35,001 bases of DNA from Promethearchaeota archaeon (GTDB lineage Archaea > Asgardarchaeota > Lokiarchaeia > Sigyniarchaeales > SOKP01), in assembly GCA_048940925.1 (NCBI GenBank), contig JBHLOC010000048.1:1-35001 (forward strand), given 5' to 3'. Shown here piece by piece: positions 1-35,001 of the stretch. Both the position numbers and the translations under genes were made by a program. The notes under the pieces are model-generated. The model was not told the DNA's origin and did not search any database. It worked only from the letters and a program-made list of their open reading frames with translations. Each line of letters begins with the position of its first letter. Within the stretch, counting starts at the first letter, position 1.

Positions 1-1371
1 TATGGTTTAGAAAGAGAAGATACCGAATTAAAAATCTATGAACCTGAATTAAGAAATTATGTATTAGCTCTCGCAAGACCCTTAATACATGTTAATAACA
101 ACGAGTTATTTTTACCCAAAAGATTACCGGCATTTTTCTCTGATGTATTTGATATTGAAGATACACATTTAGAATTTTTTAAGGAAAAGAAAATTGAAAA
201 TCCTGTGAATTTGGGTAAAATTCGGTCAGGTTCGAAGATTTTAACAACAGAAGTAAATCTCGAGGCAACTGACGTTTTAAAGCATCATATTCTAATTCCT
301 GCTACTACTGGACGTGGAAAATCGAATTTAGTGAAGACTATAATGTATAATTTAATGGAAAATGATAATTGCGGTAAACTTATTTTTGATCCTCATAATG
401 AATATTATGGAATTGGTACACAAAAAGGATTGAAGGATCATTCTAAAGGTTCTAAATATATTGATTATTACACTATACGAACAATCTCTGGAAAACTTGA
501 TTTAAAATTCAATGTATGCTTAATAGAACCTGTTCATATATTGAGTAGCCTTGAGTTTTCAAATCCTCAAATAGAAGCAATAATAGGGTTTTATCGATTA
601 CACAGAGAAAGCTGGATTCAAGCAATTTTTAGTAATGATGAGGTGTCTTATCCTAGACCAGAAGGTCTCCACCTTAATACTTTAGATGTAATTCGGAGAA
701 GATTAGCGATACTATTAAACTTTAGTTTTGATGAAGATCATAATATTCTAGAAAATGGAATTTACACCTTAAATGGATATGAAACAACTGTCAATAATAT
801 AGTTGATTCATTAATAAAGGGGAAAACAGTTATTATTGATACTTCCTTATTTGAAGGAACTCATGAAATTTTCGTTGCCACAATTATAGTTGAAAACATA
901 TTTAATGAATATAAAAGATTAAAATTCAGAGATCAGTTAGAAGATAAGCCGGTTATAACAATTGTTTTAGAAGAAGCTCCGCGAGTGATAGGTAAAAAAG
1001 TATTAGAAACAAGAGATAATGTATTCGGAAAAATTGCTAGAGAAGGTAGGAAATTTAACATAGGATTAATTGGTATCACTCAATTACCAAGTTTAATAGA
1101 TAGAGAAATTTTAGCGAATATGAATACCAAAATAATTCTTGGAAATGAAATGGGACCTGAAAGAAGAACATTAATTGAAAGTTCTGCGCAAGACCTTTCA
1201 GATGACAGTCAAACAATTGCAAGCTTAGATATTGGAGAAGCAATAATTACTTCAAATTTTACCAAATTTGCAATTCCAATTAAGATACCCTTATTTGAGG
1301 ATCTATTAAATGATGCCACGTATAAATCTGGTGCTGATAAAAAAATAAAAAATGTATCTCCAGGTTTTTAA
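1..1371 (+). CDS. herA: HerA-family DNA double-strand-break repair helicase/ATPase (5' end outside window)
   Basis: Frame is open from base 1 ([21 protein letters not shown]...), so the GTG at 205 is internal. Walker [22 protein letters not shown], Walker [16 protein letters not shown] arginine finger and ITQLPS motifs. Directly upstream of mre11-rad50. Confidence 0.92.
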
Positions 1372-1398
1372 CAAAATAAACAATCGAGAGAATTATAA

Positions 1399-2697
1399 AT
1401 GAAAATTAAATTTGCTCACATCTCGGACGTTCATTTAGGGGCGTGGCGTAATGAGCAGATAAATGAGTTGGGGTTTAGAGCATTTGAAAAAGCGGTAGAA
1501 TTTATTATTAATGAAAGCGTGGATTTTGTCATTATAAGTGGCGATTTATATGATGTTAGCAATCCCAGAGTAGAAGTTATTGATATAGCAACAAAAGAAC
1601 TAAAAAGATTGAAAGATCATCAAATCTCTGTTTATGGCATTATGGGATCTCATGATTTTTCACCTTCAGATAAATCAATGATTAGACCATTAATTAGCGC
1701 AGGACTCTTTACAGATCTTTCAAGCGGAAAATTTTCGGAAGATGGGAAGTTACAGTTAAACTTTTTTCAAGATCCAAAAACAAAAGTTAAATTGACAGGA
1801 TTAAGAGCTAGAAAACGTAGTCTTGAGATTAATGACTATAAAATTTTAGATAGAGAATCTTTGAAACATGAAAAAGGTCCAAAAGTATTCATATTACACA
1901 CTATGTTAAGTGAATTAAAACCTAAAGAGTATAAAGAAATGGAATCTGCTCCTAAATCCTTATTGCCTGAAGATTTTGATTATTATGCGGCGGGTCATCT
2001 TCATAAGACAGTACCAGAAAGGTTGAAAGATAATTCAGTTATTATAGAAATTACTAAGAAAAATAATATAGTTTATCCCGGATGTTTATTTCCTACAGAT
2101 TTCAGAGAATTTGAATCAATAAAATTTGGTGGATTCTGCATAATAACTGGTGAAATTAATGGCGATAAATTAGAGTTGAAAATTAAATACCACCCAATTA
2201 AAGTGATTGGTGTCGAAAATATTTTTATAGATTGTACTAATAAATCCGTAGATGAGGTTAATAAAAAATTAAAAAATCAAATCATTCAAAAAGATTTTAC
2301 AGATAAAATTGTAACTATTCGAATTTTTGGTCCTTTATCCTCAGGTAAATCATATGAAATAAAAAACAATGAAATAATTCAAAAATTTAAAGATAAAGGA
2401 GCCTATGAAGTCCTAATCAATAAAAGTGCTCTTTCTACCATGGAATATCCTTCCGTGAGTGTTAAGGTTGGAGAATCTAACGAAGAAATTGAAGATAATT
2501 TAATTAAAGAACATATAAATAAAATAAAAATAGGAGAGTTACAACCCCATGAAGTAGAAAAAAAAATACACCAATTATTGACAGTACTTGGAACAGAAAG
2601 GCATATAGGAACAAAAGTAATGGATTATAACATGTCTTTAAAACAATCATTTTCAAGTATATTTGAAATCGATAAATCTAAGGAGCGTAAAATATGA
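1399..2697 (+). CDS. mre11: Mre11/SbcD DNA repair nuclease
   Basis: Calcineurin-like phosphoesterase motifs DVHLG, SGDLYD, GSHD, LHT, GHLH, YPG. Its stop overlaps the rad50 start (ATGA). Confidence 0.93.
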   Translation: MKIKFAHISDVHLGAWRNEQINELGFRAFEKAVEFIINESVDFVIISGDLYDVSNPRVEVIDIATKELKRLKDHQISVYGIMGSHDFSPSDKSMIRPLISAGLFTDLSSGKFSEDGKLQLNFFQDPKTKVKLTGLRARKRSLEINDYKILDRESLKHEKGPKVFILHTMLSELKPKEYKEMESAPKSLLPEDFDYYAAGHLHKTVPERLKDNSVIIEITKKNNIVYPGCLFPTDFREFESIKFGGFCIITGEINGDKLELKIKYHPIKVIGVENIFIDCTNKSVDEVNKKLKNQIIQKDFTDKIVTIRIFGPLSSGKSYEIKNNEIIQKFKDKGAYEVLINKSALSTMEYPSVSVKVGESNEEIEDNLIKEHINKIKIGELQPHEVEKKIHQLLTVLGTERHIGTKVMDYNMSLKQSFSSIFEIDKSKERKI

Positions 2698-4778
2698 TCT
2701 TAAAATCCATTAAAATAGAAAACATCAGAAGCATCAGCAGTGGAACAATTGAGTTTCCTCCCTCAACAATGTTATTTTTTGGAGATGTAGGCAGTGGAAA
2801 GTCATCAGTATTAAAATCTATAGAATTTGCATTATTTGGAACTTTACTTCATGGAGATTTAAGGGGAGATTCTCTATTAAGAAGAGGAAGACGAAATGCT
2901 TCAGTTGAATTAGAATTTTTTATTGATGGTAAAAAATATGCAATTAAGCGCAATTTATCGAGAGATAAAAAAGGGAAGGTAACTCAAGATGAGTGCTTTT
3001 TTTCTGACTATGATAAAGGAGAAAAGGTGACTTATGCTCCCACAGATATGAGGAGAAAAATATTATCTCTGCTTTCTTATTCTATCTCTCGATATGAAAA
3101 AGCAAATAAGCTGCCCCTATTTCGATACACAGTATATACTCCTCAAGAACAATTAAAAGAAATAATTCAAGCAGATCCAAATGAACGGTTTGAAATACTT
3201 AAAGAAGTATTTGGTATTGAGAAGTATGAAACAGTTTTAAAAAACATTGAAACGATTAAAGATTTCCTTAATGATAAACTTAAAGTTTTAGAAATAAAGC
3301 TCGATCAGATTGGTGAACCCGAGGAGGAGATTATCCAAAAGGAAAAAGAGATTCAGAAGATCAAAGATTCAATCAATAATATCGAGAATGAAATTAGTCT
3401 AAAGGAGAAGGGAACTATTTCACAGGAAAAAGTAGTGGATAAAATACAAGAGGAATTTAATAGTTATTCTAAAAAATTAGTTAAAGTTGAAAACTATGAA
3501 TCTAATATTAATGAATATAAAACAAAATATACTAAAGTAAATTTAACACTTGAGAAAATAAGAAATGAAATTGTCGAAAAAGAGATTGAGATAAAAAACT
3601 TAAAAGAAATTAAGAGAACCTTTGAATTCAGTGAAGAACAGTTAGACATCCAATTAGAACAACTTCAAAATTTAAAAGCTCAAAATGAAAAAGAGCTAAC
3701 TCTTATTAATAAAAAACTTTTAGATATTGATACACTTTTGAAAGAAGGTAAATGTTCTTTATGTGGACAATCTATTCATGAGAAAGACAGATTCGAACAA
3801 GAATTTAATGAAGCTTCTTTAGATTTGAAAAAATTGAAAACAAAAATCAATGAAATCACTCATAAAATAAATGATAAAAAAGAAACACTCAAAGATTTGC
3901 GTGAATTTCAAAAAAATAAAAATAAAAAAGACTCAATAAAAGGAATAATAGAGGAAAAGCAGAAGAGAGAGAAAGATTTAGTATCTCTTGTAAAAGAACA
4001 ATTCAAGAAAATTAATGAGTATCAAGAAGAAATATTTGCTCTTTTATCGGAATATAGAATTAAAAATTTGCAAAAATTTAAAGATCTGGGGAAGGATATC
4101 AAGGGTAATTTAGATTTTGAAAAAAAGAAGTTAAGTGTATTGAAAGAAGAGAAAGAATCAATCAGTAATGAATTAAGTGCTCAAAAGAAAGGTATAGAAT
4201 TTTTACAAAAAGATTTAGTGAAATTAAAAGAGGATATTCAAAACAAAAAATTATTGAAAGATAATTTAATCTACTATTCTCAACTTAAGAACTGGGTAAG
4301 TGAACAATTTCCCATACTCATAAGAGACATTGAAAAAAAGATAATCTCTTCAAGTGCTCATCATTTTAATACTTATTTTAAAGAGTGGTTTCATGAATTA
4401 GTAGAAGATAAAAATATCGAAGTTGAAATTAGACCAGATGACTTTCAACCAATAGTCTATGTTAATGGGTATGAATCACCATTTAGAGATTTATCAGGAG
4501 GCGAAAAAAGTGGACTATCATTAGCATATCGATTAGCTTTAAATAAAATTATAAATGAGAGATATCAACAAGTAAAAACAAAAGATCTCTTGATATTAGA
4601 TGAACCTACTGATGGATTCAGCCAACAGCAAATTAATCGTATGCAATCTGTTTTTGAGAAATTAAATACCTCACAGATGATAATAATATCTCATGAGAGA
4701 AATTTAGATTCTTTTGTAACTGATATTTTCCACTTTAAAAAAGAGAATCATATAACTAAAGTTAATAAAGAAAGTTAA
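2694..4778 (+). CDS. rad50: Rad50/SbcC SMC-like ATPase
   Basis: Walker A GDVGSGKSS, Q-loop YTPQ, coiled coils with central Zn-hook CSLC, signature LSGGEK, Walker B/D-loop LILDEPTDGFS, H-loop IISHE. Confidence 0.95.
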   Translation: MILKSIKIENIRSISSGTIEFPPSTMLFFGDVGSGKSSVLKSIEFALFGTLLHGDLRGDSLLRRGRRNASVELEFFIDGKKYAIKRNLSRDKKGKVTQDECFFSDYDKGEKVTYAPTDMRRKILSLLSYSISRYEKANKLPLFRYTVYTPQEQLKEIIQADPNERFEILKEVFGIEKYETVLKNIETIKDFLNDKLKVLEIKLDQIGEPEEEIIQKEKEIQKIKDSINNIENEISLKEKGTISQEKVVDKIQEEFNSYSKKLVKVENYESNINEYKTKYTKVNLTLEKIRNEIVEKEIEIKNLKEIKRTFEFSEEQLDIQLEQLQNLKAQNEKELTLINKKLLDIDTLLKEGKCSLCGQSIHEKDRFEQEFNEASLDLKKLKTKINEITHKINDKKETLKDLREFQKNKNKKDSIKGIIEEKQKREKDLVSLVKEQFKKINEYQEEIFALLSEYRIKNLQKFKDLGKDIKGNLDFEKKKLSVLKEEKESISNELSAQKKGIEFLQKDLVKLKEDIQNKKLLKDNLIYYSQLKNWVSEQFPILIRDIEKKIISSSAHHFNTYFKEWFHELVEDKNIEVEIRPDDFQPIVYVNGYESPFRDLSGGEKSGLSLAYRLALNKIINERYQQVKTKDLLILDEPTDGFSQQQINRMQSVFEKLNTSQMIIISHERNLDSFVTDIFHFKKENHITKVNKES

Positions 4779-4953
4779 TATGTTCTGTAAAAAAGTTTAA
4801 ACTGAAAATAATAACTTCTCCTAATTTTTAATTAGTATCGAAATATCTTCAATATTAATTGGTTAATACGCTAATTTCAAATATCTTCATTTTGAACTTA
4901 ATAGAATCCTTACAATATAGAAAAAATAAAAAAAAAATGTTGGGAAAGAGAGT

Positions 4954-5148
4954 TTATAGGTCCCGTGCTTTTACGGTTTTTCTATTATTTCCTTTTGCTC
5001 GGCCTACAGCTTTATCAAGCATTCCCATAATGATTCCATTAAGGGCATCTCCATCAAGGACGCCACTACTTGTATTACATCCTTTACTTTTAATATATTC
5101 TCTTACCTTTGATTTAACAAACAATGGTTCCACGGCTTTTTTTGCCAT
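4954..5148 (-). CDS. Small histone-fold protein, alpha3-truncated type (face-to-face/bacterial-histone-like)
   Basis: 64 aa, basic. LFVKSKVREYIK helix 1, long helix 2 and C-terminal RKTVKARD histone motif, ending one residue after the Asp. GAGGA upstream of ATG and a T-run downstream on the minus strand. Confidence 0.88.
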   Translation of the reverse strand: MAKKAVEPLFVKSKVREYIKSKGCNTSSGVLDGDALNGIIMGMLDKAVGRAKGNNRKTVKARDL

Positions 5149-5200
5149 TTTTGATCTTCCTCTTTTTAAATTTTTTCAAGATTTGATTTAAATTGGGATT

Positions 5201-5224
5201 TAAAATTAATTTAAATTAATTTTA
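5201..5224. repeat. Perfect 24-bp A/T-only palindrome upstream of the histone gene
   Basis: TAAAATTAATTTAAATTAATTTTA equals its own reverse complement. Confidence 0.8.
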
Positions 5225-5566
5225 GTTAAGTATTTATTTTTCAACTGTATTATTAAATCTTTGTGATTTTCTCAGACTTTGCATAAATTCGCTTTTTTCG
5301 TTGGAAATTCGTGAAAATTGGTAAGTATTGATTTGAGTAAAAGAATTATTAAAATATTAATAACGCCTAAAAATGGAATTTAATTTTAAAAATCAAATAT
5401 GTTTTGGTTTAAATAATGAAATCTGAATAAGAATTCATAAAAAAAAGACTTAAGAATTATTGAGCTTATTTTTATATTTAATATCTTTATAATGCCTGAG
5501 TATATTAAGAAAAAAAAAGTAAAATTCTTGTTATTTAGCTTTAGCGAAGAGAAAACGTTCCTCTGT

Positions 5567-5845
5567 TTATTTTGGTGGAGCCAGTACTATTTCAATGCTA
5601 GAAACATTGTTATTTTGTCCATTTTCTCCTTCTAATTGTTCTGTGCTTAATTTGATGTCCTTATATTCTGTACCTTTTAAAAAGCGATTTCGTAAAATTT
5701 CACATACATCAACAGCATGAGAAATTGCTCTACCACGAGCCTTAACGGTACATTCCTCGCCTTTGTTAAGGATCATCATAGTGGCCATCACGTAATTCAT
5801 AGTTGGGCGACGACCAACAAAGACAGCATTTTCTTCTTTTGACAT
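5567..5845 (-). CDS. albA: DNA/RNA-binding chromatin protein Alba
   Basis: VFVGRRPTMNYV, KARGRAISHAVDV and VSSIEIVL Alba signatures; 92 aa; GAGGA upstream. Confidence 0.96.
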   Translation of the reverse strand: MSKEENAVFVGRRPTMNYVMATMMILNKGEECTVKARGRAISHAVDVCEILRNRFLKGTEYKDIKLSTEQLEGENGQNNNVSSIEIVLAPPK

Positions 5846-6124
5846 TTTAATTTCCTCTTTAGTTATTTAATTTTTGTTGTATTTCTAATCTTTTATATGC
5901 TTTTTTGTATTTGTGTATTGCGTATTGAAGTTTTTACGTAATTTGTGTAAAATTACTGTAATAACATTCTTTTGAAATTTAGGAAGTGTTTTAAATTTTA
6001 TTGTCTGATTAATATAATTTTGATAATATTGTATTACTTTCGCTAATTCATGGTTTTTAATATTTCCAAAAGAATTAGCAGATCTAAGGAAGCAATGATT
6101 CTTAGTAAGATTAGATTTAAATAA

Positions 6125-6182
6125 TTTTAAATAATATTAGATAATCTAAATTCATAACACACTTATTGTGGTGAAATCTATG
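6125..6182 (+). promoter_or_regulatory. Promoter/leader of first beta-helix gene (TATA-like TTTTAAATA, GGTGA SD); duplicated upstream of the second paralog
   Basis: TTTTAAATAATAT..ATAAT...AATT.ATAACACACTTA.TGT.GTGAAATCTATG aligns without gaps with 8210-8267. Confidence 0.6.
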
Positions 6183-8114
6183 AAAATAAAAAAGATTTTT
6201 GAGAAAAGAAGAGTAAAAACCTTAAGTTTTCTAATCATTCTATTTAGTGTATCTATCTCTTTACTAACTTATGGGTTTTTTCAAAATAATTTAAAATTAG
6301 TTGATACATCCAACAGTTTTAAAGAAGATTTTACAGAATTAAAAAGTTCTACTGTAGTTTCTCCGATCTATATAGATGATACTGTTCCTGGAAGTGATTG
6401 GGCATGGGCCGTTACACAAGCTTGGTGTACGGGTTCAGGATCTCCTGGAGATCCTTATCTGCTTCAAAATTTAGAAATAGATTGTGGGGGTGCAGATAAC
6501 GGCATAGTCATTGAAAATTCAGTAGCATACTTCACAATTCGAGACTGTACAATTTATAATTCAGGAAGTGGATATTACGGTATTTATCTCTATAATGTTA
6601 ATAACGGAAAAATAATAGGTAACAATTGTTCGAATAATTCTCTTGGAATTTGGATTGAGTATAGCTCTCACAATAGTATTGAAGGAAATACTATTTATAG
6701 TGATGGTACTGGAACTGGAATAGTCCTTTATTATTCATGTAACTACAATACAATTGATGGAAATTTTGTGGAAAATGGTTACCACGGGATTGGTTGTATT
6801 GAGAGTGATAGTAACACGATTTCGGGTAACACTCTTATTAAAAGTATAAATTTTGGAATTTGGTTCCTTTCAGATTGTGATTTTAATAATATTTCAGGAA
6901 ATATTGTCAGTGATAACACTGATCCTACTGATATTGGGGCGGAAGGAATTAGTATAGAATCTGGAAGTGATAATAACATTATCACAGGAAATACAGTCAA
7001 TAATAATGCAGAAAATGGAATTTACATAGAAAGTAGTGACTTTAATAATATTACTGCAAATGTTATTTATAGTAACAATGAGAGTGGTATTACTTTAGAT
7101 GGTGCTTGTTATACTATTACTATTTGTGATAATGAGATCTACGAAAATGAAATGAATGGAATCAATTTCGCAAATAGTGGGGATGACAAATGTTACGGGA
7201 ATGTAATACGAGATAATAGTGGTACAGGAATATATGTTAGTAGTTTGTCAGGTGATATGTTATTCTATGAAAATTTCTTCCATAGGAATGGAAAGCATGC
7301 AATCGATAATGGATTAAATAACGATTGGAATAGTACTTTAATCGGTAATTATTGGGATAACTATACTGGTTCAGATACAAGCCCAAAAGATGGAATTGGA
7401 GATGTTCCACATGATTTTGGCACAGGTATAGATTATTTACCTATTGTTGACAATGCAAATCCAATAGTCACAATTAATTCACCTAATCCGGATGATGCGT
7501 TTGATGATGCTCCAAGTTTTAGCCTAACAATCAATGAAGATTATCTATTTTATATGTGGTATACGCTTGATGGAGGCGTTAAAAATTATTTTACTGACTT
7601 TACTGGAATTATTGATCAAACTGCCTGGGATGCCTTACCTGATGGTAATATTACACTAACATTCTATGCGAATGATAAAGCTGAAAATGTAGGTTCTGCT
7701 GAAGTGAATGTATCTAAAGATACACAGGCTCCGATCATTGTTATCAATAAACCTACTTCTGATAAAAAAATTAGTAGTAATTTTGGTTTTGAATTAGATA
7801 TTACTGAACCTCACTTAGATACCATATGGTATTCTCTTGATGGCGGTGTTACCAACTTTACTGCTGAGACACCTACTGAAAAAATTACAAAAGCGGCATG
7901 GGCAACTGCAGCTAAAGGTGAGGTTACAGTTACATTCTATGCGAGTGACACCTTAGGACATATTGGCTCTGAATCGGTTACAATTAGAAAAGTAAGTCCA
8001 ACGATTGGTTTGGATTATGTCACAACGAGTATCCTGATATTGGCAATAAGCGGCATAGTAATTATCGCTATTATTTCTAAAATCCATTCTAAAAAGCGGA
8101 TAATTTCAAATTAA
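6180..8114 (+). CDS. Membrane-anchored surface protein: NosD/pectin-lyase-like right-handed beta-helix, two Ig-like repeats, C-terminal TM
   Basis: Basic plus hydrophobic N-terminus; repeated GIxL..S..N.I.GN units; GNYWDNY..D.DGIGDVP NosD-type end; two P.I.I..P...WY(T/S)LDGG...FYA.D repeats; TM plus KIHSKKR tail. ATG 6180 follows GGTGA by 5 nt (the track starts at GTG 6168). Confidence 0.85.
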   Translation: MKIKKIFEKRRVKTLSFLIILFSVSISLLTYGFFQNNLKLVDTSNSFKEDFTELKSSTVVSPIYIDDTVPGSDWAWAVTQAWCTGSGSPGDPYLLQNLEIDCGGADNGIVIENSVAYFTIRDCTIYNSGSGYYGIYLYNVNNGKIIGNNCSNNSLGIWIEYSSHNSIEGNTIYSDGTGTGIVLYYSCNYNTIDGNFVENGYHGIGCIESDSNTISGNTLIKSINFGIWFLSDCDFNNISGNIVSDNTDPTDIGAEGISIESGSDNNIITGNTVNNNAENGIYIESSDFNNITANVIYSNNESGITLDGACYTITICDNEIYENEMNGINFANSGDDKCYGNVIRDNSGTGIYVSSLSGDMLFYENFFHRNGKHAIDNGLNNDWNSTLIGNYWDNYTGSDTSPKDGIGDVPHDFGTGIDYLPIVDNANPIVTINSPNPDDAFDDAPSFSLTINEDYLFYMWYTLDGGVKNYFTDFTGIIDQTAWDALPDGNITLTFYANDKAENVGSAEVNVSKDTQAPIIVINKPTSDKKISSNFGFELDITEPHLDTIWYSLDGGVTNFTAETPTEKITKAAWATAAKGEVTVTFYASDTLGHIGSESVTIRKVSPTIGLDYVTTSILILAISGIVIIAIISKIHSKKRIISN

Positions 8115-8122
8115 AATCAAAT
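7389..8122 (+). repeat. Copy 1 of ~0.73-kb near-identical repeat (3' part of beta-helix genes)
   Basis: From GATGGAATTGGAGATGTTCC through the stop and TAAAATCAAAT it matches 9525-10261, with scattered substitutions and one 3-nt indel. Confidence 0.9.
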
Positions 8123-8132
8123 TAAAATTATA

Positions 8133-8148
8133 TTTTTTTTTAATTTTT
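8133..8148 (+). terminator. Oligo-T archaeal terminator
   Basis: T9 plus T5 runs about 20 nt after the stop of the first beta-helix gene. Confidence 0.5.
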
Positions 8149-8264
8149 ATTGTCTTTTTTGATTTACTTTTCTGTGTTAAATTTGAATAAATTATATTGT
8201 TCTAAATAGTTTTAAATAATATCAAATAATTTTAATTTATAACACACTTAGTGTTGTGAAATCT

Positions 8265-10253
8265 ATGTATAAAATTAAGATATTAGAAAAAAGGAAGTTA
8301 AAAGCCTTAGGATTTCTAATTATTCTAGTTGGTGTATCCACATTCGTACTATATTATGGCTTTTCTCAAAATAAATTAAAATTAGTTGAAAAAACCAACA
8401 TTAGCGAAGAGAATTTTAGTAAATTAAAAATTTCCACCGTTGTTTCTCCTATATCTATAGATGATAGTAATCCTAGTATAGATTGGGATTGGGCGGTGAC
8501 ACAGTCTTGGTGTACTGGTTCAGGAACTGCAAGTGATCCTTATCTACTCGAAAATTTAGAAATAGATGGACTTGGTGGTGATTGCATATCTATTCAAAAT
8601 TCTAATGCATATTTTATAATTCGAACTTGCACACTTTACAATGCAGGTACAGCTGTTTATTTATACAATGTTGCTAACGGGACAGTAATCGAGAATGATT
8701 GTTCTGATAATAGTGGTGGAGTATATGTGGAATATAGTTCTCATAATGAGGTTATAGGAAATGATTTATATGGGAATAGTATGGGAACAGGAATTAATTT
8801 ATTGTATAGTTCTAACAATATAGTTGAAGAGAACATTGTGGATAATAACTATCAAGGGATTCGTCTTGAAGGAGCAGATGATAATACGATTTTGGGGAAT
8901 GTTGCTAATAACAATTCAAATTTTGGAATTCTTTTGATATATAGTAGTGATAATAATATTATTAAGGGGAATATCCAAAAGCTTCAGAAGTATTATACTG
9001 GAATGTATTTAGTTGAAAGTGATTCTAACATTATCTCGGAAAACAGCGTATCTGATAACCCTTATAGTGGTATAGTTTTAGATGGTAGTTATGATAATCT
9101 TTTATCGGGCAATTCTATCTTTAATAATCAATTTGATGGTATCTTTATAGGATCGGATACTTCTTCAGGTTATAGTGATTCCAATAACATTACTCTAAAT
9201 ACTATATATAACAACACAGATAATGGAATTACGCTAGATGATGATTGCTGGTATAATATTATTTGGGATAACGATATTTATGATAATGGAATGAATGGTC
9301 TCAATTTCGCAAATTCATGGTATGACGATTGTTATGGGAATGTTATACGAGACAATATTGATATGGGAATATATGTTAGTACTTCGTCAGGTTATATCTC
9401 ATTCTATGAAAATTTCTTTCACAGGAATGGCAAACATGCAGTTGATGATGGATTTAATGACGATTGGAACAACACAGTAATAGGGAATTATTGGGATAAC
9501 TATACAGGTACAGATGGCAATAATGATGGAATTGGAGATGTTCCACATGATTTTGGCACAGGTATAGATTATTTACCTATTGTTGACAATGCAAATCCAA
9601 TAGTCACAATTAATTCACCTAATCCGAATGATGCGTTTGATAATGCTCCAAGTTTTAGCCTCACAATCAATGAAGATTATCTATTTTATATGTGGTATAC
9701 GCTTGATGGAGGCGTTAAAATTTACTTTACTGAATTTACTGGAACTATTGATCAAGTTGCGTGGGACGCCTTAGCTGATGGTAATATCACACTAACCTTC
9801 TATGCGAATGATAAAGCTGAAAATTCAGCAACTCCTGCTGAGGTGATTATATCCAAAGATACACAGGCTCCGATCATCGTTATCACTAAACCTACTCCTG
9901 ATAAAAAAATTAGTAGTAATTTTGGCTTTGAATTAGATATTACTGAACCTCACTTAGATGCCATATGGTATTCTCTTGATGGCGGTGTCACCAACTTTAC
10001 TGCTGAGACACCCACTGAAAAAATTACAAAAGCGGCATGGGCAACTGCAGCAAAAGGTGAGGTCACAGTCACATTCTATGCGAGTGACACCTTAGGACAC
10101 ATTGGCTCTGAATCTGTTACAATTAGAAAAGTAAGTCCAACGATTGGTTTGGATTATGTCACAACGAGTATCCTTATATTGGCAATAAGTGGAGTAGCAA
10201 TTATCGCTATTATTTCTAAAATCCATTCTAAAAAGCGGATAATTTCAAATTAA
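8265..10253 (+). CDS. Membrane-anchored NosD-like beta-helix surface protein, tandem paralog
   Basis: Same architecture as 6180-8114, with a slightly longer beta-helix. ATG 8265 is at the homologous position (the track starts at GTG 8256). Confidence 0.85.
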   Translation: MYKIKILEKRKLKALGFLIILVGVSTFVLYYGFSQNKLKLVEKTNISEENFSKLKISTVVSPISIDDSNPSIDWDWAVTQSWCTGSGTASDPYLLENLEIDGLGGDCISIQNSNAYFIIRTCTLYNAGTAVYLYNVANGTVIENDCSDNSGGVYVEYSSHNEVIGNDLYGNSMGTGINLLYSSNNIVEENIVDNNYQGIRLEGADDNTILGNVANNNSNFGILLIYSSDNNIIKGNIQKLQKYYTGMYLVESDSNIISENSVSDNPYSGIVLDGSYDNLLSGNSIFNNQFDGIFIGSDTSSGYSDSNNITLNTIYNNTDNGITLDDDCWYNIIWDNDIYDNGMNGLNFANSWYDDCYGNVIRDNIDMGIYVSTSSGYISFYENFFHRNGKHAVDDGFNDDWNNTVIGNYWDNYTGTDGNNDGIGDVPHDFGTGIDYLPIVDNANPIVTINSPNPNDAFDNAPSFSLTINEDYLFYMWYTLDGGVKIYFTEFTGTIDQVAWDALADGNITLTFYANDKAENSATPAEVIISKDTQAPIIVITKPTPDKKISSNFGFELDITEPHLDAIWYSLDGGVTNFTAETPTEKITKAAWATAAKGEVTVTFYASDTLGHIGSESVTIRKVSPTIGLDYVTTSILILAISGVAIIAIISKIHSKKRIISN

Positions 10254-10261
10254 AATCAAAT
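9525..10261 (+). repeat. Copy 2 of ~0.73-kb near-identical repeat
   Basis: Matches 7389-8122. Confidence 0.9.
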
Positions 10262-10263
10262 AA

Positions 10264-10276
10264 TTTTTTTTTTTTT
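10264..10276 (+). terminator. Oligo-T terminator (T13)
   Basis: T13 run 10 nt after the stop, in the gap before a convergent gene. Confidence 0.55.
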
Positions 10277-10408
10277 CTATTTATTAAAATTAAATTCTAA
10301 AATTGCTAAATTCTAATTTAAATATAAAAGAGAATTTGCTTTACTGTATATTTACTTTATATAAAAAAAGAATTAGTTAAAGAAAAAAAAAAGTTACCTT
10401 CTGTAGAG

Positions 10409-10636
10409 TTAAATGCCTTTCAATCTTACACCAAGGAATAATAGAAACCATACGAGGAAAAATGCAATCATTGCAAAGAGGATCCAGGTTTCAAATGAGC
10501 TAAAAGTTCCTAGACTGAACGTAGGTAGTAAACTATCAGGATCTAAGAATACTTGATCGATTAAAACAAATAGCCCAAATATCCATAAAAGAAAGGTAAT
10601 AATTACAATAAATTTACTTGGTGGAGTCCATCCCAT
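10409..10636 (-). CDS. Small two-TM membrane protein, unknown function
   Basis: 75 aa with two hydrophobic helices. GGTGA SD 7 nt before ATG and T-runs after the stop. Confidence 0.75.
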   Translation of the reverse strand: MGWTPPSKFIVIITFLLWIFGLFVLIDQVFLDPDSLLPTFSLGTFSSFETWILFAMIAFFLVWFLLFLGVRLKGI

Positions 10637-10772
10637 TAATTATTCACCATTTTTTCTTTAATATTTGACTAATTTTTCCTATACTTTAGAAAGTTTTTAG
10701 TAAAAGTATATTACAATAAGAAAAAATCATTTTTAAATAATATAGATCAAATACTACCTTACAAGAGATAAG

Positions 10773-11465
10773 TTAATTTTGTTTAGAGAAATCCATTTCT
10801 ATTTCTCTTACGGTCTCACTATCTTTTGATTTGGGATCATATATTAAGTTTTTTTCTTTATCAACACTATTTCCATTCTTTTCCTCTTCTTTTTTAACAA
10901 TATCCCATATAAGACTTATCACAAGAACAAATGAGACAATAATAAGAAGCGGGAGTAATAGCCCTGAATCTGTTAATAGTATTTTTACCCAACCTATGTA
11001 AGGGATTTTCCCCGAAACTACACCTAAAATTCGGCTTTCTGGAACCCAAGCATTATCAGGAGAGAGATTTGCGTCTCCTTTTGTCATGAAGAACCAACCA
11101 TTATCATATTTTTTAGCAATAACTCTATGAACTACAGGATCATTTGGGGCATGTGTCCACCCAGGTAATCCACGAGCATCGAATACAATTATATCCCCCT
11201 CTTTTCCTTCTATAGTCCCATTTTTTATGTTAGAAGGATCCTTACCTTTAAGAAACAACAAATCACCCTTGTATAATGTGGGTTCCATTGAGCCTGAAAC
11301 CACAACAACCATAGGAGTTTTGGTATTGAGAGTAATTTGCATGATATAATATATTAAAAAAGCTCCAGAAAAAGCTAAACCTATAATAATGACAGCACTG
11401 AAGATTTTTCGTTTCAATGAAAGATCATCTTTCTTGATTGGTGCTTTAATTCTTCGTTTTCTCAT
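10773..11465 (-). CDS. sec11: Signal peptidase I, archaeal/ER Sec11 type (S26B)
   Basis: N-terminal TM; VVSGSMEP (catalytic Ser), GDLL, GDIIVF, PVVHRV (His general base), TKGDAN, IPYIGW; C-terminal TM. Confidence 0.93.
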   Translation of the reverse strand: MRKRRIKAPIKKDDLSLKRKIFSAVIIIGLAFSGAFLIYYIMQITLNTKTPMVVVVSGSMEPTLYKGDLLFLKGKDPSNIKNGTIEGKEGDIIVFDARGLPGWTHAPNDPVVHRVIAKKYDNGWFFMTKGDANLSPDNAWVPESRILGVVSGKIPYIGWVKILLTDSGLLLPLLIIVSFVLVISLIWDIVKKEEEKNGNSVDKEKNLIYDPKSKDSETVREIEMDFSKQN

Positions 11466-11699
11466 AATTAATTAACTTATGGTTCTATGGATTAATAAAT
11501 CAAAAAAATATTATAAATATTCTTTATATAAAACGAGATGTATTGAAAAAAGATGTAATCACAATAGTTTTAGAACATTATGTTTATTGTAATAGAGTTT
11601 TATTTTTCATCAATAGTTAACGGTTAATATTTTAAACAATAAATTCTAGAAGATAATTATTCAGTGAAATCGTATTAATAAAGGTGTAGTAGGGTTAAG

Positions 11700-12497
11700 A
11701 TGTTCCAAATTATTGAAAGAGCTCATTCATTTGATATAAGAGAGCAAAATAAATATGATATTCAAAAGAAATTAGAAAATTTTTTACAACAAAAATTTAT
11801 GTTATCTACGAGTACCACCAAATTAGGAAGATCTTTACTTCGGATCAATTATTTTAATGAAAATTTGGAAAAAGAATTACAAAAAGATAACAGAATAACA
11901 ATTTTACATGAACCTGAAAAAAGATTATATATTCAAGTAAAAGGTAATCTTACAGATATGCAAGTTGAACAATTATGGAATGAACTGGAGAAGGATTTGA
12001 TAATAATAAAAAAACAAGAGGTTCTTGAGGAAAGAATTTTAACTAAAGATGAAATCATTAATAGAATCCTTAATTTAATAAAGAGCGAGGGATATACTAT
12101 AGAAAATAGTGACGTGCATAATTTCATTGATAACTTCCAACAAAAATATAATAGATTACCAAAAGAGGAGGAACTTAATTCTATTGTTAAAGGATATATA
12201 TTAATGAAAAATGAAGATTATTTATTAGAGAAAGCAGAAGATAATAATGATGATATTAAATCTGAATTTGTTGAGCTCACACATGAGGAAAGTAGAGAAA
12301 AAATTAGCCTTAGTTCGGGTTATAATGGCATATTAATAGTTAATTCTCCCATTGGACGTAGAAAATGTCCAAGTTGTGAAAATGAGGGCCTTATTCGGGA
12401 AGTTGATGATAAAAGCGTAATTCTATTAGATTATCCCAGAATATATGGAAAAAAGTATTATTGTGGCGCTTGTGGGCAAGAATGGCGGGAACAATAA
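11700..12497 (+). CDS. Hypothetical protein with C-terminal Zn-ribbon
   Basis: 265 aa; C-terminal RRKCPSC...KKYYCGACGQEW after an acidic linker. Confidence 0.75.
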   Translation: MFQIIERAHSFDIREQNKYDIQKKLENFLQQKFMLSTSTTKLGRSLLRINYFNENLEKELQKDNRITILHEPEKRLYIQVKGNLTDMQVEQLWNELEKDLIIIKKQEVLEERILTKDEIINRILNLIKSEGYTIENSDVHNFIDNFQQKYNRLPKEEELNSIVKGYILMKNEDYLLEKAEDNNDDIKSEFVELTHEESREKISLSSGYNGILIVNSPIGRRKCPSCENEGLIREVDDKSVILLDYPRIYGKKYYCGACGQEWREQ

Positions 12498-12683
12498 TCT
12501 AAAATTGACTTTCACTATATTATTGGATCATCTTCTTATTTTAATAAGCATTTAAATCCTTTCTTCTAAAAAGATTATTTAAAATCTTATTAAAAATAGT
12601 TTTAAATAGTTTATTATTTAAATTCTTATCAGAATTATTTAGAAATTTAGAATGTAAAAATTAAAATATTTGAGCTGATTAGT

Positions 12684-13649
12684 TTGGAAGATTATGCTAT
12701 AATTCATAATCCTGCTGCTGGTAAGGGAAAAAAAGAAAAGAAGGATATTGAATTTATGAAAAAATGTTTGGATGAGTTAAACGTTTCCTATAAATTTTTT
12801 GAGACTGAATATATGAAACATGCTATAGAACTAGGAAGTAACTTAGCTAAAGATGGATATAGGGTGATTGGAGCAGGAGGAGATGGTACTTGTAATGAAG
12901 TGATGAATGGAGTAATAATGTCTAATACTGGAGCGTTGTGTGGATTTATTCCAATGGGTTCTGGGAATGATATTCCCGCTGCGATAGGTATCCTTCCTGA
13001 TATTAAAAGAGCTTGTGAGATAATTGCGGAGGGCAAATCTAGAAAGTCTGATATTGGATTTGCTAAAACAGATACTGGAATTGAACGTTATTTCTTAGGC
13101 ATTGGTAGTCAAGGCTTTGATAGTGATGTTACAAGAAGATTCAATGAAGCAAAAAGGGGAAAAAGCTATGTAACTCAAACTCTTAAGGCTTTGTTACCCT
13201 GGAAGAATAAAGAAATTAAAGTTACAATGGATAACGAGGTATACGAAGGATATGCTAATTGTTTAGCATGTGCAAATGGTCCTAGTTATGGTGGTTTCAT
13301 GTATATCTGTCAAAAGGCTCGAGTAGATGATGGCATATTTCATGTTAATATAGTTGATATTGGCAAATTCAAACTACTTAGGCACTTTAATAGAATGTAC
13401 AAAGCTACTCTTTTACCTCATCCAAATATCTATGAATATACTAGTAAGAAGGTTAGAGTTGAAATGCTAAATGCTGAAGAACCTAATCCATACATCTGTC
13501 AGGTAGATGGGGAAATCTTAGACAAATTACCTGTAAATTATGAATGCATTAAAGAAGGGTTCGAATTTATTCGACCTGAAATAGATGAAGTAGCAGAAGC
13601 ATTTAAAAAAGAACATGGAAGATACTTTTGGGAATGTAATTATGATTAA
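12684..13649 (+). CDS. Diacylglycerol/lipid kinase family protein (YegS/DagK-like)
   Basis: NPAAG, GAGGDGTCNEV, IPMGSGND, GFDS, ANGPSYGG and QVDGE motifs. TTG start after GAGCTGAT. Confidence 0.92.
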   Translation: MEDYAIIHNPAAGKGKKEKKDIEFMKKCLDELNVSYKFFETEYMKHAIELGSNLAKDGYRVIGAGGDGTCNEVMNGVIMSNTGALCGFIPMGSGNDIPAAIGILPDIKRACEIIAEGKSRKSDIGFAKTDTGIERYFLGIGSQGFDSDVTRRFNEAKRGKSYVTQTLKALLPWKNKEIKVTMDNEVYEGYANCLACANGPSYGGFMYICQKARVDDGIFHVNIVDIGKFKLLRHFNRMYKATLLPHPNIYEYTSKKVRVEMLNAEEPNPYICQVDGEILDKLPVNYECIKEGFEFIRPEIDEVAEAFKKEHGRYFWECNYD

Positions 13650-13677
13650 TGCCTTCTTTTAGAGTTTGATAAATCTT

Positions 13678-14301
13678 ATGCCAGATTGGGATGACATCTT
13701 TTCAGATCAGGGAAAAATATTTCATGATCCTCATCCTGATATGGATAAGATAACTCAATTGTTTAGAGAAAAAAAAGTGAAACGAGTTTTAGATCTTGGA
13801 TGTGGTACAGGTCGACATCTACTATTCTTATCAAGAAAAGGATTTGAAGTATATGGCATGGATTCTTCGCCTAAAGCTTTAGAAATAGCAGAGAAATGGC
13901 TCATTGAAGAAAATGAAAAAGTTATACTAAATCTGAATAGAATGGAACATAAATTTCCATACAAAGATAATTATTTTGATGCTATTATTTCAATTCAGGT
14001 TATACATCATAATCTAATGAAGGATATAATTTTTACAGTAAAGGAAATTGAGAGAATTTTAAAATCCAATGGTATAATATTCATCACATTTCCTAAATTA
14101 GGTGAAGGTTCTCGAGTAGATAAGTGGGAACTGGTTGAAATAGAATCGAGAACCTACATTCCACAATCTGGAAGAGAAAGAGGATTAACTCATCATTTTT
14201 TTACATTAAGAGAAATTAATCAGGTTTTTAGCTCATTTAATATACTAAAAATTTATATGGATAGAACAAATCATAGGGCTATTATAGGAATCAAAAAATA
14301 G
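13678..14301 (+). CDS. Class I SAM-dependent methyltransferase
   Basis: Motif I VLDLGCGTGRH, YGMDSS, FDAIISIQVIHH, RILKSNG. ATG 13678 preferred over TTG 13666. Confidence 0.9.
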   Translation: MPDWDDIFSDQGKIFHDPHPDMDKITQLFREKKVKRVLDLGCGTGRHLLFLSRKGFEVYGMDSSPKALEIAEKWLIEENEKVILNLNRMEHKFPYKDNYFDAIISIQVIHHNLMKDIIFTVKEIERILKSNGIIFITFPKLGEGSRVDKWELVEIESRTYIPQSGRERGLTHHFFTLREINQVFSSFNILKIYMDRTNHRAIIGIKK

Positions 14302-14311
14302 ATCAATTTTA

Positions 14312-15454
14312 TTAATTAATAGAAGATCTTCTTCTAATAATAATCGTTAGGATTACTAATATTCCTAAAATGGCTATTATGCTTAAAATGACTATTATTA
14401 GGGCTAAATCTGGTAAATTGGTATCCTTATTCCAAGGATAATTACCTTGATAATCACCATCCAAAGTTCTTAGGTAATTATTATATATAAACTGCTCTAC
14501 AGTTTTACCAGTTATTTCAAGACTGGTATTTGAAATATGTGTGAGATCATCTTGTGTAGTATGATGATATGACCAGTGAGGATTGTCCCAGAATTTAATA
14601 ATCAAATCTGCTGCTGGAATACCAATGTTCACAAAAGCGCGATGGTCATCCATAATTGATGCTGTTGTTGGATTGGATGGAAATTGCTTACTATACCCTA
14701 ATTCTCTCCCTATTGCAAATAATTCATCTAATAATGAGGAAGTAGAGTATTGTTCCTTGATAAAACGTAAATTTCCACCTCCAACCATATCTAATAAAAT
14801 CATACAATCAAAATTTTCAATCTCAGAATTGTAAAAATTATTAATTTCATCCACATATGCTTTTGATCCTTCACACCACCCCCAATTCTCAATCCCATAA
14901 GCTTTGTCTCTACCTTGATCCTCGGCATCAAAAAATAAAAACCATATTTGGCATGACAAATTTATCCTTCTTTGAAATAAGACTCTAGCAAGTTCAATCA
15001 AGAGAGCACATCCACTAGCACCATCATTAGCTCCAGGTACAGGATAATATCTTTTTAAAGGATCGGGATCTTTTGTCGCTTTAGCACGTGAATCATAATG
15101 TGCTCCTAAAATTATTATATTGTTATAGTTTTGATTTAATTTGAATAAGATATTTTGACAATCAGTTGAGTGAGTAGTAAAATTATGAAGAATGTAGGTA
15201 AAATTGCTTTCTATTTCTTTAAATTTTGAAATGAAATAGTTTGTACAATTAATTCTCTCTTCTGTTCCTGGGATTCGATATCCAATATCTAACTGATCTT
15301 GTACATATTTATAAGCGTTTCTACCATTAAAATGTAATTCAATGTCTACATTTTGAACTTTTAAATCATTTTTGAAAAAAAAAGTAAAATAAATAGATAA
15401 TAATCCTAATGAAATAATGATTACAGGAATTATAATTTTAAATAGTCTCTTAAT
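14312..15454 (-). CDS. M28-family zinc enzyme, glutaminyl-cyclase-like, with N- and C-terminal membrane segments; probable ATT start
   Basis: The frame stays open about 150 codons upstream of the track start (15001), to TGA at 15461-15463. This adds a hydrophobic leader, FNGRNAYKYVQDQLDIGYRIPG, ILGAHYDSR and PGANDGASG. Downstream motifs are FFDAED, LLDMVG, DDH and YHHT. Confidence 0.88.
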   Translation of the reverse strand: MKRLFKIIIPVIIISLGLLSIYFTFFFKNDLKVQNVDIELHFNGRNAYKYVQDQLDIGYRIPGTEERINCTNYFISKFKEIESNFTYILHNFTTHSTDCQNILFKLNQNYNNIIILGAHYDSRAKATKDPDPLKRYYPVPGANDGASGCALLIELARVLFQRRINLSCQIWFLFFDAEDQGRDKAYGIENWGWCEGSKAYVDEINNFYNSEIENFDCMILLDMVGGGNLRFIKEQYSTSSLLDELFAIGRELGYSKQFPSNPTTASIMDDHRAFVNIGIPAADLIIKFWDNPHWSYHHTTQDDLTHISNTSLEITGKTVEQFIYNNYLRTLDGDYQGNYPWNKDTNLPDLALIIVILSIIAILGILVILTIIIRRRSSIN

Positions 15455-15561
15455 GTCTATTCACCATAATGGTAAATGCTTCTAAAGAATTATCTTTAAA
15501 CTATTTATTCTTATATCGAAATTCTTTTTATTTTTATAATATTTTATGTAAAAAAAAGGGG

Positions 15562-17601
15562 ATGATTATAATAAGCAAAGAAGCACGTAAGAGAGATTTA
15601 TCTAAATTACCTTTCATGGACAGTTCACTTGATATAGAAAAACGAGTAGATGATTTAATAAAACGATTAAATTTGTATGAAAAATTTAAATTATGTGCTG
15701 GCAGAAGAAATTGGTATATACCATCAATAAGGAGATTAGGTATTAAATCATTTGCCATGCATGATGGTCCTCATGGTGTTCGTGTTGATAGATATGGAAA
15801 AATACAGGCAACTTACTTTCCATCAGCTATATGTAGAGCGGCTACTTGGAATCCAGAGTTATCAAAACAATTTGGTGTGGCTATAGCTCAAGAAGTTCGA
15901 GATGTTGGTGCACATATGTTACTTGCTCCTGGAATAAATATTCAGAGAACACCGATGTGCGGAAGGACATTCGAATATCAAACCGAAGATCCATATTTAA
16001 ATAAAAAGTTAGCTGTCGCTGTTGTAGAAGGTATTCAAAGTCAGAGAATTGCAGCTTGTATAAAACATTTTATATGTAACAATCAAGAAACAAATCGATT
16101 TACTGTAAACTCAGAAGTTAGTGAAAGAGCTCTCAAGGAAATTTACTTTCCAGGTTTTAAGGCAGCAGTTCAAGAAGCAGATACGTGGTCAATTATGAGT
16201 AGTTATAATAAAGTAAATGGAATCTATGGTTCTGAACATAAACATCTCCTAAAAGAAGTTTTAATGAATGAATGGGGATTTAGAGGTTTTGTTGTTTCAG
16301 ATTGGGGAGCAACAAGAGCTACAACAAGTACAGAAAGTTGTATAAAGGCTGGTTTAACCTTAGAAATGCCAACTCCAAATAAATATACATTATCTAAAAT
16401 GATAAAATCTCTTGAAGAAGGAAGATTTACTGAGGAAAATCTTAATGATAATGTAAGACGACTTCTAAGGGTAATGTTTTTAGTAGGATTATTTGATAAT
16501 GAGGATTCTTTACCACAAAGTAGTCGGAATACTTCAGAACACCAGCTATTAGCTCGTAAAATTGCTGAAGAGGGCATAATCCTATTAAAAAATGAAGGAA
16601 AAATTCTCCCACTAAATATTGAAAAATTGGAAAAAATCGCAGTAATAGGCCCAAATGCAGATCAAACGACATTTTCAGATGCTGGGAGTTCTACAAATTT
16701 TCCTCCATATGAAATTAGACCAATTGATGGAATAAGAAAAAAATGTAAAGCAAAAGTTGAGATAATCGATTCACCTTTAGAAGCCGATGTAACTCTAGTA
16801 TTTGCTGGACTGCGACATGAGAGAGGGATGGATGCTGAGAGCACAGATAAAACATCATTCAATTTACCATCTAATCAAATTGACCTTATATCTAATACAG
16901 TCAAAGAGAATCCTAATACCATTGTAATACTTATCAGTGGAAGCCCCGTATCCATGATTGAATGGATTGATAAAGTCCCTGCTGTGATAGAAGCATGGTA
17001 TGGTGGAATGGAAAATGGTAATGCTATTGCCAATATACTTTTTGGTGAAAGAAATCCTTCAGGTAAGCTTCCTATAACCTTTCCGAAGAAACTTTCAGAT
17101 TCTCCTGCACATCTTTCTAAACGTACTTATCCAGGTGATGAAAATGTATTTTATGATGAAGGCATCTTCATAGGATATCGGCATTTTGATACACAAAATA
17201 TTGAGCCACTTTTCCCATTTGGTCATGGTTTATCTTATACTAATTTTATCTATGAGAACCTAAAATTATCTAATGATAAAATTGCAGGAAATGAGATTCT
17301 TATTGTTTCTGTTGACATTATTAATTCTGGTGACCGTTCAGGTGCAGAAGTTGTCCAATTATACATTCAAGATGTTGATTCAAGCGTAGAAAGACCTCTT
17401 AAAGAACTAAAAGGTTTTAAAAAGGTTGAACTTCAACCTAAAGAAAGTTCATCTGTTAGTTTCGATATTTTAAAAGAAGACCTCTCTTTTTACGATGAAA
17501 ATCTTCAAAGTTGGGTAGCTGAGAAAGGGGAGTTCAGAATCTTAATTGGGAGTTCTTCAAAAGATATTCGATTACAAGGAAAATTTGAATATCTCGTTTA
17601 G
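15562..17601 (+). CDS. Glycoside hydrolase family 3 beta-glucosidase/xylosidase with C-terminal Fn3-like domain
   Basis: DGPHGVR, LLAPGINIQRTPMCGRTFEY, CIKHF, MSSYN, VVSDW nucleophile, ENPSGKLP-like GERNPSGKLP, FPFGHGLSYT. No signal peptide. Start uncertain (ATG 15562 or ATA 15571); the track start at 15469 runs through the promoter. Confidence 0.93.
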   Translation: MIIISKEARKRDLSKLPFMDSSLDIEKRVDDLIKRLNLYEKFKLCAGRRNWYIPSIRRLGIKSFAMHDGPHGVRVDRYGKIQATYFPSAICRAATWNPELSKQFGVAIAQEVRDVGAHMLLAPGINIQRTPMCGRTFEYQTEDPYLNKKLAVAVVEGIQSQRIAACIKHFICNNQETNRFTVNSEVSERALKEIYFPGFKAAVQEADTWSIMSSYNKVNGIYGSEHKHLLKEVLMNEWGFRGFVVSDWGATRATTSTESCIKAGLTLEMPTPNKYTLSKMIKSLEEGRFTEENLNDNVRRLLRVMFLVGLFDNEDSLPQSSRNTSEHQLLARKIAEEGIILLKNEGKILPLNIEKLEKIAVIGPNADQTTFSDAGSSTNFPPYEIRPIDGIRKKCKAKVEIIDSPLEADVTLVFAGLRHERGMDAESTDKTSFNLPSNQIDLISNTVKENPNTIVILISGSPVSMIEWIDKVPAVIEAWYGGMENGNAIANILFGERNPSGKLPITFPKKLSDSPAHLSKRTYPGDENVFYDEGIFIGYRHFDTQNIEPLFPFGHGLSYTNFIYENLKLSNDKIAGNEILIVSVDIINSGDRSGAEVVQLYIQDVDSSVERPLKELKGFKKVELQPKESSSVSFDILKEDLSFYDENLQSWVAEKGEFRILIGSSSKDIRLQGKFEYLV

Positions 17602-17699
17602 TTTTTACTTAAGATTAAAACAAAAAAATTAATTTTTATCTATTATTTTATGTTTATGTTTAGTAAATTCTACAAAAATGCATGAAAAGGGAAAATAAA

Positions 17700-18500
17700 A
17701 TGGGTAACCGACTGAAAGGAAAAGTGGCAATAATTATTGGAGCGGGTCAACATCCAGGAGATACGATAGGAAATGGAAGAGCTATATCAATCCTCTTTGC
17801 CCGTGAAGGTGCAAAAGTAATGTTAGTTGATAAAAATCTTGATTCTGCATTAGAAACAAAATCTATGATTGAAAAAGAGGGGGGTGAATCTTTCGTTTTT
17901 GAAGCTAATATTACTAAAGAAGATGATTGTCAGAGAATAGCAAATAAATGTGTAGAAGTATATGATAGGATCGATATCCTTGTAAATAATGTTGGTATAG
18001 GTACAGGTGATAGAAAGGTTGTCGATTTGAGTGAAGCGGCATGGGATAACATTTTCGATGTAAATCTAAAGGGAATGTTTTTTACGTGTAAGTATATTTT
18101 ACCAATAATGGAGAAACAAGGAAGTGGGTCAATTATAAATATCTCTTCTGTTGCAGCTGTTTGTGCTGTTAGATATGTAGCCTATAAAATTTCAAAATCA
18201 GGTGTCAATTCTTTAACTCATCAGTTAGCTATGAAGTATGCTAAGAATGGTATCAGAGTTAATGCTATTATGTTAGGTTTGATGAACACCCCTATGGCTA
18301 TTGAAGGAATCTCAAAAGCCAGAGGGATGAATAAAGAGGATCTTATAAAAATGAGGGATAATATGGTTCCTTTAAAAGGAGGAATGGGAGATGCGTGGGA
18401 TACAGCTTATGCTGCACTTTTCTTAGCATCGGATGAGGCAAAATTTATTACATCAGTCATATTACCTGTAGATGGGGGCCAATGCTCAAAAATAGGATGA
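17700..18500 (+). CDS. Short-chain dehydrogenase/reductase (FabG-like)
   Basis: Extended Gly motif GAGQHPGDTIGNG, NNVG, NISS, catalytic YKISK, LPVDGG. Start at 17700 or 17682. Confidence 0.92.
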   Translation: MGNRLKGKVAIIIGAGQHPGDTIGNGRAISILFAREGAKVMLVDKNLDSALETKSMIEKEGGESFVFEANITKEDDCQRIANKCVEVYDRIDILVNNVGIGTGDRKVVDLSEAAWDNIFDVNLKGMFFTCKYILPIMEKQGSGSIINISSVAAVCAVRYVAYKISKSGVNSLTHQLAMKYAKNGIRVNAIMLGLMNTPMAIEGISKARGMNKEDLIKMRDNMVPLKGGMGDAWDTAYAALFLASDEAKFITSVILPVDGGQCSKIG

Positions 18501-18579
18501 AGATTACTAGCTGCAAACAATTTACTTTAAAATCGTATATTAAAAATAAGATAAAAAATAAAATTAAAGAAATATGAAT

Positions 18580-19002
18580 TTATAAAGGCTCAAAGCCTAA
18601 GTCTACTCTAGTTTCGCCTCTAATTTCGGTTTCAATAAATGTTGCTTTAACCGGCATTTCGACATTAATCGTCTCAGGCTTACTCTCATTTACACCTATT
18701 AATTGTCCACTTACCATTGGACCTTCTTCTAATTTTATTACTGAAAAACAATAAGGTTTATTTCTATCATAACCTTTTTCAACAAAAAAAGGTGTTCCTA
18801 CCGTAATACTTGTAAAACCAGCCACTTTTCCTTTTCCTGACATCTTAACCCATTCCATGTTCGCTTTATTACATTTAGTGCATAATTTTCTTACTGGAAC
18901 ATATATTTCACCGCAATCTTTACATTTTGAACCCATTAATTTTTTTTCAGTTAAAAAATCAAGATAACTTTTTATAGTAAAATCCCTTTCACTCTCAGAC
19001 AT
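18580..19002 (-). CDS. DUF35/ChsH2-type Zn-ribbon plus OB-fold acyl-CoA-binding protein
   Basis: CKDC...CTKC followed by an OB fold (LEEGPMVSGQ). GAGGTGA SD before ATG 19002; immediately downstream of the thiolase. Confidence 0.92.
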   Translation of the reverse strand: MSESERDFTIKSYLDFLTEKKLMGSKCKDCGEIYVPVRKLCTKCNKANMEWVKMSGKGKVAGFTSITVGTPFFVEKGYDRNKPYCFSVIKLEEGPMVSGQLIGVNESKPETINVEMPVKATFIETEIRGETRVDLGFEPL

Positions 19003-19015
19003 ATTTTTTTCACCT

Positions 19016-20275
19016 CTACTTTTCAAAAATTGTTACAACACATGTCGCTCCTGAACCACCTAAATTATGGACTAACATACGTTCAACATCAAATTTTACT
19101 TGCCTATTTCTCTCTGCAATACCTCTCATTTGTTTAAAGACTTCCACACAAAATGCTGCTCCAGTAGCACCAACAGGATGACCTTTACTTTTTAATCCAC
19201 CACTCGTATTAATTGGTAATACACCATCTCTCTTTGTTTCACCATTTTTAATTGCTTCAACTGCCTTACCCTTTTCATAAAAACCTAAATCTTCTAAAGC
19301 AACTACTTCTGCGATAGTGAAACAATCATGAACCTCTGCAATCTGAATATCTTTGGGTTTAAGTCCTGACATTTCATAAGCTTGACGTGCGGCTTCTTTT
19401 GAGGCAATAAAACTTGTTAAATCTTTTCTATCATGCAAGGATAACTCTGCACTTCCTTGACCAGTTCCAGAAATCCAAATTGGAGTATCTGTAAAGTTTT
19501 TGGCTACATTCTCAGCTGCTAAAAATACACAAGCTGCTCCATCAGTAATTAGACTACAATCAAATAATCTTAATGGATATGCAATCATAGGATTTGAACT
19601 ACTTTTTAGGTAATCAAATTCATCCTTCCAATCTGGAATATCTCCTCCAGATTTTTCTAATTTTGCTATTCTACTTTTCATCATATCGGCAATTGAACTT
19701 TGCATATGTGCATATGGATTTTCTTTTCCATTTTCGTGATTTTTTATTGCCACTCTCATTAAATCTTCCACGGTTGTTCCATATTTATGAAAATGTGCAG
19801 ATGCAAGAGTTGCATACAAACCCGGAAATGTGGCTCCAGCGGGATATTCAAATAAACTATCGGAGGCTGTAGCCAAAACATCGGTAACTCCTGTTGTTGG
19901 TAATTCTGTCATACATTCAACACCGCTTACGGCAATAACATCGTGAACTCCTGATGCAATAGCTAAAATAGCTTGGCGAAGAGCAATTCCACTACTAGCA
20001 CAGGCTCCCTCAAAACGTGAAGCTGGTTTCGGAACTAATCCTACTAAACCTGCCATCTGTGGTCCTAAATGTCCTTGATGATTGAATAGATCTGATGAAT
20101 AATTACCAACATAACAAGCATCGATATCTTTTGGTCCAATACCATTATCAACTCTACTTATTGCATCTAACCAGGCATCTATCCATAAATCTGGATTTCT
20201 TTTAAGAGGAAAGTGTGCACCAAATTTGCTCATTCCTGCTCCAACCATTGCTACCTTTCTAGCTAATTTTCCCAT
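19016..20275 (-). CDS. Thiolase (archaeal/SCP2-type acetyl-CoA acyltransferase)
   Basis: EGACASSG active Cys, TDGAA, EVHDCF, SGGLKSKGHPVGATG, HNLGG; GGTGA SD. Confidence 0.95.
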   Translation of the reverse strand: MGKLARKVAMVGAGMSKFGAHFPLKRNPDLWIDAWLDAISRVDNGIGPKDIDACYVGNYSSDLFNHQGHLGPQMAGLVGLVPKPASRFEGACASSGIALRQAILAIASGVHDVIAVSGVECMTELPTTGVTDVLATASDSLFEYPAGATFPGLYATLASAHFHKYGTTVEDLMRVAIKNHENGKENPYAHMQSSIADMMKSRIAKLEKSGGDIPDWKDEFDYLKSSSNPMIAYPLRLFDCSLITDGAACVFLAAENVAKNFTDTPIWISGTGQGSAELSLHDRKDLTSFIASKEAARQAYEMSGLKPKDIQIAEVHDCFTIAEVVALEDLGFYEKGKAVEAIKNGETKRDGVLPINTSGGLKSKGHPVGATGAAFCVEVFKQMRGIAERNRQVKFDVERMLVHNLGGSGATCVVTIFEK

Positions 20276-20375
20276 AATTTCACCTATTTTTTCTTAAAAT
20301 TTTTTATAATTTTGAATTTGAAGAATTGAATTCTCAAAGAATTTTATTTGTTATTGTTTTTTAAAATTAAATTTC

Positions 20376-21611
20376 TTAATCATGAAAATATTTGGATAAA
20401 TACCAAATTTCAAAAAAGATTCCTATAAATGAGAGAAATAATGGTGCAACATAATTAACATTTTGCATGAGTAATCCACCAATATATCCAGTTGGGATGA
20501 AACCTATACCTCTTATCATTCCAACAATTCCATATGATTCTGCTTTTCTGGTTTCATCTAAATCGGTTAATGCCATCTGTTCAGATGGAATAAATGTACA
20601 TACACTCATGGCAAAGGGAATATGGCTGAGGACTAAAGCAGGAAGCAGGAATGCTGTAAATCCGCCAGCCCAAATAAAGTACGCTAGGATATTAATGATA
20701 AAAAATGATAAGCCAAAGAATTGACTTAAAATGAGAGATTTTTTTTTCCCAATTTTATCTGCCAAATGACCTCCAGGAATTTGAAAGATCATGTTAGATG
20801 TGTTAAATACAATTATTATCAAAGCAAGTTCTTCTCGTGTAATCTGATAAAAATCAGTTAATCCGCCAATATAAATTGACAGTCCAATATTATAAACAAA
20901 TAGATCTAAAGTTAAGAATATCAATACTCCTCTACTTTTGGGATTTTTAATGATTTTTCTCCACAAACTCGGTTCTTCGACTTCAATGGTCGTGACTGAA
21001 AGCTTTTTTGGATTATTTACAATTTTAAATTTTTCTGAAATAAAAGCTAAATTAATCAAACCCTCTGTTATCAAAATCCCAATAAAGACCAAAAAGAAAA
21101 ACCGTGTATTAAAAGCACTCCCAAACAAAACAAAAGTAGAGCCCAATATTGTACCTCCAAAAAAAGAAAATATGATCAACCCATACATTAAACCCTTTGA
21201 TTTATTACTATTTTCAGAAATAAATATTAAACTACTAAGATTATTCATAACCAATCCTAAGAAATAGATAAGAATACCAATTAAAAGAAATATGATTGTA
21301 CTAGGATTCGAAGAAATCAGAAAAATTAATCCTGTAATAAAGACAGGAATGGCACTTAACATTAGCTTCTTACGTCCAAATTTGTCTGACAGTTTTCCTA
21401 CTAATGGCATGGGTAAAAATTGTACAATGCCACCAATAGATACTATAATACCTGTCATAAGGATAGATCCTGTGAGGTCTAATATAAATGGTTGATATAC
21501 TACATTAAACATACCAGCACCCATTCCATGGATTAAATAGATAAAGAATAATGCCCGAAGATTTTTCCGCTTTATTCTATCAATTTCTTCTGAATTCTTA
21601 TATTCACTCAT
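20376..21611 (-). CDS. MFS transporter
   Basis: About 12 TM; motif A GKLSDKFGRK and GHLADKIGKK. ATG 21611 chosen by comparison with the paralog (the track starts at 21695). Confidence 0.9.
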   Translation of the reverse strand: MSEYKNSEEIDRIKRKNLRALFFIYLIHGMGAGMFNVVYQPFILDLTGSILMTGIIVSIGGIVQFLPMPLVGKLSDKFGRKKLMLSAIPVFITGLIFLISSNPSTIIFLLIGILIYFLGLVMNNLSSLIFISENSNKSKGLMYGLIIFSFFGGTILGSTFVLFGSAFNTRFFFLVFIGILITEGLINLAFISEKFKIVNNPKKLSVTTIEVEEPSLWRKIIKNPKSRGVLIFLTLDLFVYNIGLSIYIGGLTDFYQITREELALIIIVFNTSNMIFQIPGGHLADKIGKKKSLILSQFFGLSFFIINILAYFIWAGGFTAFLLPALVLSHIPFAMSVCTFIPSEQMALTDLDETRKAESYGIVGMIRGIGFIPTGYIGGLLMQNVNYVAPLFLSFIGIFFEIWYLSKYFHD

Positions 21612-21756
21612 CGATAAGTCTGATCTGATTTTACAATATGTATTTTTCCACCAATATTTTTGTGTAAGTATTAATGAAGAAATATAGGAGATCATATTAG
21701 TTTTATGATTTAGAGGGTTGCGTTTTATTCAATCAAATAAGGTGCTTATTTTTTTA

Positions 21757-23004
21757 TTAATTTCTATGCTGCTCATTAAAGTATTTGAGTAGAAACCATA
21801 TTAAGAACAAGCTGCCTATGACAGTTATAAGAAAAGGAATTATGTAGTTGATAAATTCAACAAAGAATCCTCCAAGTATTCCTGTTGGTAGAAGAGCAAT
21901 ACCCCTTATAAATGCAATAATCCCATATGATTCAGCTTTTCTTGATTCATCTTCATTTAAATTTGTAAGAATTATTTGTTCAGAAGGGATAAAAGTAGAT
22001 GCTGAAATACCAATTAAAACTTGAGCAATTATTAAAGATAAAAATTGAAATGAAACAAGCCCATCTAGCCAAAATATAAAGGCTATTATATTAAATAAAT
22101 AACATCCTAAACCAAATACTTCACTTATAATTATTGATTTCTTTTTTCCGATTTTATCTGCTAGATGTCCTCCTGGAATTTGAAAAATCATATTGGAAAT
22201 GCTAAACCAAATTGATATAAATGCTATTTCTTCATAGGTTAGCTGATACTGGTCTCTCAACCCAGCAATGTATATTGATGCTGGAATATTATATATGAAA
22301 ATATCTATTGTAAAAAAAACTAGTATCACTTTAGTTTGAGGCGTTTTGAAAATTTTCTTCCAAGTGCTTTGTTTTGATTTGTAAGATTTAGTAGAATTGA
22401 TTTCTAGAATGAGTTTAACAGAATTAGGATTAGTAATGATAAAAATTTGAATAATCCATTCAATAAACATAATTAATATGTATATTAAGAAATAAACACG
22501 TACATCAGGGACTAATCCTAACATTACAAAATATTTTCCAAATATTCCACCCCCGAAGAAAGCAAAAAACATGAAACCATACATTAATCCCTTTTTTGTT
22601 TCATGGCTACTTTCAGATACAAATAATTGGTAACTTAAACCCCCTATTACTGCTCCTGAAAAGAAAATTAATACACTAGCTACAGCAAGTAATAAATTAT
22701 CAGATATAATTAGCAAAAATAAGCCAAGAATATGAAGAGGCATGCTAAACAACCATACTTTTTTACGACCATATCGGTCAGATAATTTACCAACTAAGGG
22801 CATTGGCAAAAATTGCACAATAATTCCTACTGTAATTAAAACACCTGTTAAAAAAATTGAACCTGTTATAGCTAATAAATAAGGTTGATATACAATGACA
22901 AAAGACCCATCACCAAAACCGCTGATTAATGCTATAAAATTTAGACCCCAAAGGTTCCTACGCTTTAATTTTTCGTCAACTTCTAAGACTTTATAATTTT
23001 TCAT
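21757..23004 (-). CDS. MFS transporter, tandem paralog
   Basis: GKLSDRYGRK and GHLADKIGKK. Shares QFLPMPLVGKLSD, NMIFQIPGGHLADKIGKKKS, TFIPSEQ and RKAESYGI with its neighbour. Start at ATG 23004 or TTG 23016. Confidence 0.9.
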   Translation of the reverse strand: MKNYKVLEVDEKLKRRNLWGLNFIALISGFGDGSFVIVYQPYLLAITGSIFLTGVLITVGIIVQFLPMPLVGKLSDRYGRKKVWLFSMPLHILGLFLLIISDNLLLAVASVLIFFSGAVIGGLSYQLFVSESSHETKKGLMYGFMFFAFFGGGIFGKYFVMLGLVPDVRVYFLIYILIMFIEWIIQIFIITNPNSVKLILEINSTKSYKSKQSTWKKIFKTPQTKVILVFFTIDIFIYNIPASIYIAGLRDQYQLTYEEIAFISIWFSISNMIFQIPGGHLADKIGKKKSIIISEVFGLGCYLFNIIAFIFWLDGLVSFQFLSLIIAQVLIGISASTFIPSEQIILTNLNEDESRKAESYGIIAFIRGIALLPTGILGGFFVEFINYIIPFLITVIGSLFLIWFLLKYFNEQHRN

Positions 23005-23404
23005 GGTATTCTCCAACCTTCTTCACTCATTATTTTTTATAATTGATATAACTTGATCTTATTTCTAACTTAGTCAAAATTGATTTAATGGTGTCGAACT
23101 ATTCTGACAACCTTTACTGAGATTATTAATCTCCTACTTCTAAAAATGAAGCTTATAGCAAATTATCATATACTTTTGAAGTAAATCATGGTATACAGTA
23201 GATGGTAAAGTTTATAGCAATAATCCCTAATTGTAAAAGCTAAGATTAGTACTTAGAAAAAAAGTATAATTTAAAAATGATAATCACTATAAACTTATTC
23301 CACTTTTAATCACTATAATTATTAGCACATCTTAAATATTTAAATATTTGGGTTTGATATGGTTTGATTAATGAAGAAAGGTAAGAATTAAACTAAATAT
23401 AGTA

Positions 23405-23417
23405 GGAAACCGTTTCC
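23405..23417. promoter_or_regulatory. Palindrome GGAAAC-C-GTTTCC in the divergent MFS/MaoC spacer; candidate operator
   Basis: Perfect 6-1-6 inverted repeat, relatively GC-rich within an AT-rich spacer. Confidence 0.35.
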
Positions 23418-23591
23418 AAATCTTAAAGGTATTCTGATTTTCTAAGAGCTCTAAGCAACTTAAATAACCATTTATAGGATTAATTTAATAGAGAGAATAG
23501 ATATCTAAAATAATTTTATGTAGTATTAATGCATTTTTATGTAGTATATTAATTGTTAACATTTTTATCTGCATTTTCATTAATTTATTTT

Positions 23592-24026
23592 ATGTCAGAT
23601 TTAGAACCTGTTAAGTATGAAGATTATGAAGTAGGACAGTCTGCCTCATTTACTAAGACAATAACTGAAGAAGATGTGATGAAATTTGCTGAAGTGACGG
23701 GAGATTATAATCCATTACATGTTAATCCTGAGTTCGCAAAAACTCAAATGTTCGGAAAACAAGTTGCGCATGGAGCTTTAAGTTCTGGGTTAATTTCTGC
23801 GGTCTTAGGCACAAAACTGTTTGGACCGGGCATATTATATGGCGGTCAGACAGTTAAATTTGTTAAACCTGTCTTTTTTGGTGATACATTAACTGCTGTT
23901 GCTACTGTTAAAGAAAAATTCACTAAAAAGGAAGGAACATTAAAATTCATTATCTGCGATACTATTGTAAAAAATCAAAATGATGAGATAGTTACCTCTG
24001 GAGAAGGTACCATTATATTTATGTGA
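23592..24026 (+). CDS. MaoC/PhaJ-family (R)-specific enoyl-CoA hydratase (hot-dog fold)
   Basis: FAEVTGDYNPLHVNPEFA hydratase motif, VAHGAL, GPG, FVKPVFFGDTL. ATG 23592. Confidence 0.93.
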   Translation: MSDLEPVKYEDYEVGQSASFTKTITEEDVMKFAEVTGDYNPLHVNPEFAKTQMFGKQVAHGALSSGLISAVLGTKLFGPGILYGGQTVKFVKPVFFGDTLTAVATVKEKFTKKEGTLKFIICDTIVKNQNDEIVTSGEGTIIFM

Positions 24027-24379
24027 ATTTTACTTTATTTTTTCCTATTTTTAAGGAAGACAGGATCATCCTCCAATCACCAATTACTTAGTTAAAAATA
24101 AACTTATAACCGTCAAATCATGAATTAAAGGGAATATTTACAATTTAGATTAATATTATAGACTAATCTGGCGTAATGGTAATTTTATTTAAGATTTTTC
24201 AGTTATTACCCTAACAAAATAAAGATTGCAGTGAAATATTAAAAAGATACACAAACCCTAAAAGAGTATTAAGTTTTGCAGATAATTCTTTAACATTTTT
24301 TAACAAATATAGATAATGCTAAAGTAGTGGTATCATTTGATAACCATTTTGAAGGTATTAATTCGAGATTATATTATTT

Positions 24380-24727
24380 TTAAGGCTGGGATTCTTTCAT
24401 GTCGTGAAGAGTTTGCAAAGCCTTGCTATAGGATTCATCTTCCATTGCCCATGCTTTTAGTTTGTCGCAAGGGAAATCATGGCATTCATAGCAAAAATTT
24501 AGATTCTTATCTTTAATACAACAATTTCTGATCCAACAATCGTCGCTCCAACAGTTCTCTGCATCTCGACAACCGTTACAATGGAAATCTTCCATCTTTA
24601 CATTTTCCCATTGCCCTTTAAAAATATTTACTAACTCTTCCGCTATCTCAGGATCATTTGGGGCATTATATATTTTGCATTCGCTACAAACCAATCCACA
24701 AACCGCGATTTTTTTATTTTTGCTCAT
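24380..24727 (-). CDS. DUF3795-family Cys-rich metal-binding protein
   Basis: CGLVCSEC...CNGCR...C..C.IRNCC...CYECHDFPC pattern. Confidence 0.85.
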   Translation of the reverse strand: MSKNKKIAVCGLVCSECKIYNAPNDPEIAEELVNIFKGQWENVKMEDFHCNGCRDAENCWSDDCWIRNCCIKDKNLNFCYECHDFPCDKLKAWAMEDESYSKALQTLHDMKESQP

Positions 24728-24852
24728 TTTAAGCTTTAAGTAACCAATGAAGAAATATAAATATCAAGAAGTCAAATTAGAATATATTAATAAATTAAAT
24801 ATGAATATTTATTTAAAATGGTTTTTAAGTTTCTAAAATTGAGTTGATTAAT

Positions 24853-25719
24853 ATGTCTGATGACATTACAATAAAGGATGGGTATGTATATGGTGGATGG
24901 CGTGAACCAGAAAATATTTGGAGACATTTAACAACTTCCATTCATGATGATGGGGTAGCAAAAAAGGTTGGTATGCGAGGGGGAACAATCCCAGGCACAA
25001 TTCACCTCAGTTTGTTTGCACCTGTGGCGTTAAAGATCTTTGGAGATCGATGGTTTGAAACTGGTTCAGTAAGTATGTATTATACATTTGCTACAACTGA
25101 TCGAGAAAAAGTTCGGGCTGTTGTTGCTCAACCTCCAGAAGGAGTTAATGATGTTCAAGTAGAAGCAAGAGTAGAAATGCCCGATGGGAAAACAGTAGCA
25201 AAAGGAACTGTATCGATAGGAAATCCAAGTGAACCTTCCTATCTTCAAGCTCTAGAACTTAAAAGTAGTGATCCTGAAGAACTTCGTATACTATCTGGTT
25301 TTAAAACAGGATATAAATTTGAAGCACGTGATGTATCAATCTCACAGGAAGAAGCAGAAAAAGGACTTGGATCTATTACTGATCATCTTGACTATTATAA
25401 AGGTAATTCTCCATGGGGTTGTGGTATTCTCTCTCCAACAGCTATTCACTATCTAATGAGATTAGGGTATGAATTAACATCTACTACGACACTTAATGCA
25501 GTGGCATTTTATGGAGCCACAGAGATTCAACATGTGAATGGTCCAGTAAAAGTAGGAATACCATATGAAGTTAGTGGTGAAATGATATGTGTTGGTGCAA
25601 GCCCCAAGACGGAGTATTTCTGGTATGATGCTATATTAGAAGAAAAAGAAACGGGTAAAAAAATAGCTAAAATGCGACACTTGAACCGTTATATGAAAGC
25701 CTCTTCACCTTTATATTAA
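24853..25719 (+). CDS. Double hot-dog-fold (MaoC-related) protein, unknown substrate
   Basis: SIHDDGVAKKVGMRGGTIPG resembles the MaoC hydratase motif; second half has LSPT...GATEIQHVNGPVKVG. SD-like GAGTTGAT before ATG 24853. Confidence 0.65.
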   Translation: MSDDITIKDGYVYGGWREPENIWRHLTTSIHDDGVAKKVGMRGGTIPGTIHLSLFAPVALKIFGDRWFETGSVSMYYTFATTDREKVRAVVAQPPEGVNDVQVEARVEMPDGKTVAKGTVSIGNPSEPSYLQALELKSSDPEELRILSGFKTGYKFEARDVSISQEEAEKGLGSITDHLDYYKGNSPWGCGILSPTAIHYLMRLGYELTSTTTLNAVAFYGATEIQHVNGPVKVGIPYEVSGEMICVGASPKTEYFWYDAILEEKETGKKIAKMRHLNRYMKASSPLY

Positions 25720-25800
25720 ACTAACTAATTATTTTTTATTTGTTATTAAATTCTATATAGATAAATTGATAAATCTTAATAAAAAAGAGAGAAAATCAAC

Positions 25801-26557
25801 CTATTTTATGGATTTGATTTTTAGGACTTCTTCTCGTTCTCTTCCTTTTAAATTACGTATTGCATATAGTGTTATTGTAGAGGATACTCCTTTTTTCCTT
25901 AAATCTTTGACATAATTTAATACTTTTTCCTTATTTCTCCCGATCATATTATCTTTAAGTGCCCATCCAACTGCTTTTCTCACTAAATCTTCTTTCTCCC
26001 AGATTAAATTATCACATAATTCTAAAAGAAAATCTACATATTCACCCTCGGCTCCGATTTTTCTTGTGAATGTAACAACACTAGATCGCTTTTTCCACAT
26101 ATGATTAGAATTATTCCACTTTTTTAATAGTTTTTTAACCTCACTCGGATATTTTCGTAATAAGGGTTGCATAATATGAAGAGAAAATGAATCAGTCGGA
26201 CCCCAATCAGTTAAATACCCAGAAATTTCATTTAATATTTCAAATTTTTGTGGTTTTAATTCTGCCAAGCTTATTTCAATAAGTTTTAATCCAAAACTAG
26301 ATTGCGCGATATAATCAACCTTATAAAAATATTTGAGACAAATTTATGCGTTCTTCAAAAGATAATTCTTTAAATTGGGTTAAATATTTCTTAATAATTT
26401 TATTAATTTCAGGAACTTTTAGTCCATATGCTTTAAATCCATGTTCTTCATAAACTTTTTGGTTCCAATTTGTATATTCTTCTTTAGATTCGAATTTATT
26501 AATAGCTTCTTTTTCCAATTCATGGGTTATGGTATTATAAAGTTGTTTGATAGCCAT
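25801..26557 (-). pseudogene. AlkD-like DNA alkylation repair (HEAT-repeat) protein, split by a 1-nt frameshift
   Basis: The N-terminal ORF (YGLKVPEINKI) and C-terminal ORF (DWGPTD, WKKRSS, DLVRKAVGWALK) join as LSQIFYKVDYIAQSSFGLKLIEISLAELK if one base is removed from the A5 run at 26325-26329. Confidence 0.8.
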
Positions 26558-26590
26558 TATTTTATCTTTTTTTGATTTTTAAATTAAATC

Positions 26591-27163
26591 TCAATATTCT
26601 ATACCAAATCTTGCACTTATACCTTTTGAAGAATAATAATGCTTTATCATCCGCATTTCAGTAACTAGATCTGCTGCTTCTTTTATCTTAGGATGCATCT
26701 TTGGCCCACCTGTTAAGATGAGTTCAACTTTCTCTGGTTTATTTTTTATAATTTCTAATACAGGTTCAACAGAAATAACATTCATAGATATTGCTACTCC
26801 AACTTCATCAAGAATAACAATATCATACTCATCACTCATAATAATTTTTTTAGCAAAATCTAATGCTTTCTGACCCTCTTCAAGGTCAAATTCATTCGGT
26901 TCAGCGATAAGTTCAGGGCTACCAAATTGCTTCAATTCAAAATTAGATATCATTTTAATGGCTTCTATTTCTCCATATTTATAATTCCCTTTCATAAACT
27001 GAATCATATATACTTTAAAACCGTGTCCAGTAGCGCGTATACCCTGACCGATAGCAGCTGTAGTTTTACCCATGGGCATTACTGTTTAAATTACAGTAGT
27101 TTTACCTCGGCCAAAATAAACTTGTACTAATCCTTCTTTTAGTCTTTTTCTAGATGCACTCAT
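26591..27163 (-). CDS. cobO: Cob(I)yrinic acid a,c-diamide adenosyltransferase (CobA/BtuR/CobO family), interrupted in the P-loop by an in-frame stop-containing insert
   Basis: ATG 27163 gives MSASRKRLKEGLVQVYFGRGK-[TTVI*TVMPM]-GKTTAAIGQGIRATGHG, in frame with IQFMKG, VILDE, ELILTG, ADLVTEM, KHY and GIEY. Confidence 0.88.
27072..27101 (-). other. Candidate 30-nt bulge-helix-bulge-type intron (or recoding/insertion element)
   Basis: Hairpin UACUGU/ACAGUA with UAA in the loop; G(A)GGU/GCCC central helix with AAA and AUG 3-nt bulges. Excision gives GGU AAG GGU AAA (GKGK). Confidence 0.5.
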
Positions 27164-27408
27164 CTTAATCTAACCTATTAATTTATTATAATTTGAAATA
27201 CTCTATTATTTCAATAATTATTAAATTTTCTAAAAATTATAACATACATCAGAGAAATTACATTTATATAATCAAATATAATACTATTTATAGGATCCAT
27301 CTTATTGAATTCAAAAATTTAATCTATCATATAAGATATCGATAAATCCCTCATTATGTCAAAGGAAATTCAACTATTTTGTCTTGTGAAAGAATTTGTG
27401 AAGAAAAA

Positions 27409-29445
27409 ATGATTGATAAAGGAAAATCTGAAGAATATTTATATACAAAAAAACTGATTGAAGAGGGCAAGCATGAGGAGGCTATTCGACTAATTGATAC
27501 ATTTATGGAAAAAGGAGAGCAAACATCTTACGAAATTTTATTATATAACTTTCTAAAATGTAAGATATTATACCAGCAAGGCTTATTTGAAGATCTTTTT
27601 ACTCTCGCCCAACATACTTATAAAGAGAGTTTGGGATTAGGATATACTCTTTTATCTATTGATGCTTCACTTCGAATGGCTGAAGCCCTAATATGGCTCC
27701 ACGAACCAACTAAAGCTGAACGGTTAATTAAGCAAGGAAAGGATCTGCTGAAAATTCAAACACAAAGACATTCTTTAGAATACAAAATAAGAGAAGCTAA
27801 TATTTTTTATATTAAAGGATTGTTTTATGCATGGAACAAAAATGATGCGGATCAGGCTAGAGAGAACCTTGATAAGAGTATTAAATTATTTGAAAGCCTT
27901 GAAGAAAAGGCAGGGCTCACTAAATCCCTTATTATAAGTGCGATTGTATTTGGGACTTTAAAATCAGAACATGACCATGCCATAAAGTTATTAGAACAAT
28001 CGTTAGCGCTTTCTGAAGAATCTAACTATCAACACTCTAATGCTCATAGTCTTATATTATTGGGAGTAAACTATGAGTTTAAGGGCGATTTAGATCGTAG
28101 TATTAATCTTTATGAGCAAAGTCTAACCAAGTCTAAAGAACTCAACAATAAGTATTTTTTATCAAGTGTGTTTACCTATATAGGTACTGCGTATATTGAA
28201 AAATACGATTTGGGTAAGGCTTTGGAATATGCAAAACAGGGATTAGCTCTTGCTAAGGAAGTAAATCATAAAATGCGAATTGCAGAAAGTATTGGTGTTG
28301 TGGCAATGGCATATAGTATCAAAGGAGAAATTGATCAAAGTATTACTCTTTATGAGCAAGCTCTAAAATTCTGTAAGGAAATTGATTATAAATTCGGTAT
28401 AGCGGTTGCTTTCAACAATCTGTCGGGTTGTTATAGAATTATAGGAGATTTGGAAAGAGCACTCGAGTGTATAGAGTCAAGTATAGCAATTAACAATGAG
28501 TTGGGAAATTTATATAATGTAACTCATAATTACGATAATTTAATTGAAATATTAATAGATAAAGGTGAACTTGAACAAGCTCAGACATCTCTTGAACAAT
28601 TAAAACATATGAAGAATCAAATAAATGATAATTTTACTAATTTGTTATATCTATATGATAAGGCATTACTATTAAAAACCAGCTCTCAAATCGACGATAG
28701 AGGCAAATCTGAAGAAATATTAAAACAAATTCTTGCTGATGAGAATGTTAATTATGAACTTACTGTAAAAGTCCTTCTTAATTTATGCGAATTGCTCCAC
28801 ACTGAATTAGGTATTACTAATGACTTAAGCGTGTTAGATGAAATTAATTCATATACTGCCCAACTTTTAGATTTTGCTGAAAAGAGTAATTCTTTTATCT
28901 TATTGGCTGAAGTTTATTTTTTAAAAGCTAAATTGGCTTTATTGACTTTAGATATAAAAACTACTCGTCGATTTTTAACCCAAGCTCAACAAATTGCTGA
29001 AAGGTTTACCCTTAATCAATTGGCTGCTAAAATTGCACTTGAACACAAAAATTTGCTTGAAAAACGAAGTATGTGGGAAAACCTAAAAAAAAAAGATATA
29101 TCCTTAACAGAACGGATAAAATTAGCTGGATTAAACACACAAATGAAACAAATACTTCGTGAAAGCACCATATTATCTACCCAAACCACAAAAGAAGAAA
29201 TAAAAATTCTTAAAGAGCGGAAAAAGTGCCTAGTCTGTAAAGGTGAAGTACTAGGTTACAGCTTTATCTGCCAATGTGATGCTGTCTATTGTCAAAAATG
29301 TGCTCAAGCGTTAATTGACCTAGAAAATGTGTGTTGGGTATGTAATAATCCACTCGATATATCAAAACCTAGTAAACCTTACAAGGAAGAAAAAGGAAAA
29401 AAAAAAGAGAGAATAAAAAAATCTCTAAAAAGTAAAAGTAAATAA
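27409..29445 (+). CDS. TPR-repeat protein with C-terminal C4C4 RING-like zinc finger
   Basis: About 40-aa TPR-like repeats (LGVNYEFKGDLDRSINLYEQSL etc.); C-x2-C-x10-C-x-C-x4-C-x2-C-x10-C-x2-C; Lys-rich tail. Start at ATG 27409 or TTG 27379. Confidence 0.88.
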   Translation: MIDKGKSEEYLYTKKLIEEGKHEEAIRLIDTFMEKGEQTSYEILLYNFLKCKILYQQGLFEDLFTLAQHTYKESLGLGYTLLSIDASLRMAEALIWLHEPTKAERLIKQGKDLLKIQTQRHSLEYKIREANIFYIKGLFYAWNKNDADQARENLDKSIKLFESLEEKAGLTKSLIISAIVFGTLKSEHDHAIKLLEQSLALSEESNYQHSNAHSLILLGVNYEFKGDLDRSINLYEQSLTKSKELNNKYFLSSVFTYIGTAYIEKYDLGKALEYAKQGLALAKEVNHKMRIAESIGVVAMAYSIKGEIDQSITLYEQALKFCKEIDYKFGIAVAFNNLSGCYRIIGDLERALECIESSIAINNELGNLYNVTHNYDNLIEILIDKGELEQAQTSLEQLKHMKNQINDNFTNLLYLYDKALLLKTSSQIDDRGKSEEILKQILADENVNYELTVKVLLNLCELLHTELGITNDLSVLDEINSYTAQLLDFAEKSNSFILLAEVYFLKAKLALLTLDIKTTRRFLTQAQQIAERFTLNQLAAKIALEHKNLLEKRSMWENLKKKDISLTERIKLAGLNTQMKQILRESTILSTQTTKEEIKILKERKKCLVCKGEVLGYSFICQCDAVYCQKCAQALIDLENVCWVCNNPLDISKPSKPYKEEKGKKKERIKKSLKSKSK

Positions 29446-29683
29446 ACAAGAATAAAGTAGCATCTAATAACTGAAATCCACCTTTCCAAAGAAAACTTGA
29501 TTTAATCTTTGGTTTAATCTCTTTCTAATTAGAAATTATTACTATGAGTATAAGATAATGGATAAATAATTGATGAACTGATAAAATTAATTATTTTTGA
29601 TCTATGGAAGAATGAGAAGATAAACATTTAATAACGATTTAATTCAACTAATGTTTATTGTTAACTATATAAGATGAGTAATT

Positions 29684-30811
29684 ATGTTTTCAACACCTAA
29701 AAGAATTGGACGACTTAGTATTAAGAATAGATTTGTAAGATCAGCAACGTATGAGGGAATGGCTACCGAAAAAGGAGAGGTTACCAATAAGCATATTACA
29801 CTCTATAAAAAATTGGCAGAAGGAGGAGTAGGTTTAATAATAACTGGATATGCATATGTTCAGCAATCTGGAATGGCCTTTGACACACAATTAGGTGCCT
29901 ATAATGATGAATTAATACATGGTTTAAGTAAAATTGCTGATACTATACATACTTATGGTGATGATTGCAAAATTGCACTCCAATTAGTTCATTGCGGTCG
30001 ACAGTCGCGCCATTTAAAAAATAGGTTAGCACCATCTGCAATAATGGAGAAATTGACAAAAAACTTACCAAAAGAAATGTCTAAAACTGAAATCTCAGAG
30101 ACTGTTGAAGCATTTGCTCAAGCTGTTAGAAGAGCAAAAGAAGCCGGATTTGATGCAGTTCAGCTTCATGGAGCGCATGGATACTTAATAAGTGAATTCT
30201 TTTCCCCTTATACTAACGAACGAACAGACGAATATGGAGGTACTATTGATAATAGAACAAGATTTGTGGAAGAAATATACAAAAGGAGCATAGAATTAGT
30301 CGGTGAAGATTTTCCAATTTTAATAAAAATGAATGGTGCTGATTTCTTAGAGGGAGGATTAACTATCGAAGATTCCTCTAAGATTGCTAAAAAATTAGCT
30401 ATAATGGGGTTTAAGGCAATTGAAGTGAGCAGTGGTATGTGGGAGGTCGTTCTACGCAAAAAAAAGGATTTAGGCTGGAAACCCACTTTTATTCCTGAAA
30501 GTCGCATACTAATTGGATCAGTTAATGATCCCGCATATAATGTACCATTTGCTAAAGAAATTAAAAATGTGATAGATATTCCTGTTATAGTAGTGGGAGG
30601 AATTAATTCACTTGATCTTGTTGAACTAATACTGGAAGAAAAGAGTGCTGATTTTATTGCATTTTCAAGACCTTTAATTCGAGAACCAGATTTACCAAAA
30701 AGATGGTTAGAAGGTATTGGAGATCGAAACGTGGAATGTGAATTCTGTAATAGTTGTTTATCTAGTCTTGTGAGCACTGGACTCCGTTGTGTTAAAAAGG
30801 ATCGAAAATGA
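29684..30811 (+). CDS. NADH:flavin oxidoreductase (Old Yellow Enzyme family) with C-terminal Cys cluster
   Basis: IKNRFVRSAT, GGVGLIITG, QLVHCGRQ, AGFDAVQLHGAHGYL, NERTDEYGG, SRPLIREP, CEFCNSC...C. Confidence 0.93.
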   Translation: MFSTPKRIGRLSIKNRFVRSATYEGMATEKGEVTNKHITLYKKLAEGGVGLIITGYAYVQQSGMAFDTQLGAYNDELIHGLSKIADTIHTYGDDCKIALQLVHCGRQSRHLKNRLAPSAIMEKLTKNLPKEMSKTEISETVEAFAQAVRRAKEAGFDAVQLHGAHGYLISEFFSPYTNERTDEYGGTIDNRTRFVEEIYKRSIELVGEDFPILIKMNGADFLEGGLTIEDSSKIAKKLAIMGFKAIEVSSGMWEVVLRKKKDLGWKPTFIPESRILIGSVNDPAYNVPFAKEIKNVIDIPVIVVGGINSLDLVELILEEKSADFIAFSRPLIREPDLPKRWLEGIGDRNVECEFCNSCLSSLVSTGLRCVKKDRK

Positions 30812-30849
30812 TTTTATTATAATATATCTTTGAGATATAGGTAATTCAG

Positions 30850-31617
30850 ATGGGTAAATGGGAAGTTTTAGAAAAAAGTTTGAATAATTATCTAAGATTA
30901 TCTACTTTTCCAGTTGCTGTTAAATTAATAGAAGACTTAAAAGATCTTGAAAAAATAAAATTCTTAAAAAAACCTGAAAGTAAACTCGCGATATGCCAAC
31001 TTTTTAGTTATGCGAGATATTATGGGTGGACTATGGGTTGTTCTAAAGAAGACAATCTATGTCCACTTGCTGAAATTTCTCTAGGATTTGAAGAATCTTC
31101 CCGTCTATTCGAAGAAGGTGCATTTTTTATTGGAAGATATAATGAGACTAAGGAAGCAGCCAAGAAAACAACAGCGACTATGCCTAAAATTTCATTTGGA
31201 AAGTATAATGGTATTGTCTCAGGAGCATTGGGTCGAGTAGATTTTGATCCTGACTTAATTATTATTTGGGGAAATTCTGCACAAATCATGAGAATCATTC
31301 AGGGATACTTATGGAAAAGAGGTGGCAGAGTTTCGATGTCTACATTTTGCGATGGTGTGTGTGCAGACACCATTTCAAATGCAATATTAACAGGCGATCT
31401 ACAAATTGCTTTTCCTTGTCTTGGCGATCGTCGATTTGGAATGGCATTAGATACAGATTTAATAGCATCGATACCGATGGGTTTGGTGAATGAAATTTTA
31501 GAGGGATTGGAGAAGACTCATAAGGCTGGAACCCGATATCCAATACCATATCAAATTTCTACACCTGAATACTTTTTAAAACTGAAAAAACAATTAGATA
31601 AAGTCAAAAAGAATTAA
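30850..31617 (+). CDS. DUF169-family protein
   Basis: PVAVKL, CQ, CPLA..LG, DPDLIIIWGNSAQ, GVCAD, PCLGDRRFG. Lies 38 nt behind the OYE gene. Confidence 0.85.
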   Translation: MGKWEVLEKSLNNYLRLSTFPVAVKLIEDLKDLEKIKFLKKPESKLAICQLFSYARYYGWTMGCSKEDNLCPLAEISLGFEESSRLFEEGAFFIGRYNETKEAAKKTTATMPKISFGKYNGIVSGALGRVDFDPDLIIIWGNSAQIMRIIQGYLWKRGGRVSMSTFCDGVCADTISNAILTGDLQIAFPCLGDRRFGMALDTDLIASIPMGLVNEILEGLEKTHKAGTRYPIPYQISTPEYFLKLKKQLDKVKKN

Positions 31618-31829
31618 TTCTTCATATCAGATATAATTTAATTAGAAATTTGGGAATAGAAAATTTTTTACAAAATAATGTTACTCTATTTTAGTTGATA
31701 TTGATAATATAAAAAACATGACTATAATTGAAACAGGGATATATGATGGAATCAGGAAGATTTCTGATCCTTAGATAACTTTTTTCCAAGATAAAAGAAA
31801 ATAAAAATTTGTAATAATTAAAAAAATCA

Positions 31830-33557
31830 CTATTGAGATTTCATATCTTTAGCTATTTTAAGGAATTTATCTAAATTTTTTCTAATTTCTATTTTGTTAA
31901 ATTTTCCAACACTAGTTCTCGGTATTTCATCAACAATGGCTACGAGTTTAGGAAGCATCCATTTTGTTATCTTACCTTTATCAATGCCTTCTGCTTTGAG
32001 AAAATCAATTAAATCTTGTTCATTTTTATCAGAACCAGGAACAAGTTTCACTATAGCCATCGCTTTTTGTTCCCATATTTCATCTGGAACTCCTACAACT
32101 GTAGCCTCGAGCACGAAATCTGCCATAGCAGCCAGATTTTCAAGTAGTACAGTAGGAACCATTTCTGATCCGCTCCTAATGATATCCGACATCCTATCTG
32201 CAATGATTATAAAATCATCCTCATCAATTTTTGCCATATCCCCCGTATGAAACCATCCATCATACCATACCTCAGCAGTTTTTTCAGGATTTTTGTAGTA
32301 TTTTTCCATTACCCATGGACCACGAATCACTATCTCTCCAATAGTACTATTATCATGAGGAATTGGTTTTCTGTTTTCATCTACAACTTCTATATCAAGT
32401 CCTGGATAAGGTAAGCCTGTTTTTACTCTTACCTCATCTAATTTCTCTTTAGGCCAATCTCTCATATACTTTTTTATGAATGCTCCAATTGTTGTAGGAG
32501 CAGTTTCAGTCATTCCATATCCTGAACTTGCTGTAAATCCGGGTATTTTTTTCTCGATTTTAGTTTTTAATCCTAATGGTAGAGCTCCGCCACCTACACT
32601 AACACTGGCAAGACTACTTAAATCATATTTATCTAGATCTTTGTATTCGAGAAGTAAAGCTAATATAGTTGGAACCACTCCTACTGAGGTTACTTTCTCC
32701 GTTTGAACAAGTTCGCAGAAACCTTCAACTGTGAAAGTACCTGGTAGCACAATTCTTAATCCCATAAAAACGTAGAAGTATGGTGCTCCCCACCCATGAA
32801 TATGAAATAAAGGTGTAATTATCATAGGAATCGCATTTTCTCCTAGATAAACACGTGAAGGATCGTTTCTGAAAACGCCATAAGCTAACACGTGTATACA
32901 CAGCAAATAAATAGCTCTATGAGTGAACATTGCTCCTTTTGGGAGTCCTGTTGTTCCAGTAGTATAACAAAGTGTAGCATAATTATCCTCACTCAAATGA
33001 GGCCATTCATAATCATCAGATTCACCTTTAAGTAACTCTTCATACTCATAGAGATTTTCTATCTTAGTATCAGGCAATCCTGGTTTATCAGACATATAAA
33101 TGAACATTTTTATAGTGTCTTTTATCTTATCATAGATACCCTCAACGAGGGGAAGAAGCAAATCATCAAAAAATAATATTTTATCCTCCGCATGGTTTAT
33201 TGTAAAAACGATATGATCTGGTGAAAGCCTTACATTAATTGGATGTAGCATAGCCCCACTACAGGGTGCCGCATAGTAAATCTCCAAATGTCTATGGGTG
33301 TTAAGTGCCATAGTTGCGACTCTATCTCCAGGTTTTCCTGGTTCCCCAGGATTAATTTTTAAAGTTTTTAAAGCATTTGCCAGACGGCATGTACGTTTAT
33401 ACCATTCAATCCAAGTAAACCTAAAGTATTCACCAGTAACATGATTTCTATAAACAACACCAATCTCATTTGGATAAATCCTTACTGGCCTTTTCATAAA
33501 AGTGGTAAGGAGGAGTGGATAATGAGAGCTATATTCGGGAAAAGTTCTGTTTGCCAA
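31830..33557 (-). CDS. Fatty-acid-CoA ligase (AMP-forming, AlkK/ttLC-FACS-like)
   Basis: YTTGTTGLPKG, PLFHIHGWG, GYGMTET, GEIVIRGPW, WFHTGD, PRTSVGK. GGTGA 6 nt before TTG. Confidence 0.94.
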   Translation of the reverse strand: MANRTFPEYSSHYPLLLTTFMKRPVRIYPNEIGVVYRNHVTGEYFRFTWIEWYKRTCRLANALKTLKINPGEPGKPGDRVATMALNTHRHLEIYYAAPCSGAMLHPINVRLSPDHIVFTINHAEDKILFFDDLLLPLVEGIYDKIKDTIKMFIYMSDKPGLPDTKIENLYEYEELLKGESDDYEWPHLSEDNYATLCYTTGTTGLPKGAMFTHRAIYLLCIHVLAYGVFRNDPSRVYLGENAIPMIITPLFHIHGWGAPYFYVFMGLRIVLPGTFTVEGFCELVQTEKVTSVGVVPTILALLLEYKDLDKYDLSSLASVSVGGGALPLGLKTKIEKKIPGFTASSGYGMTETAPTTIGAFIKKYMRDWPKEKLDEVRVKTGLPYPGLDIEVVDENRKPIPHDNSTIGEIVIRGPWVMEKYYKNPEKTAEVWYDGWFHTGDMAKIDEDDFIIIADRMSDIIRSGSEMVPTVLLENLAAMADFVLEATVVGVPDEIWEQKAMAIVKLVPGSDKNEQDLIDFLKAEGIDKGKITKWMLPKLVAIVDEIPRTSVGKFNKIEIRKNLDKFLKIAKDMKSQ

Positions 33558-33614
33558 ATTTATTCACCAATTTTTAATTTTTTAGTCTTTATTTTATTAT
33601 GTATAATCTCAAGA

Positions 33615-33634
33615 TTTATGATTTAGATCATAAA
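33615..33634. promoter_or_regulatory. Inverted repeat TTTATGAT-TTAG-ATCATAAA upstream of the acyl-CoA ligase; candidate operator
   Basis: 8-4-8 inverted repeat about 60-80 nt upstream of the TTG start. Confidence 0.45.
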
Positions 33635-33773
33635 ATCATCATTATTTTTAATTTAATCGTTATAACTAAAATACTTTAATTAAATGATTACATTCTCAAA
33701 TCTTTAATATTTTCAAAAAAAAAAAGGATAATTATATTTTAAATCATAGAATGGAATTTAGAGATTTTCTAGA

Positions 33774-35001
33774 CTATTCTTGAACTTGAGTAATGGGTTT
33801 ATCACTTTTCATATCCTTAGCTATTGCTAGAAACTTATCTATATTTTTTCTAATTTCTATTTTATCAAATTTCCCTACACTAGTTCTCGGTATCGCATTA
33901 GTAATTGCTACAAGTTTAGGAAGCATCCATTTGGTGATTTTTCCCTTATCCACACCTTCAGTCTTGAGAAAATCAATTAAATCTTGTTCATTCTTATCAG
34001 AACCAGGAACAAGTTTTACTATAGCCATCGCTTTTTGCCCCCATACTTCATCTGGAACTCCCACAACAGTTGCTTCAAGCACAAAATCTGCCATTGCAGC
34101 TAAATTTTCGAGGAGTACAGTAGGAACCATTTCTGATCCGCTCCTAATGATATCTGACATCCTATCTACAATAATTATATAATCTTCTTCATCAATTTTA
34201 GCTACATCCCCTGTATGAAACCATCCATCATACCATACCTCAGCAGTCTTTTCAGGATTTTTATAGTATTTCTCCATTACCCAGGGACCACGAATCACTA
34301 TCTCTCCAATAGTACTATTATCATGAGGAATTGGTTTTCCTTTTTCATCTACAACTTCTATATCAAGTCCTAGAAGAGGTAGACCCGTTTTTACTCTTAC
34401 TTCATCTAATTTCTCTTTAGGCCAATCTGTCATATATTTTTTTATGAAAGCCGCAATAGTCGTAGGAGCTGTCTCAGTCATTCCATACCCCGAACCTGCT
34501 GTAATTTGTGGAAACTTTTTCTCGATCTTAGTCTTTAGTCCTAATGGTAAAGATCCCCCACCTACACCAACCATAGCAAGACTACTTAAATCATATTTGT
34601 CGATGTCTTTGTACTCAAGCAGCATAGCTAATATAGTTGGAACCACTCCTACTGAAGTTACCTTCTCTGTTTGAACGAGTTCACAGAAACCTTCAACTGT
34701 AAATGTTCCTGGTAATACAATGCGTAGTGCCATGAAAACAGAAGTGAAAGGTGCTCCCCAAGCATGAATATGATATAGGGGTGTAAGCATCATAGGAATC
34801 GCATTTTCTCCTAGATAAACCCGTGTTGGACTGTTGCTGAAAACGCCATAAGCTAGGGAGTGTATAATCAATAAATAAATAGCTCTATGAGTGAACATAG
34901 CCCCTTTTGGAAGACCGGTAGTAGCTGTTGTATAACATAAAGTTGCATAATTATCTTCACTCAAATGAGGCCATTCATATTCATCAGATTCCGCTTTAAT
35001 C
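33774..35001 (-). CDS. Fatty-acid-CoA ligase, tandem paralog (5' end outside window)
   Basis: Frame is open to the window edge (IKAESDEYEWPHLSEDNY) and closely similar to 31830-33557; P-loop reads YTTATTGLPKG. Confidence 0.93.
   Translation of the reverse strand, partial: IKAESDEYEWPHLSEDNYATLCYTTATTGLPKGAMFTHRAIYLLIIHSLAYGVFSNSPTRVYLGENAIPMMLTPLYHIHAWGAPFTSVFMALRIVLPGTFTVEGFCELVQTEKVTSVGVVPTILAMLLEYKDIDKYDLSSLAMVGVGGGSLPLGLKTKIEKKFPQITAGSGYGMTETAPTTIAAFIKKYMTDWPKEKLDEVRVKTGLPLLGLDIEVVDEKGKPIPHDNSTIGEIVIRGPWVMEKYYKNPEKTAEVWYDGWFHTGDVAKIDEEDYIIIVDRMSDIIRSGSEMVPTVLLENLAAMADFVLEATVVGVPDEVWGQKAMAIVKLVPGSDKNEQDLIDFLKTEGVDKGKITKWMLPKLVAITNAIPRTSVGKFDKIEIRKNIDKFLAIAKDMKSDKPITQVQE

What the first reader, a model, noticed from the sequence alone, without database searches (positions are those of the whole stretch)
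27060..27117. Candidate bulge-helix-bulge mRNA intron in the P-loop of cobA/btuR
Seen in sequence: the mRNA reads UUU GGC CGA GGU AAA ACU ACU GUA AUU UAA ACA GUA AUG CCC AUG GGU AAA ACU ACA GCU, so the otherwise intact gene has an in-frame insert with a stop. Folding by hand gives an inner stem A-U, C.A, UACUGU/ACAGUA with the UAA in its 7-nt loop; a central helix G(A)GGU/GCCC; 3-nt bulges AAA and AUG, each 3' of a central-helix strand; and an outer exon helix GCC/GGU then UUUU/AAAA. Established: archaeal splicing endonuclease EndA cuts after the second bulge nucleotide, RtcB ligates, and BHB introns in mRNA are known mainly from crenarchaeal cbf5. The CobA/BtuR P-loop is GxGKGKT. Inference: cutting AA^A and AU^G removes exactly 30 nt (27101-27072) and yields GGC CGA GGU AAG GGU AAA ACU ACA = GRGKGKTT and a 180-aa protein. 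The canonical cut register restoring both frame and motif is the key coincidence. This would be a spliced, possibly regulatory, protein-gene intron in a probable Asgard archaeon. Caveats: the central helix is imperfect (extra A, or an A.C mismatch) and the neighbouring alkD is also broken.
Basis: partly seen in the sequence, partly recalled or inferred. Interest (0 to 1): 0.9.

Follow-up and report, generated by a model that had tools for sequence, protein, structure and literature searches.

The report
tRNA-type mini-intron in Asgard cobA
The vitamin-B12 adenosyltransferase gene (cobA/btuR) of this Loki-type Asgard archaeon is split inside its ATP-binding loop by a 30-base hairpin shaped like an archaeal tRNA intron, and comparison of 49 related copies shows the gene reads correctly only if that hairpin is cut out of the mRNA at the tRNA-splicing enzyme's usual cut sites, a kind of mRNA splicing that papers document within an archaeal coding sequence for only one gene (cbf5).

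Summary
It now rests on comparative evidence, not on a hand fold. The 30-nt insert (window 27101-27072, minus strand) is real DNA, present in contigs from three other samples. An insert sits at the same site in 49 of 163 cobA loci of Promethearchaeota (35 distinct sequences). Lengths are 29-33 nt, and all the length variation lies in the hairpin loop. In 21 of 49 loci the length is not a multiple of three. The 3-4-3 bulge-helix-bulge structure covaries strongly: 89.9% of cells pair against 39-52% in slid controls, with 0/500 shuffles reaching the observed score. Only the canonical cut (after bulge nucleotide 2) restores the invariant GRGKGKTT in all 49. Intron-bearing genes are under the same purifying selection as intron-less ones (dN/dS 0.03-0.13). 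The genome encodes two EndA paralogues and RtcB, and other genes in it are split the same way. No RNA data were available, so splicing itself is inferred. The 11-nt direct repeat (hop or scar reading) and the pseudogene reading are rejected. The broken alkD next door is an unrelated 1-nt frameshift. This scan has reported the same class of intron before on other DNA, including other parts of this genome.

The parts
27102..27163 (-). cobA/btuR exon 1: ATG 27163-27161, 20 codons plus the first two bases (AA) of the split Lys codon; encodes MSASRKRLKEGLVQVYFGRG + AA
   Evidence: corresponds to PF02572 HMM positions 1-13 by comparison with the intron-less orthologue; protein conserved through synonymous changes in intron-bearing relatives
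27072..27101 (-). 30-nt bulge-helix-bulge mini-intron (AACUACUGUAAUUUAAACAGUAAUGCCCAU) carrying an in-frame UAA
   Evidence: unique in the genome; present in DNA contigs of three other samples
26591..27071 (-). cobA/btuR exon 2: first base G completes the Lys codon (AA|G), then GKTTAAIGQG... to the stop at 26593-26591
   Evidence: PF02572 HMM 14-172, E 5e-50; dN/dS 0.05-0.07 against the nearest intron-less relatives
27104..27107 (-). 5' strand of the central 4-bp helix H (AGGU, exon 1)
   Evidence: pairs with 27077-27074; columns 21-24 / 54-57 of A3 are 98.6% paired, with G.U / G-C / A-U / C-G / U-A variants; recovered by unconstrained RNAalifold
27101..27103 (-). 5' 3-nt bulge AAA; predicted cut between 27102 and 27101 (AA^A)
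   Evidence: the third bulge base is intronic and free to vary (U in the four loci L033/L037/L084/L087, i.e. G044 and G053 fetched twice); the first two are always AA
27078..27100 (-). inner hairpin h': 8-bp stem (27100-27093 with 27085-27078, one C.A mismatch) and 7-nt loop 27092-27086 holding the UAA stop
   Evidence: 6 of 9 inner pairs show double compensatory changes in 35 sequences; all length variation (29-33 nt) falls in the loop
27074..27077 (-). 3' strand of the central helix H (GCCC, intron)
27071..27073 (-). 3' 3-nt bulge AUG; predicted cut between 27072 and 27071 (AU^G)
   Evidence: the first exon-2 base is a purine in 49 of 49 loci, so AA|R is always Lys
27064..27116 (-). weak outer exon-exon helix h: GCC 27111-27109 with GGU 27070-27068, UUUU 27116-27113 with AAAA 27067-27064; G 27108 and G 27112 unpaired
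   Evidence: 88.6% of cells paired but no compensatory change, and the three pairs next to the bulge fail in 2, 5 and 13 of 35 sequences; cannot be told apart from coding constraint

Best explanation
The insert is a tRNA-type (bulge-helix-bulge) intron in the cobA pre-mRNA. The transcript folds so that exon-1 bases AGGU pair with intron bases GCCC, forming a 4-bp helix flanked on opposite strands by two 3-nt bulges (AAA and AUG). An 8-bp intron hairpin stacks on one side and a weak exon-exon helix on the other. The heteromeric splicing endonuclease EndA cuts after the second base of each bulge. RtcB then joins ...GGU AA to G GGU AAA..., which recreates the Lys codon and the P-loop GRGKGKTT of a 180-aa ATP:corrinoid adenosyltransferase, and releases a 30-nt intron that is probably circular. 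Shown here: the structure, its covariation, the unique coding-restoring register, purifying selection on both exons, presence of the enzymes, and reality of the DNA. Inferred: that the cuts and ligation occur, and that EndA and RtcB are the enzymes responsible.
For: (1) Same-site inserts occur in 49 of 163 cobA loci from Promethearchaeota genomes and metagenomes, 35 of them distinct, with lengths of 29, 30, 31, 32 and 33 nt. MAFFT places every gap in the hairpin loop. (2) Covariation on the 3-4-3 BHB structure: 89.9% of cells are paired against 39-52% when partners are slid. 35 cells are changed on both sides against 11 +/- 2.6 in shuffles (0/500). The central helix is 98.6% paired, and 6 of 9 inner pairs show compensatory changes. 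RNAalifold recovers both helices unaided. (3) Register: only cutting after bulge base 2 gives FGRGKGKTTA in 49/49. A +1 shift (whole-codon removal) gives Asn in 4 loci (G044 and G053, each fetched twice, read GGU AAU | ... AG|A GGU). A -1 shift fails in 35. All 114 intron-less loci read G-x-GK-GKTT, and the 37 intron-less same-genus copies inspected read GRGKGKTT. (4) 21 of 49 inserts are not multiples of 3, and every unspliced copy hits a stop. (5) dN/dS of intron-bearing copies is 0.03-0.13 at dS 0.2-2.5, against a median of 0.051 for intron-less pairs. Exon 1 is conserved through synonymous changes. (6) Machinery: two full-length EndA paralogues, one closest to crenarchaeal heterotetramer alpha subunits, plus RtcB. 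Asgard archaea are reported to have the broad-specificity (alpha-beta)2 EndA with the L1 loop (PMC5829648). ARAGORN of 34 tRNAs with introns. (7) Other genes of this genome are split by 30-31-nt inserts of the same geometry, with Pfam coordinates continuous across the junction: MM_CoA_mutase 2-54 | 58-501, an EF-2-family GTP_EFTU 3-35 | 49-187, Glycos_trans_3N | Glycos_transf_3 from position 11. (8) The insert is in DNA contigs of three other samples, one a strain variant with 2 SNPs elsewhere.
Against: No RNA evidence was obtainable: spliced junction, circular intron and EndA cleavage are all unobserved. In this genome the central helix has an A.C mismatch and the inner stem a C.A mismatch. 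The outer helix is weak and needs an unpaired G, so the motif is relaxed, not canonical. The single-sequence fold is not more stable than shuffles. Relaxed BHB criteria are not enriched over decoy geometries genome-wide, and strict criteria only modestly so (22 against 5-16 hits at 28-31 nt). The sequences are related, so shuffle statistics overstate independence. The three DNA samples come from one study.
Confidence: 0.9

Rival explanations
1. Pseudogene: an old insertion inactivated cobA, and the gene (or only a truncated product started at the internal MPM-GKTT) is decaying.
For: An in-frame stop lies in the P-loop. An ATG inside the insert gives a 162-aa ORF. The neighbouring alkD is also broken.
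Against: dN/dS of 0.03-0.13 over near-saturated dS is the same as in intron-less copies. The 21-codon exon 1 stays conserved and in phase. The insert persists in 35 distinct sequences down to 72% protein identity with no further lesions. The hairpin covaries. The internal ATG is not conserved (GTG in G004; frame-shifted in the 29-, 31- and 32-nt forms). A product starting there would lack half of the Walker A loop and HMM positions 1-13.
Confidence: 0.02
2. Translational recoding: the ribosome hops between the two copies of the 11-nt direct repeat GGTAAAACTAC (36 nt apart), or reads through the stop, so no RNA splicing is needed. A variant reads the repeat as the scar of a DNA duplication or insertion.
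Against: The repeat is perfect in only 3 of 35 distinct copies, and 22 share just 'GG'. The spacing is 35-39 nt and is not a multiple of 3 in 16 of 35. A repeat-to-repeat hop would give GRGKTTAA, one GK short of the form in all intron-less copies. Readthrough would put 10-11 residues into the P-loop and is impossible for the 21 of 49 frame-shifting lengths. In G044 and G053 the codon before the insert is AAU (Asn), so only joining AA to the downstream purine makes Lys.
Confidence: 0.02
3. The insert is removed from the RNA, but by a nuclease and ligase pair other than EndA and RtcB, or with imprecise or condition-dependent processing, so that it acts mainly as a switch.
For: The motif is relaxed (A.C, weak outer helix), and no enzyme assay exists. 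The cbf5 authors proposed a negative regulatory role for their intron (PMC2738675).
Against: The geometry conserved by covariation is exactly the 3-4-3 BHB, and the coding-restoring cuts fall at the canonical EndA positions. The broad-specificity enzyme type that handles relaxed motifs is encoded (PMC5829648). No other known archaeal activity excises 30-nt hairpins precisely.
Confidence: 0.05

Closest known systems
BHB intron in the cbf5 (pseudouridine synthase) pre-mRNA of Crenarchaeota (Watanabe 2002; Yoshinari 2006; Yokobori 2009, PMC2738675)
   Same: A short tRNA-type intron inside an archaeal protein-coding sequence. It often has a relaxed cleavage motif, occurs in a host with a hetero-oligomeric broad-specificity EndA, and disrupts the codon of a functionally essential residue so that it must be spliced. 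Its phylogenetic distribution is patchy and interpreted as gain and loss.
   Different: Different gene (cobA/btuR) and different phylum (Promethearchaeota, Asgard). Here it is a uniform ~30-nt minimal hairpin with a stop in the loop. It is one of several such introns in the same genome instead of a lone case. There are mosaic identity patches around the intron. cbf5 splicing was shown experimentally, whereas this one is inferred.
BHB intron in the 5' UTR of Haloferax volcanii HVO_1309 (PMC7714728)
   Same: An mRNA substrate of the archaeal splicing endonuclease outside tRNA and rRNA, found as a circular excised intron and cut by recombinant EndA.
   Different: That intron lies in the untranslated leader (46 nt) and does not interrupt the reading frame. 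The host is a euryarchaeon with a homodimeric EndA.
Archaeal pre-tRNA BHB introns, including the abundant introns of Asgard tRNA genes (Marck and Grosjean 2003; bioRxiv 10.64898/2026.10.13.758758)
   Same: The same motif (two 3-nt bulges, 4-bp helix), the same cut positions, and presumably the same enzymes. This genome is rich in tRNA introns.
   Different: The host RNA is an mRNA. Half of the motif has to be built from codons, and the outer helix is constrained by coding.
IRE1/RtcB splicing of HAC1/XBP1 mRNA in eukaryotes
   Same: Spliceosome-independent endonuclease-plus-RtcB splicing of a short intron from a protein-coding mRNA, which changes the reading frame.
   Different: A different nuclease (IRE1) recognising stem-loops, not a BHB. 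It is stress-regulated. The resemblance is analogy, not homology of the cis element.

Membership tests
Archaeal bulge-helix-bulge (tRNA-type) intron | [quoted passage not shown] | tested here: met
   Columns 21-24 / 54-57 of A3 are 98.6% paired, and both bulges are exactly 3 nt in all 35 distinct sequences. In this genome one of the four pairs is A.C.
Archaeal bulge-helix-bulge (tRNA-type) intron | Inner helix h' (intron) abutting the 5' bulge | tested here: met
   An 8-9-bp stem; 6 of 9 pairs show double compensatory changes, including pair 29-52 next to the bulge (UA 20, CG 10).
Archaeal bulge-helix-bulge (tRNA-type) intron | Outer helix h (exon-exon) closing the 3' bulge (canonical hBHBh'; absent in relaxed HBh' forms) | tested here: inconclusive
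   88.6% of cells paired, but no compensatory change. One unpaired G is needed, and the pairs nearest the bulge fail in up to 13 of 35 sequences. This is a relaxed motif in many copies.
Archaeal bulge-helix-bulge (tRNA-type) intron | Cleavage after the second nucleotide of each bulge, with exons ligated precisely | tested here: met
   Met indirectly only: this register alone restores FGRGKGKTTA in 49/49 loci. Actual cleavage and ligation are not testable with these tools.
Archaeal bulge-helix-bulge (tRNA-type) intron | Spliced junction or circular intron present in RNA | not testable with these tools
   No RNA holder was listed for this stretch.
Archaeal bulge-helix-bulge (tRNA-type) intron | Host encodes EndA (of a type that accepts relaxed motifs outside tRNA) and RtcB | tested here: met
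   Two PF01974 + PF02778 paralogues of 198 and 200 aa, one closest to crenarchaeal heterotetramer alpha chains 3p1z_B, 3ajv_B and 2zyz_B; one RtcB at 556 bits. The L1 loop itself was not examined.
CobA/CobO/BtuR ATP:corrinoid adenosyltransferase (PF02572) | Full-length match to the family profile with an intact P-loop GxGKGKT | tested here: met
   Exon 2 covers HMM 14-172 (E 5e-50). Exon 1 supplies positions 1-13, judged against the intron-less orthologue that covers 1-172. The P-loop is intact only after excision.
Programmed translational bypass (T4 gene 60 type) | Matched take-off and landing codons flanking the gap, conserved among relatives, giving the correct protein | tested here: not met
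   The repeat is perfect in 3 of 35, the spacing is not a multiple of 3 in 16 of 35, and the hop product lacks one GK.
Self-splicing group I or group II intron, or any Rfam family | Match to a curated RNA family or ribozyme core | tested here: not met
   No Rfam hit at gathering score in the window, nor at E <= 1 around the site. By established knowledge, 30 nt is far too short for a ribozyme core.

The most novel reading that the evidence does not exclude
The cobA mini-intron is not a static relic. It is a laterally mobile element that spreads and is erased among Promethearchaeia lineages by homologous recombination, co-converting the short exon 1. It is one member of a genome-wide population of ~30-nt endonuclease-spliced introns in protein-coding genes. 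That would make routine, obligatory mRNA splicing, with intron gain and loss dynamics, a feature of the closest archaeal relatives of eukaryotes.
Probability: 0.35. Interest if true: 0.88.

Novelty: new member of a known kind. Interest (0 to 1): 0.72.

Why it matters
In the papers I could search, endonuclease-type (BHB) introns inside archaeal coding sequence are documented only for cbf5 in Crenarchaeota. Reviews and primary papers up to 2025-2026 still cite only that case plus one 5'-UTR intron. This is a second gene in a different phylum, Asgard, the closest archaeal relatives of eukaryotes. The comparative record is unusually clean: five length classes, strong covariation, and a split Lys codon that only the canonical cut repairs. 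It shows that annotation pipelines will miscall such genes as pseudogenes or truncated ORFs, so the B12-salvage capacity of these MAGs is under-called. It provides a compact natural substrate (about 70 nt) for testing Asgard EndA specificity on mRNA. Together with the other split genes in the same genome, it makes directly testable whether mRNA splicing by tRNA-splicing enzymes was already common in the archaeal lineage that gave rise to eukaryotes. The class has been reported repeatedly by this scan on other DNA, so this instance adds depth to the class and is not a first sighting.

Tried and rejected
- RNA evidence: no RNA holder was listed for the stretch, so expression and splicing could not be examined. 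Only DNA contigs were laid.
- Single-sequence thermodynamics: MFE -14.3 kcal/mol, z = -0.44 against shuffles, and the MFE structure is not a 3-4-3 BHB. It is uninformative.
- Five-sequence covariation (genus only): 87% paired, but only 49/500 shuffles were beaten for compensatory pairs. This was too few sequences, and resolved it.
- Genome-wide BHB scans:
  - The first version mostly caught gene-to-gene boundaries.
  - One version failed on a script error and two timed out.
  - Relaxed scoring gave about 2,300 hits for real and decoy geometries alike.
  - Strict scoring gave 50 hits against 50-65 overall, with an excess only at 28-31 nt.
  - One of the five strict hits tested (C56:60259) was an ordinary boundary between two genes.
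- Direct-repeat readings (hop, duplication scar, target-site duplication): rejected.
- Insert as a repeated or mobile DNA element in this genome: no other copy of any 14-mer or longer.
- alkD as a second BHB case: rejected. It is one extra T in a T-run relative to the closest relative.
- Rfam: nothing.
- Exon 1 alone (21 aa) gives no Pfam hit because it is too short.
- The count of 26 gains or losses on the 160-row exon-2 FastTree is an over-estimate. The alignment is short and the tree poorly resolved, and two unparsed loci (L062, L203) counted as intron-less. The genus tree forces at least 3.

Full report
WHAT IS THERE. On the minus strand the window encodes a CobA/CobO/BtuR ATP:corrinoid adenosyltransferase (PF02572, E 5e-50). 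Its ATG is at 27163-27161 and its stop at 26593-26591. The reading frame runs MSASRKRLKEGLVQVYFGRGK, then TTVI*TVMPM, then GKTTAAIGQG.... So ten codons, one of them UAA, sit between the two GK dipeptides of the Walker-A loop. An intron-less orthologue matches the Pfam profile over positions 1-172, whereas exon 2 here covers 14-172. The insert therefore lies inside the domain, between profile positions 13 and 14.

IS IT REAL DNA? Contigs from three other samples (one study) cover the site with no indel and no joint. One is a strain variant with two SNPs outside the insert. The insert sequence occurs only once in the 4.8-Mb, 29.6% G+C assembly.

IS THE SINGLE SEQUENCE CONVINCING? No.
- The MFE fold contains the inner hairpin but is not more stable than shuffled sequence (z = -0.44), and it does not give a 3-4-3 BHB.
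- In this genome two excision registers restore GRGKGK (AAG or AAA Lys).
- A tolerant BHB search combined with an open-frame test finds about 2,300 hits whether the true or a decoy bulge geometry is used.
The hand fold alone could therefore have been chance.

COMPARATIVE EVIDENCE. In the same GTDB genus, 45 of 54 genomes have cobA, and five of them (G000, G002, G004, G044, G053) carry an insert at exactly this codon. Scans of genome and metagenome contig collections raised this to 49 insert-bearing loci (35 distinct) against 114 without. They reach down to 72% protein identity. The record titles name Promethearchaeota / Promethearchaeia, with a few other Asgard labels. Insert lengths are 29, 30, 31, 32 and 33 nt, and an unsupervised MAFFT alignment places every gap in the hairpin loop. 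In 21 of 49 loci the length is not a multiple of three, and every unspliced copy meets a stop.

STRUCTURE. On the 35 distinct sequences the proposed structure is a 4-bp central helix with a 3-nt bulge on each strand, an 8-9-bp inner helix and a weak outer helix.
- It is paired in 89.9% of cells, against 39-52% when the 3' partners are slid by 1-3 columns.
- 35 cells are changed on both sides, against 11 +/- 2.6 in shuffles (0 of 500 reach it).
- The central helix is 98.6% paired, with G.U, G-C, A-U, C-G and U-A variants. The A.C of this genome is one of only two such cases.
- Six of nine inner pairs show double compensatory changes. One lineage has an entirely different stem (ACUUUUGGG/CCUAAAAGU).
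- RNAalifold, unconstrained, recovers both helices. It prefers one extra A-U pair to the bulge, but the covariation of pair 29-52 (UA in 20, CG in 10) supports the inner helix abutting a 3-nt bulge.
- The outer exon-exon helix shows no compensatory change and often fails next to the bulge. Many copies are therefore relaxed (HBh'-like) motifs.

REGISTER. Established knowledge (Marck and Grosjean 2003; restated in bioRxiv 10.64898/2026.10.13.758758) places one EndA cut in each 3-nt bulge. In the canonical tRNA 37/38 case this is after the second bulge base. Applying that rule gives FGRGKGKTTA in 49 of 49 loci. Moving both cuts by +1 (whole-codon removal) gives Asn in four loci, and moving them by -1 fails in 35. 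The telling case is G044 and G053, which read GGU AAU | AUU...CCU AG | A GGU. The third bulge base has drifted to U because it is intronic, and the Lys codon is completed by the first exon-2 base, which is a purine in all 49 loci. The structural register and the coding register were derived independently, and they coincide.

SELECTION. Intron-bearing copies have dN/dS of 0.03-0.13 at dS 0.2-2.5, against a median of 0.051 (5th-95th percentile 0.030-0.085) for intron-less pairs. The 21-codon exon 1 keeps ...LKxGLVQVYFGRGK through many synonymous changes. The gene, including exon 1, is therefore expressed as one protein.

MACHINERY AND CONTEXT. The genome encodes two full-length EndA paralogues (PF02778 + PF01974). 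One is closest to the catalytic alpha chains of crenarchaeal heterotetramers. It also encodes one RtcB. Asgard archaea are reported to carry the (alpha-beta)2 EndA with the L1 loop associated with broad specificity (PMC5829648). ARAGORN calls introns in 22 of 34 tRNA genes.

My strict genome scan gave a modest excess of true-geometry hits at 28-31 nt: 22 against 5-16 for decoys. Of the five hits tested:
- Three are single Pfam domains continued across a 30-31-nt insert: MM_CoA_mutase 2-54 | 58-501; an EF-2-family GTP_EFTU 3-35 | 49-187; Glycos_trans_3N, then Glycos_transf_3 from position 11.
- One (AIRS) is probable.
- One is an ordinary gene boundary.
cobA is thus one of several genes in this genome split in this way. 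That partly confirms earlier notes of this scan. One of those notes claims environmental RNA support on other DNA, which I did not test.

DISTRIBUTION AND POSSIBLE MOBILITY. On the genus cobA tree, intron presence needs at least three changes across well-supported branches. Some intron-bearing and intron-less copies are 96% identical in exon 2. Several pairs show mosaics with a breakpoint at the intron:
- L139 and L149 share an ~80-nt patch (exon 1 plus intron) at ~100% identity inside genes that are ~75% identical.
- L069 (G004) and L177 are 95-100% identical upstream and through the intron, then ~78% after it. L179, from another sample, shares the same intron and exon-1 flank and the same ~78% exon-2 identity to L069.
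- L148 (intron) and L167 (no intron) are 97-100% identical from exon 2 onward but unrelated upstream.
This fits spread and loss by homologous recombination with co-conversion of exon 1. Chimeric assembly at the conserved P-loop is the alternative I cannot exclude.

RIVALS.
- A pseudogene is excluded by selection, by conservation of exon 1 and by the covarying structure.
The repeat is perfect in 3 of 35 copies, its spacing is not a multiple of 3 in 16 of 35, and the hop product would lack one GK.
- Readthrough cannot work for the frame-shifting lengths.
- No Rfam family matches.
- What remains open is only whether EndA and RtcB are the enzymes, and whether splicing is constitutive or regulated.

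NEIGHBOURS.
- Downstream on the same strand, alkD (PF08713) is split into 78-aa and 155-aa ORFs by one extra T in a T-run relative to its closest relative (91% identical). This is a plain frameshift or homopolymer error, unrelated to the intron.
- Upstream, transcribed divergently, is a 688-aa TPR protein with a Cys-rich C-terminus.

LITERATURE. In the library searched, BHB introns within archaeal coding sequence are documented only for cbf5 (Watanabe 2002; Yoshinari 2006; Yokobori 2009, PMC2738675), plus a 5'-UTR intron in Haloferax (PMC7714728). A 2025 EndA structure paper and a 2026 review of non-canonical splicing add no further case. The 2026 preprint on Asgard tRNA introns does not mention mRNA. 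Subscription-only papers were not searchable.

VERDICT. This is a real, conserved, covarying BHB mini-intron in the cobA mRNA of a Promethearchaeota archaeon, very probably removed by EndA and RtcB (confidence 0.9). It is a new member of a known but very sparsely documented kind. Splicing itself is still to be shown.

Noticed in passing
window 26321-26330 (minus strand), alkD 25801-26557: The DNA-alkylation-repair gene alkD next to cobA is split into 78-aa and 155-aa ORFs by one extra T in the run ATATTTTTATAA, relative to the closest relative (L021, 91% identical over 760 nt, a single gap). It is a plain +1 frameshift or a homopolymer sequencing error, not a structured insert.
   Followed up: yes
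L139/L149, L069/L177/L179, L148/L167 (cobA loci from metagenome and genome contigs): Mosaic identity with breakpoints at the intron. An ~80-nt patch (exon 1 plus intron) is identical in genes that are otherwise 75-78% identical. An intron-bearing and an intron-less copy are 97-100% identical downstream but unrelated upstream. This suggests lateral spread or loss of the intron by recombination. Assembly chimeras are not excluded.
   Followed up: partly
G000 C71:54628 (31 nt), C32:27925 (30 nt), C64:13207 (30 nt), C30:66094 (30 nt): Other genes of the same genome are interrupted by 30-31-nt hairpin inserts with strict 3-4-3 BHB geometry: a methylmalonyl-CoA mutase, an EF-2-family GTPase, a thymidine/AMP-phosphorylase-like glycosyltransferase (split inside DKHS|GG) and an AIR-synthase-related protein. 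Pfam coordinates are continuous across the junction for the first three.
   Followed up: partly
window about 27165-27215 (minus strand) and the same place in relatives: The ~35 nt just upstream of the cobA start (…ATAGAGTATTTCAAAWTATAATAAATTA…) is nearly identical in most species of the genus, although synonymous sites in the gene are near saturation. It may be a conserved promoter (TATA/BRE) or a leader element. No Rfam match.
   Followed up: no
cobA introns of L001, L011, L151, L131, L135, L159: In one intron type the first bases of the intron (ACTAC or ACAAC) copy the Thr-Thr codons that follow GK in exon 2, which produces the 11-nt direct repeat seen in this genome. This could be a trace of the intron's origin by local duplication, or it could be coincidence.
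   Followed up: partly
window 27379-29445 (+): A 688-aa TPR-repeat protein (TPR_12, MalT-like TPR) with a Cys-rich, zinc-finger-like C-terminus and a Lys-rich tail is transcribed divergently from cobA.
   Followed up: no
record titles: Genomes that GTDB places in one genus carry submitter labels from several different Asgard phyla (Promethearchaeota, Hermod-, Hod-, Thor-, Odinarchaeota), so organism names in these records are unreliable guides to relatedness.
   Followed up: no
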